The notes beneath the pieces are model-generated. The model searched no databases, had not been told where the DNA came from, and worked only from the letters and a program-made list of their open reading frames with translations. A stretch of 64,000 bases of DNA from Blastocladiella emersonii ATCC 22665 (Eukaryota > Fungi > Blastocladiomycota): NCBI GenBank assembly GCA_025594325.1, contig JANHCV010000012.1, positions 1,302,001-1,366,000 on the forward strand. The letters are read 5' to 3'. The position numbers and the translations under genes were made by a program. Each line of letters opens with the position of its first letter. Position 1 is the stretch's first letter. Below are positions 1-64,000 of the stretch, in pieces.

Positions 1-855
1 TGCAGGCGCAGGCACGGGTGCAGGCGAGGGCGGGGCGGCCTTTTGCGGGGTACGTTTCCGCGGGCTCGGCGGGGGCATGGAGGTGCGCGTTGGCGATACG
101 ACGGGTGCGGGAGCCGCGGGCTCGGCCTTGCGCTTCGGCGGCGGCAGCGCAGCCGCGTCCTCGGCGTCGGGGATGGCCGAGGGCGTCGGCTTCTTCTTCT
201 TGGCGGGGACGGCGAGCGGGGTCTCCTCGTCGCCGAACGAGAGCATGGCGAGGCTGCGCTTGGTGGCCTTGCGGGCCTTGGGCGCGGCGGGTTCCGCTGC
301 CGTTTTGGCGGTGGCGGAGCGGTTCATGGCCGAGATGTCGCGCGGGACAATGTCGTCGAACGGATTCTCGACGATCTCGGCGCCGAGGATCCGCGGCGGG
401 TTGACGGGCCGCTCGGACGCGTCGGTGGGCTGGTCGGCCATATCGAGGACGTTGAACAGCGTGTCGCCGGCCACCCGCCCGAAAATGGTATGGCGGCCCT
501 GCAGCTCGGGGGTCTTGTCGAGGGTGAAGAAGAACTGCGACCCGCCGTCGGCGAGGGCGACGAGGCCGCGGCGCGCGAACCGCAGCCGCTGGTGGGTCTC
601 GACGGGCAGCTTCTCGCCCGAGGCCGACTCGCCGCCATGCCCCGTGCCGGTCGGGTCGCCGCCCTGCAGGATGAAGTTGGGGACGAGGCGGTGGAAGACG
701 GTGTTGTCGTAGTAGCCGTCGAGCGCGAGCTGCACAAAGTTGCGCGCGGCGAGCGGCGACTCGCGCGCCCACAGCTCGATGTCGACGGGCCCGCGCGTCG
801 TCTGCAGGACCACCTTGCCGCGGGTCACGGGCTCGGTGACGTAGCTCGATGACAT
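1..855 (-). CDS. CWC27: Cyclophilin-type spliceosomal protein CWC27; 3' end runs off the left edge of the window
   Basis: Manual translation from the ATG at 855: MSSSYVTEPVTRGKVVLQTTRGPVDIELWARESPLAARNFVQLALDGYYDNTVFHRLVPNFILQGGDPTGTGHGGES...SQFFFTL...HTIFGRV...NPFDDIVPR...LSFGDEE, matching the CWC27 family pattern. The frame stays open to position 1. Confidence 0.9.
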   Translation of the reverse strand, partial: MSSSYVTEPVTRGKVVLQTTRGPVDIELWARESPLAARNFVQLALDGYYDNTVFHRLVPNFILQGGDPTGTGHGGESASGEKLPVETHQRLRFARRGLVALADGGSQFFFTLDKTPELQGRHTIFGRVAGDTLFNVLDMADQPTDASERPVNPPRILGAEIVENPFDDIVPRDISAMNRSATAKTAAEPAAPKARKATKRSLAMLSFGDEETPLAVPAKKKKPTPSAIPDAEDAAALPPPKRKAEPAAPAPVVSPTRTSMPPPSPRKRTPQKAAPPSPAPVPAPA

Positions 856-1385
856 GGTTCAGCGTTGCATAGCAGGATGGTGGAGAGAGAGGACGGGAAG
901 CGAGCAGCGGGGCGCAAAGAAGCCCGAAAAGCGCGTTGAAACGGTCAGGTGCGCGGCACGTGCGGGCGAGTGACGCGTCGCCCAAGGTTTGCACGGGTCG
1001 GCGCGGGTGCGCGTTGGGCCACGCGTTGCGCCGCCGCGTGCCGCCGCGATAAGGGAGGGCAATCGCCCGTCCCTCTCGGAGCAACGCGAAGACTCGGACG
1101 GCTTTTCTCTCTGCAGCGCGAGATCGCGGCGTGTCTCTCCCACCCACGTTCCCACGCCGCACGCGCTCCCGCCGGCACACCCTGCCCCAACACTTCTCGC
1201 TGCCTGCAACGCGTTCCGAGACCGCCGCGGCCGCCCATCGCGCTCGCTCTCTCCCCGCCCGCCCTCGCTCTTGAACAGTGGGACCCCCCTGCGACGCCGT
1301 CCTCCTCCACGGCCAACCACCAACTGCACTCCACGCAACAACACCACACACGCATCGAACACCACCACCACCACCACCACCCGCC
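856..1385. promoter_or_regulatory. Divergent (bidirectional) intergenic region between CWC27 and GPH1
   Basis: Head-to-head starts at 855 (-) and 1386 (+). A CAC-repeat leader precedes the GPH1 ATG. Confidence 0.5.
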
Positions 1386-3246
1386 ATGTCGCCCATGTCG
1401 CTCCAGTCGACCAAGTTCAAGACGGGCGGCCGGTCCGAGGACGACCTGCGCAACCAGTACAACCACAAGCGGTACGCTGCTTCGCTCCCCAAAAACGACG
1501 CGTCGCCGACCACGCTAACCCCACGAAACCCGCGCGTCTAGCAACTACACGGGCCCGCCGCGCGACCAGCTGTCGCGCGTCAAGCGCGACGTGATCCAGC
1601 TGTGGCAGAAAATGTCGGTTGTGGACCCGAGCGACCTCGAGAACATCCAGCGGTCCATCATCAAGCACGCGACCTCGACGCTGGCCCGCACCGTGTTCAA
1701 CGTCGACAACTTTGCCGCCTACCAGGCCACGGCCCACTCGGTCCGCGACTTCCTCATCGAGCGCTGGAACGTGACCCAGCAGACGCACACGCTCAAGGAC
1801 CCGAAGCGCGTCTACTACATGTCGCTCGAGTTCCTGCTCGGCCGCTCGCTCGACAACGCCCTGCTCAACCTCAAGGTCAAGGAAAAGTACGGCACCGCCC
1901 TGCAGTCGCTCGGCTTCCGCATGGAGGACCTGATCCCCGAGGAGGAGGACGCGGCGCTCGGCAACGGCGGGCTCGGCCGACTCGCCGCCTGCTACATGGA
2001 CTCGCTCGCGTGCCTCGAGTACCCGGCGTGGGGCTACGGCCTGCGCTACACGTACGGCATCTTCAAGCAGCACATTGTCGACGGCCACCAGACTGAGTTC
2101 CCCGACTACTGGCTCAACTACGGCAACCCGTGGGAGGTGCCCCGCCTCGACGTGGTCTACGAGGTGCGCTTCTACGGTCACTGCACCCGCTACACGGACG
2201 CGCTCGGCTCGGAGCGCTGGAAGTGGGAGGGCGGCGACAAGGTGCAGGCCGTGGCCTACGACGTGCCCATCCCGGGCTACAACAACCACACGTGCCTCAA
2301 CATCCGCCTGTGGTCGTCCAAGCCCACCAAGCAGTTCGACCTGTCGTCGTTCAACGCGGGCAACTACGAGAAGTCGGTCGAGGAGCAGCAGCGCGCCGAG
2401 AACATCACGTCGATCCTGTACCCGAACGACAACCACAACATGGGCAAGGAGCTGCGCCTCAAGCAGCAGTACTTCCTGGTGTGCGCCACGCTCAAGGACG
2501 TGATCCGCCGCTTCAAGAAGACCAACCGCCCCTGGGCCGACTTCCCCGACCAGGTGGCGGTCCAGCTCAACGACACGCACCCGACGCTGGCCGCCGTCGA
2601 GCTGCAGCGCCGCCTCGTCGACCTCGAGGGCCTCGAGTGGGACGAGGCCTGGGACGTGGTCACGCGCACCTTCGCCTTCACCAACCACACGGTGCTGCCC
2701 GAGGCGCTCGAGACGTGGCCCGTGCCGCTGCTCACGGAGCTGCTGCCGCGCCACATGGCCATCATCTTCGACATCAACCTCTACTTCCTGCAGCAGGTCG
2801 AGAAAAAGTTCCCCAACGACCGCGACCGCCTGCGCCGCATGTCCATCATCGAGGAGACGACGCCGCAGCGCGTGCGCATGGCGCACCTCGCCGTGATCGC
2901 GTCGCACACGGTCAACGGCGTGGCGGCGCTGCACTCGGCGCTCGTCAAGTCGCTCATCTTCAAGGACTTTGCCGAGTTCTTCGGCGACGCCAAGTTCACC
3001 AACGTGACCAACGGCATCACGCCGCGCCGCTGGCTCAACCAGGCCAACCCGCCGCTCGCCGCGCTCATCACGCAGCTCATTGGCGGCGGGTGGCACAAGG
3101 ACCTCGGCGAGCTCAAGAAGCTGGCCAAGTTCGCCGACGACGCCAAGGTGCAGGAGCAGTGGCGCGCCGTCAAGCTGCACAACAAGCAGCGCCTCGCCGA
3201 GCTGATCCACCGCCAGTCGGGGCTCACGGTCTCGCCCGACGCGCTC

Positions 3247-3291
<45 letters not shown>

Positions 3292-4230
3292 ATGAACATT
3301 TTGGGCGTGATCCACCGCTACTTCTCGCTCAAGCGCATGACGGAGCAGCAGCGCCAGCGCGACGTGGTGCCGCGCGTCGTGGTCTTCGGCGGCAAGGCGG
3401 CGCCCGGGTACTACATGGCCAAGCTCGTGATCCTGCTCATCAACAACGTGGCCAAGGTGGTCAACAACGACCCCGAGGTGAACAAGTACCTGCAGGTGTC
3501 GTTCATCTACGACTACAACGTGTCGCTCGCCGAGATCATTGTGCCCGCGTCGGACATTTCGCAGCACATCTCGACGGCGGGCACCGAGGCGTCGGGCACG
3601 TCCAACATGAAGTTTGTCCTCAACGGCGGCCTGATTGTCGGCACGGTCGACGGCGCCAACATCGAGATTGGCGACGAGATCGGCAAGGACAACATCTACT
3701 TTTTCGGCGCGCTCGCGCACGAGGTCGAGGACATTCGCCACGCGCAGCGGTACCGCCAGGTCAAGATGGACCCCAAGCTCGAGGCGGTGCTGGCCGTGAT
3801 CTCGTCGGGCCAGTTCGACACGGAGCCGCCCGCGGCCACGGTCACGGGCACGGTCCACGGGCCCGCGGGGACCCCCTCGGCTTCGCCGTCGCCCACCATG
3901 TTCCTGACGGGGCCGGGTACCCAGGTGGTGGCGCCGCCGACGACCAAGCAGTTTGGCCCGCTGATCCAGACGCTGACGACGGGCGGCGACTTCTACCTCC
4001 TGTCGCACGACTTCTCGGCGTACCTCGACGCGCTCGCCAAGGCCGACGCCGAGTTCCGCGACACCAAGCTGTGGACGCGCAAGTCGATCCTCGCCACGGC
4101 CGGCATGGGCCACTTCTCGTCGGACCGGTCGGTCGCCGAGTACGCGCGCCGCATCTGGCACATTGAGCCGTGCCCGATGGAGGCGCCCGAGACGGTGGCG
4201 TCGCAGCTGGCCGCGGGCGACGACGAGTAG
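1386..4230 (+). CDS. GPH1: Glycogen phosphorylase; exons 1386-1471 and 1542-4230
   Basis: ORF 1591-4230 carries GT35 motifs (ALGNGGLGRLAACYMDS, QLNDTHP, VQVKRIHEYKRQLMN, EASGTSNMKF). Intron 1472-1541 has a GTACGC donor, GCTAAC branch and TAG acceptor, and splicing joins exon 1 (MSPMSLQ...NHKR) in frame. Confidence 0.97.
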
Positions 4231-4338
4231 GCGTTCGGTTGGTCGCTGGTGCGCGACGAGGTGATGGTTTTGTTCGGTCGATGGCAAGCGAGAGTTTGTG
4301 AATGCATGCAAGTTTTCTGTGTTTATTTCGATCCACTA

Positions 4339-5238
4339 CTACTCGCGGCAATTGGAGATGTTGAAGACGAGAATGTCGGTGGCGCCGATCGCCTCGAGCT
4401 GGTCGAGGATCTCGGCCACGTCCTTTTTCGCGACCATGACCGAGACCGCGCACCAGTCGCCGTTATCGAGCGGGGCGACGGTCGGCGCCTTGCGGCCGGG
4501 CGTGATCTTGAACGCGGTGGCGAGGTTGGCGCGCGCCACGTTGTAGTTGCAGTACACGTACCGCCCCGCCAAGATCACGCCGCGGATCCGGGACACGATC
4601 TTGGCGGCGACGTCGGCGTGCGCGCGCCGCTTGTTGGCGACCAGCACCGCCTGCGACTTGACGAGCGTGTGGATCCGCGTGAGCCCCGCGGCGCGCATCG
4701 TCTCGCCGCTCTCGACCAGGTCGACGATCGCGTCGGCCAGCCCGAGCGCGCACGCCGCCTCGACGGAGCCCGACACGAACGAGATCTTGGTCGTGGTCCC
4801 GAGCTCGGCGTCGAGCGGGCCAAAGTACGACGCGGCGAGGTTCTCGAACGACGTCACGATCCGCTTGCCCGCGAGCGCGCGCGGGTCCGTCACGCCGGAC
4901 GCCTCGGGGACCTGGATGCACAGGTCGCACGCGCCGAACCCGAGCTGCAGCACCTCGTCGACGTCGGCGTTGGCCTCGGCGACCACGTCCTGGCCCGTGA
5001 TGCCCAGGTCGACGATGCCGTCCGACACGAACTTGGGGATGTCCGCGGCGGGCAGGAACACGAGCGCCACGTTCTGGTTCGTCGACAGCGCGATGTCGAG
5101 CCGGTTCTTGCGGTGGAACTGGATGTCGGCGCCCGCGAGAAGGTGCAGGGACTTGTCGCACAGCCGGCCCTTCTTGGGGACCGCCAGGATCAGGCGCGAG
5201 GACATCTCGGCCTGTGCCATGCGCAGGAAGTCGGCCAT
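4339..5238 (-). CDS. HIS1: ATP phosphoribosyltransferase (long-form HisG), intronless
   Basis: RLILAVPKKGRL, LPAADIPKFVSDGIVDLGITGQD, GSVEAACALGLADAIVDLVESGETMRAAGL and a C-terminal regulatory domain (ITPGRKAPTVAPL). The likely start is MADFLRM at 5238. Confidence 0.96.
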   Translation of the reverse strand: MADFLRMAQAEMSSRLILAVPKKGRLCDKSLHLLAGADIQFHRKNRLDIALSTNQNVALVFLPAADIPKFVSDGIVDLGITGQDVVAEANADVDEVLQLGFGACDLCIQVPEASGVTDPRALAGKRIVTSFENLAASYFGPLDAELGTTTKISFVSGSVEAACALGLADAIVDLVESGETMRAAGLTRIHTLVKSQAVLVANKRRAHADVAAKIVSRIRGVILAGRYVYCNYNVARANLATAFKITPGRKAPTVAPLDNGDWCAVSVMVAKKDVAEILDQLEAIGATDILVFNISNCRE

Positions 5239-5839
5239 CTTTGGTTGTGTTGTTACGTTGCAATGAGTGCGGAGGGGGTTGCGGGAGCGAGAGATGGGGT
5301 CGAGGGACTCGCGCGGGTTTTGTACCGCTGCGAACCGCGGCCGCGGCCGTGAGCGCTCCCCCCGCCGTCGAATCACGCGGCACGATGACTCGGCCCAGCC
5401 GCCGACTCACGCCCATCGCGCCATCGTCGTCGAGCAACGTGGCTGGAGGGGGGGCGGGTCCCTAGGCTCGGGCGTAGGTTGGTCCCTGTGGTCGGCAGCC
5501 GGCCGGCCGAGCGTGCTTACGCGCGCACTCCGAAACGCCGGCCCGGCGCACCGGGGCCTCCTCGCTCGCCGCGCGGATCGGCAGGCGGCACGCCCAGAAC
5601 CCCGATCGCGTCGCGCGAGGCTTCGAGATGGCGACGAGAACGGGCTCACATGTCGGTACCGGGGCAAGTCGCGAGTGAAGGGCGCGCGGGGTGGTGTGCG
5701 ACGGGCACGCGGGGATCGACCGGGGCGCGGGCGAACACCGATGCGAGAGGGCTCCGGGGCCCCACAACCTGCGGCAGGGGGATCACTGGCGCGAGGTTAG
5801 CGTTGCGAAGAAGTCGGGGCTTGAGAGGGGCGGAGGGAA

Positions 5840-5912
5840 CCAGTCGGGCGCCGAGTGTCTCGCGCGGCGTCTCGCAGCCACCACGTGAGCGATCACATGA
5901 TAAACCGACGCG
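5840..5912. repeat. Direct repeat copy 1 (partner at 7601-7669), containing CACGTG and CACATG E-boxes
   Basis: The 50-nt core gtgtctcgcgcggcgtctc..caccacgtgagcgatcacatgataaa is identical at 48/50 positions to 7612-7661. Confidence 0.85.
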
Positions 5913-6239
5913 TCCAACACGCCTCATCTCTGAGGTGCGTTTCAAGCTAAAGAACCGTCCACATTTTCATGGGGTGTCCGTTGTGTTAAAGCCATTCCGT
6001 TACGTTGTCCGGGTTGAACGCGACTAAGTGCCTGAACGAGTGCGTTGGAGCGGGAACCCAGACTCGTGGAGCCACCATCGTACCGCCTCGGTCCGGCGCG
6101 CAGTGCTTCACCATTGATCCACGTTCCGACACGCGTCGCCGAGCCACTATCGTTTGACCCACACTCAAAAAAACGGATGATTTGAATGACTAAACAACGA
6201 GTCCGAGGAACGTAAATCGTGAACAAAAACATGAATCGA

Positions 6240-7226
6240 TTACAGCTTAATGGGATACCCGTAGTTTGCGAAGCGCGAGTACACTTCGCGACTGTTCCCA
6301 TGGTGGCTAAACGCCTCCTTGGTGTACTTGATAGGGTGTCCAGACTTGAACCAAAGATCGAGAATCGCCCAGTGGCCGTTCATGGCCGCGCTATCCAGCG
6401 CTGACTCGGTATACTTGACCGGAAGATCAGACTCGTAGAGCCAGTAACGGACGACCTCTGTCCTTCCATACGCGCAAGCCATCCCGAGTGCAAACTCAGA
6501 GTAACGGACGGCCATTGGAAAATGTTTGAGAATCCACTTGATCACGTTGAGGTGGCCGGCTGTGCTGGCGTGATCGAGATTTCTGATGCTAGTCACGGCA
6601 TTACAGCAAGCCAATTCCGTGCTGTCGCGCCGGAGAAGCGCCTGGCGATGCAGTGCTGCGAGATCAAGATTACAGTCCTTGTCAAAGGCGCTCGAAAACG
6701 CGTAGCGGGTCCAGACGTCGAGCAGGTCGGTGCGTCCGATTCGAGCGGCATCGTGCGGAATTTCTTGGACGTGGGCCTTGGTCAGAGGGCGCGGAGGCGG
6801 CTGGCGATAGAAAAAGTGCTCGAGGATTCCAACCTGCCCCGTAGAGTAGAGCAAATAAAGTACATAGGGCGCCGAACAACACGCAGGCAGCCGTTCTAAC
6901 TTGTAGTAACGGGCAAACAGGTTAAAGCGATCAACTCGGTCTTCGGCAATGATGTGAAAAAGCGTGGTCCCAGGCATCCGCCCGAAGACAAAGCGGCGCA
7001 GCTGGTGGAGTTCTGGGGCAACACGGAGATAGGCATGAAGCTCCTGTGCGAGGGCGTTCCACTTGCTCGGCCAGCACCGACGCTTCGCTTCAAAGATATT
7101 CATGTTTCTGTTGAAGCGCATCGTCTGGAAGCAGTAAAAAGGCCAACCGCGACCAGCAGCCAAGGCGGCCGCGAAGAGCAGGATCTCCTCGAGAATGTCA
7201 AGAGGCAGAAACATGCGTGGATGCAT
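6240..7226 (-). CDS. Lineage-specific ankyrin-like repeat protein with an F-box-like N-terminus
   Basis: Open frame from MHPRMFLPLDILEEILL. Repeats include LDHASTAGHLNVIKW, ALGMACAYGRTEVVRYW and YTESALDSAAMNGHWAILDLWFKSG. Confidence 0.75.
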   Translation of the reverse strand: MHPRMFLPLDILEEILLFAAALAAGRGWPFYCFQTMRFNRNMNIFEAKRRCWPSKWNALAQELHAYLRVAPELHQLRRFVFGRMPGTTLFHIIAEDRVDRFNLFARYYKLERLPACCSAPYVLYLLYSTGQVGILEHFFYRQPPPRPLTKAHVQEIPHDAARIGRTDLLDVWTRYAFSSAFDKDCNLDLAALHRQALLRRDSTELACCNAVTSIRNLDHASTAGHLNVIKWILKHFPMAVRYSEFALGMACAYGRTEVVRYWLYESDLPVKYTESALDSAAMNGHWAILDLWFKSGHPIKYTKEAFSHHGNSREVYSRFANYGYPIKL

Positions 7227-7439
7227 GATAAGGGGCAAGAGTTGTTGCTGTGTTTGAGTTCGCCGAGAGAAAGGGAGCAAGGGGTTGGGCCGAGGCGAAG
7301 GGGTACATTGTTGCGTTCCAGAGGAACACAGCGCGTGAGGTGTACCGAGTAGCTGAGCGTCGATACGTTTAGAGGAGACGAGGTGGCACGAGGCCGAGAC
7401 AATTGAGAACTCATCATATCCGTGGAGCTGAGCCAAACG

Positions 7440-7575
7440 AGAGAGGGAGCAACTCTCTCGGCTGTTCCGAAGAAAAGGGAGGGGAGAGGCGGACACGCGC
7501 GTCACGTGGCCTGGATCAGTGGCGCAATCACCGACCCGCTTTCACTTCACCACACCCGCGGGTCAGGAAATAACA
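7440..7575. repeat. Dispersed promoter-like cassette copy 1 (GTCACGTG...GATCAGTGGCGCAATCAC...GTCAGGAAATAACA)
   Basis: Aligns by eye with 44555-44685 (same strand) and with the reverse complement of 47046-47104. Confidence 0.8.
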
Positions 7576-7600
7576 TACATACATGCAGTGCTCGGCGTGG

Positions 7601-7669
7601 CCAGTCGGCTCGTGTCTCGCGCGGCGTCTCTCAGGCACCACGTGAGCGATCACATGATAAATCAACGCG
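7601..7669. repeat. Direct repeat copy 2 (partner at 5840-5912)
   Basis: See copy 1. Confidence 0.85.
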
Positions 7670-7949
7670 ACTCGCGTAAGTTTACTCGCGCGCACTTATT
7701 TAATTCGAGCTACCGCCGTTAATTGCTGCTAGGGTAACCGGAGAGATAAAACTGCGCATGCATTTCGCTGGCGGATGACCGCGCTGTCGCACTTGAGGCG
7801 TGACTGCACTCCACGAAATGCGGCTCTGCCATGGCTTCCGACTGGCGGAGGAGCGGCAGCCGCCCTTGCTGTGGACCTCCCACAACATTTCCGCTCTAAT
7901 TCGGCTCCCGCCTCCATCACAGACCTCGTAGCACAGTCGCGAACCCGCG

Positions 7950-8547
7950 ATGTTCCCAGTAAATAGCCTAGAGCGTTTTGAGGACTTGGACCACGTACGT
8001 TATCGCCGTCTGTGCGCGTTTCCAGTGGCCTTGAGTCGTCTCCTTCGCACAAGCTTCCAGCGGCGCTGGCTGAGCATGGGATTCGGGCGGTGCTCCCTTC
8101 AGCCTGCTGCGGAAGCATCCGAAGACGAAAGTGTGTACGTCGTGCATATACCAACCACGGTTGAGCAAGAGGTTGTGCTCAAGGTCGTGATGGAGGCGGC
8201 GGCCAAAGCCAAGGAGGCCCTGCAATTTTGCCAAGTTCAGATAGAGACGCGTTTGTTCTCCTCACTGGCGCAAAACAAATTCTTTGACCCATCAACTCGG
8301 CAATCACGACGTGTCGGAACTTCAACAACGTGAGAGAATGGTGAATTCATCTGACAAGGAAACGGTGGTTGTCCTCGTTGTTGATGCCGCACCACAGTGT
8401 TGGGCTTGTGGACGAATGGATGAAGACATCCCAGAGGATGTCACCCTAGATGCGCCTGCAGCGGCTGACAATAATGAAAGTGGCGATGACGATGGTACGT
8501 CAAATCTGGTTACAGAATTGGTTTTGCTTCCCGCACTCCGCTTGTAG
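7950..8547 (+). pseudogene. Unknown family copy A (frameshifted)
   Basis: SPSHKLPAALAEHGIRAV is followed by a 2-nt deletion relative to copy C, then VYV...TTVEQEVVLKVVMEAAAKAK. Homologous to 9319-9700 and 45006-45400. Confidence 0.55.
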
Positions 8548-9318
8548 CCGGCTGGGCCAGCAAGCTTGGACAAATGACCCCACTTCACGTGTTGGCATAC
8601 GCATTTACAGGGCGGAGTAGTATTATTGTTTCGTTTCACGTGCAACCAATCGCCCACCGCTTGTCAGTGAATGTTATTGACCTCTTTCTTGGCGTTCTTG
8701 GTGTATATGTGATTTCAGTGCCTTGCGCAGCGTATTTGCTCCGAAACAAATGATATTTATTAGTTAACAGCTTTCAGTTTCTTCCTTAAACGAAGCCAAC
8801 CTTCTTTTAGAGCCACTCGCGTGCGCAAAGGCGCCAAAGTCAGCGATTCGCCATGAGTGGCGTTGTAGCCGCGCGAAGGCTGGTGCGAGTTGCCCAGTCA
8901 ACTTGGTTCAGGTTTTTCGGTTAAGGTTTTGCCGCACACGTTACAGAAACTACAAGCATGGATGGAGGCAGGCGTATGACTCGACCGACCGCGCGAGTTG
9001 AAACGGTGGTGCATTTCACGACGCGTTGCGCCACACACGTGCCCCATCTCCTCAGAGCGATGCTTTCGTCGTGCGCCGCTCCGTCAATAGTTTTCCCTCG
9101 CGCGGCAGCACAGCGAAATATCGCATTGGGTTAATCGAGGCACTCTACATGAAAACATAACTGGTCGGAAGGCTTGGCGGTAGCGGGTCGCGGGTGGTCA
9201 GTTATTTTCGAGCGCCAGGTGAGTGCGGCTCAGCTGCCCTTGCAATAAAACGGCTTGCGGACTAGTTTTGCTCCCTTTCTGCCCCAACCCCATCCCATAG
9301 CACCGAAGCAAACCCTTA

Positions 9319-10130
9319 ATGGCTTCTATCTCTAACCTCATGCATAGCGAAACTGTTGACCGCGTAAGTCACCGCCTCGTTTCGTCACAAGTCGTCATCG
9401 CTGACTCTTCCCATCGTCGGCAGAAAGTCCACTCTTCTAGTACTCTAAGGATCTCACATGTCATTGTTGTCGACATCGATGAGTCGCCAACATTTTCGCC
9501 TTCGCGCAAAGTCCTGACCGCTCTAAGTAAGCATGGAATTCGGGTTATGCCTTCACTTCAACAGCCTGGCGCAGATAATGAGAAGATCTACGTCGCGTAG
9601 AGTCCGGTCACGCTTGAGCAGAATGACGTGCTCAAGATTGTGATGGCGGCGGCAACCGAAGCCAAACTGGGGCTTCGGCTCGCCCATTACATGCAACTTG
9701 GCCAGGACAATGCTCGCAAAGACGAGCAGTGTTTGATCTCGCCACTGGCTCCAGGTTCGCCTTTCGCCAAGGACAACTGAAAAAAGCTTGTCATCCAACG
9801 AGCCAGTCTTTGTGGTCTTTGTCCAGGCCGCGCCATCCGGTACGGTGCAACCCGCTCGAAACGTAGCGACGTTGTGACTAACCAAACAACACAGTTTCTG
9901 CCGTTCAGGAGTTGCTTGGTCTGCCGTTTCCATTCCGTGCAGCTCTGTTTCTCTTCGTCCTGATTGGTGTGGTTTACTTCTTCGCGTATACCTTGATGAC
10001 TTACGGGGAAATCCTCTCCAAGCTGTCGCATATCCCCTTCAACGGCCTTGCCATTCTTGGCTTGTTTCATATCCTGATATTTTTTTTCCGGGTGGCAAAT
10101 TGGCTAGTACCCTACGAACATGCAATTTAG
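9319..10130 (+). pseudogene. Unknown family copy B: N-terminal domain plus a C-terminal hydrophobic exon; in-frame TAG at 9598-9600
   Basis: RKVLTALSKHGIRVMPSLQ...IYVA*SPVTLEQNDVLKIVMAAATEAK (CAG in copy C is TAG here). A GTGACTAAC branch and CAG acceptor precede the hydrophobic segment 9912-10130. Confidence 0.55.
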
Positions 10131-10339
10131 TCTCTTTCGTTCTCAGTCATGCTGGTCTAGGTTAGCGACCAGGTGTCAGCGGCAGAGATGATCAAGTATG
10201 CGACATGGCGACCTCTTCCGCCGCCCTACAGCTTCACGCGATTACGAGTGTGGGTCACCTACTTCCCAAGTCAATCCAGCGCTATCGATTGAAGCACTTT
10301 GAATAAAACTGGATGTATCAAAAACGCTGGACTGACAAC

Positions 10340-12229
10340 TTACCAATACGAGTAATCACCACCGACCGAACTACGATCGCTCCCGTCATCATCGTCACCA
10401 AGGGACTCCTCATCGCTCCGCCCCGAGCGATCAGAGCTGAAATCCGATTCCGAGTCCAACATGTGCAAGACGAGCGAGATTTCTGGCACCACCTCGTTAC
10501 TCGGATATCCGTATCCCCGCAGGCACTGGGTCTCCACAAGGTCGCTATCGCTGTAATCGTCGTCGGCCTCGTCCACGTCCGGGTCGGGCTCGCGCGCAAC
10601 CATGAGCGTCACGATCACCGAGCTGGGGAGCCGGCAAACGATGTTCCGCACAATGTCTTTTTGAGAGGTAAAGCCAGGCGAGTTAAGGGCGAGCGAGAGC
10701 AGCGAAGGCGGGCAGCGCTGGATTAAAAGCTCGATCAGGTCGTCGCTAAGCTCTGGGCCTGCAATGTTGAGAGCTTCAAGGCCGGGAGGGAGATGCTCGA
10801 TGAGCGCATGGTACGCTTCCTCGATCAACTCCCAGTCGTCAGACATGCTGCCGTACTTGGTCGGGACGCGCTTGATCGTCGTCGTGCCGTTCTTGCTGAG
10901 ATCGAGATGTAGCAGCGAAGGTGGGAGGTGTGCTGCGAGAACCGCAATGGATTCGGCCTCAAGCTTGCACTTGTAGAAGGAGAGAGTTTTAAGCTCGCGC
11001 GGCAAGTGTTGGGCGATGGCACGCATGCCAGCCAGACCGAAGTGATGCGACGTGATCGAAAGCTCGCGTAGCGTTGGTGGAAGAAAGGGCGCGAGAACCT
11101 GGATGTGATCTTCGAGCAAAACACTTGGCCGCTCACCACGCAGCCGGAGCGAGGTGAGCGAAGACGGGAGAAGCTGGCCGAGGACGAGAGCCTGGCCTTC
11201 GTTTTGGAGAAAGTTGCGAGTAGCCATGGACAACTCGAGGCGAGTCACGGTGCTCGGGAGATGCGCAAGAAGGTAGAAGAGCGCGCAACTTGCCCCAGCG
11301 ATGTATCTGCACTGCATGTTAAAGGAGCGCAAGCGAGTCGAAGGGAGAGCGCGGGCGAGCGCCGCTAGGTTTGCCGCTTTGGACCGCTCAAACCCAAGGG
11401 TTAGCACTTCAAGCTGCGGCGGAAGCCAGTCGGATCCACGAGCCGCATCGAGAATAAAATCGCCGTGGAGATGAAGCGCGCGGAGCGTAGAAGGAAGCTG
11501 CAGCGCGCAGAAAGTTGCAAGGTTGATGACAAACTCCGCGCCGAGTGTCACCTCGGATACACGTTGAGTTGGCGACGAGAAGCGCGAGCAAAGGCCTCAA
11601 CGCGTCCGGGTGCGAGCGCCTTGGCACTAAACGTGATTTCCTTGGCCTCGCCGGTGCGAGCGCGGCGCACGAGCTCGTCCATTTTACTGTCGAGACACTG
11701 GCTGCGAAGGTCGACAAAGCGCTATTGCCGTTCATGGCTCACCCATTAGCGCAAGTTGTTTCCACGCGGTGCATTTTGAGAACGTACGTACCGTTGCCCC
11801 GCGGCGGGTCTTGGTCCAGCACATGCCCAGATCATGCGCTGCGCGCTCGTTGGGCGTTTGTTGGTAAAGAGGTCCGCGATAAATAGGCACTTTGTTCCGC
11901 ACGAAGACGACCGGAAGCTGCGTCGCGTGAAGCCACTTGAAGGGACCAGCGCGGCCGTTTTCCGCAGCAGCGGTCAAGGCTCCCTGAAAAACTGAGGTCA
12001 GGGCACCACATCGAAGCCAGAGGTTCAAAGCGCGAGGATCGCCGCGGCTAAAAACCTCCTCGATCGTCACAGACGTGACGAGCGCTTCAACGGCACGCCG
12101 CACGCTCGGAAGTTGGTATGCGAGAGCGACGCGCGAGTACTCGACAAAGGCATCTATGTCGTGCGGGCCGTGGAAGCTCACAGCAGTAGCAAGAACTTGA
12201 TCGATGACCGAAAATACATTGAGCTTCAT
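10340..12229 (-). CDS. ANK-like + LRR (LPxSLxxL-type) protein paralog 1; intron 11722-11791; apparent 1-nt frameshift near 11580
   Basis: N-terminus MKLNVFSVIDQVLA...ALTAAAENGRAGPFKWL. Splicing gives RFVDLR. LRR units LPSTLRALHL, LPSSLTSLRL and LPPSLLHLDLS are followed by an acidic tail. Confidence 0.7.
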
Positions 12230-12602
12230 TTTTCTTCTGAGTTCATCGCGAGGGGAGAGAGGACCGAGTGCGGCGGAACGCGCGAACTTGACCGCTCACT
12301 CTCAGCAAGCACCCCGATCACCACTCCATGTGAACCCATGCAACTTGCTGCAATACGGCATTCTTGACTTCTTAACGCCAGATCCGGGTCTCAAGTCGCG
12401 CGACGCGAGTGGTGCGCGGGCCCAGCACATCCCAGTCCGCCCGGCTCGCGCATTCCGGCCTCGGGCAACCCGCTCAACGTTGGATCTTGCGGCCTGCGCA
12501 CCTTGCAGGGACTGACTCGCGCACCAGCTCGCCATCTCCACGGCCCTTGCCGCCGACCGCGACGAGCGGCGCGTCGACCGAGCATCAGGTGACTTTCGCG
12601 TG

Positions 12603-12632
12603 ATGTCTCGCGCGGCGCAACGCGTGAGACAT
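12603..12632. other. Short hairpin/palindrome (12-bp stem with one mismatch, 6-nt loop) in a divergent promoter
   Basis: atgtctcgcgcg-gcgcaa-cgcgtgagacat. It shares TGTCTCGCGCGGCG with the 5856 and 7613 repeats. Confidence 0.5.
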
Positions 12633-12880
12633 GGTCGCCGGGTGGACAAGCGGCGCGTGATTTTTGGGGCCCCACGCCGCTGAAAACGTTTCTTGCGCCG
12701 GAAATGGAATTAGCGCGCGAAACGGGCTAGTGGCCGACGCGTGTCTCAGATCGCGCGTGTGGCCTGCCGATATCGTCGGCGGCTCCCCGCTAACTCTCGC
12801 CCCCCTCCCCTCCAAGACACGCCCTAACCATGAAGCATTTCGTCGCACCTCGCCGACCCCGACGCGTCGCCGTCGGCACC

Positions 12881-14560
12881 ATGACCGCTCGGGTCTTGGC
12901 GGTCCTGCTCCTTGCGCCGCTCGCCGCGCACCTCGTCGTCCATGTCTCGGCCCTGCACACGCGCCACCACGACCACAACCACGCGGCGCCGTCGCCCCTG
13001 TCGCGCCGGGCGCCGGGCGACCCATTCGACACCTTCTTCAGCACAACGACGATCGCGCCGTGGTACTCGTGCGACGCGGCCGCGTGCGTGCTGCCCGACT
13101 GCCAGTGCGCGTCGACGTCGCCGCCCGGCGGGCTCGCGGCGTCCGAGGTGCCGCAGTTTGTGACGCTGACCATCGACGACGCCGTCAACGCGGTCGTGTA
13201 CGACCTGCCGCACCAGGCGATGCGCGGCGTGCGCGGCGCCGACGGGTGCGCGATGCGCGCCACGTACTTCGTGTCGGCGCAGTGGACCGACTACCACTCG
13301 CTGCAGACGCTGCACGCGCTCGGCCACGAGATTGCCGGGCACACGTTCACGCACAGTTTCCCGACGGTCCGCGAGATGTCGGCGATGCGCGAGGCGACCG
13401 AGGCGTTCGGCGGGATCCCGCAGTCGCAGATCCGCGGGTCCCGCGCGCCGTACCTCAACTACACGCTCGCGTCGCTCACCAGCGTCAAGGCGCTCGGGTT
13501 CGACTACGACAGTTCCATGACCGTCGCATACGCCGGCGCGAGCACCATCTGGCCCTTCACCTTCGACGCCGGCGTCCCGATCGCGTGCACGACGGGCGAC
13601 TGCACGGGTGGCCGGCCGACCGCCGCGACCCCGACCCCGACGTGGCGCGCGCCGGGGCTGTGGGAGCTCCCGCTTTACAGCCTCGTGTCGGCGTCGGGCG
13701 TGCCGTGGGCCATGGACCCGGCCGTCTCCACGGCCGAGTTTGCGAGCATGCTGCGCGCCGCGTTCCAGGACCACTACTCGGGCAACCGCGCGCCGTTCGG
13801 CGTCTACCTGCACGCCAACTACCTCCTCGCCGACCCGCAGCGCATCGCCGTCGTCAACGAGTTCCTCACCGAGATCATGGCGCATCCCGACGTCCGCTTC
13901 GTCACCAACACGCAGCTGCTCGCGTGGCTGCGCAACCCGGTCCCGCTCGCCGCCATGGACCCGACCTGTCCCGCCGGTCCCACGGGCGCGTCGAGCACTC
14001 CCGAGGTGTGCGACGGGATCGACAACAACGGCAACGGCGTCGCCGACGAGGGCCTGACCAAGTCGTGCCAGTTCGGCGCGGTGACCTTCGCCACGTGCAA
14101 GTCGTGTCCCGTCCGCGCGCCGACCGTCAACGAACCCGTCCCACCGCTCGCCAACGACGCGTCGGCGGCCTCCGCCGCGGCGAACGGGTGCCAGCCGCCG
14201 CTCGGCGGGTGCGTGTACGGCAGCTTCAACGCCGCGTCGTGCCTGTGCGAGTGCACGGGGAGCGACGACCCGAACGGCGCCGGCGCGTGCCGCAACACGC
14301 TCGGCGCGTGCTCCACGCTCCGCGCACCGGATCCCGCGCGGCCCGGGTTCTTCCTCTCGTGCGCGCAGTCAAGCGCGGACCAGGAGAAGACGAACGCGAC
14401 GGGGACGGCGACGGGCAACGCGGGGGCCGGGAAGAAGGCGGGCGCGAGCGAGGGGTCCGCGTCGTCCGCGGCGGCGGCGGCCATAGTCGCGGCGGCCAGT
14501 TCGAGAGTGCTCGTCGTGGTCGCGGCGTCCGTTCTCGCGCTGGTGGTCGGCGTCGCGTAG
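12881..14560 (+). CDS. Secreted, probably GPI-anchored CE4 polysaccharide (chitin) deacetylase with Cys-rich C-terminal modules; intronless
   Basis: Signal peptide MTARVLAVLLLAPLAAHLVVHVSA, then CVLPDCQCASTSPPGGL...VPQFVTLTIDD, HEIAGHTFTH, RAPYL and YLHANY. These are followed by EVCDGIDNNGNGVADEG, an EGF-like Cys cluster, a Ser/Ala stretch and a hydrophobic terminus. Confidence 0.88.
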   Translation: MTARVLAVLLLAPLAAHLVVHVSALHTRHHDHNHAAPSPLSRRAPGDPFDTFFSTTTIAPWYSCDAAACVLPDCQCASTSPPGGLAASEVPQFVTLTIDDAVNAVVYDLPHQAMRGVRGADGCAMRATYFVSAQWTDYHSLQTLHALGHEIAGHTFTHSFPTVREMSAMREATEAFGGIPQSQIRGSRAPYLNYTLASLTSVKALGFDYDSSMTVAYAGASTIWPFTFDAGVPIACTTGDCTGGRPTAATPTPTWRAPGLWELPLYSLVSASGVPWAMDPAVSTAEFASMLRAAFQDHYSGNRAPFGVYLHANYLLADPQRIAVVNEFLTEIMAHPDVRFVTNTQLLAWLRNPVPLAAMDPTCPAGPTGASSTPEVCDGIDNNGNGVADEGLTKSCQFGAVTFATCKSCPVRAPTVNEPVPPLANDASAASAAANGCQPPLGGCVYGSFNAASCLCECTGSDDPNGAGACRNTLGACSTLRAPDPARPGFFLSCAQSSADQEKTNATGTATGNAGAGKKAGASEGSASSAAAAAIVAAASSRVLVVVAASVLALVVGVA

Positions 14561-14645
14561 CCTCTCTCGCGCCGATCGATAATCATCACTAGATTCGTAA
14601 CTATATATTCCTTGCAATAACGAACCAATCGAGTCAAAACTTCCC

Positions 14646-16513
14646 CTAGTCATCGCTCTCGTCGGAGTCGTAGTCGTAGTCGTCATCGTTGCTCGAGTCG
14701 GTATACGACGGTACCTCGAGGTCAGGCTCGCCCGGGCGTTTGCACCCGCGAAACTGCGCCTTGTCAGTGCGGAACCCAGACTCAGATATGACGACCGTGA
14801 CCGTGACGCGCCCAGGAAGCTTGGTCACAACGCCCGTCACAAACGCCCCTGGTTTATTCTCGCCCTTTCGCGTCGTAATGGTCATGTGCATGAGCGAGGG
14901 CGGAAGGTGGCCAATGAGGTGGTCGAGGACCTCGGGGTACAGGTCGATTTCAACCAGTTTCAGCATATCAAGGCCAGCAGGAAGGTCGCTGGCAATGGCC
15001 ATCGTCGCTGGCGCCCAAATAGCTTTCCGTTTTTCCAGCGACCAGGACATCTTGGAAGGCCTGCTGCAGCTGTAGCTGAGGTCAAGCGAGAGCAGAGTCG
15101 GCGGGAGGTGCTCGGCGAGGAGTGTCAGGCTCGTAAAGAAATGATCGCAGTAGGAAACGATGAGTTCCTCGAGAAGGGGTGGCATGTGAGCCGCAAGCGC
15201 ACGCGCTCCAGGTCGAGTTTGCACTGCGTGATAGCGAGTTCGCGCAGCGTGGAAGGTAAAAGCGGGACAAGAAGCTCTGATGCGCTAACCGAAATTCGCT
15301 CGAACATCGTGGCCAGACAAGCTGAGAAAAGTCAAGGTCAGCGGGAGAAGCTGCGCAAGGGCCCGCGTCTCAGAAAGCGAGAAAACGCTGAAAATCCCGG
15401 GAGACGGGTCACCGGGGTCGGCAGAAGCGCAATAAGGTAAATGAAACTTGGGCGCAAGGGTTCCATGCCACCGAAGCCGATACGCAGTGAATGAAGTGAC
15501 TCTGGGAGCGCTCCGGCAAGCGCGCCAAAGCTCGCGCCTGTAACGGCGAGCTTTTCTCGGTGCGGCGGAAGCCAGATGGTACCGCTCGCACCATACAAGA
15601 CTGCTTGGCTTGAGAGACAAATGCTTAAGCTTGAGCGAGCGCAGGGTCGATGGGAGGCCAAGGGCAAGCGCGCCAAATTGAGGGTTCAGGGTTGTACCCG
15701 TAGCCCGCGCTCAACTGTTCAACGTTTGTTAGGATCTAGCCCGTACCGTGTGCACCATCGAGCACGTTGTGAGGGAAGATGTCGAGCTCAGTAACAGACA
15801 GTGGGAGCTGGAGCGCGCAGAACTGGTCGAATGTGATCTCCGAGTGTGCGGATACTTTGCGAACATGTTGCATCGGCGAAGCAAAAGCGCGCGCAAAAGA
15901 CTCAACGAGCGCATCGTCGAGTTTCGAGTCAAGATAGACCTCGCGCGCAACGCCCGAGCGGATAGCGTGCGCCGTCTTGGCAACATGCGGATCAAGCGCC
16001 GGCCTCAAGTCCGTGAATCGCTACAGCTCTAAACTGGTTAACACGGAGGCGAAGGATCTGGAGGGAATGCCGTACCTCGCCCTCGGGACGCGTCGGATAC
16101 CACGTAAACTCGTTACCCGAGGCCGATTGTGTTGGAAGCGGGCGAGGGGAGTCGTCAAGCGTGTCTGACTTGTCCTTCCACCTGCCACGCTCGAGCGGGA
16201 CTTGGGTCCGACGCAGCCACTCGAACGCGGAAAGCTTACCGCTCGAAGCAGCCGCGTCAATCGCGGCGTGCGGGACCTCGGCGAGCTTGCCCGACCGCCG
16301 CCGCACGTTCAAGACACGCGGGTCCCCGTTCGCAAAGGCATCGTCGAGTCCCGTTGAGGTGACCCAGCTGTCGATAGCGCGGCGCACGCCAGGCAGCTGG
16401 TGCGCGAGGGCAACACGCGAGTACTCGGCCACGGCGCTCACGTCACGCGGACCCTCGAGGCGGACAGCAAAAGCAAGGATCTGGCCGAGGATCGAGTATG
16501 CATGAAGTTGCAT
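14646..16513 (-). pseudogene. ANK-like + LRR paralog 2, disrupted; intron 16021-16075
   Basis: Starts MQLHAYSILGQILAFAV, and splicing gives RFTDLRPALDPHVAKTAH. A TGG-to-TAG nonsense occurs at 15736-15738, and several frameshifts fall between 15100 and 15690. Ends in an acidic tail, DDDYDYDSDESDD. Confidence 0.78.
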
Positions 16514-16706
16514 GATGTTACCATGTGCGGGATGAAGCTTAGTGTGGGGGAGAGGGAGGGTTGTGTGCGAGGCAGCGGCGGCGTGTGAGTCCGCTGCCTC
16601 GGCGCCACACGTGCGGACGACCACCGCGTCCCGACGCGAGGCGGAGATCTGAAACTCGACTGAACCTTCCGAAATGGACCGTGAATCAATCAAAATGATG
16701 AGCGTT

Positions 16707-18520
16707 TTAGTATTCGTCATCGGAGCTCTCGTCAGTCTCGGTACTCGAATCCTCCTCCTCGCCACCGTCATCACCGCCGCCGCCGCCGTAGTCATTATTC
16801 GAGTTCGAGCCTGGGTACACCTCGCCCGGGATCTCGGTGACCTCGCCGTCCGCGAGCCCAAACCCACGGAACGACGCGGCCAGTACATCGCTGGGCGACA
16901 TAAACTCGCAATAGTCCATGACCCGGGCTGACACGGTTGCGGGGAGCCGGAGCACGAACCGCGTGGCGAACTCGCGCTCGTCAAACTTGGACCAGTCTCG
17001 CGGCTTCGAAAGGGTAAGCAGACGAAGGCTTGGCGGGCACCGCGGGACGAGGTAATCGAGGATCCGGGTGCAAAGTCGGTCAGCATCACGTTGAGCGACT
17101 CGAGGCTCGCAGGCAGCGCGTCGATCAGCACCTCGTAAGCCTCGACGACGGACTCGGGGGTGTCGGAATCCGACCCCAAGTGGGACTGCGAGCCAGTTTG
17201 GCGGAGGTTGAGGGAGAGCAGCGTGGGCGGGAAGTGTGCGGCGAGAACCGCGATGCAATCAGCGTCCAAGGCACAGTTGGGAAACGCCAGGTCTTCGAGG
17301 CCCTCGGGGAGGTTGTTGAGAAGCGCCAGCATGCCGCGGGGGCTGAGCGGGGTCCGCCCGAGGTGCAAATTGCGCAGCGTGCGCGAGAGATGCGGTGCGA
17401 GGGCCTCGATGCGGGCGTCAGGATCCTGATCCCGAAAGTCCCGGCTTCCTTCGAGCGTCAGAGAGTGAAGTGTTGGCGGGAGGAGCCGAGCAACGACCCC
17501 AAGGTGTAGAATGGGAACATGCCCAAAGAACTCGGACGGGAGTTCGAGATGAGTGAGCGAACGGGGCAAGAGCGCGGCAAGGTAGACGAACGCGGCCGGC
17601 GGTGCGCCGTCATCGCAGTCCGCGAGGATAAACGAGCGCAGGGTCGGCGGAAGCGCGAGCGCAAGGGTGCCGAGATTCAAGCGTTCCGAGTAGCCCACGC
17701 TAAGCAGTTCAAGGCGCGGCGGGAGCCAGTCCGTGCCGTGTGCACCATCGAGCACGCTGTGAGGAAAGATATCGAGCTCCGTGACGGACGGCGGGAGCCG
17801 GAGCGCGAGAAACTGGTCAAAGGAAATGAACGAGTGAACGGAGACCTTGCGCACGTTCTGCATCGGGGAAGCGAAGGCACGCGCCAGCAACTTGACGAGC
17901 GCGTCGTCTAAGGAAAAGTCGAACAGGACCTCGCGCGCGGTTCCCGAGCGGATCGCATGCGCTGTCTCGGCGACTTTGCAGTCAATAGTGGCCGAAGGTC
18001 CATGAACCGCTACAGGGGGGAGAACTCGTGAGCACTGGGGCGAGGGAAGCAGCCGAAGTGGACATCGTACCTCGCCCTCTGGACGCGTCGGGTACCACGT
18101 GAACTCGTGTCCCGCCGCCGACCGCTCCGGGAACGGATCGGGGAAGTCGCTGAGGACGTTCGACTTGTCCTTCCACTCGCCACGCACGAGCGGGACTCGG
18201 GTTTGACGCAGCCACTCGAACACGGTAAGCTTACCGCTCGAAGCAGCCGCTGAAGCAGCCTCGTCAATGGCGGTATGCGGGACCTCGGCGAGCTTGCCCG
18301 ATCGCCGCCACACGTTCAAGACACGCAAGTTGCCGTTGTAAAAGGCATCTTCGATCCCCGTTGAAGTGAGCAAGGTGTCGATGGCACGACGCGCGTCCGG
18401 GATCTGGTGCGCAAGTGCGACGCGCGAGTACTCGGCCACGGCGCTCACATCGTGTGGGTGCTCAAGCAAGACGGCAGTAGCAAGAATCTGGTCGATGACC
18501 GAGTATACATGGAGCTTCAT
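16707..18520 (-). pseudogene. ANK-like + LRR paralog 3 (1-nt deletions near 17985 and 17068)
   Basis: Starts MKLHVYSVIDQILATAV and contains LRR units. The frame switches at TDFAP/ILDYLVPRCPP into ORF 16707-17258, which ends EEEDSSTETDESSDDEY. Confidence 0.7.
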
Positions 18521-18823
18521 AGTGCGTCTAGTTTCGTGTTTGGGGAGAGAGGACTGGTCGCGGGCCAGCCTCGCCTCAAGCGCGGGAACCTGGAGCATGG
18601 GAACTGCCTGAGCGCGAGCGCCCACCCCTTTTCTTCGCCAGCAAGGGAACCGCCGGTTCCCTTGGCGCCGCGCCGATCAGGTCAACGATCAGGTCAACGC
18701 GACTCATTTCTATGAAGCGTGTATGAATAGAATAGGGTGGCGATGATGCCGACGACGGTGCGTTCGGTACTGGACAAGACAAACTAGGAGGAGGACGAGA
18801 AATAAGCCGACGTACACCGCCCT

Positions 18824-21083
18824 TCACCGGCGGCCCTTCTGGACCAGCGGGATGAGGTCGGCGACGGGGCACGAGAGGCGGAGGAACGGGTGGTCGAGGA
18901 GCTCGGCGGACGATGCGCGCGCGTCGACGTCGACGGTGAGTCCGCGGGCGAGGAAGTCCTTGAGGACCGTGGACAGGCGGTCAGGCCGCTTGAGCGTCGG
19001 GGTGCCGTTGGTTGCGATCAGGTACAGGGCCTTGAGGGGCTCCTCGTCGAGGTACGGCGGCTCGCCCTCGATCATCTCGATCGTCATGATGGCGATGGAC
19101 CACACGTCGACCTTGTACCCGTACTGCTTCTGCTTGACGACCTCGGGCGCCATCCAGTAGGGCGTGCCGACCATGGTGGCGCGCTTGGACTGGCTGTCGT
19201 CGAGCTTGGCGCAGAACCCGAAGTCGGTGATCTTGACGCGGCCGTGCGGGTCCATGAGCACGTTGTCGGACTTGACGTCGCGGTGGATGATGTTCTTGGA
19301 GTGCAGGTGGTGGATGCCCTTGAGCGCCTCGTGCGTGATGCTGGCGATCTGCGGCTCGGTCATGCTCGAGTTGTTGTCGATGATCTCGTTGAGCGGGCCG
19401 CCCTCCATGAGCTCCATGACGACCCACAGCTCCTTGGACACCAGGAACGAGTCGAGGTAGTTGACAATGTTCGGGTGCTGCGACTCCTTCATCACGATGA
19501 TCTCGTTGATGATCGACTCGGGCCGCGGCTGCGACGCCAGGTCCATCTGCTTGATGGCGACCACCTGCGACGTGAGCGCGTGCCGCGCCAGGTACACGCT
19601 GCCACTGGCGCCCTGCCCGATCTTCTTCTGCTTGATGTACACGGACGGGTCCTCGCCCGACACCACGGCGCGCAGCCGCTCGAGCACCTGCGCGGTGGTC
19701 AGCCGCGTGGGCTTGCGGCCCGACGCGGGCTTCTTGGCGGGCGACGCCGCGCCGCCGGCGGGGACCACGGCGGTCGGCGCCACGACGGGCGTGCTCGCGG
19801 CGGCGGCCGTGGGCGGCTTGTCGGCGGGCGGCTTGGGCAGCGCGACGGCGGGCGCGGGCGGTGGTGGGCGGTGGTAGCTGATGGACGGCGGCTGCTGGTG
19901 CAGCGAGAGGTTGGGCTGCGACTTGGCGTGGGCGAGGCCGGGCGCGGGCGCGGGTGGCCGGGGCGCCTCGCGGTGCGGCGACACGGACCCGTGCGAGGGG
20001 CGGCGGTGCGGCGACGGCGGAGGGCCCTGCGGGCGGAGCGAGCCGGCGCCCGAGGACGAGGAAGACGAGAGCGCGGGCGCCGACGGCTTGCGCATCATGT
20101 CGGGGCGCGACCCGTTACCACCCATGGTCTCGGGCGGGCGCGGCACGATGGGCGGGCGGTTGGGCGGCGGGAGGCGCTCGGACGAGCGGTACATGGCGCC
20201 CTCGGCGGACGCGGACAGGTCGCGCTCGGGGAAGCGGACCTGGTCGGCGCGCGGCGAGCTGACGCTCAGCGAGCTGCCGTTATCGTCGTCGTACTGGTCG
20301 CGGTGGACGCGGCGCGGGTTCGAGTACGGGTTGTGCTGCGAGCGGTGCGCGGCCGGGTTGGGCGCGGGGCGCGGCGGGCGCGGCGACGACTCGAGCGAGT
20401 ACTTTGAGTCGGACCGCTCCATGGGCGCGCCGGCACCGCCAGGGTGGTAGCCGGGGACGGGCGGGAGGCCGGGAATGGTGGGCGCAGGAGCGGCGGGGCC
20501 ACCGGCGGCGGAGCCGAAGAGGTCGGGCCGCTTGACGCCCGTGTAGAACTCGAGCACGTCGAGCACGGCCTGCGGGTTCTTGGCCATTTCCTCGGGCGAG
20601 ATGGCCGAGTTGGACAGCAGCATCTTCCACTGCTGCGGCAGGCCGGTGAAGGCGCCCGAGACGGGGTCGAAGCCGACGTGCACCTTGTGCTGGAAGTTGG
20701 TCGGGCCCGAGACGCCCGTGAGGGGCGAGCGCGAGTATATCTCGTCCATCCACCCGTACACGTCCTCGTCCGACTTGCACGCGAGCAGAATGTTCTTCTC
20801 CTTGGTCTGCAGCTCGAAGCAGTACGGCTTGACCTCGACGCGGTTGACGCCCGTCACCGAGGTCAGGAAGATGAGCGTGCTGGCCTGGCTCGACGACTGG
20901 ACGTGGGCGCGATGGTTAGTGGGGCCCTCACAAGGCACGTTCTCTAGAGAGCATGCGCACCTCGGCCTTGTAGAAGGCAATGGTCTGCTCGCGGAGCACG
21001 ACCCAGCGCTTGCTCCACATGAAGGACAGGTAGCCGTCCTCCTTGGTGGCGAGGTAGCCCGACTTGAGGATGCGCGAGCCCAT
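18824..21083 (-). CDS. CLA4: CLA4-type p21-activated kinase (PH + CRIB + kinase); exons 21083-20961 and 20896-18824
   Basis: PH domain (ILKSGYLATKEDG...WSKRWVVLRE), CRIB motif (VSGPTNFQHKVHVGFD) and STE20 kinase motifs (IGQGASGSVY, HRDVKSDN, DFG, MVGTPYWMAPE). The intron has a GTGCGC donor, CTAAC branch and CAG acceptor. Confidence 0.95.
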
Positions 21084-21634
21084 GGTCGGCGGTCGGGTGG
21101 GCGGCGGCGTTGGGCGTTGGGCGTTGGGGGGGAGGGTAGAGGGGGAGGGGGTTGGTGCGCGAAGGGAGAGGGGGCGCGGTCGAGGAGCGGCCGACCAGGA
21201 GAGGAACTTATAAAGTGAGCTTTAGATGCGTTGCAGGTTACAGGGCGTGGAGGCCAGACATGGGCAGCGGGGGAGAGCGGGCGGGCCGAGCGGTGGGCGC
21301 CGTAGCAAAAGCGCAAAATGAGCGGCGGGCGGCGCAAACGGCGAACGAGCGGCCGACGCCACCGCCTCGCCGATCGCCGCGCCCATTGGTCCGCATCACG
21401 TGAGCGCTGCGAGACGCGTCCTGCGACGCGTTCCGTGCGAGTGCGAGACAGTCCGGCGGGACCCTCGTTCTTGCTGCTCCAAGGGGTCGATGTCGATGTG
21501 CTGCTGCTGCTGCTGCGGGCTGTGGTTGGTGATGGACGCGCGTCGTGTCGGGTCGGGTCGGAGAGACGGGCGAGCGCGCGGGCGGGCGGGAGCGAGCGAG
21601 CGAGTAGTACCGGTAGTAGTCGAGGATCATGTTG

Positions 21635-21757
21635 AGGGAACGGGGGCACGTCGAGTGCATCGAGTCGAGGAACGCGAGAAACGCGAGGAACGGGAACACG
21701 TCGAGTCGAGTCAAGTCGGGTCGAGGAACGCGAGCACGTCGAGTCGAGGAACGCGAG
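21635..21757. repeat. Degenerate tandem repeat (CACGTCGAGTCGAGGAACGCGAG-like units, about 3 copies) upstream of the PAK gene
   Basis: Recurring gtcgagtcgaggaacgcgag units. Confidence 0.5.
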
Positions 21758-22563
21758 CGAGGCGGCCATCATCATCATCATTATCATCGAGACGCTCGAC
21801 TTGACTTGATCGGGATCGGGATCGCGTCGGTCGCGATTCGGACGCGGGCGGGCGCGCGGCGCGGCGCGGCAGTGAGGTGCGCTGCGCGTGCGCGAGCCGC
21901 GCGCCGCCCACGGGAGCGGAACTAGGCGAGGTGAGGCGGTGAGCACACTCTGCAACCACGGAGCACCACGAGCGAGGCCACGCGTACCCGTTGGTTGATG
22001 AGGTTGATGAGGAAGGAGAGGAGCGCGCGGATGCGGACTCGCGGCGCGCGGCGCGACAGTGAAGGAGCGATGAACGAGCCGCCGCCGCTGCCGGCCATGG
22101 AACAGGCTACGCGAGGTGAGGTGATGAGCACAGTGCACGGCTCAGAGAGTCAGCGTTTTAGAGGCCAACTTGTTCGCCAGCACGGCCATCGTGGGCGAGA
22201 CCATGACGGAGCGAGTACTCTTCGATGGAGTGCACTGCCGTTCCTTCTCTCCGCTCATGCTGGTCGACGTGTTCCCGTAGAACGGCTCGCACTTGCTCAG
22301 GGTCACACAATCCTCAAGCATCATCGCTTTGAACCTCCCTCCACCTTATAATGCCAGTGCAGGGGACACATCGCGCCGACGGGAAGTTTGCCCTGTCGTC
22401 TGGTATCGCGGCGTTTCCAGATCCAGTTGCTGATCAAGGTCGTCTGCCTGGTCGCGCAGGGCGAGGGCTGATAGCGATGCGCATCCGCGGGAATAAACGA
22501 ACCCTGTCCACCACGGACGGCCACGTATGGATGCGTTGGGCAGGTTTCCAACGTGAAGGAGCG

Positions 22564-22849
22564 AGACACGAGAGAGAGTTTGACCATAGCCATGGCCATG
22601 ACAGTGGGCCGCGGCCATCGTGCACGGACAATGTTGCACCGAATTGAATCGGCCAGGGATACACGCTCAAGTATAGCGTACCCTTGTAACTACGCTTTTC
22701 CGGAGTCGTTAGGAAAGATTTTAGGAGATTGAGAAGTGAGGTCTTGCAAAGGATGAGCGTCGCTGGTAGATTTGACGCGGTGCAGCATTGTCCGTGCACG
22801 ATGGCCGCGGCCCACGGCCATGGTCATGGTCAAACTCTCTCTCGTGTCT
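22564..22849. mobile_element. MITE-like fold-back element with about 80-87 bp terminal inverted repeats and a 4-bp flanking direct repeat (AGCG)
   Basis: 22564-22650 is the reverse complement of 22769-22849: the outer 24 nt are perfect, with one 6-nt indel and few substitutions. AGCG occurs at 22560-22563 and 22850-22853. Confidence 0.7.
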
Positions 22850-24150
22850 AGCGAAAGAGTACGCGGGGCGGAGCAAGCGTGCACCGACGCCTCCCCGCGA
22901 CCGCGCGACGCCCTGCCTCCGCCACCGTCCGTCCACGAGCGCAGGAGCGCTCAAGTGGACGTGGCAGCGAGCGGCGGCGGGCAGCGGCGGCGGGGGTGGC
23001 GTTGCGCAGTCGCGGTGGGGCTTGGGTGCACGGCGCGCGGGCAGGCGTGGGGGGCAGGGCGCACAGCGAGGAGGCGTACTGTTGCTGGCAGAGGATACGG
23101 CTGGGGAAGTCGCGCGCGGTGGCGGGCGGGGTTGACGGTGGCGGCGACGGTGGCGGTCGAGGCGCGGCGGATCGGGGCACCCGCGGCGGACGGGCGAGGC
23201 GAGGCGACGCGACACGGGGCACACAGCGACAGGGGGAGCTGCGCGGTTCGCGAGAGCCGTCTACGAGGGGGCGAGGAGAGGCTGCGGGCGTCGGCCGTTT
23301 TCTCTCGTGCTCGCAACGGTTGGCGGCGGCGGCGGGAGTGCGTCGCCGCAGCCGCCGTCCCGTGTCCTTTGCTGCCGCGGCGAGGAACGGCCGCCGCGCG
23401 GGACAAGGGCCGCCCCACTCGCGCGCTGTCGGTGCCAAAGTTTCATGCAGTGTGACGTCAAGAGTGTGAACAGGCAAGTCGGTGGCGCAGCGTTGGTGGA
23501 GCGGATGGCCGCGGCCGGCGCGCGGTGCGGGGCGGCCAAGTCGCGACTCGCAAGTCGGCGCGTGGCGCACCGCGCACGTGGCCAGCCACCCCGCTCTCGC
23601 GAGGCCCCGCTCATGTCAGCCCCCCGCTGATGCCTCAAAGATTTTACTTGAACCACCTAGACGCTTCGCGTCTGGTCTTCAATCGAGGACTTTAGCCCTC
23701 TGCCACGACGTGACGCGACGACCAACGTTCCCCGCCCCGTCCGCCCGCGCCGCGCGTAAAGCTGACTGGAAAGCTGACATCGACCCGCGCCTGAAATCGG
23801 CGAGAGTGGTACACGACGCGACGCCGCGCGTCAGATCTGAGTTGCGCGAGGCGAGTGTTCCTCGCGCACCTGGGCCCGTCGTTCGTCACGGCCACGTCGC
23901 CGTGGTTAAAGCTCCCGGGCGCTGCGGCCTCCGCGACTCGTAATGGGCGCACGCCTGCGGTGCTCAATGTTGCTGCTTGGAGTAACGATGGCGAGACGGT
24001 CCAGCACGGCTTGGGCAGCACACAAACATGGAGAGGGCGAGCATTGAGAGACGCGAGGGTTGACCAAAAATGATGTTTATGGACACAAATCGCCAAGAGG
24101 TGCGAGGAGCAGGGCGGAATTTTCTATACACACGAAGCACGAATTGCCGC

Positions 24151-26038
24151 TTACGCGGGCTGCTTGATGTCCTCGAGCGCGTGCGGGTCAGCGGCGCCCG
24201 CCGGCGGGGGCGCGCCGGTGCGGACGCGCGAGTTCTTGTAGCCGTACAGGCCGTAGATGAGGAGACCGATCGCCATCCAGATGATGACACGGAGGATGAT
24301 GATCCAGCCACTCGTGACGAGGAGGAAGAGACACGTTGCTGCTCCAAGGAGCGGGACGAGGTAACCGCCGGGAATGCGGAAGGGGCGGTGCAGATCAGGG
24401 CGGGTGTAGCGGAGGACGCCGGTCGCAACCGAGGTCATGAAGAACGCGGCCAGCGTGCCAGCGGCTGAAAATTTTTTAAATGAGAAGTATCGGGGTAGGA
24501 GTGAGATGGGAGTGAGGTGGGGGAGGGGTGGGAGCGAGGTGAAGTGTCAGTGATCGGGCAAGTTCGGAGTGACGTCATGTGGCGCAACACGTACAAGTCA
24601 CATCGCCGAGGACGTCGAGAGGGACGAAGCCGGACGAGAGCGCGACGATGGTGCCGGTGAGGAGGGTGGGGAAGATGGGGGTCTTGAACTTGGGGTGGAT
24701 GCGGGCGAAGATCGGGGGCAGGAGGCCGTCGTACGCCATCGAGTAGAAGACACGGGTCTCTGTAGGAGATGGTAGGTCGTTAGCCGAGTCCTCGAAATCG
24801 TCCAAAAGAGAGCAAAGAGACGTACGGCCGAGCATGCTGATGAGGATGACCGAGCTGAGGCCAGCGACGGCGCCGATGCTGATCGCGACCTTGAGCCACT
24901 TCATGCCGAGCTCGGCGACGACGTTGGAGAGCGGCGCGCTCGCCGGAATGTTCCGGAAGTTGACGATACCCGTAATGTTCATGGAGACGAGGATGTAGAG
25001 AACCGTGCAGACGGCCAGGGACCCGAGGACGCCGATGGGGACGTCGCGGGACGGGTTCTTGGTCTCGTTGGCGCAGGTCGAGACGGCGTCGAAGCCAATG
25101 TAGGCGAAGAACACCTGGGTCGCGGCCGTGAGCACACCGCTGAAGCCGTACTTGCCGTTGGGCTCGGCAGGGGGGATGAAGGGCTTCCAGTTGTCGGCGT
25201 TGATGTAGCCGAAGGTGGCGAACAGGAACAGGAGGACGGTGGCGACCTTGATGACGACGAGGGTGTGGTTGACGATGGCCGACTGACGGATACCAATCGA
25301 GAGGATGATGGTGCAGAAGATGGAGATGGCGATGGCGGGGAGGTTGACGACACCGCACGTCGCGCACCCGGCACCCGAAATGACGGCGCCCGTGTCCTCG
25401 TCAATCTGCCACGGGGCGGCGGTCCATGTGGTGCTGAACTTTTCGGTGCCGGTGATGACGGCGAGCAGCGACAGCAGGTAGGCACTCCATCCGACGGCCA
25501 CGGTGGCGGCGCCGACGAGGTACTCGAGCATGAGGTCCCACCCAACCAGGAACGCTAGATTGAAGGGAACGAAGGCATGGAGTCAGAGATCATGCCTGGA
25601 GTGGTAGGGAGCGGGGCGAAGGTCGCGAGTAGAGCCGAAACGAACCAAAGACCTCGCCGACAGCGGCGTAGGCGTACATGTACGCGGAACCAGACGAGGG
25701 GACAATGGACGAGAGCTCCGAGTAGCAGAGACCGGCAAATGCACAGGCGATACCCGAGATGACGAAAGAGAGGATAATGCCGGGGCCAGCGAAGTTGCGG
25801 GCGGCGCGACCCGTGATGACGAAGATGCCGGCGCCGATGATCTCGCCGATACCGAGCAGCATGAGGTCGAGGCCGGTCAGACTGCGGCGCAGGCCGGTCT
25901 TGGCGGCGTCGGCCTGGATGTCCTCGACACTCTGGAGAAGGGAAGGGCGAGAAGAGGGAGTCAGCCGCGAGGTCCGTGGCCGCCGACCGACCGTGCCGCC
26001 GAGAAACGCACCTTGCGGACAAAGAGATTTGCGACCAT
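24151..26038 (-). CDS. APC-superfamily amino acid permease (CAT/YfnA-like), multi-exon
   Basis: LRRSLTGLDLMLLGIGEIIGAGIFVITG, CYSELSSIVPSSGSAYMY, VFFAYIGFDAVSTCANETKNP and RVFYSMAYDGLLP, ending in IWMAIGLLIYGLYGY. Exon 1 is MVANLFVRK followed by a GTGCGT donor. Confidence 0.9.
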
Positions 26039-27574
26039 GGTGGATACGTGTACGTGAGGGCTAGTCTCGGGTAGAGAGAGCCGATGGGTACAGGGAAGCG
26101 GGCGGAGAGGAGGGACGGGGGGAGCGCGCGGTACTTATGGCCGTCGCCGCGGCGGGGCTTCCATCGAAGAGGGACGGCTCCCGACCGCGGTGGTCGCGCG
26201 GACGCCACGCTGAGAGCCGGTGCGGTCGGCGGCGACGAGGAACCGCTTGCTCATGTGGTTCCGTGTGGCGACGCGCGCGGCGGCGTCGGTGGCCACGCGA
26301 CCGGCCTAGATCATTGAACGGGAATCGGAAGCGAGATGAGGAGTGCGCGCGTGGGCCGGCTTGCGCATTTCCCCTCAGCGGGCGGGGCAAGCGCGGCGCG
26401 CCGTGGCCGCGTGGGGACGCGCGGCCGAATGATAGCGCGGGGACGTGTGACCGCGCGCGCGAGATGAGGAGTGCACGCGCGTCGTGTGGCGCACACTCAA
26501 GACGGGGTCATGCGTCCCTGCGGCGCCACGGGCGACGCCACCGCTTGGGCTTGCTGCACGCTTGGCCACCGTGATCCCGCGCGCTGATCTCACCGAATTT
26601 CCCCGTTTTCAAGTCGCTTCGGCGCGCTGCCAAGTCACGCGCGCCTTTTCGGTCGCCCGCTGGCGCCACGGTCGGCCAATCATCGGCCCACCTCCCCCAC
26701 ATTCTGGCTGAATGAGATCCGCTCTCACCGCGTGGGCCGCATCACACGACCGCCGCGGGGAGCGACCAGCAGCTCGGCGCGCGCTGATTTTTCTTGCGCG
26801 GGGCCGCCCACCCGCTGCACCTTCCGGATCTGCGACTTGGCCTCGCGCGCGTGTCGTTTCAGGCCTCGGACTCGCACGCGCGCGCGCTGCTTGATCCCTG
26901 AACGAGGGCCGAGGGCCGAGGGCGTTGCCGACTCACCCGCTCCAACCATCTGTCCTCGTGTCGCTTCTCTCGGGGCGACGCCGCGCTCGAGAACTCGGAC
27001 AAGGGTCACAGACCCGAGCGAGGCGACAGCGAGAAGCTCCTCGGACTGCGCTCGCGGGTCCCACACCGAGCTCCGCGCTTCGACGAGGGTTCTCCGAGGC
27101 TTCGGCGCCGTCCATGTCCGCACGGCAGCAACAAGGGCGGCGACCATCGCCCACAGCGCGATCACACGGGAATCAGCTAATCTTGCGTCGCCATATGGGC
27201 CACTCTCGAGCACGTCAGCAACTTCTCGAGCGAGCCGAGCCAACGATGGACGTTTCCAGTTCGGTGAAATGAGGGCGGGCCCGTACGATTAACCTGCAAA
27301 AGTGTCTCCGCCAGCGTCTCGCGGCCCTCGAGCTCGCGTCCGTCGCGTCGACGCGTGGCGGTGGCTGAGCCACGTGACGCTCGGCTCCCCTCCGCTTTCT
27401 CGAGTTTTCCCGTTCGCTCGCTTCCCGCTCACCCACAACTACCTCATGAATCACTGTCGCCAGGCGCGGCCAACTCGCTGCATCCGCACGAGCCTGACGT
27501 CTCGACCACCTTTGCCGCAACCGTGAGCTGCCCCGCGCGCAGCCACCGCCGCCGCCCCGGCCTTGGCTCCGTCC

Positions 27575-30459
27575 ATGACGACCATCTACATCTCAGACTC
27601 GGACGATGAGGCCAAACGCTTCCCGCCACCTTCTCGTACCCATGCGCCCGCACTGCCGACGACGCAGGTCGTGACGCTCTCGGACGACGACGACGACGAA
27701 ACCGAGTTGACCCCGCGTCCGCGTCGTCCGACCTCGGCTGCGTCACACGTCGTTCCAAAGCAGAGCGCTTCCCAACGACTCGCCGAGGACCTGCACGCGC
27801 TCCCCGACCTCATGTCGATGCTACCCGACGCGCGCGACCGACGCACCACGACGAAGCGCACCGCGTCGACCGTTCTGGGTTACAGCGACGTGCTTCTCTA
27901 CACTCCGCCACCGAAACCGGCGAAGCGTAAGCGCAAGTCCAAAAGGTCGACGGACGATGCCGCGCGTTCGTCGCCAGCAGTGGGCTCAACGGGTATGCGC
28001 GCACGTTCCTCGCTCATCATCCCGAGACGCTAAGCTCGAACCCATTCCCGCGTCTAGCTCGTCCGCCTGCCCCCATCATCATCCCCTCGTCGAGCCCCGT
28101 GGGGCTCTCCCCTTCGCCGCCGCAGAGTCCGCTCGGCGGGCCTTCGACTGGGCCGCGGCTTCTCGATGGCTTCGCCGCCGCCGACTACACGGAGCTTGAC
28201 CACATGGCCGTCGATACCTCGGGCTTCTCGCTGCTCGAGCAGTCCATTCTCATGTCGACGGCACCATCGACCAGTGGCGGCGCTGCTTCTTCATCCGCAT
28301 CCCGGTTTGCGGCGGAGCGGTCGCACCAGACGATCCCGACGCCACCGCTCTCGGCTTCTTCTTCATCGGCCGCTGCCACTACGCGTCGCGATCTTGCTCC
28401 AGAAGCAGCAGCACGGCGCGACCGCACCGCCGTGCGTGACGACGCCTTCTACGTCGACTCGGACGACGACGTGCCGCTCTCCTCCTCGTCCTTGTCATCT
28501 TCATCCTCCTCCTCCACCTCGCGCACCCTGCGGCCCGACAGCTCGCAGCAGTTTCCCGAACCCGCGCCGACCTCTTACCTCGAGTCCAACTACGTGCCGT
28601 GCGCCAACTGCAAACAGCGCGTCCGCCGCCTCGGCCTGCAGCTGCACCTCGCCAAGTGCAAGCCCAAGAAGAAGCCCGGCGCCGCCACCAAGCCGTCGGG
28701 CGGCCCGCAGCTCAGCCTGCGCGAGACGATTGCGCGCAACGAGGCTGCCGCGGCTGCGGCCGCCGCCGCGTCCGAGGGCGGGGCCCGGCTCCAGAAGGTC
28801 CCGCTCCAGTTCACCAACGCGCCCGTCCCCGTGCAGCAGTTTGGCGCACCGGCTCCGGTGCGGCGTACCGTGTCGCCCGCCGCGCCGACCTTCGTCCAGC
28901 AGCAGCAGCAGCACGCGCGGTGGGTCGCGTCGGGCGCGTGGCCGGCGCCTGATGACGACGACGACGTCGTCGAGGACTCGCAGCTCCCGCCGCCGTTCTC
29001 GCCGCCGCGCGCGCCCTCGCCACCACCACCACCGCCGCCGGCGCGGCTGTCGCCCGAGCGCGAGCCGTCGCCGGTACACATCGATGTGGATGTCGACGTC
29101 GACTTCCAGCTGCCGTCCGACTGCGACCTTGAGGCCATGATTCGCGAGGACCAGGAGGCCCGTTTGATCCTGACCCAACAACAACAGCAACAGCAGCAGC
29201 AGCAGCAGCAGCAGCAACCGCAGCAACGACAAGCCGAGCAGTTTGAGGAGTGGGAGCAGTACGCCCCGTCGCCATCGCCGCCCGCGTTCGTTGCGCCCGT
29301 ACCGCAGCCTCCTCCTCCACGGCCCGCGCAGCCGCATCATCACCAGCGACACCAGCAGCAACAGTTCTTCCCTCAGCAGCAGCAGCAGCACCAGCACCAG
29401 CGCCAGCACCCACCACCGGGCTTCGCATCGGCGGCTCCGATCCGCCCGCCGCAGCCCGGGTTCGCGTCGGCTGCGCCCGTGGCTCCCGCTCGTCCGCCAC
29501 CTGTTGTGCACCAACCGCCGCCGCCGCGACCGCCGCCAGTTCCGCCAGTCCAGCAGCACCACCAACAGCGCACAACGCCACCGATCGCGGCGCGCGAGCC
29601 CGTCACCCTGCGTCCGCCCGCGCTCCAGCACCGCGAGACGCCGCCCGTGCTCCAGCACCGCGAGACCCCGCCGGTTCCCGCGCCGCGCACGACGCCGCCC
29701 CTCGTCCCGCCGCGCGAGCCCGTCCCCGCGCGCCCACCGCCTCCGCACGCGCTTCGGCCTCCCGCGATCCAGCAGTTCCGCGCGCCAGCACCGCCGCCGC
29801 CGCCGCCGCCGCCGCTCCCGCTGCCCGTCGAGACGCCCGACGAGATCGACTTCGACATGGACTCGTCGTACACGCAGGCGGTGGGGTTCCGGCGGTCCGA
29901 GTCGCCTGCGGTGCACGCGCGCGGTGGGCCGCCCGCACCGCTTCCTCGATCAACGGAACCCGCTGTCGAGTGGCCGCAGCGCGCACCGCAGCAGCAGCAG
30001 CAGCAGCGGTCGATGGAGCCCGTGGTCGAGTGGCCGCAGCAGCGCGCACCGCCACCACGGGCGCCGACCCCGCCCGCGCCCGCCGTCAAAGTCAAGTCCG
30101 AAATACCCGCCGTGCGCCGCGGGCTCCCGCCGTCAGCGACGGGCGAGCTGCGGATGCCCAGCGGGTTCCGCGGACTCAGCCGCGACAAGGCGGCCATGAT
30201 CAAGAGCATGTTTGGAGACCGCGAGGACCAGTCGGGGCTCAACGCGCCAGCGCCGCCGCTCGTGCCGGCGGTCCGTGACCAGGCGGGCGGGTTCGGGGCG
30301 GGACCGGGTCTTGGGCGCGGTGGCGGCGCGGTGGGTCGCGGCGGGGCTGTTGCGGGGCGTGGCCGCGGAGGAGGGAGGCGGACTCCGGACGGCGGCGCTC
30401 AGCAGCAGGGACCGATGCCGGGGTTCAGGCAGTGGCGGGGCGCGGGCCGGCGAGGGTGA
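27575..30459 (+). CDS. Largely disordered Pro/Gln-rich protein with SIM-like motifs, a C2HC (UBZ4-like) finger and C-terminal RGG repeats; intron 27993-28057
   Basis: Exon 1 (MTTIYISDSDDE...) splices in frame to ORF 28099-30459. Motifs: CANCKQRVRRLGLQLHLAKC, polyQ, GRGG repeats. Confidence 0.7.
29176..29217 (+). repeat. CAA/CAG microsatellite encoding Q14
   Basis: caacaacaacagcaacagcagcagcagcagcagcagcagcaa. Confidence 0.85.
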
Positions 30460-30627
30460 CGGATAGCAGGATACAGAGTTATATAAATTATTTTCCGAGT
30501 TAAAAGTAAGCAAGCGATTCCTAGTTGATGACGGCGAGGGGAAGCGGCACGCTACATCGTGCCGCACCCGTATAGGTATAGTCGTGCGGGCGCGCCGAGT
30601 GGGGCCCTCCAGCGGAGCCCCCGTCGC

Positions 30628-32370
30628 TCACACGCCCTTGACGCGGCACACGAGCTCGTGCCAGAGCAGCATGCGGTCGAGCTGGGCGCCGCCGAGCATG
30701 CCGCTGTTCTCCTGGGCGCGGCGCAGGAGGTACGGGATCACCTCGTGCACGGGCCCGTACGGCAGGTACTTGAAGATCTTGAACCCCTGCGCGGCGAGCG
30801 CGTAGCCCGTCAGGTCGTGCATGCCCTTGAGCTGGCCGAAGAGCACACGGCCGGCGTCGGCCGGCAGCCCGAGGGCGCGCATCCGGTCGAGCGTGCGGAC
30901 CACCGAGTCGCGGTTGTGGCTCGCGACCATGAACGTCGCGCCGACGGCCGTCTCGCGGAGGACCGACTGGCGGTGGATCCGGGTGAGGACCGCGTCGACG
31001 CCCGCGTTGTACGAGGCGTGCGTCGCCTCGAGCGTGTCGTTGATGGGCGACGCGTACCCCTCGTCGGCGGCCTTGGCGCGCTCCGAGACCATGTACGCGC
31101 CGCGCACGAGTTTGGCGGCAAAATGCCAGCCCTGGCGCTCGGACATGGCGACGTCGCGCTGCAGCTTGGGCAGACCGGCCTTGAGGTACATCTGGTACGT
31201 GTTGTACACGACGGGCGCCCCGCCGTTGGCGCCGTTGAACTCGCGGCCCATGGCGAGCGCGACCGCGTCGATCGCGTCCTGGAAGTACGTCTGCTCGGCG
31301 TCGACCATGAGCCCGACGCCCAGCCGCTTGGCCTGGTCGCACAGCGCGCGCAGGCGCGTCACGAGGTGCGCGAACGACGTCACGTCGTCGGCGGCGACGC
31401 CGAGCGCGGCGATCCACCGCGGGCTCGGGTCCGAGGTCAGCGCGGCCACGAGGTCAGCGGCGTGCACGCGGCCGTCGCGGTCCGCATCCATGGCGTCGAA
31501 CAGCGCCGCGGCGTCGGCCGACGGGTACGCCGCGGTCCACGCGGCCTTGGTCAGGCCCTTGGTCGCCTCGCCCGACTCGAGCAGGCGGTGGGTGCGCGCG
31601 ATCGCGCCCGATACGGCGAGCAGGACGGGCGTCGGGCCGAGCGCCGTCACCTTGAGCGCGATGCACGATCCGGGCTCGCGCGCGGCCGCGTCGATGGACG
31701 CGACGAACAGGTCGCGGGCGTGGTCGGCCTCGAGCTCGTCCTTGGCGCGGACGGCCGCGGGGTCGGCGTCGGCGTTGGTCGTCTCGCCGATATCCGACTC
31801 GATGGAGATATCGAGGATCGACCCGATCCCCGCGGCCTTGAGCTCGGCCATCACCGCCGCCAGCTCGTCGAGGTCCTCGCCGCCGCAGAAGTGGGCAAAG
31901 AACGAGTGCTTGATGATCCAGTGCGCGAGCGGCGCGAGCCCGAGGCTCTCGGCCGTCGCCAGCAGCTTGGGCGCCGCGTCGACCAGCCACTTCCACCCGC
32001 ACGCCTGGTACACGGCGAGCGACGTGATCACGGACGCCGTCGACCGCGCCGCGAAGGGCGCGCGCAAGTCCACGTCCGCGTACAGGGAGCCCGACGGGAG
32101 CGACGCCCGCGCAGCACGCGCGAGGTCCGCCGGGTCCGCGAGCGCGAGCTGCACGCCCAGGTACACGCCGCCGGCGACGGTCGCGCCGGCTACGCCGAGG
32201 CCCACGGCGCGCACGGCGCGGCACAGCGGCGAGTGTGCGGGCTTAGCGGAGGCGCCCGCGGCGGCGGTGGCGAAGCCGCGAGCGGCAGCGGGAGCACGGA
32301 GCAGGGTAGCGGCCGTGGCCTGAGGTGGACGGGCGTAGGCCGCGCGGGCGAGCATGTGCGAGCGGTACAT
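30628..32370 (-). CDS. PUT1: Mitochondrial proline dehydrogenase with an EF-hand insert; intronless
   Basis: FFAHFCGGE, LMVDAEQTYFQ, YNTYQMYLK, AKLVRGAYM, VASHN, FGQLKGM and KYLPYGPVHEVIPYLLRRAQEN. The N-terminus is Arg/Ala-rich and presequence-like (start at 32370 or 32355). Confidence 0.94.
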   Translation of the reverse strand: MYRSHMLARAAYARPPQATAATLLRAPAAARGFATAAAGASAKPAHSPLCRAVRAVGLGVAGATVAGGVYLGVQLALADPADLARAARASLPSGSLYADVDLRAPFAARSTASVITSLAVYQACGWKWLVDAAPKLLATAESLGLAPLAHWIIKHSFFAHFCGGEDLDELAAVMAELKAAGIGSILDISIESDIGETTNADADPAAVRAKDELEADHARDLFVASIDAAAREPGSCIALKVTALGPTPVLLAVSGAIARTHRLLESGEATKGLTKAAWTAAYPSADAAALFDAMDADRDGRVHAADLVAALTSDPSPRWIAALGVAADDVTSFAHLVTRLRALCDQAKRLGVGLMVDAEQTYFQDAIDAVALAMGREFNGANGGAPVVYNTYQMYLKAGLPKLQRDVAMSERQGWHFAAKLVRGAYMVSERAKAADEGYASPINDTLEATHASYNAGVDAVLTRIHRQSVLRETAVGATFMVASHNRDSVVRTLDRMRALGLPADAGRVLFGQLKGMHDLTGYALAAQGFKIFKYLPYGPVHEVIPYLLRRAQENSGMLGGAQLDRMLLWHELVCRVKGV

Positions 32371-33497
32371 GACTTGAGTCTGCGTGCAACAACCGGACGT
32401 TAGCCGATGCGGGCAGTCGGTGCGGGATACATGGTGCAGTACAGACCTGCTGCAAGAAGTTGTGGAGTCGAGGATGTTGGGGACGAGGGGAAGTCGAATC
32501 CGGAAGAACGGTCGGTCGACGGCGGCGTGCAGAGTTGCGATGGCGCGGGAGACAATCAAATTCGCGATGGTATGCACGGCGTCTCTCAAGTGTTGATACG
32601 TTGCACGGTAGTATGACGAGGGAGAGGGCGGGTCGGGCGCGGGCGGGGCCGGGCTCGCTTTATGTACTCTGGCCGTGGCCAACTCCAACTCCGAAACCAG
32701 TTACGCCGAGGAGCCGGTGCGTGCCGCCCGCCGCGGATTCTGCCCAGCGGCAAAGGAAGGAAGCGGTCAGTCGCTCCTGCTCCTCGCTCGCGACGGTCAA
32801 GTCCCGTCGGGGTCGGGTCAAGCCTGATGGGATGGCAAGAGGATCAAATCGGCGCGGTCGCTATACTTGCCCCCTCCCTCGCGCTGTCCCACGGCAGATA
32901 ATCTCGCGAAACTCATGATCGGGCGCATGGACGCGGGTGTGAGCGCAATCGCTCGTATAAATACGCGCGCGATGCGCGCCGCTGCGGCCGTGGCGGGTCT
33001 TTACGGCGGCTTCTCCCTCGTGGTCACTTGGGAAGCCCCAGCGCCGCTGCACGGCCCGGTCGATCATCGCTGTTGGCGACTGGCGGCCGTGGCCATCGCG
33101 ACGGCGACCGTCGTCGTCGAGGAGGAGCGTGAGAACGCGCGAGGGGAAGGAGGAGGCGGCCGGGACCACGGCCTAACCGCGGCCACGCACCAATAGCCGC
33201 GCCGTGCGATGGCGTGCGACAGCGTGGAATGCGTGCGGGTGATCGGGCCGCGTCGGCGTCGTGCACGGCGGCCGGGGACGCGCGGCGAGAAAAGTGTCTC
33301 GCGGGCGGCCGGAGACACTCGGCGACCGGCACGTGCGAAACGGGTGGGGCCGGCCGCTCGGGCAGGGGTGGCTCGGGAGATCTCGGCGGGTCCTCTGGGG
33401 ACACGTGCCGACGCGCCGGGTGGCGCAGGCCGACCTCGCGTCTCCGTTCTCTTCCCTCCCACTGCCACCAGTACAGCTCGCAGTACCACGAAGCTCG

Positions 33498-35615
33498 ATG
33501 CAATCAACACATAGAAACGGCTATGAACTGGTCCCGCCGGGCGAGGCCCGCACCGCCGCGCCGGCCGCGCGCGTGAGGGAAGCGCCACCGCCCGCGTCGC
33601 GGTGGAACACGTACTCTTGCACCGGCCGCACGCACAACCGCCCATTGGCTCACTCGAAGTACCGGTAGCGCCGAGTACTATGTCTACTACGTCGTCGCCT
33701 TCTCGCTGTGGGGCTACATGTACTGGACCGGCTACACGCTCAGCCAACGTACGCTCTCGCTCGCCCGCCGCGTCGCCCACCCCGCTTGCGGACTGACTGT
33801 GGCCCTCTTAGCGTAGCGTCGCATCCGAATGCCTACCGCATCGACCGCTACCTCTCCGACGCGTGGCTGCCCTTCATCAACCCGCTGGTGCGTCCGCTCT
33901 CGCACCCTACGCGTTCCGCGCTCACACCCGTTCCCCGCAAGTAGATGGACAACTCGGACCACCAGTACGCCGGGTTCCGCAAGAACCTGCCGATTCTGTT
34001 CGCCGCCATGCTCGGCTACCTCGCACTGTCGTGGACCGTCAAGAAGCGCGCGTCCGCCGCCGCTGATGCGTCGCGCTGGCTCGCCTTCTCGATCGCCTTC
34101 TCGACGGTCTTCCTCGTCATCGCGCACGGCCAGCACGTCGTCAAGGTGCTCGCCATTCTGGCCATCAACTACGCGCTCGGGCGCATCGGCGGCGGCACCT
34201 GGTTCAACCCGGCGCTGACGTGGGCGTTCAACATCGCCATCCTGTTCGCCATCGACTGGACCCGCGGGTTCCGCGCCCTCGACGTCAGCGGCGTCTACGC
34301 TGGTATCATGCGATGGGATATCACCTTCAATATCACGGTCCTGCGCCTCATCTCGTTCAACCTCGACTACTACTGGTCGCACCACGAGTTGACGGCCGCG
34401 CTTCTGGTAACGCGTTGCCCTTCCCCGTACCTCGCGCTCGTACTGACCTGTGCGGGTGTAGGAAACGCACAAGCGGTGCGCCTCGCTCCCCGCGCTCGAC
34501 CCGCCGCCCGCGTGCTGCACCAAAATGCGGTCAGCGGTCCCGCGACCCGCGCGCGAGTACTCGTTCACGCACTACCTCGCCTACGCCCTGTACATCCCGC
34601 TCTATTTCGCCGGCCCGATCATGCCCTTCAACGCGTGGATGTCGCAGGTCACCTCCCCGCCGCGTGCCGTGACGCGCGCTGCCGTGACCAAGTACGCCGC
34701 GCGGCTCGCGGGTGCGGTCCTTCTCATGGAGGTCATGATGCACCTGTTCCACGTGGTCGCCCTGGCGCGCGCGCGGGAGTGGGCGGGGATGTCGCCGCTC
34801 GAGATTGGCGCCGTCGGGTTCATCAACCTCAAGTTCATCTGGCTCAAGCTGCTGATCATCTGGCGCTTTTTCCGCACCTGGGCGCTCGCCGACGGCATCG
34901 ACCCGCCCGAGAACATGCGCCGGTGCGTCACCAACCACTACTCGGCGATCCAGTTCTGGCGCGACTGGCACACGTCCTTCAACGCGTGGAATATCCGGTA
35001 CCTGTACGTGCCGCTCGGCGGGGCGAGGACGCGCGCGCTCAATATCTGGGTCGTGTTCACGTTCGTCGCCGTCTGGCACGATATCGAGCTACGGCTCCTC
35101 GCGTGGGGGTGGCTCATCTGCCTGTTCATCCTGCCCGAGGTCGTCGCGCGGCTCGTGTTCGCGAAGGTCCGTCCGTTTCCCTTCCTCCCTGTGTCGATAC
35201 CACCACCGCTCACCCTCCCGCGGCCACGTAGTACACGACGCGCCCATGGTACCGGCACCTCGCCGCGCTCGGCGCGGTCCTCAACATCCTGACCATGATC
35301 ACGGCGAACCTGGTCGGCTTCGCGGTCGGCGTCGACGGCATGCGCACCATGCTCGCCTCGATCCTGCAACCCGAAGGGCTCGGGTTCCTCGCCGGCGCCG
35401 CCGTGTGCCTGTACGCGAGCGCACACATCTTCTTCGAGGTGCGCGACCAGGAGGCCCGCGACCGCGCCGCGCTCGTCGAACGCTACGCGGCGGTCATTCC
35501 GCACCACGACGCAGTCGAGGAGGGAACGACGAGCGGCGTCGAGCGCGCGGCAGCGGTCCGTGGCCGCATCGGCGTGCCTGAAGCCCGCGTCTCGGTCGAC
35601 CACGTTGCGTTGTGA
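33498..35615 (+). CDS. GUP1: MBOAT family O-acyltransferase GUP1/HHATL-like, multi-exon
   Basis: RWNT/AEYYVYY, DNSDHQYAGFRKNL, RWDITFNITVLRLISFNLDY, YIPLYFAGPIMPFN, NMRRCVTNHYS, FWRDWHTSFN and FTFVAVWHDI. Canonical introns join the pieces. Confidence 0.93.
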
Positions 35616-36930
35616 TGATGAAGGTGGGGCAATGGACGCAGCTGGGGCGGCGACAATGAAACAAGTGGGCGCTGTTGCACGCTGATGAAGCGCAGAGTCA
35701 CGACGATGGGATCATCGATGGTGGCGGTCCCTGAGACTTGAGACGTGCAAATGGGTATACTCGCGGCCGCGGCCGTGGCCATGGCGACAACAACAACAAG
35801 GTTCGAGGCGAGCAGCGCCTATGGGAGAGCTCAGGGACCACGACGAGACGTGAGAGCGAGCGTTGCCCGCACCCGCACGCATCAGTCCATCCATCTCGGA
35901 CGAGGCTCGCGAGCACGACACCCTGCACGCACGCCAGCGCCCACGCCGTGCCGCAGCCAGGAGGCTCAGCAGCCGTAGCAGGCGCCAGCGCCAGCGCCGT
36001 GGCGTAGCGGCGGTGGCTGATGGCGCGATACCCTGCCGGCGATGGCGATGGCGATGGTCGAGCACGGCAAGGCCATGGCCGCGGTGACCCACGCGCGCAC
36101 GCGACCGAGCCGAGTCGATGAGGCGCAGCAGCTGCACAGTCACCGCGGGCGCTCGCGCGCGCTGCGCCTCAGTGGCCAAAGATACTGCAAGATAATCGCG
36201 AGGATGGCGTCGGGTGAACCGAATTCGACGGGCAAACGCATCGGGCTCACCGAGGACAAGGAGGGCGGTGACGGTGACGTGATGGGAGGGTGCGGAGAGG
36301 AACGGAGCGGCGGAGCGGCCAGCGGTTAGAGGTTGGCCGCGGCCACGTTTGTTGGCAACGGGGCCAGCCGGCTGTCGCCATCGCCACGGACTGCGGCGGG
36401 CTTGACCTTGTTCCCCTTGGCCGCCGGCCCTGCCAGCCCTGCACGCAAGCTTTCGCGGCCGCCCGCTGGCCCCGGCCCGCCCTACTTCTACCCCGCACCG
36501 CCCGCCTCTCCCTCCCGCTGTTGATCCTCACAGCCTTCTCATCCCTCTCAAACACGCTCAAGCTTAACCGGACGCTGACCCCTCCCCGCGGATCATCGTC
36601 CGCTCGCACCAGCCTCCACCGACATCCGCTGCCAAGGGTGAGTATCCTCTCCTCGCTCGTCGTCCCGATCCGCACCTCGTCGCCGCGATGCCCCACGCCT
36701 CGATCTTGGCCACGACCATGTGGTGAAGAGAAAGGGTCAAGTGGACGGTTGTTCGCACGCCGACCTGCATGACCTGCATGGCCGGCGCGAGCACTAGCGG
36801 CGGGGCCAGGGCCCCATGACGACGGCGGCGCAGCCAAACACACCAGGCAGTCGCTAATCCGATCCGCGCTCTTTGCTCTGCTAGATCACCGCCTCCATCA
36901 CTCCACACTAAACAACAACAACAACCAGCA

Positions 36931-37866
36931 ATGGCCGGGGAACTCGTCGTCGAGCTCGTCAAGTTCGGCGGCATCGCCATGTGCCTGTGCATGACGGGCC
37001 TGCTCATCTACATGTTCCGCCCTCGTCGCGTGACGATCGAGGACCCGGAGACGGGCGAGGACCGGACCATCGTGACGACGGGCCCGATGCTCAGCCTCAT
37101 GGACGTGTACGCGCGGCAGGACCAGGAGCAGGCCGCGGCCAACGCGCGCGCCGAGGCCATGCTGCGCGAGGCCATGGCGCAGCGCGGGTGCCGGTTCGAG
37201 GAGGACGCCATCGACCCGCTCCCGCCCTACACGCTGTACGGCGGCGACGCCGACGTCCACCTCGACCTCGAGTCGCGCATCGCCGTCATCATCGACCAGC
37301 TCGAGTCCGGCGGCATCGTCATCTCCTCGACCCGCCCCGTCCTCGCCTCCGCCGGAAACCCGATCCTGCCCTCGGCGGCCGGCACCCCCGCCAACTCGGT
37401 CCCGTCCTCGCCCACGCTCCCCGCCCACAACCACAGCCTGCTCGGCCGCGCGCGCAACCACGCGCCGCACCACCACCGTGGCCACAGCCGCCAGCCCAGC
37501 CGCGTCCTGTCGCCGACCACCGAGACCGCCGTCGACCCGGTCCTCCCGAACGTGGTCCCCAACGACCCGCTGCCCGTCGTCCGCCTGACGCTGTCGCTCC
37601 CGCCGCCGCCGCGCTACGCCAAGGACCTCGTCGGCGTGCAGCTCGAAGCCTCGGCGCTCCTCAACAACGCCGACGGCGCTTCCGCTTCGTCGTCCACCAC
37701 GACCAACACCTCGCCGGCCATGGTCCCGCAGGCCCCGCCGTGCTCGCCCGTGACGTCGCCGCGCCACAGCCTCGAGCTCGAGCTCCCGGCGCCCGCGATG
37801 ACCATCGAGCGGCCCGTGACGCCGTCGCCCGTCGACGAGTCCGTCGTCGCTGTGGCCGCATGTTGA
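36931..37866 (+). CDS. Hypothetical single-TM protein with PY (PPxY) motifs
   Basis: 311-aa ORF with strong GC3 bias, N-terminal TM GGIAMCLCMTGLLIYMF, and motifs PLPPY and PPPPRY. A GTGAGT donor near 36638 suggests a 5'UTR intron. Confidence 0.7.
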   Translation: MAGELVVELVKFGGIAMCLCMTGLLIYMFRPRRVTIEDPETGEDRTIVTTGPMLSLMDVYARQDQEQAAANARAEAMLREAMAQRGCRFEEDAIDPLPPYTLYGGDADVHLDLESRIAVIIDQLESGGIVISSTRPVLASAGNPILPSAAGTPANSVPSSPTLPAHNHSLLGRARNHAPHHHRGHSRQPSRVLSPTTETAVDPVLPNVVPNDPLPVVRLTLSLPPPPRYAKDLVGVQLEASALLNNADGASASSSTTTNTSPAMVPQAPPCSPVTSPRHSLELELPAPAMTIERPVTPSPVDESVVAVAAC

Positions 37867-38185
37867 GCGCCGCGTACGGGTGCCTGCCGAGTGGGCCCCG
37901 TCGCGGGCTCAAGTTGTTTGTTTGCTTTCCTTCCTCTGATCTTTCCTCTCGTTCGCGTGTGTTGTTGTGTGTGTTCCCTGGGTGTTTTGCTTTCCTTTGC
38001 TCGTTTCCAACCATTTACCCTGTTCATCGTACTCCTACTACTACTAGTGTCCATAACCATTCTCCCTCGCTTCCTCTCTTTCTTATAAACTTCCTAGCCT
38101 GCTCTTGTGCGTGATCCTTACACCAAAAATTACTTTTCGTGTGTTCGATTGAGCAAGGTTTCCATCACCAATTCGCGCGCAACCA

Positions 38186-38996
38186 CTACTCCTGCACGGC
38201 AGCGGGCGCCTCGTCCTCCTCGGCGCTCGCGGCCACGTCGCCGTTCGCTGGCGGCCGCGCCGACGGGTCGAAGAAGAACTTCATCGAGTACGCGTCCTCG
38301 CCGTCCGCGTAGTACTTTTTCTCCACTTCCATGATCCTATGGGGCGGGTGAGCGATCGGTCAGTTGGCGGGCGAGGGCGGTGCGGGAGTGCAACTACGTA
38401 CTCGAAGCCCAGCGTGTGCTGGTACAGCCGCAGCGCCGCGTTGTTGGACACGCGGACGTGCAGCGACACGTACTTGGCCTCGTATACGTCCTTCATGGCC
38501 ATCTCTACACACACATGCCCGTGCGGGTTAGAACGTGGACCAGGTCCGCATTCCAGAAGAGAAAAGCGTACGCGACTGCTTCATCAACCGCTCGGCGAGC
38601 CCGAGGCGGCGGTACTTGCGCATGACCGACAGCGACGTGATGTGGCCGTGCGCGGGGGTCTTGGCCTCGGCGTCCGCGTCCTCCATCTTGGCCAGCACGT
38701 ACCCGACGATCTGGCCCTTGGTGTCCTCGGCCACGAAGCTGAGCTCGGGCCACGACATGGCGTGGTACATGTCTAGCGGTCCCGCTCAAGTGAGAACGTG
38801 GTTCGATCCACGCGCGGACGACCAAGCCCTGCACGTACAGTACTTCATCTGGTAGTTCTCCGGCAGATTGGTCAGGTTGCAGTTCTGCACCGCCAGGAGG
38901 TCGTGGGGCTACGCTCACAAGGGCCACCCGTCAGCGAGTCCGTCTTCATGTTCCCGACGACAGCACGCCCCATACAGTCGCCGTGCGGATATTCAT
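38186..38996 (-). CDS. NAA10: N-alpha-acetyltransferase catalytic subunit (ARD1/NAA10), multi-exon
   Basis: [74 protein letters not shown] and [12 protein letters not shown]. Confidence 0.95.
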
Positions 38997-39222
38997 AGTG
39001 TCTGCGCCGCCGTAGTTTCGTTGCAACAAGTGAAAGGGTGTCGATCCGTAGCGGTAGGCGGTGGTGCAGGGTCGAAAGGGACCGGTCCGGCCTGAGAACT
39101 CGGACGAGCGCGCGGAGATCACCACGCCCAAAACGGCACGTGCGCCTATCCCCCGCCCATTCGCATACGCCCTCGCTCTCCTCCCAAGAAATGCATCGAA
39201 TGAATATATCGCAGAATGAGCG

Positions 39223-40338
39223 TCACGACCCGTACGGCGTCCTTGCGCGCGCCGTCGCCGAGCCGCCCTGCGTCGCCGCGGCCGCCGCTGAGTAGAAGGC
39301 GCTGACCTCCCGCGCCACCTGGCTCGACAGCGACCCGGATCCGGAGGGCCGCCCGAGCGAACTCGTTGAACCCGACACGGACCGGGAGTACATGACGGAG
39401 GACCCGGGCCGGGCTGCTGTGAGGTCGCCCCGCGACGACGTCGGCGTGTGCGCGCGCGAGGATACCGAGTACGCCGAGTCGTAAGCCGTGGAGGCCGCGC
39501 GGGACACGGGCCGCGGTGGGAGCGGTGCGCCCGCACCTGCGCTTGAGTGGTGGTGCGGCGGGATCCCGGGCAGCGGCGCCGTCGCGCTCCCGCCACTGCC
39601 GTTGGACCGCGGCGACGGCGTCTGCCACGCGCCGCGCGGGCCGCCCGGTGGCGGAGTTGCGGCCGCGACGCGCGACTCTTCCCGTCGCACCGCCGAAGGT
39701 TGCTGCGAGCCCACGGCCATGCGCTGGGCCTCCTGCTCCTTCAGCCACGCGGCAAAGTCGCGGTTGAGCTGCAGCTTGGCCTTGTCGAGGAGGTGCTGCA
39801 TATGCTCGATCTCGAGCTTGAGCTGCTTGAGCTCGCCAAACTGCGCCTTGTACTGCGCGGTCCGGTCGGCGATGGCGCCGCGCAGCTTGGCCTCCTCGGC
39901 CTCGATCAGGTCGCGGCAGCTTACCGCCGCCGCCGAGTCGGACGACGGGTCCAGGTTGTTACGCAGGCAGCTCAGTTTGTCCTTGGCGTGCTCTACACAT
40001 CGCCGCAACGTGAGTGATAGTCATGCTGGTCAAGTCGAGCAACGTACTGATCTCCTCGCGCAACCGGTGCGCCGTCTGCCCGAGCGCCTTGGCGCGCGCG
40101 TAGCACTCCTTGAGCTCGGCCTTCTGCGCCTCGATCGACGCCATGGGCGCGTACGTCGCCTTAAACGCCTCGAGGAGCACCTGCTTATCGGCCGGCTGCA
40201 ACGCCGCGACCGCTGGTGGCGCGGCGGCGGCGACGTGCGCCGAGTCGGGACCGACCAGCGACGCCGAGCTCGAGTATACCGAGTCGGTGCCCTGCGGCAG
40301 GCTCGCGAGCGACGACGACGTCGACTGCGTCACGAACG

Positions 40339-40369
<31 letters not shown>

Positions 40370-42324
40370 CCCGTTGCGAAGCGGCGGTGGTGGTGGTTCG
40401 GTCGATTGCACCGACCCGGTACTGCCGCCCTTCTCAAGCGCGCGCAGCCGGGCTTTGTACTGGTTGACCATCGGAATCAGCACGCTGATCTCCGTGTCGC
40501 GCTGCGCGAGGAGCCGCTTGAGCTGCGCGACCTCGGCCGGGTCCGCTCCGCCGCCTCCACCACCACTCGGCTGCGGTACTGGTGGCGGCAACGCAGCCGG
40601 CGGCGGCAGCTCGCCACCTCCCCGCGCCGCTGCCGCTCCGCCGCGTTCGCGGACCATCTTGCGCATCACGTCGAAGCTGGCGAGCACCTTGCGGTAGTCG
40701 GTGAACATGACGGCAGTGTCGTCGCCCGCGAGGTACGCGTGGACGAGCTGGCGGCACCGGTCGATCTCGTACTCGGGGAGGGCGTCGTCAACGCCGTCCG
40801 CGGACTCGCCGCGGGCCAGGGCGAGCTCGGCCTTGAGCTGCAGGATCTGCTGCTTGAGGCGCGCAATGACCATGTACGGGTCGAGCTCCTCGTTGACCGA
40901 GACGCGGTTGTTGATGAGCGCGACGCGCTGCGCGAACCGGCAGGTCGAGATGGATTCCTGTACTGGCGGGGGCGGGAGGTTGGGCGAGGGTCAGGGTGAG
41001 TGAGATTCAGCGGGGCGGGTCGGGTCAGAATCCCGAGGGAGAAAGAAACACGGACCTCGATGAGATGGTCCTCGGTAGCCAGGGTCGCGATCATGCACGT
41101 CTTGCAGTTGCCGCCGAGCGAGTCGCGCAGGATGGACGTCATCATCGAGTTGCGGTACGGGACGTGCGAGCGTTTCCCGAGCGCCTTCTCGTGCAGGGCG
41201 ACAATGACGTGCTCGAGAAAGTGGAGCGAGAGGTTGATGGATTTCGCCTCCTTGAGCAGGGTGCCGTCGATGCCCGTCTTGGCGACGCGCTCGGACCCGG
41301 CGAGATCGACGAGGTGCAGCTTGGCCTTGCGCACCACCTCGCTGCCGGCCTCGCGCGACGTCACGGTCAGGATGAACAGGCAGTGCGAGCGACTCGACGC
41401 CGGGTTGCTCGGCGTCTCGGCGATCATCTTGTTGGTGTCGCCCATGAACAGCCAGTTGAGCGCCTCCTCCTCGGACACGACCGGGTGCGCGTGCAGGTTC
41501 TGCAGGTGGATCTGCTCCTCGCCCGTCTCGCGCAGCGTGACCTTGCTAGTTTTAGGGTGGTGTGAGTACGCGTCGAGTGCAACCGAGGAGAGTGAGCGTA
41601 CGGCAGGTCCTCGAGGCGCTTGGCGTCGCGCGAGTCGTCGAGCAGGTCGTACCCGGCCTCGTTGTAGATTTCGAGGTACGAGACCTGGACCTGGTACTTG
41701 CGGTTCGGCCGCTATGGTACACGCGCGAGTAGCGTCAGATCACCGACTCGGTAGGCGTACAGCTCAAGCTGAGCGCACCTGGGCCATCTCGCGGAACAGG
41801 AACTGGACGGTGCGCGGGATCAGGCCGCGGTCGGCGTACTTTTCGGCGCCGCCCGTGATGGTGAAGGTCTTGCCTGACCCGGTCTGGCCGTAGGCGAAGA
41901 TGGTGGCGTTGAACCCGTCCATGACGCTCAGCACGATATCCTTGGCGACGTGGTCAAACACCTCCTCCTGCGTCGTGGACCCGTCGAACACGCGGTCGAA
42001 GCGGAACCCAAAATGCTCCTTGGTGTTGTTGATGGACCCGAGCGTCTCGTCACGCGGGACGTGGAAGTGCAGCTGCGGCGCGCCGTCGTCGCCCGGCAGC
42101 GGGCCGTCGACTTGCACCTTGGACCCGGCGTTGCCGTCGCTGGTGCTGCGGATCTTGGTGTTGACCTTGCGCGGGCGGATGCGCGCAAAGATGCGGATCG
42201 CCTGGTTGAGCGGCGCTGATGACGACGACGCGCCCGCATCGTCGCCGCTGTCGCTATCCGAGTCCGAGTCGGCACCCGCCGACGGGCGCCGGTCGAGTTC
42301 ATCGTCTTCCATGGTTTCATACAT
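39223..42324 (-). CDS. KIF6: Kinesin-9 family motor (KIF6-like), multi-exon
   Basis: AYGQTGSGKTFTITGGAEKYADRGLIPR, SSRSHC, LHLVDLAGSER and HVPYRNSMMTSILRDSLGGNCKT. The C-terminus LKLEIEHMQHLLDKAKLQLNRDF is KIF6-like. Confidence 0.88.
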
Positions 42325-43783
42325 GCGCCTTGAAGGGAGGGAGAGAGGGAGAGGGAGATCGGCCGGGCGGAAACTGAGCGACTCGAGACGCGTCTCGCGC
42401 GTGTCACGTTGCGTCACGCGGGGCGCGAGCGACGCGTCTTGGTCGCGCTCATCGCTTTCGGGTTTGGGCTCGCTTCCCTTCGGCCCCTCCACCGTCAATT
42501 CTGCCTCACTACCAGCAATGTATTCCTAGACGAATCGACTCGCCGCAGTGCACTCGGCGTCCTCAATCTCGGCGACTGGATCTCGCCCGGCGGCACCTCG
42601 AGCCGTTACCGATCCGACCCGGCCGGGCTCGCGGGCCGCTACCACCACCCGGTCTACGACCCGAACGGTCTCCACGTTCTCGACGCAAGGAAGTGGGCCG
42701 TCGCCAGCGACCGCAGCCGCCACTTCAAGACGTGCGTCGCCCGCGCGAACCGGCTGCGCGCGACGCCGCCATAGCTCGCGCTCGGTCCTCCTCGGCAACG
42801 CCCGCACCTCCTTTGTCTTCCCTGCGGCACCTGCGGCACGCCCTCGACGTTCGATGCGGCTTCGGCTTCGGCTTCGGCTACTCTCTGACCTGGCACTCGG
42901 GTCTTGCCGCCGCAAGGGCTTAGTCCGCACCGACCCGCGACCGTCCCCGGCTTCCGTCTCGATGCGGTCACACGCTCGCCCACGTCCTCCGCGTCTCGCA
43001 CGTGAACCTGCCGCTCGTGGTGCTCGTCGGAAAGCGGACCCACCCTCTCCATCGCCATCAAGTTCTACCAGTTCAACGGGCTGCGCATCCTTGGGCTGAA
43101 GCTGCCCGCCCATATCCTCGGCGCGTGGCTCGACGGCGGCGCGCGGGCGTACCGCGCTCAAGCTCGAGCCGGTCTTGCGCGAGGCCATAGCGCTACACGT
43201 CGCTTCCGCAGCATGGGCTCGGTAGCGTGAGCGACATGGACGTGTTCCCGCAGCGTGTCCGCGCGTACGCGAGCATTACCGCATCACCATGACGGGCACT
43301 GTCCCGCTCGCTTATCACGCATCTCGACGCCGTCAAGTTCCAGGCCATGACCCAGCAGCCGCTACTCCGCGCCTCGGCCCTGCTGCCCGTCGTCGGCCGC
43401 GCTGCACGCGCTCGCCTCGCTCGGAATCCGCACCATGCTCGACCCCGCGCCCGTGCTACCGCCTGCCGAGATCGGGGTCGTGATCGCGATCGCGGTCGGG
43501 TTCCCGCCGCCGCTCGGTCTCGCCGCATGGGCGATGACGCGTATCGCGCGCGTTCCTCGCGCTGCTTCGGCACGAGTGGCCGCTCCCCGTCTCGCTGCTG
43601 ACAGGCAAGTACCTGCACTGCTGGTGCGGTGCACGCGGGACCAGCGCCTGTCGTCGCTCACGCTCAACCGCGACATCTCGAAGCGCGCCGACCACGAGAC
43701 CCTCGACTCGGAATCGCGCGCTACGCCAGTACCGCGTGCACGGGCACATCGGCTCGTGTGCTCCCACAAGGTATCGCTCGAAA

Positions 43784-44427
43784 CTATGCTCGAGACGGCG
43801 GTCGTCGAGTTCGCTCGCCGCACGCGGTGCGTCCACCCTCGGGCCTGAGCACCAGTCGCCGCTCGTCTTCCACCCTGACGGCGCGCTCGCGCTCGTCGGA
43901 GCCCATGCGGACCAGCGCGACCAGGTGATCATCGCCGGAAACAGCGGCGGCCAGGCCGCGAACCGCGCGGTGGTCATCACCCGCGCCATCACGAGCGGTC
44001 TTGCGCGTGAGGCAAAGGGGAGCGAGTATGAGGCCGTTTGCATACAAATATTGATAAATCCAAGGACAGATCGATGATAAAAATACAGGATGAATGCACG
44101 AGCGCGATCGCAGCGAGCCCGCGCGGCAATCACACGCGTTCTTTGTGCCCTTGGTCAGCACGACCCGGTCCGTTGGTCGCGACCTATAATACTGCATTTT
44201 GCCGTTGCCGAGCAGCGCGGCGGTCTCCTGGAGCGACGAGGCGGACGACACGGTGGGCGAGGCTGGCGTCGAGACCCGGTGGATGACGACTGTGAGCTTG
44301 TAGGCGGGCGGAGGCCCGACTTGAACAGCGTCGGTGACGGGCGGTACAGGTACGACCTTGGCGCCGTTGACGTGCGGCTCACCCACAGCTTGGACTTTGG
44401 CGGCCACCTCACGAGTCTCGTCCAGCA
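43784..44427 (-). CDS. Possible short hypothetical protein (PPPAY motif, Cys-containing hydrophobic segment)
   Basis: Open frame 43784-44464 lies just downstream of the promoter-like cassette at 44555-44685. No recognisable homology. Confidence 0.25.
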
Positions 44428-44554
44428 TGGCGAGAACAATAAGTACGAACATCGACTCTGACACTCATCAACCCGCGTTTACTGCCACCACCTTGAGCGA
44501 GTCATTCCATAACACGAAGCCGAACTTGTTTTATGCGTGGAGCGTGGCCGCGCG

Positions 44555-44685
44555 AAAGAGGGAGCAGTTCTTTTGAGAAAAAAAGAGAGGGAGCCCAGAC
44601 AAGCACGTCACGTGGTCCTGATCAGTGGCGCATTCACGGATCCGCGCTTTCGCTTCAGCTAACCCGCGAGTCAGGAAATAACAAC
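44555..44685. repeat. Dispersed promoter-like cassette copy 2
   Basis: gtcacgtggtcctgatcagtggcgcattcac...gtcaggaaataaca aligns with 7500-7575. Confidence 0.8.
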
Positions 44686-44777
44686 GCGTCATGTCATCCG
44701 TCATACCTTATCATATCTCACGCGAGGCGATCAAATGGTCCAGTGTCTTCGATCGGGGCTAACCCTTACCTGAAGAT

Positions 44778-45420
44778 TCATCTATTGCGAAGCAGATAGC
44801 CCGCGCTGGGATATAGCACCACCACGTACAAGCCAAAGATACCAAGGAATAGGGAAAAAGGGTGGACCGACAACAGCATCGCGATTGCCTCCACCTTGTT
44901 AAGCAAGGTAAACATGCTTGCACCAAGCACAAGTAAAATAAACGCATGAAGCGGGGTCATGCGGTCAGCTTCGCATGCGTCCAAAACTTTTGTTAGTCAC
45001 GAATATTAATGGCAGTGTTGAGACATTGTAGCTTTTGCAGCTGAAGCATCTTTGTTGTCACGACCACAGGGATGTGCGAGCGGAGCAGATTCTGCCACTG
45101 GCCGAAGTGTAGGCATGGTACTTGACACGACCAAGGACAGGCCTTGGGATTCCACTTTGGACGACTGCGAGTCCACCTTGGCTTCGGCCGCCGCCTCCAT
45201 CACGACCTTGAGCACGCCCTTTTGCTCAAGCGTGACGAGACACTGCGCGACGTACAGGTTCTCGCCTTCGGAAGCTTCTGCAGCAGCTTGGAGGGAGGGC
45301 ACAGCCCGAATCCCGCGCTCAGCTAGTGCTGCTAACACTTTGTGCGAAGGTGAGAGTTCGGGCAGCTCCAGGCTGCCGGAACCGCGCTCATGCGTCAGGG
45401 CGCACGAAGACTGAACCTCC
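44778..45420 (-). CDS. Unknown family copy C (N-terminal domain plus 2-TM exon), possibly intact
   Basis: SPSHKVLAALAERGIRAVPSLQ...LYVAQCLVTLEQKGVLKVVMEAAAEAK, then a GTGACTAAC branch before the exon TPLHAFILLVLGASMF...FLGIFGLYVVVLYP...LLRN. Confidence 0.55.
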
Positions 45421-45860
45421 TATAGGCGCGGGAAGAAACAGAGTGTTCTTGATTCAGTCAGTACGATTCACTTACAGGTTCAGATGGGGAAGTGACATGC
45501 GCGGTCCAAGTCTTCGCCACGTTTGGGGATTGAGACTGGGAACATCGGGGTTTGCTTTTGTGCTTTGGTATGGAGGTCCGTGATGAAGGCGGAGGCCGAA
45601 TTGGGGAGGATTAGGGAGGGTGAGGTGAGCGACCCGTTTTATGGGAAGTGTAGCCGCTGCTGTTGGCAGCAAGTCTCATTACAAAGGCGCATTTTCTGGA
45701 GTGCGGTCACGTTTCAACGTGGTTGGCCAGCCGAGTCTCGTAACTGTGCAGCAAACTCCAGGCACAAAACTTTCCATCCTGCAAAGTATGACCCAGCATT
45801 GACTCAACCTGCTGTAGTGGGGGGTGCGTGCGAGACATGCGAGATACGCACGCGTCGAGG

Positions 45861-46290
45861 TCAGGTGTGGATCACGCCACCCACCGACGCCGCCTCCCAC
45901 GCCTCCGCCGCGGCCCAACGCGCGGCGCACTCTCGCGCTCGGTTCCTGTTCGAGGATGAATGAAGCTGTTCCTGTTTGATACACTGGTTGATTTCCCCTG
46001 TAATACCATCCTGTCGCTGTACGTCGCGTGTATCCCGCTTCCCCCGTGCCTGAGTAGAATAGCACAACCAGCTCTTTCCTATATTGCGGAGCATGTACGC
46101 CGATAAAGGGAATAGAACTGTGAACGCGACGATTATGCCAAGAAAAAGGCCGACCGAACTGACTGACAATAGGTTTGCGACTGCTTGCACATTGCACATC
46201 AATGCAACCATACTGATACCAATAACGAGATACGTTAAAACATGAACTGGTGTCGCGCGCTCCAACCAGAACTCTGGCGGTTGCAATGAT
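45861..46290 (-). CDS. Unknown family copy D (2-TM exon; upstream exon unclear)
   Basis: TPVHVLTYLVIGISMVALMCNVQAVANLLSV...FLGII...MLRN is homologous to the TM exon of copy C and is preceded by GCTAAT...CAG splice signals. Confidence 0.5.
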
Positions 46291-47045
46291 TAGCGTTGAA
46301 GGTAGCGGAAAGGCGACTTGAGCGTGCTGTTCGCTCTAGTGACATAAATGCATTTCCCTGACGGTGATGAATAGGGGTGGGTCAGGGGGAGGCTTCAAGG
46401 CGGTTGACCAGCTGAGCCACGCATGTGGCGCTCCTGACTGACTGGTTCCCGCTACATCCTTTTGCCACTCTTTAGCAGCTCCGTGTGTTTGCTTGACGGC
46501 GATCCTCAGGGGTACTTTTGCGCGATAATTATATTCAATTGAAGAAGCGGCGCGGGCGAAACGTCCAACCCCCAAAACCAGGCGCGTGTGTGGCGCAACG
46601 CGTCGCGGTGGCACTGCTCCGTCCCGCGTAATTGAACGGTGCGGCGCCGCACACGGCCGGTACCAGTTTAGGGCATGGCATCAAATACCCAGCGTAAAGT
46701 GCCACTAGTGTCTGGCTCGAGATCATGGAGTAAGTGGCGAGCCGCGAGGTGATAAAACGCGTCTGGCACGGTTGAAAAGCCAGCCTGAGCCGGGCAAAGC
46801 GAAGCGCTCGGCAGCTGCGAGCCAGCACAAGGGTGTATTCTGTGGCTTGAAATATACGTATTCGTTCTGAGAAAAGCACGTTTCACTGAAGTGACGCCGC
46901 TCGGGACGTGCAGGCACCACCCTTGCGCAGCCTCTCCCTCTTGAACGCGTTGGTTACAATAGCCCAATAACAAATCACCACTTGCGCTCCCTAAACAAGG
47001 TTTTGGACGTCGCCGTGTTGTTGCTTGACTCGCTCGTGTGCATTT

Positions 47046-47104
47046 AAGCGAAAACGCGGGTCAGCGATCAGTGATTGCGCCACAGATCATTTCACGTGAC
47101 GCGC
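47046..47104. repeat. Dispersed promoter-like cassette copy 3 (inverted)
   Basis: The reverse complement reads gcgcgtcacgtgaaatgatctgtggcgcaatcac...ccgcgttttcgctt. Confidence 0.72.
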
Positions 47105-47409
47105 TCACCAGCCCTGCCCCGTCGCGTTCGCGACCAGCCGAGTGCCGCTGATTCACGAAAGTACCGCCGGCTCTCTCGTTCTAATCCGATAAGATATAGC
47201 GCATTTTAATCGTCTCTGTTTCGCCTCATCGACCATGCACTCAATGCACAGGCGTTAATCAGAGCGCCCTCATGCGACACGCGTCCTTCTTATTCCTCCA
47301 CTTCCAGCGACTCTCGAAATAATTTGAACTCACCGTCATCGAGTTTGTCCGGCCTTCCATGAGATCAGCGAGCAGCAGTACACGCCATCGGACACATTTA
47401 GAATTGAGT

Positions 47410-50400
47410 TTACATCAGTCCCAGCTCGGTGCACACCTCGCGCAACGTATCTTTTTTGAGCGGCTTGGTCAAGAACACGTCGAACCCGGCCGCGAGACAC
47501 CGCTCGCGCTCCTCAGGCAGGGCGTTGGCTGTCACGGCCACGATCGGAATCGTGTACCCTGCCGCACGGATCGCCGCCATGGCCTCGTGGCCGCTACACA
47601 TCGACCGTGGTCGGTCGGAGAAAAGATCGCGGCCGGTGAACGGTGCGAGAGCCGTACCCCATGTTCGGCATCACCAGGTCCATGAGCACGAGATCGAACT
47701 TCTTGCGCTCGGGACCCGTCACCTGCGCCACGGCCTGCAACCCGTCAAGTGCCGAGTCGGCCTCGAACCCCATGCCCTCGACGAGCTTGCGCGTCACGCG
47801 CTGGACGAGCGCGTTGTCCTCGACGACGAGTACGCGTTTCTTGGGTTGCGCAGGCGGGGACGACGGTGGTTGTAGCGGTTCGACCGCCGCGGCCGCGACG
47901 GACGTGGAAGCTGCACCCGTCGCCGCAGAAACGCTCGCTGTCGTCAGCGACGCGGCGCGAACGTGGGTCGGCGGTGCTGCGGGCGGAAGTGACGCGATCT
48001 CGGGCACGGTAGAAGCGACCTGGACGGCGGCGGGAACTACTGCAGAATGAGCCACCGTCGGCGCTTCGCCTGCACCTGCGGGTTGTGTTGCGGCGGAACG
48101 ACTGCTGCGTATCGACGGCGCGACGGACGGCAGAAGCGGGACCCGCAGCGCCACCTCGAGGCTCGCGTCGCTGACTGGCGCCGCGCATGTAGCAGCGGCA
48201 GCGGGACCAATGACGGGCGGCGGTGGACACGGCCGAACCGAGCGGCTGCTGCGGACCGACGACGCAATGGATGGTGGTAGGGGAGCGTGCAGCGCGAGGT
48301 CGAGCGTCGCGTCGCTGGGGACGGGGGTCGGAGCAGCGGGCGAGGTGGGCGGACTCGAGGGTCGCGATGTAGATGGTTGCTGAATCTCGTCGGCGAGCGG
48401 TTCCTCGGTAAAGGTGCCGCAGCGCTGACTGCTCGGGTGCGACATCATCGGCTCAGCGGCCGGCGCGACGTCGATGTGCACGGACCGGTCGTTCGAGACC
48501 GTACTGCTGCAGTGGTTCGCCCGCGTCTCAGCCGTCCGTGGGGCGCGCTGTAGCACCGCCGGCCCGCATACCGGCGGCAGCGGGACGTTCATATCGAGCC
48601 CGCCGCGTTTCGGGTGCTCGAACCGGGCGACGCTCCCGCCGAGCGGCTGCAGCAGGGCGTCGATGACGGTGAGCTCGAGGCTGAGCGCGTTCCCGAGCAG
48701 GCGGATGAGGTGGTCGCCCGACTGCGACTGGACGGTGCGGAACGAGCACGCGTCGTCGTGGTGCAGCGACCCCGACCCGGACACGTCGCCGCGCTCGAGC
48801 AGGTCGAGCCGCGCGTACGGCGTGCACACGGGTCCGCGGCAGTGGAACCAGAGGGTCCGCGCGGGCGGCGGCGCGTACACGAGCTCGATGTTGACGGTGC
48901 TGCGCGAGCATGCGCTGTAGATGGCGATGACCGTGGCCTTGGCGACGACGCGGCGCAGGACGCACGTGCACGGGCCAAAGTCAACAACGACGCTGTCGGC
49001 CTCATCCGGGATCACCCACGTCTGGACCTGGATGTCGCGCGCGGCCATGCGGTCGGCGCACGCGCGGATCGCGTCGTCGAGGATCGCGCGCAGCGTCGTG
49101 GGCCCGGCGCCGCCGCCGCACTGCGCCGGGTCGCGGCACGCGAGCGCGTCGCCCGAGTCCATGAGGTCGACGAGGTTCGCGACGAGGTCGGCCGTGTACC
49201 CCATGCCGCGGTGGATACGCGCTGCGCGGTCCGCGGTTGCGGGCGGCATGCGTGGACGCGCGGCGTCGAGCGCGGCCGTGATCTTGGCCGTGGTCTCGGC
49301 GAGCTCGCGGCACACGAACCGCAGGAGCTGCGACTTGGACGTGCTGGCGCGGACCGCGGCGCTTTCGGCGACCTGGATCGCCTCGAGCATGCGGGTGCGG
49401 TCCGACACGTCGTGCAACAGCAAAACCTGCGCGAGCTCGCCGCGCTTGCTGCTGGTGACCTCGGACACGGTGGCCTCGGCGAAGAAGGCGCGGTCCGGGT
49501 GCCCGATCTGCCCGATCTCGTAGGTGCCCGGCTCGAGCGCCGTGAGGTCTGTCGCCGAGGGCACCACGTCCGACACGTGGACCTGCGCGAGGTCGACGCC
49601 CGAGAGACCGAGCTTGTCGAGCGCCGCCGCGTTGAGCCCGATAATGTACCCGAGCCCGTCGAGCACGAGGAGCGGGTCGCGGACCGTGCGCAGGATGCCC
49701 GTCGAGTAGGTGCGGATCGCCGTCACGAGCTCGGCCTGCTGCTGCAGCCGGTGCGCGACGTGGCGCGCCTTGAGGAACCGCAGGAACCCGCGGCGCATGA
49801 TCTCGGCCAGGACGAGGAAGAGCGCGAGGATCACGAACAGGAGCAGGAAGGGCCACGGCGTCGCGAACGACGCGCGCTGCTTGCCCGTGCCCGTGCACGA
49901 GAGAACCCAGACGCGGTCGATGATCTCAACCTCGAGCGCGTACGGCCGGCCGACGGTGCCCCGGGTGGTGTTGGTCGAGTAGATGAGCTTGCCCGTGCCC
50001 TGATCGCTCAGGTCGACGGCGAGACCCTTGGTCGCCGCGGGGCCGAGGTTGCTAGCGAGGATCGCCTGCGAGTTGACCGTGGCGACCATGATCCAGGTGC
50101 GGAACTCGTCGGCCACATCACGCACGACCAGGTAGAGGAAGAAGCGCTTGCTCGGGTGCGGGATCATCGAGTCGCGCGAGGACTGCAGCGAGAGGGCGGG
50201 GCGGCCGCTGACGAGCGTGGCCGAGATGGCGGATGCGAACTCGACGGGGACCTCCATGTCGAAGCCGACAGGGAAGGAGAACTGGTGGCACGGAATGATC
50301 CTACGCGGCGTGGAGGTGAGCCGGCTGATGGAAAGCGCGAGCATTTGACGTACTTGTGCCGCAGCAGGACCGGTGCGGAAAGGTAAAACGACGAAAACTC

Positions 50401-51148
50401 GGGCGGGCGAACGACCGAGATGTTGTAGCGTCGCTCAAAGAGCTTGACCTGCGGGTTCGAGAGCAGCGGGCCGAGCTGGATCGCGGACAGCCGGTCCGAC
50501 TGGTTGCCCGTCGCGGACCCGTACGTGACGAGCGACTCGTTGGTCATGATCCCGACGGCGGACATGAAGCCGGCGTAGTCAACGAGCTGTATGGGCGCGA
50601 GGGCCGTTAGTGGTCGGTCGTACCGTGAAGATCGTGCGAGACGTACAAACGTGTTCAGATTGGTGTTGAGGTCGAGCTTGAGCGAGTCCGCGAGCGAGCC
50701 GCACCGCCGCTTGACCTCGGCGGCGGCATACTTGCGCTCGACGCTGCGGAACCAGACAAAGAGCATGGTCGCAATGGCTACACGCTCTCACCGAGTCAGC
50801 CAGCTCCGCTCTCTCGTCCAATTCAACCAGACCCAGCGCACCGATCCCGACAAGCAACACAAGCAGCGCGACAAGTGCAGCCAGAACGCCGCGCCGGTAC
50901 CGCCACGCATACCGCCACCGGGACTCGGCGAACCCCTTGAGGTCGGCGCGGTCGCGAGTCCCGCTCCGCGCCCAGGTCTGGCCGGACCGGTTCGTCTGCG
51001 AGTGGTCCTGCCCGCTCAGCGGCTCGCTTTCGGAAGGTAGCGGCGGCGGCTGGGGCGGAGCGACGAGCGGTAGTCGGATGTCGTCGGCGTAGCCGGAGCG
51101 GTCGGGGCGGAGGTTGGTGTGGAAGACTGTGCGGAGAAGCTGCGGCAT
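47410..51148 (-). CDS. Hybrid histidine-kinase-like receptor A (TM-CHASE-like-TM-PAS-degenerate HisKA/HATPase-REC), multi-exon; start uncertain
   Basis: TM GVLAALVALLVLLVGIG; CHASE-like FPVGFDMEVPVEFASAISATLVSGRPAL; PAS ILRTVRDPLLVLDGLGYIIGLN; H-box SKSQLLRFVCREL; REC RVLVVEDN...FDLVLMDLVMP...IVAVTANA...FLTKP. Confidence 0.85.
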
Positions 51149-51547
51149 CGAGAGGACGAGGAGTTGATGGCGAGTGTGATCGAGGGGCTGTCCTGGACTT
51201 GGTCCCGGGCTTGCGGCGATCGCAGGCAGCGGCGGTTCGCCCGCGGGCAGTGCGGCGGGGTTCCCAGAGTAGCGAGAGGTGGCCGGGGCATCAATGCACC
51301 AACTCGGCAGGTCGCGGATCCATGGCACGGGGGCTGTCTGTCGTGGGAAGCCGTCGGATGCCGCGCTCGTCCACCGAAATCGCGGCACGCGCTCTGGTGG
51401 CGTCGCCACTCCACATGATGGCAACGTGTGGCGCATCGCGTCCTGCAAGTCTGCTACTGCCGCCATCATGCCTGCATGCGTGAGAAACGGGTAGATACGG
51501 TACATGGCGCCATATGATGTACATGTATTCAAATCACCCAGTCAGCT

Positions 51548-54500
51548 TCACATCAGTCCTAGCTCGGCGCACACCTCGCGCAGCGTCTCCTTCTTGAGCG
51601 GCTTGGTCAGGAACACGTTGAACCCGGACGCGAGACACCGCTCGCGCTCCTCGGGCAGCGCGTTCGCCGTCACTGCCACGATCGGAAGCTCGGCTAGTCC
51701 GAACCCGGCCGCGCGGATCGCCGCCATGGCCTCGTGTCCGCTACACGTCGATTGTCGTCAGTCACCAAATCAGAGCGCAAGTAGGGGATTTAGACCGTAC
51801 CCCATGTTCGGCATGACGAGGTCCATGAGCACGAGATCGAACTGCTTGCGGTCGGGCCCCGTCACCTGCGCGACCGCCTGCAGCCCATCGAGCGCCGAGT
51901 CGGCCGTGAACCCGAGCCCCTCGACCAGCTTGCGCGTGACGCGCTGCACGAGCGCGTTGTCCTCGACGACGAGCACACGCTTCTTGGGTTGCGCGGGCAG
52001 GGACGACGGTGATGGCGGCGGGGGGAGTGGGGTCGTGGTTGTCGATGCTGGTGGTGGGACCGCGTCAAACGCGACGATGGGCGAGGCGACAGTCGCGGTC
52101 GTGGTTACGGCGGGCTTGCTCGGAACAGTAGGCAGGGCCGCGAGCTGCGCGACGGGCGTGCTCGGCTGCGTGGGCGAGTCCGCGAACTGCGTGGTCGGCG
52201 TGCCGGGCGCCGTCGGGTACGGCACCGCGGGCGCGCTGGGCGTGGTCGGTACCGAAAGCGCTGGCGGCGGAGGCGGGGTACACGGCATGTCGCGAGCAGC
52301 GGGTTCGGGTTCAGGAGGGACAAAAGTCTCGGGGGCGGCGTGCGTTGCAGAAGGAGCGACAGGGCTCGCGACTCGAGGCAGCATCGCGGCCGAAGACACG
52401 CGGCGGGCAGCGGGGAGGTACGGCTCCGCGGTGCGCGACGCCGGCGGCACGAGGTCGGCGCGAGACACGCGGCGGATGAGGGCGGGCGGCGGTTTCGGGA
52501 AGCGTCCACCGAGGAGCGGGCTCGAGGGGACCGATGTCCGCGCGGCGGTGCGCGGCGCGAGCGGGCTCGATGGCATGGGAGCCGTGCGCGTCGCGAGCGG
52601 GCTGGAAGGTACGGGCACCGTGCGAGGGGCCAGTGGACTCGACGGCCGTGGGGCTGGGCGCTGGGCGAGCGGGCTCGACGGGACGGGTGTCCGAGCAGCG
52701 GTGCGGCCAGCATCAGGTACAGGTTGCTGCGCTACGACGCTCGGAGAACGCGGAGCCGACAGCTCGGGCGGTGGGTCGCGTAGGAGCTGGACCCCGTCCA
52801 GCCCGCTGGCGGCCGACGCCGAGGCGCGGGACCGCGGCATCCGCGGCTCCTCCTCGTCGTCCTCCTCATCATGCACGTCAATCGCCACATGGAACTCGTG
52901 CCCCTCGGCCGCGGGCGCGACCTCCGGCATCTTGTCCTGGACCGCAAACGACGTGGTCGTAGTACGGCGACGGTGCTTGGACCGGCGCGACGGCTGGTCC
53001 GACTGCGCCGATGCGCGGCGCGCGCGGGCCCAGTCGCGCGGCGGTGGGATCGGAAGCCGGAAGTCGAGTCCGCTGCGCTCCGGGTGGCGGAACTGGTCGA
53101 CGGCGCCGCCGACGGGGCGGAGGAGCGCGCCGATCACGGTGAGCGCGAGGCTCAGCGTGTTGCCGAGGAGACGGTCGATGCGCGCGTCGGGGCCGGTCCG
53201 CGGGGCGGCCGAGCCGTGGTTGTGCGCGGGTCCGCCGTCGAGCAACCGAGGCGCAGGTTCGGGCGTGCCGCCGAACAGGTCGATGCGCGCGTACGGCGTG
53301 CACACGGTGCCGCGGCAGTGGAACCAGACTGAAGAGGTCGCGGTGGAAACGCCGATCTCGACGTCGACGGTCGAGCGCGGGCACGCCGAGTGGACCGCAA
53401 TCGACACCGCGAGATCAACGACGCGGCGCAGGAGGCACGTACACCCGTCGATCACCGGCGCCGCCGCCGCGTCGTGGTCGGGCGCGACCCACTGGCGGAC
53501 GCGCAGGTCGTGCTCGTTGACGCGGCCGCGGCACGCGCCGACGGCCGCGTCGAGGATCCCGCGGAGACTGCCGACGCCGCACCGTCGCTCGGCGTCGGCG
53601 CACGCGGGCAGGTCGTCGGCCATGAGGTCGTCGAGGCACGCGAGCAGGTCGCCGATGTACCGCACGGCGCGCTGGACGCGGTCCGCGCGGTGCGCGTCGT
53701 GCGGCGGCAACCACCGGGCGACGGCGACGGCGTCGAGCTCGCGGGCGATGGTGCGGATCGACGCCTTGACCTCGCGCGAGACGTGCGCGAGGAGCTGCGA
53801 TTTCGACTCGCTGGCGCGGTTCGCGGCGGTCTCGCTGAGCTGGATCGCGTTGAGCGTGCGCGTCCGCTCGGACACGTCGTGCAGGAGCAAAACCTGCGCG
53901 AGCTCGCCGCGCTTGCTGCCCGAGACTTCCGAGACGGTGGCCTCGGCAAAGAACGGATGGCTCGAGTGGCCGACCTGGCCGACCGTGTAGGTACCGGGGG
54001 CGAGGGTGGTGGGCAGGGCCATGGACGGGACGAGGTCCGAGACATGGACCTGGGCGAGGTCCGCCTCGCCGGCGATCCCGAGCTTCTTGAGCGCGGCCGG
54101 GTTGAGCCCAACAATGTACCCGAACGCGTCGAGGACGAGCAGCGGGTCGCGGACAGCGCGCAGGATGCCGGTCGAGTAGTTGCGGATGGCCTTGACGAGC
54201 ATGGCCTGCTGCTCGAGGCGGTGCGCGAGGCTGCGCGCCGTGAGCAGGCGGTGGAGGCCGCGGCGCACGATCTCGGCGAGGGCGAGGAACAGGACGACGA
54301 TGGTGACGAGCAGCACGAACGGCCACGGCGTCGCGAACGAGCCGCGCAGCGCGTGGGTGCCGGTGCACGACAGGCTCCAGACGCGGTCGACGATGTCGAT
54401 GGCGACGGGCGCGGACGCGCCGTACGGCTTCGAGTCGCTCGCGACCGAGTACAGCAGCACGTTCGTGTCCGTGTCGTGGAGCTGGACCGACAGGTCGCGG

Positions 54501-55619
54501 CCGAGCAGGGCGCGGTCAAAGTCGGAGGCAAAGATGGCCTTGGAGTTGACGATGGCGACCTGGATCCACAGTGGGAAGTCCGGGTCGGCGGCGTGCGTGA
54601 TGCTCTTGAAGATGTAGGTGCGCTCGCTCGCGCCCGGGATGAGCGAGTCGGGCGGGTCCTGCAGGGCGAGCACAGGCCGCTGGGTGGCGAAGGCGCGCTG
54701 GATGGACGCGAGGTACTCGTCCGGGATCTGCATGTCGAAGCCAGCGGGGAAGGTGAAGTGGAGGGACGTCGGCGTGAAGCTACTCGCACAAAGTGAGCCC
54801 ATGGATGAGGTAGTAAGACGCAAGGTGGCGGCGTACCGGTAGCGCAGGGTGATGGGAATGGACGTGAGCTTGAGCGAGGCCTCTTCGGTGGGCGGTTTCG
54901 TCGGGTCGAGGCCGAAGCGGCGGCGGTACGTGTCCGTGTCGGAGGGGGCGATGAGCGGGCCGAGCTGGACCGAGGCGAGGCGGCTCGACTGGTTGGAGGC
55001 GGCGCGGCCGTAGGACTCGAGCGAGGCGTTGGTCATGGGCCCGACGGTGCTCATGAAGGCGGCGTAGTCTATGATGTAGGTCCCGAGGTTGGTGTTGAAA
55101 TCGAGCTTGAGCGAGTCGGCCAGCGACCCGCACCGGCGGTGGACCTCGGCGTGGGTGTTGGCAGTCTCGACGCTGCGGATCCAGACGAAGAGGACGGTGG
55201 CGAGGGCTACGGACCGCGTGGAAGCGTGAACAATGGCCACGGAGGGGAAGGACATGCGAGTGAGCCGTACCGATGCCTGCGAGAAGGACGAGCAGGCCGG
55301 CAGCCGCAGCTACGACGCCGCGGCGGTGGCGCCAGAGGCGGTAGAGTGCCGAGGACGTGAAGTGCTCGAGGTCGGGATCGTCGTCGTGGTGGTGGCCGCG
55401 CGGTGCACGATGGCCGGCGTCGTGGTGGTAGTGGGTGTCGCGATGCGCAAAGGGCGAGAGAAAGGGGACGTGGTCCTCGTCAGCGGCGCGGGTGAGGATC
55501 AGCGAGGGGAGCAGGATCGAGTGCGACGAGAGGGTGGTGCGCAGGGCGGGGCGTGATGAGGCGCGTGATGACGGCTCCCGGGCCAGCGGGAGCGCGTGGA
55601 AGTGTTGACGGTTGGGCAT
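51548..55619 (-). CDS. Hybrid histidine-kinase-like receptor B (same architecture), multi-exon
   Basis: TM GVVAAAAGLLVLLAGIG; CHASE-like FPAGFDMQIPDEYLASIQRAFATQRPVL and IDIVDRVWSL; PAS; H-box SKSQLLAHVSREV; REC nearly identical to gene A. Confidence 0.87.
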
Positions 55620-56189
55620 GGTGCAAGGCGGGCGGTGTAGGGTGGTCTGATCAGGCGGCGGTAGGTGCGATGCGGCGCTCGGGCGGGGCGCGGGACGTCT
55701 AGGGGCCGGAGTGCAGGGCGCGCCGAGCATGGGCAGGCAGGCGCGGCCCCGAGGGCGGGGCGCTGAGCGGGCGGCAGGCGGGCGGGCCGCGATCCCCGCG
55801 CGATTCCGGGAGCCGTGCGCAGGCGGGCGCCCGATCACGGGCGGATGGGCAGGGTTGGCGAGGCGGCCGCGGCCTGTCTGAACGCGTGGGAGCGCGCCGA
55901 CACGTGCGGGTGGCCGACGCGTCGCTTCTTAAGGGCCGGCTCGCTGCGCGCGTGAAAAGGTCATGGCTGGCTGGCTGCATGTTTGCACCGGGTCGCTGAG
56001 CGGTCCTGTGCTGAGCAGGGGGCGTTTCCTGAGCGGGCCAGTCAGGCGCGTCGTCGTGGGAGGTGGCTGAGCACCGGCGGCGACGCGTTCCGCAAGCCCC
56101 ATCGGATTGCGGCCGGCCGGTCCCTTCCCTTCGCCGACCTCCTTCGCCCCTTCGCTCCCGCTCTCTCTCCCCTCCCCCAAAGACTTGCA

Positions 56190-57733
56190 ATGCCACCATC
56201 ATCAACAGCCATGAACACTGCAAATGCACCACCCGCCACGGCGCTGACGCCCGCGCAGCGCAGCAAGATCCAGCGCACCGTCTTCTTTGCGCTGCTCGTC
56301 GACATCTTCTCCTTCACCATCATCCTGCCGCTGTTCCCGCGCCTGCTCGAGTACTACCGCGAGCGCGAGGGCGGCGACCCCGTACGCTTTATGCCCGCCT
56401 CTACTCCTGCACCGCTCACTCACAGTCCCGACCACCCCCGCAGAACTCGCTCTTCGCGTGGACGCTCGGCCACCTCGACGCCTTCAAGGCCCTGATTGGC
56501 GCCACGGGCCCGCGCCTCGACGTGGTCGTGTTTGGCGGCGCGGTCGGCTCGCTCTTCAGCTTCCTGCAGTTTGCCGTCAGCCCGCTCATCGGCCGCCTGT
56601 CGGACCGCTTTGGCCGCAAGCGCGTGCTGATGCTGTGCATGGTACTGTCTCCCAGTCTCGAATTGTCGACGCAGCCGCTCACATTCCCTCCCGTATAGGC
56701 TGGGAACCTCGTGTCGTGCGCGCTGTGGATCGTCGCCAAGCCCTTCTGGGTGTTCCTCGCCTCACGCATCGTCGGCGGCATCAGCGAGGGCAACGTGCAG
56801 CTGTCGGTCGCCATCATCTCCGACATTACCACCCCGGCCACGCGGTCGCGCGGCCTCGCCCTCGTCGGCATCGCGTTCGCGCTCGGGTTCACGTTTGGCC
56901 CCGCCATTGGCGCCGCGCTCGCGTCCATGGACCTCACCACCTACTCCCCGACGTTCGACGCCCTCGGGCTCAACCCGTACTCGGCGTCCGCGCTCTTTGC
57001 GTTCGTGCTCATCCTCGCCGAGATCGGGTACCTCCACGTCGCCCTCCCCGAGACGCTCCCGCGCGCCGACGACGCACCACCCACGCCCTCCTCGAACGAC
57101 GACGACGACAAGAACAAGGCGGCCGCCGCGGAATCCGCCCCGCGCTCGCTCGCGGCGCTATCGGCGATCCACTTCGGCTACCTGTTCGTCTTCTCGGGCC
57201 TCGAGTTCACGCTCCCCTTCCTGACCTACGACCTGTTCCAGTACACGAACATGCAGCAGGGCCGGCTTCTGGGCTACATTGGCCTGGTCGCGTCGCTCGT
57301 GCAGGGCGGGTACACGCGGCGCGTCGGGCACCGCGTGGGCGAGCGCCGCGTCGCGGTCCAGGGCATCCTGTCGTGCGCCGCGGGCTTCGCCGTGCTCGCG
57401 CTCCGGCCCGACTCGCTCCTGTGGGTCGCCGCCACGCTGCTCGCGTTCACGTCCGCCACCGTCGTGACGTGCCTGACGACGCTCGCGTCGCTCGAGCTCG
57501 GCGCCGCGTCGGGGCAGGGTGCAGGGAAACGGATCGACGGCGCCGCTATGGGCGCGTTCCGGTCCTGGGGCCAGCTCGGCCGCGCGCTCGGGCCCATGGC
57601 CGCGTGCGCGCTGTACTGGGGGTGGGGCGCCCGAGGGACGTACCTCGTCGGCGCCGCGCTCCTGCTCGCTGTCGCCGCGCGGCTCGCCGTCGTGCCCGTC
57701 CGCGCGTCGGCCAAGGCCACTAAGACTGAGTAG
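56190..57733 (+). CDS. MFSD10: MFS transporter, MFSD10/tetracycline-exporter-like; two introns (about 56383-56442 and 56642-56698)
   Basis: VFFALLVDIFSFTIILPLFPRLLEYY, GRLSDRFGRKRV, RIVGGISEGNVQLSVAIISD, GIAFALGFTFGPAIG and FSGLEFTLPFLTYD. Confidence 0.85.
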
Positions 57734-57925
57734 GAGGTGTGCTGTAATAAACGCCCATCATTTTTGCGTGTGCGTCAGCCCTCGCCTCGGAAGGCGCCAT
57801 CGCGGAATCTGCACGGCACCGCACGCGCGCACGAGCCGCGGCTGAAGGTCAAAGCCGAGCCGGGACCCTTGCACCTGGTTCTCTCTCTCGCTCCCAACCC
57901 CCACTTCTGCAACGTATCAACCACC

Positions 57926-58636
57926 ATGGTCCGCGTGTACTACTACGACAACACCGACGCCGACCCGCGCGAGCCGCACGTGGCCGAGGGCGAGCCTGAG
58001 CTCTCCTTTGACGACCTGGCCAAGACGGGCGTGCTGTACTGGCGGCACGACGTCTCGTCCGAGTCGGCGTACCTCGCGACGGTCGACGCCATCTGCGCCG
58101 AGCGGTCGTACAAGAACCGCGACGTGATCACGGTGAGCCCGACCAAGCTGCCCAACTACGAGGAGAAAATCAAGTCCTTCTTCGACGAGCACCTGCACGA
58201 GGACGAGGAGATCCGGTTCATCCTCGACGGGTCCGGCTACTTTGACGTGCGCGACAAGGCCGACCGGTGGATCCGTATCGCGCTGGACGCCGGCGACATG
58301 ATCGTGCTGCCCGCCGGCATCTACCACCGCTTCACCCTCGACAGCAACAACTACATCAAGGCCATGCGCCTGTTCAAGGACGACCCCAAGTGGACCCCGC
58401 TGTCGCGCAAGCTCAAGGCTACCGACAACGTGCCGTCGCGCGCAGAGTACCTCGCCGCCATCGCGTCGGCTGAGCCCGCCGAGGCTGAGATGGCCGAGGC
58501 CCCCGCCGAGACCGCCGGCGACGACGAGACGGCCGAGTCCAAGAAGCGCCCCGCCGACGAGCCCGCCACCAAGGCCGCGGCGCCGAAGAAGGCCAAGACC
58601 ACCGCGGCCGCCGCCGAGGTCAAGACGGAGGCCTGA
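57926..58636 (+). CDS. ADI1: Acireductone dioxygenase (methionine salvage) with a C-terminal extension
   Basis: FFDEHLHEDEEIRFILDGSGYFDVRD...WIRI...GDMIVLPAGIYHRFTLD...KAMRLF. Confidence 0.95.
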   Translation: MVRVYYYDNTDADPREPHVAEGEPELSFDDLAKTGVLYWRHDVSSESAYLATVDAICAERSYKNRDVITVSPTKLPNYEEKIKSFFDEHLHEDEEIRFILDGSGYFDVRDKADRWIRIALDAGDMIVLPAGIYHRFTLDSNNYIKAMRLFKDDPKWTPLSRKLKATDNVPSRAEYLAAIASAEPAEAEMAEAPAETAGDDETAESKKRPADEPATKAAAPKKAKTTAAAAEVKTEA

Positions 58637-58677
58637 ACCTCCTCTCTTTGTATTCACACACAATCTGTACACATCCA

Positions 58678-59466
58678 TTACTCTCCATCCCCGCGAATCG
58701 CCTGCACCACGCCCTCGGCACACGGCCGCGGTGCCACGACCAGCCGCGCGCGCGGCCACATCTCACGCACCCTTGCCGCCGTCGTCTCGCCAATCGCCGC
58801 AACCCTCACTTCTGGGAGAGGACCCGCGGGGAACCGCGTGCACAAGATATCCACGCCGCTCGGCGAGAAGCACACCCACCACCTCGCACTTTGGGGGAGG
58901 TCGGCCCACCACGCCTCGCGCGCGCCCGTCGCGTACGCGGGCACCTCGCGCACGCCGACGCCCGCGGCGCGCAGACGGGTCGGGACTGTCTCGAGCGACT
59001 TGTCCCCGCGCAGGACGATGAGGGATGCGGGCAGGTCCGGCGCAGCGAGGAGTTGCGTTGCCAGCGCGGCGGCGTCGCCCGCGTCGGTCCCGCGGATCGT
59101 CACGCCGGGGAGACCGGTGAGCGGGCGCGCAGTCGCGGGGCCGACAGCCCAGACGGTGATGTTGCGGGGCTCGGTGGTCTGCGCCAAGACGCGCGCGAGG
59201 GCGGCGGACGCGCGGCGCGACGTCGTCACGATGTGCACCGGCACGGCGTCGCCGGCGGGCAGCCATGACTCGGCGGGAGCGAGCACGTCCGTGGTCGCAA
59301 GCAGCGGGACGTGCACGGCGCGGAGCCCGAGGTCACGCGCGAACGCCGGCGTGTACGCGTCCTCGGCGCCGGAGACGGGTGGGTCCTTGAAGAGCACGGC
59401 GACGGGTAGGTTCCCGACGGGCTCGCTGGGCGCTCCTGGCGCTGTTGCATCGACACGGTGTTCCAT
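58678..59466 (-). CDS. HEM4: Uroporphyrinogen-III synthase
   Basis: VVLFK...DAY, IVTTSRRA, VWAVGPATA, LIVLRGDKSLETVPTRL, AYATG, WVCFSPSGV and AAIGETTA...APRPCAEGV. Confidence 0.85.
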   Translation of the reverse strand: MEHRVDATAPGAPSEPVGNLPVAVLFKDPPVSGAEDAYTPAFARDLGLRAVHVPLLATTDVLAPAESWLPAGDAVPVHIVTTSRRASAALARVLAQTTEPRNITVWAVGPATARPLTGLPGVTIRGTDAGDAAALATQLLAAPDLPASLIVLRGDKSLETVPTRLRAAGVGVREVPAYATGAREAWWADLPQSARWWVCFSPSGVDILCTRFPAGPLPEVRVAAIGETTAARVREMWPRARLVVAPRPCAEGVVQAIRGDGE

Positions 59467-59542
59467 GGTGTTCGTGTCTCGTACCAGAGCAGGAGGAGAG
59501 GAGGGTAGTGTATTCCAGTACAGTCGCGCGACCATCGGCGAT

Positions 59543-62500
59543 CTAGAGCGCGGCGTGGCACAGTGGGCACGCCGAGCACATGGCGAGCTCGGCCTCGAGC
59601 GCCGCGTGCTTGCACTGCGCGCACGTCGCGGCCGACGCCGGGTCGCCGAGGACGCGCCCGCTCGCGATGCACACCGGGTACGTCGTGTGGCACTCGCTGC
59701 ACGCGTTGTCGCTACGGTCCCAGAGAGTGTCAGTCACGGCGGCGGCGACGGTGAGGGGTGAGACAGGGAGGACGTACAGCTCGCTCATAAAGTTGCTGCA
59801 CGTCGCGCACGGCACCTGCGCCGAGCTCGCAAAGTCGGTGACGGGGTGGCTACACGTTCGCGCGCGGCGTCGTCAGTCCCGTCCGCCCTCCTCACGGCCC
59901 CAACGAACGTACTTGGTGAAGATGTGCACCGCCATGGCCTCATACGTGTTTGCCTCGTCGGCGTCGTCGCTGCCGCCCTGGAGCTTGGCCAGCGCGCGCG
60001 AGCACGCCTGGTAGTTGCGCGACTTGTACGCGAGCAGGGCGACGAGCGAGTGCACGGTACGCGTCCCGAGCACGTCGTCGTACCCGCGCAGCGCCATAGC
60101 CGTCCGCAGCGCCGACTCGGCGTCGCCCATGTAGTACTGCCGCTGCGCCAGCAGGTAGTAGTGGTACGCCTCGGCCCCGCGCCACGGCGCCGCGAGGAGC
60201 AAGCGGGTCGCCTCCTCGTCGTCGCCGCCGCCCACGGGAGATGGGGAGGTTGCGTTGGTACCGGACCCGAACTGCGCGTGGTGCCGCTCCACCTCGAGCG
60301 CCGCGAGCACAAACAGCTTCTTGACCTGGATCGGGTCGACGGTCGCCCTCGCGGCGGCCGCGCGCGCCGCGTCCATGAGGATCCGCGCCGCCTTGAGACA
60401 CTGGTTCGCGCTGCGGTACAGCGACACGAGCTGGGTCCCGTCGCCGCGTGCGCGCAGCTGCTGCTCCATGCGCGCAAACGACGCGTCGACGACGGCCGTC
60501 GTCGTTGACGTGGCGGGGTTCAGCCCATTCTCAGCCGCGGGCGCCATCGCACCCGACGACTGCGGCGCCGCGGCTGCGAGCTCGGCGGCGAGGAACCACT
60601 GGTTGAGCGACAGGCACACGGCCATGGCCTTGGCGGGCGCGCCGCGCTTGGTGAACGCGTACACGGCCTCGCGCGCCATGCCGAGCCGCGCGAGGTACTC
60701 GCCGATCCGGTCGAGCGTGCCCGTCGCCGTGACGGGGAGCGCGCGCGCGAGGGCGTCAAGCGCCGCCACGTCCTCGGCGTAAAAGTGGCACTCGGCGAGT
60801 GTGTCAAAGTCGCGCGCCTGCGCGAGGTAGCTCGCCGCGGTGCTCCACCGGTGCTGCGCCATGGCGTCGCGGCCCATGGCCGCCCAGCACGTCTCGATGA
60901 CGGCGTCGTCGGCGCCGCCGGCTTTCCCGAGCTGCACCACGCGCGCCGCGTCGCCCATGGCCACGCGTAGCTGCACCGCGAGGTCGCGCCGGTCCATGTC
61001 GACGTACATCTGCTCGGCGGCCGCCGGGTTGCCGAGGTACGCGACGACGGCTGCGCGCTGCTTCGCTGGGTCGCCCGTCCACGACGCCACCTGCTTGGTC
61101 CACGCGATCCCCGCGTAGTCGAGCGTCCGCACCATGCACGCCGTCGCCGTCGCCCACTCGGCCTGGTCGAGCGCCGCGTCCGCGAGCGGCCGCCACAGCC
61201 GCGGGTGCGGGTGCGCCTCGACAAACGACAGCGCGTCCGGTAAGCCGACCTGCGCCAGGATCGCCGCCGTGTCGCGCAGCGCGCGTGTCGGCCGCTGCGT
61301 GACGTGGCGCCGCGACACCGTCGAGCCCGCGGCGACGATGGCGTCGAGGTCCGCCATGGTCACCTCGAGGTCGTGGAACCCGACGAGGTACCCAGTGGCC
61401 GCAACGGGCTCCTCGGGCGCGAGCCCGCGCATCACGTACATGCGCGTCTTCTCCATGATCGCGTACGTGTCGCGGTCGTCGTCGGACCACGCCACGCTCC
61501 ACACGTCCTTGCGCTCGAGGTCCAGCAGCTTCGGTTTCTCGTCGGTCGCGGGGAACGACACGAGCCGGAGCACGCCCGCGAGGTCGACTACACTCGCGAC
61601 CGACCCGTCCGCGTTGGCGTGGATCCGGTACGGGCGCAGTGCGAGCGCGCACTCGGCGACGCGGGACATTGCGGGGACCGCGAACTTGACGACGGCGCCC
61701 GACGCGCGCGCCAGGAACAGCCACGCGTCGTCGGCGCTGCGCGCCATGGCGACGACCGGGTCGCTCGTCGCGGGCGCCGAGGGGGCCGTCGCGGAGAGCA
61801 CCGTCACGTCGTCGGCCGACGCCGAGTCCACGTGCAGCACCTTGACCTGCGACTCGCGCGCCCACAGCATCGCGCCGAGCGCTGACGCCGTGCCCGTCAG
61901 CTGGTACGGGAAGTAGACGAGGAACGTGCCGTCCGTCACGAGCACGAAGTTGGCCGTCATGCACGCGGCCCGTGGGGCGACCCAGCCGAGCGACCGCGTG
62001 TCGAGCGGCGTGCCCACGGCGTTGGTCACGCACACGACGAACCCGCGGTCCGTCGACTCCGCGGCGGCGGGTTGCGTGCCGGAGGGCGAGGCCGCGGACT
62101 CGGTGCGCGGCTGCTGCGACACGACCGCGACGTGCTCGCGGTTACTCGCGAGCACCGCGAGACCCGGGACGGCCTTCTCGACGCGGGCGCCGGCCTTGTA
62201 GTCCCAGTACGTGAGCGTGTCGTTGCCCGTGCGCGGCGCGTAGACGAGGGCGTTGCGGATGTGCGCGTGGACGTACTCGGGGTGCAGGTTGCAGAAGTAG
62301 ATGGCGCTGTCGACTGCGAGCGCGAGCCGCAGACCACCGGCCTCCCACGTCACGGCGCGCAGCACCTTGCCCTGCGGCACCTTGAGGTACCGGATGTACG
62401 CGCCGTGCGCCGTGTACAGCTGGACGACGACGAGCGGCTTCTCGGCGCCGTCTGCGCCCTTGACCCGCTGGTGCCCGCCCACCGCGAGCACGGTGCCCGT

Positions 62501-63507
62501 CGGGTCCCACTTGAGCACCAGGCCCTGCATGTTCGTGTCGAGGAGGACCGGTCCTACGGTGCGGGCGGGGTTAGTCACTGAATGCGGGCGCCGATCCCAC
62601 GGAAAAGCGTACGTGGGTCGCGCTCGTGGCGGTTGATCTGCAGCTTGCCGTTGTCGAGGGCGATGGCGAGGCACGGGCGGTCGGCGGCCATGTAGTTGCG
62701 CGACGCGGCGTGCCAGTCGATGGCGACGACCTTGGCGCCCTCGCCGGCGTACAGCGGGACCTTGTGCTGCTCTCACCGACGCGTCAGTTGCAGCACTCCA
62801 TCGGGACACGCGAGAGAGGTGACGTACGAGATAGTTGGCCTGCGCATCAAACAACTTGAGCGCGCCGTCGGCCGTCGCGAACAGGAGGAACGCGGCGTCG
62901 GGCGACCACGCGACATGGGTGAGCTGGCTCCCCAAATCCTTGCCGAGGATGCGGTTCCCCTCGACGCCGCCAACGATGATGTTCCCGTCCGTGTACGCGA
63001 TAGCGATCTTGTCGCCGGCGCGGCTCCACTGCAGGTCGGCGACGGTCGCCTTCGCGCGGTCGTTGACCATCTCCTCGTACCACATGCCCTTGTACAGGAC
63101 CCACACGATGATCATGCCGTTGCTGTCGGCGGTCGTCAGCTTGGTGTGGGTGTCGTTCCACGCCACCTTGACCACGGTCCCGCTGTGGCCCTCGAGCGTC
63201 TGCGACAGCGACAGGCTCGCGGGCGCCTGCGGCGCGGCGCCGCCCGACTTGCCGCCGTTGCCCGGGGCGGGAGCGGCGGGGGCGGCGGCGGCGGGAGGAG
63301 GGGCTTCCTGCAGCTTCAGCACCTTGAGCAGCGCCTGCTCGCCGCCGCAGCACACCCAGCCGGGCGAGTTCTCCCACCCGAGAGCGTGCAGCTGCGTGTC
63401 ATTGGGGATCGAGATCTATCAAAGCGAGGCTCGGGGTGGTGAGCGCGGGCTCGTTTTTCGGAGGAGCGCGGTGACCGACCGACCTTCTTGGACAGGTAGA
63501 TAAACAT
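59543..63507 (-). CDS. WDR35: Intraflagellar transport complex A protein IFT121/WDR35, multi-exon
   Basis: MFIYLSKK/ISIPN, LEGH, KLTTADSNGMIIVW...WYEEMVNDR, HPHPRLW, WRGAEAYHYYLLAQRQ and a C-terminal CIASGR...CKH...CPLCH. Confidence 0.95.
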
Positions 63508-63811
63508 GCTTGCGGCTTCTCTCGCGTCTCCATCAGCTGCATTGGTGGCGGGAAAGCAGGTGAGAGACGCGACAGCTGCAGGAGTGCGAAACGCGTCGCG
63601 ACGCGCGTGCGGCTCAGCGCGCGTGACCGGTCGATCGAGTCAGGCGAGTCCGCGTGACCGACTGCGCTTTTCGCCGCCCTTCGTGGCGCTGGTCATCGCG
63701 CGGCTACTCGTTTCTATCACCGCCCTCGTACACGGCACACGATCGCCGCTGCTAGGCTCCACGCCACTCTACGCAAACGAACGAAGCAAACGCATCGAGT
63801 CCCACGCCAAA
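63508..63811. promoter_or_regulatory. Short bidirectional promoter between WDR35 and TMA46
   Basis: Head-to-head ATGs are 304 bp apart, and the region is CGCG-rich. Confidence 0.5.
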
Positions 63812-64000
63812 ATGCCGCCCAAGAAGAACGACAAGAAGGCGCAGCAGGCCAAGCAGGCCAAGGTGGTCGAGGACAAGACGTTCGGGCTCAAGAACAAGAA
63901 CAAGTCGGCCAAGGTGCAAAAGTACGTCGAGGAGGTCAAGAAGCAGGCGAGCAACGCGACGCAGCAGAAGCGCGGCGGGCCGCCCGAGCCGGCGGGGCCG
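63812..64000 (+). CDS. TMA46: CCCH zinc-finger translation machinery-associated protein (TMA46/ZC3H15), 5' part only
   Basis: MPPKKNDKK...KVVEDKTFGLKNKNKSAKVQKYVEEVK. Confidence 0.9.
   Translation, partial: MPPKKNDKKAQQAKQAKVVEDKTFGLKNKNKSAKVQKYVEEVKKQASNATQQKRGGPPEPAGP

Follow-up and report, generated by a model that had tools for sequence, protein, structure and literature searches.

Fungal hybrid histidine kinases with a CHASE sensor form group XIX and have been published as cytokinin-receptor homologues (Herivaux 2017, PMC5285503; Kabbara 2019, PMC6324907); examples are AMAG_01137 of Allomyces macrogynus, CaHHK3-5 of Catenaria, and 296463 of Basidiobolus. Both papers treat the group as ordinary kinases, and their text is silent on the H-box and N-box. 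Kinase folds without canonical autokinase function are represented in bacteria by DivL of Caulobacter, RetS of Pseudomonas, and PsmA of Streptomyces. PsmA is a hybrid protein with a receiver; it has neither the phospho-acceptor His nor the E/DxxT/N phosphatase motif and is also missing key ATP-binding residues (PMC12963549). In plants, ETR2, EIN4, and ERS2, as well as the histidine kinase-related domain (HKRD) of phytochromes, belong to kinase-derived receptors that lost catalytic residues, some of which keep a receiver. A literature search found no description of a fungal CHASE pseudokinase, and the first-pass annotation of the locus analyzed here had likewise known of none.

The window, a 64,000-nucleotide stretch from the genome of the water mould-like fungus Blastocladiella emersonii ATCC 22665, contains two adjoining minus-strand genes, A and B, both with the domain order CHASE, TM, PAS, DHp-like, CA-like, disordered linker, and REC (Table 1). 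Group XIX shares this architecture (TM, CHASE, TM, PAS, DHp, CA, REC), and, judging by sequence, A and B are members of the Blastocladiomycota branch of this fungal CHASE-PAS hybrid histidine kinase family. AMAG_01137 matched the core of gene A with 35% identity over 99% (E=4e-60), and Basidiobolus 296463 was recovered in the homologue search (match P0028). Both genes are complete after splicing out seven homology-supported introns of 53-64 nt each and retain, as initially proposed, long open frames (1165 and 1296 codons). The model of gene A, also based on tblastn against the paralog H9P43_002927 (P0001), has introns of 64, 60, 53, and 64 nt with GT[AG]CG...YAG ends; its start codon is uncertain, since the upstream frame stays open as far as an ATG at 51505.

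Table 1. Features of genes A and B (window coordinates)
Gene	Feature	Position	Strand	Product or residues	Basis
A	Whole gene	47410..51148	-	1165 aa	Spliced model, no internal stops
A	Exons (stop included)	51148-50842, 50777-50647, 50586-50354, 50300-47658, 47593-47410	-		
A	Extracellular CHASE-fold sensor, two introns within	49871..50751	-	112-367	hhalign, AF2, Foldseek
A	TM2, juxtamembrane helix, PAS-like domain	49394..49870	-	368-526	AF2, weak Pfam PAS
A	DHp-like helical hairpin, degenerate H-box	49100..49393	-	527-624	AF2, Foldseek
A	Arg at phospho-acceptor position of H-box, codon CGC	49307..49309	-	Arg555	Alignments, DNA contigs
A	CA-like alpha/beta domain without N, G1, G2	48572..49099	-	625-800	
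A	Pro/Ser/Ala-rich linker	47846..48571	-	801-1042	Translation
A	Receiver, intron 47594-47657	47413..47845	-	1043-1165	Pfam Response_reg, 89.3 bits
B	Whole gene	51548..55619	-	1296 aa	Spliced model
B	Exons (stop included)	55619-55271, 55206-54837, 54779-51801, 51740-51548	-		
B	Extracellular CHASE-fold sensor, one intron within	54341..55180	-	126-386	Same alignment as gene A
B	TM2, juxtamembrane helix, PAS-like domain	53861..54340	-	387-546	
B	DHp-like helical hairpin, degenerate H-box	53570..53860	-	547-643	
B	Arg at phospho-acceptor position of H-box, codon CGC	53774..53776	-	Arg575	Alignments, DNA contigs
B	CA-like alpha/beta domain without N, G1, G2	53039..53569	-	644-820	
B	Pro/Ser-rich linker	51989..53038	-	821-1170	
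B	Receiver, intron 51741-51800	51551..51988	-	1171-1296	Pfam Response_reg, 79.8 bits

The Pfam CHASE model gave no direct match on the sensor. The sensor of gene A aligned with Pfam-CHASE-bearing relatives (hhalign 99.1%, E=9e-19), was modelled by AF2 with a pLDDT of 88.9, and had the sensor domains of PcrK (Xanthomonas) and AHK4/CRE1 (Arabidopsis) as its best PDB matches in Foldseek (TM 0.63-0.70), yet with only 14-16% sensor sequence identity to A and B. Assignment of both sensors to the CHASE domain is thus supported. AHK4 and PcrK differ from A and B in that their H, N, G1, and G2 boxes are canonical and they work as kinases. The PAS-DHp-CA core was modelled with a pLDDT of 87.5; in gene A (core numbering) a helix occupies residues 6-62, the PAS beta sheet 67-154, the DHp helices 156-207 and 210-238, and the ATP-lid region (360-381) is modelled as a loop with low confidence. 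The Pfam PAS match was weak. The top PDB matches of the core were histidine kinases (WalK, YF1, GacS, RetS, DivL), and the Foldseek matches included the non-canonical RetS, DivL, and NifL together with plant HKRDs (phytochromes A and B). The models show the predicted DHp and CA folds to be preserved in both genes. The receivers are intact, as the first reading of the locus had claimed: after splicing they matched Response_reg, and all catalytic residues are present (E1051/D1052, D1098, T1126, and K1148 in A; E1179/D1180, D1226, T1257, and K1279 in B).

The H-box sequence is SKSQLLRFVCRELAETT in gene A and SKSQLLAHVSREVKASI in gene B. Upon alignment with 57 relatives (hmmalign), the Arg of each gene falls in the phospho-His column, occupied in nearly all of them by the His of HE[LIM]R[NT]P, which bears out the replacement of His by Arg suggested earlier; in a separate 35-sequence alignment the H, E, R, and P of the motif were at least 90% conserved. 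Published group XIX members keep this His (HE[LM]RNP), and in P0001, whose motif reads FVCHEMRNP, the His codon is CAC, whereas A and B have lost the RNP motif as well. In DivL a Tyr replaces the His, which RetS retains. Over the 11 residues after the Arg, A and B are identical at only 3, while P0001 and a far more distant Catenaria protein are identical at 8. Both H-box regions had 0 differences from the DNA contigs of the sequenced sample, a comparison within the same sample and hence not independent support. A splice form restoring the H-box and G-boxes, named in the first-pass annotation as possible counterevidence, was not supported: a search of the coding strand at 47-56 kb turned up no cryptic exon encoding any of the H-box, N-box, and G2 motifs.

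The ATP-binding region is equally degenerate. The site of the N-box (canonical NLxxNAxKFT) reads RRVVAKATVIAIYSAC in A and RRVVDLAVSIAVHSAC in B, that of G1 (DxGxG) reads WFHCRGPVCTPY in both, and that of G2 (GxGLGL) reads LLGNALSL and LLGNTLSL, respectively. The N-box Asn, G1, and G2 are therefore missing from both genes, in line with the earlier claim; a canonical-kinase profile was unable to align this region, and neither HisKA nor HATPase_c had a Pfam match in A or B even at E<=10, while P0001 had a HisKA match at the corresponding place (23.8 bits). At the level of sequence, A and B are confirmed as histidine kinase homologues without a phospho-acceptor His and without any ATP-binding motif. 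Thus, they lack the residues for autophosphorylation, phosphate acceptance by the DHp domain, or the HisKA E/DxxT/N phosphatase reaction. DivL, RetS, and PsmA resemble them in this loss of canonical autokinase function but have no sequence kinship with them beyond the superfamily. The two Blastocladiella proteins further differ from these bacterial pseudokinases in being eukaryotic receptors of the membrane that carry CHASE outside the cell and retain a full set of receiver active-site residues. The degenerate plant receptors are not orthologous and differ in the sensor (ethylene-binding TM plus GAF, or PHY); Ser/Thr kinase activity reported for them needs an ATP site, motifs for which A and B do not have.

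The N, G1, and G2 motifs are also missing from P0001 and from proteins of Catenaria, Sorochytrium, Paraphysoderma, and Allomyces (AMAG_01137), each of which retains the H-box His; the CA-like domain of the published AMAG_01137 resembles those of A and B in lacking the three motifs. HATPase_c is missing yet His and REC are retained in the Sorochytrium, Catenaria, Paraphysoderma, and AMAG_01137 proteins, which argues that the lineage long functioned without its own ATP site. A third close paralog, gene C (H9P43_002747), keeps the His in a degenerate H-box (VAHDLAAT), has its REC reduced to a 41-residue remnant, and forms the longest branch in the tree. It groups with B (support 98/97), and an A+B clade was rejected by the AU test (p=0.021). 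Therefore, the change from His to Arg either occurred in parallel in A and B or was ancestral and reverted in C. The shared Arg had first been taken as a sign of kinase loss before the duplication; this is not supported, given the grouping of the His-bearing gene C with B and the loss of ATP motifs, which is family-wide and far older than the A/B duplication, and the Arg need not go back to a single event before the duplication. Trans-phosphorylation by a same-family heterodimer partner, also suggested initially, is unlikely because ATP-binding motifs were present in no relative examined of the clade. The other roles first put forward, a phosphate sink, a decoy, or charging from HPt, are still plausible.

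Conservation between A and B differs strongly among domains, with 91% identity in REC, 74% in TM2/juxtamembrane/PAS, 46% in the sensor, and 33% in the linker. REC is the most conserved part (dN 0.04-0.05) and the linker the least (about 0.8-1.1); REC, PAS, and TM2 together span 0.04-0.16 versus about 1 for the linker. Relative to P0001, the DHp of gene A evolved faster (22 vs 7 unique changes, p=0.008), and that of gene B showed only a trend (22 vs 12, p=0.12), whereas the PAS, CA-like, and REC domains of both had rates no higher than in this His-bearing paralog. Absolute dN/dS is unreliable, since synonymous sites are saturated (GC3 0.88) and the DHp estimate varies from 1.27 (NG86) to 0.23 (ML).

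We consider it highly probable that A and B are distinct genes, each intact and encoding a histidine pseudokinase with a kept fold and a complete receiver. Their being young pseudogenes or functionless relics whose frames simply stay open would fit the clear decay of gene C and the accelerated DHp, but is very improbable given that both frames run uninterrupted over about 1200 codons at 68-73% GC with every splice site intact, and REC, PAS, and TM2 far more conserved than the linker. Rates outside the DHp not above those of the His-bearing paralog indicate that A and B are not decaying pseudogenes; the neutral evolution raised at first as a refuting option gave way to domain-specific constraint with acceleration confined to the DHp. 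It is also improbable that B and A are exons of one double receptor, as in the 2428-aa NCBI model P0004, which equals gene B up to residue 1288 and is identical to gene A in its last 186 residues and most of its body. Only about 400 nt separate the last exon of B from the first exon of A, the two share a reading frame, and the membrane topology would be feasible; however, the fusion needs a 435-nt intron (51574-51140), far from the 53-64 nt of the seven supported introns, that removes the last 8 codons and stop of B. Moreover, the C-terminus of B (...REVCAELGLM*) is homologous to the natural ends of A and P0001 (...REVC.ELGL[ML]*) and is followed by two in-frame stops, so the fused product is probably an annotation artefact.

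A non-canonical kinase with a remodelled nucleotide pocket, using another phospho-residue, such as His572 of B three positions before the Arg, or having Ser/Thr activity (compare ETR2/EIN4 and phytochromes), is the most doubtful of the alternatives. The CA-like domain is constrained as in the His-bearing paralog and confidently folded, and a His lies one helical turn upstream in B and gene C; but this His is not found in A (RFVCREL), nothing is left of the N-box Asn, the G1 Asp and glycines, or the G2 glycines, the lid is a low-confidence loop, and no Pfam kinase or ATPase model matched. Less easily set aside, if still unlikely, is phosphorylation-independent regulation via protein contacts with REC as a docking module, as RetS acts on GacS, DivL on CckA, and PsmA on DivIVA, for example through DHp heterodimers with His-bearing paralogs such as P0001 or through another protein partner. 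Several paralogs with compatible DHp domains occur in the same genome, fast DHp divergence is expected if partner specificity shifted, and the RetS and DivL kinase regions are among the good structural matches. The hybrid pseudokinase PsmA works without its receiver Asp (PMC12963549), so a conserved REC is no proof of phospho-signalling. Against such a role, neither gene has lost any of the five catalytic REC residues, and the two receivers are 91% identical, while pseudo-receivers usually lack some, and the candidate family partners also lack ATP motifs and hence have no kinase activity to modulate.

The best explanation, to which we give slightly less than even chances, is that A and B are histidine pseudokinases acting via the receiver as a phosphorelay sink or buffer; the sink mechanism itself, with a ligand-gated acceptor of HPt phosphate rather than a kinase, is proposed more tentatively still. 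ArcB offers one known case of reverse phosphotransfer via a hybrid kinase receiver, and another is AHK4/CRE1, whose phosphatase mode drains AHP~P through the receiver and serves as a template for this role. Against the mechanism, no HPt gene was found beside three other family members. The receiver Asp would be the sole phospho-site of A and B and could be charged by reverse transfer from a Ypd1-type HPt protein, itself fed by other, ATP-competent kinases. A ligand bound at the CHASE domain would signal through TM2 and PAS to the DHp/CA scaffold and gate the accessibility or lifetime of the receiver phosphate, so that, depending on the signal, the receptor would draw off or buffer phosphate of the phosphorelay and not supply it.

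Two adjacent genes, A and B, encode CHASE, TM, PAS, DHp-like, CA-like, linker and REC regions. A profile built from three paralogs was searched against 1.84 billion representative proteins and yielded 826 matches, and residue columns were read from an hmmalign alignment of the best 57 of them. In this alignment the phospho-acceptor His of the H-box motif HE[LIM]R[NT]P, present in nearly all relatives, is replaced by Arg in both A (R555, CGC at 49307-49309) and B (R575, CGC at 53774-53776), as the first-pass annotation had claimed when it read the two as pseudokinases. The H, E, R and P of the motif are at least 90% conserved in a 35-sequence alignment. The residues following Arg are ELAE in A and EVKA in B versus E[LM]RN in the relatives. 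H9P43_002927, a B. emersonii paralog, has His (CAC) within FVCHEMRNP, and a sub-threshold match to Pfam HisKA (23.8 bits) was obtained at that spot.

The ATP-binding motifs of the CA domain, which the same annotation had considered lost, were indeed missing. A and B have neither the N-box Asn nor the G1 (DxGxG) and G2 (GxGxG) motifs that mark a Bergerat ATP-binding fold, neither HisKA nor HATPase_c of Pfam matched either protein even at E<=10, and the CA region could not be aligned by a profile built from canonical kinases. An alternative form restoring the H-box and G-boxes was also considered, and a search of the coding strand revealed no cryptic exon supplying H, N or G2 motifs. Judged from their sequences, none of the residues required for autophosphorylation, DHp phosphotransfer or the HisKA phosphatase reaction remains in A or B. 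The H-box regions of both genes agree with DNA contigs of the sequenced sample, which confirms the assembly only. In the segments covering the CA-like region and the end of DHp (48572-49200 and 53039-53660), seven Cys and three His are invariant among A, B and H9P43_002927. They lie in the motifs ACxD, RCG, CxCxLRRVV, S[AS]C and VCTPY, and the GCTC motif is shared with AMAG_01137 of Allomyces. The one-time nucleotide pocket could conceivably house a metal or redox site.

The genes were modeled as two long minus-strand frames, paralogous to each other and to H9P43_002927, in a region of 65-73% G+C. Placement of introns was guided by homology to the paralogs and gave seven introns in A and B together, each of 53-64 nt with ends GT[AG]CG...YAG.

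Coordinates of genes A and B and of the third close paralog, gene C
Feature	Coordinates	Strand	Remarks
Gene A	47410-51148 (window)	-	1165 aa, no internal stops in the spliced model
Gene B	51548-55619 (window)	-	1296 aa, no internal stops in the spliced model
Gene C (H9P43_002747)	L003:5800-8739, JANHCV010000002.1		624-aa annotated product, skips part of the frame

The NCBI model of 2428 aa joins B to A via a 435-nt intron (window 51140-51574), deleting the final eight codons and the stop of B. Since the C-terminus of B lies at exactly the same end point as those of A and H9P43_002927, and all supported introns measure about 60 nt, B and A are probably two genes. The fusion is probably an artefact of annotation, because the homology-supported introns are all 53-64 nt. 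The last exon of B and the first exon of A are in a common frame, open from the ATG at 51505, and the distance between the genes is very short, which deserves attention even with the fusion read as an artefact. In the CHASE region, A (50587-50646) and H9P43_002927 have an intron following ...NTNLNTF that B lacks (compare 55050-55110), a clean intron loss; the remaining three intron positions are common to all three genes. The REC-coding DNA is the stretch where A and B are most alike. Between the receiver exons 51803-52011 and 47660-47870, cross-mapping of the sample's short-read contigs was seen, with 24 differences in 209 nt, so care is needed in assembly and read mapping.

The receiver is intact in both proteins, as had been proposed. 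Spliced receivers matched Response_reg (PF00072) with 89.3 bits (A) and 79.8 bits (B) at a cut-off of 30.2, and contain the acidic pair, phospho-Asp, Thr and Lys (E/D 1051/1052, D 1098, T 1126 and K 1148 in A; E/D 1179/1180, D 1226, T 1257 and K 1279 in B). An AlphaFold model of the gene A core (pLDDT 87.5), the alignment for which included canonical kinases, comprised TM2 running into a long helix, PAS, DHp as a hairpin of two helices, and a CA-like alpha/beta domain with a disordered lid. This histidine kinase fold, in which a DHp hairpin precedes an alpha/beta CA domain, was matched by Foldseek with E values down to 9e-16 to WalK, YF1, GacS, RetS and DivL, as well as to LOV-kinases, NifL and plant phytochromes (kinase-related domain). 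The search of PDB sequences with the three-paralog profile gave no match at E<=0.01. The sensors of A and B were not recognized directly by Pfam CHASE; in a profile-profile comparison their profile matched the sensors of Pfam CHASE-positive relatives with 99.1% probability. The CHASE sensors most like the sensor model (pLDDT 88.9) were those of PcrK from Xanthomonas and AHK4 from Arabidopsis. The extracellular CHASE domain lies between two TM helices, TM1 and TM2 being assigned from sequence and model only.

The closest relatives belong to Blastocladiomycota: B. emersonii paralogs and proteins of Catenaria, Sorochytrium, Paraphysoderma and Allomyces (AMAG_01137, E=4e-60 against the cytoplasmic core). 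A and B are nested within this clade. Among the profile matches were Basidiobolus 296463 and proteins of Racocetra, Dimargaritales and Paraphysoderma. AMAG_01137 and Basidiobolus 296463 have been named fungal cytokinin-receptor homologues (Herivaux et al. 2017, PMC5285503), and the family is designated group XIX (Kabbara et al. 2019, PMC6324907). By both sensor and core, as predicted from sequence and structural models, A and B are members of this family of fungal CHASE hybrid kinases.

In most Blastocladiomycota relatives Pfam CHASE, PAS, HisKA and REC were found and HATPase_c was absent; these proteins keep the H-box His beside the same degenerate CA-like sequence. Because this sequence is shared, the ATP site was lost before Allomyces, Catenaria and Blastocladiella split and, going by the alignments, its loss is unconnected with the A/B duplication. 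A profile alignment of fungal CHASE-PAS kinases from Dimargaritales, Glomeromycotina, Basidiobolus and Paraphysoderma (profile-search relatives P0017, P0018, P0021, P0022, P0026, P0028, P0030, P0031, P0038, P0043 and P0053) contained H, Y, R or D in the column of the Mg-binding N-box Asn in every one examined, with G1 and G2 variably eroded. All published "fungal cytokinin receptor homologues" may be non-canonical at the ATP site. The H-box His is also missing elsewhere in the wider family, namely in P0011 (Catenaria), P0014 (H9P43_005703 of B. emersonii), P0019, P0020, P0039 and P0051, where N, G, S or R stands in its place; loss of the phospho-acceptor is thus a repeated event among these receptors.

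The genomic frame of gene C is open across CHASE, PAS, DHp and CA. Its H-box, VAHDLAAT, retains His and lacks RNP, and its receiver is a 41-residue C-terminal remnant. The phylogenetic tree was (P0001,(A,(B,C))), where P0001 is H9P43_002927; the branch of C was long, the B+C grouping was supported at 98/97 and a clade of A and B was rejected by the AU test (p=0.021). Given this topology and the absence of RNP from gene C, the RNP motif was lost in the common ancestor of A, B and C. Replacement of His by Arg is a single CAC-to-CGC transition, and the tree with B+C implies either two occurrences, one in A and one in B, or a single one followed by reversal in C. The proposal that the shared Arg implies kinase loss before the duplication is not supported as stated, since the ATP site was lost far earlier and His-bearing gene C is sister to B. 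Given the B+C grouping and the AU test, a single His-to-Arg event before the A/B duplication cannot be taken as an established fact. No synteny was found between the window and the locus of H9P43_002927, which is therefore a dispersed paralog.

Between A and B, REC was the best conserved at 91% amino acid identity, ahead of PAS (74%), TM2 (70%), DHp and CA-like (49%), CHASE (46%) and the linker (33%). A comparison of dN/dS per domain had been suggested as a check on decay. Absolute values are untrustworthy because of saturated synonymous sites and a GC3 of 0.88, with NG86 and ML estimates disagreeing widely, and they were replaced by outgroup-polarised relative-rate counts, with Catenaria and a JGI sequence as outgroups. 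Lineage-specific changes in DHp exceeded those of H9P43_002927 in A (22 vs 7, p=0.008) and C (29 vs 8, p=0.0008), with a trend in B (22 vs 12, p=0.12), and no rate difference was seen in TM2, PAS or CA-like. The rate comparisons show constraint outside DHp in A and B. Acceleration in DHp only fits the loss of phospho-acceptor function alone, with the remaining parts of the receptor still used.

A and B combine a histidine kinase fold with missing catalytic residues, and kinase inactivity is predicted from sequence and model. The receiver could be charged by HPt~P and this reaction gated by the CHASE-TM-PAS-scaffold module, so that the proteins would operate as a ligand-dependent phosphate sink. 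A sink has precedents in ArcB, with its reverse relay, and in AHK4, with its phosphatase mode. No HPt gene was found within 10 kb of three other family members. The main rival explanation is by analogy with DivL, RetS or PsmA: A and B may have a phosphorylation-independent scaffold role, and PsmA can dispense with its receiver Asp (PMC12963549). The likeness to plant subfamily-2 ethylene receptors (ETR2/EIN4) is a functional analogy only, since these have an N-terminal ethylene-binding TM domain and GAF, while A and B have a CHASE fold and gave no GAF match. Lacking an ATP site, A and B are unlikely to be active as Ser/Thr kinases in the manner of ETR2.

Extended beyond A and B, the phosphate-sink reading would have the whole Blastocladiomycota CHASE-PAS lineage, and maybe all fungal "cytokinin receptor homologues", signal without autokinase activity, as ligand-gated drains or relays of HPt phosphate, with A and B as its end state, where even the DHp His would be dispensable. 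The absence of the N-box Asn from every such homologue in the profile alignment is cited for the family-wide extension. We regard this proposal as tentative and rather doubtful.

Bacteria and plants are already known to have histidine pseudokinases, and CHASE kinases of fungi have been described. The first-pass annotation knew of no fungal CHASE pseudokinase system, and the literature search agreed, revealing no paper on a missing ATP site or His loss in Blastocladiomycota CHASE kinases. A ligand-gated drain or relay of HPt phosphate, if true, would have no described counterpart among receptors of eukaryotic two-component systems. The paralogs of B. emersonii form a natural series, from H9P43_002927 (His, RNP and REC) through gene C (His, no RNP, REC lost) to A and B (no His, REC intact), a ready-made set for finding what a hybrid kinase still requires after the kinase reaction is gone. 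Published as cytokinin-receptor homologues, fungal CHASE hybrid kinases have served as an argument that plant hormones were sensed by early fungi. Should the Blastocladiomycota members be unable to bind ATP, and two of them unable even to carry phosphate on DHp, their signalling logic is unlike the plant one, and functional claims resting on domain names alone would need another look.
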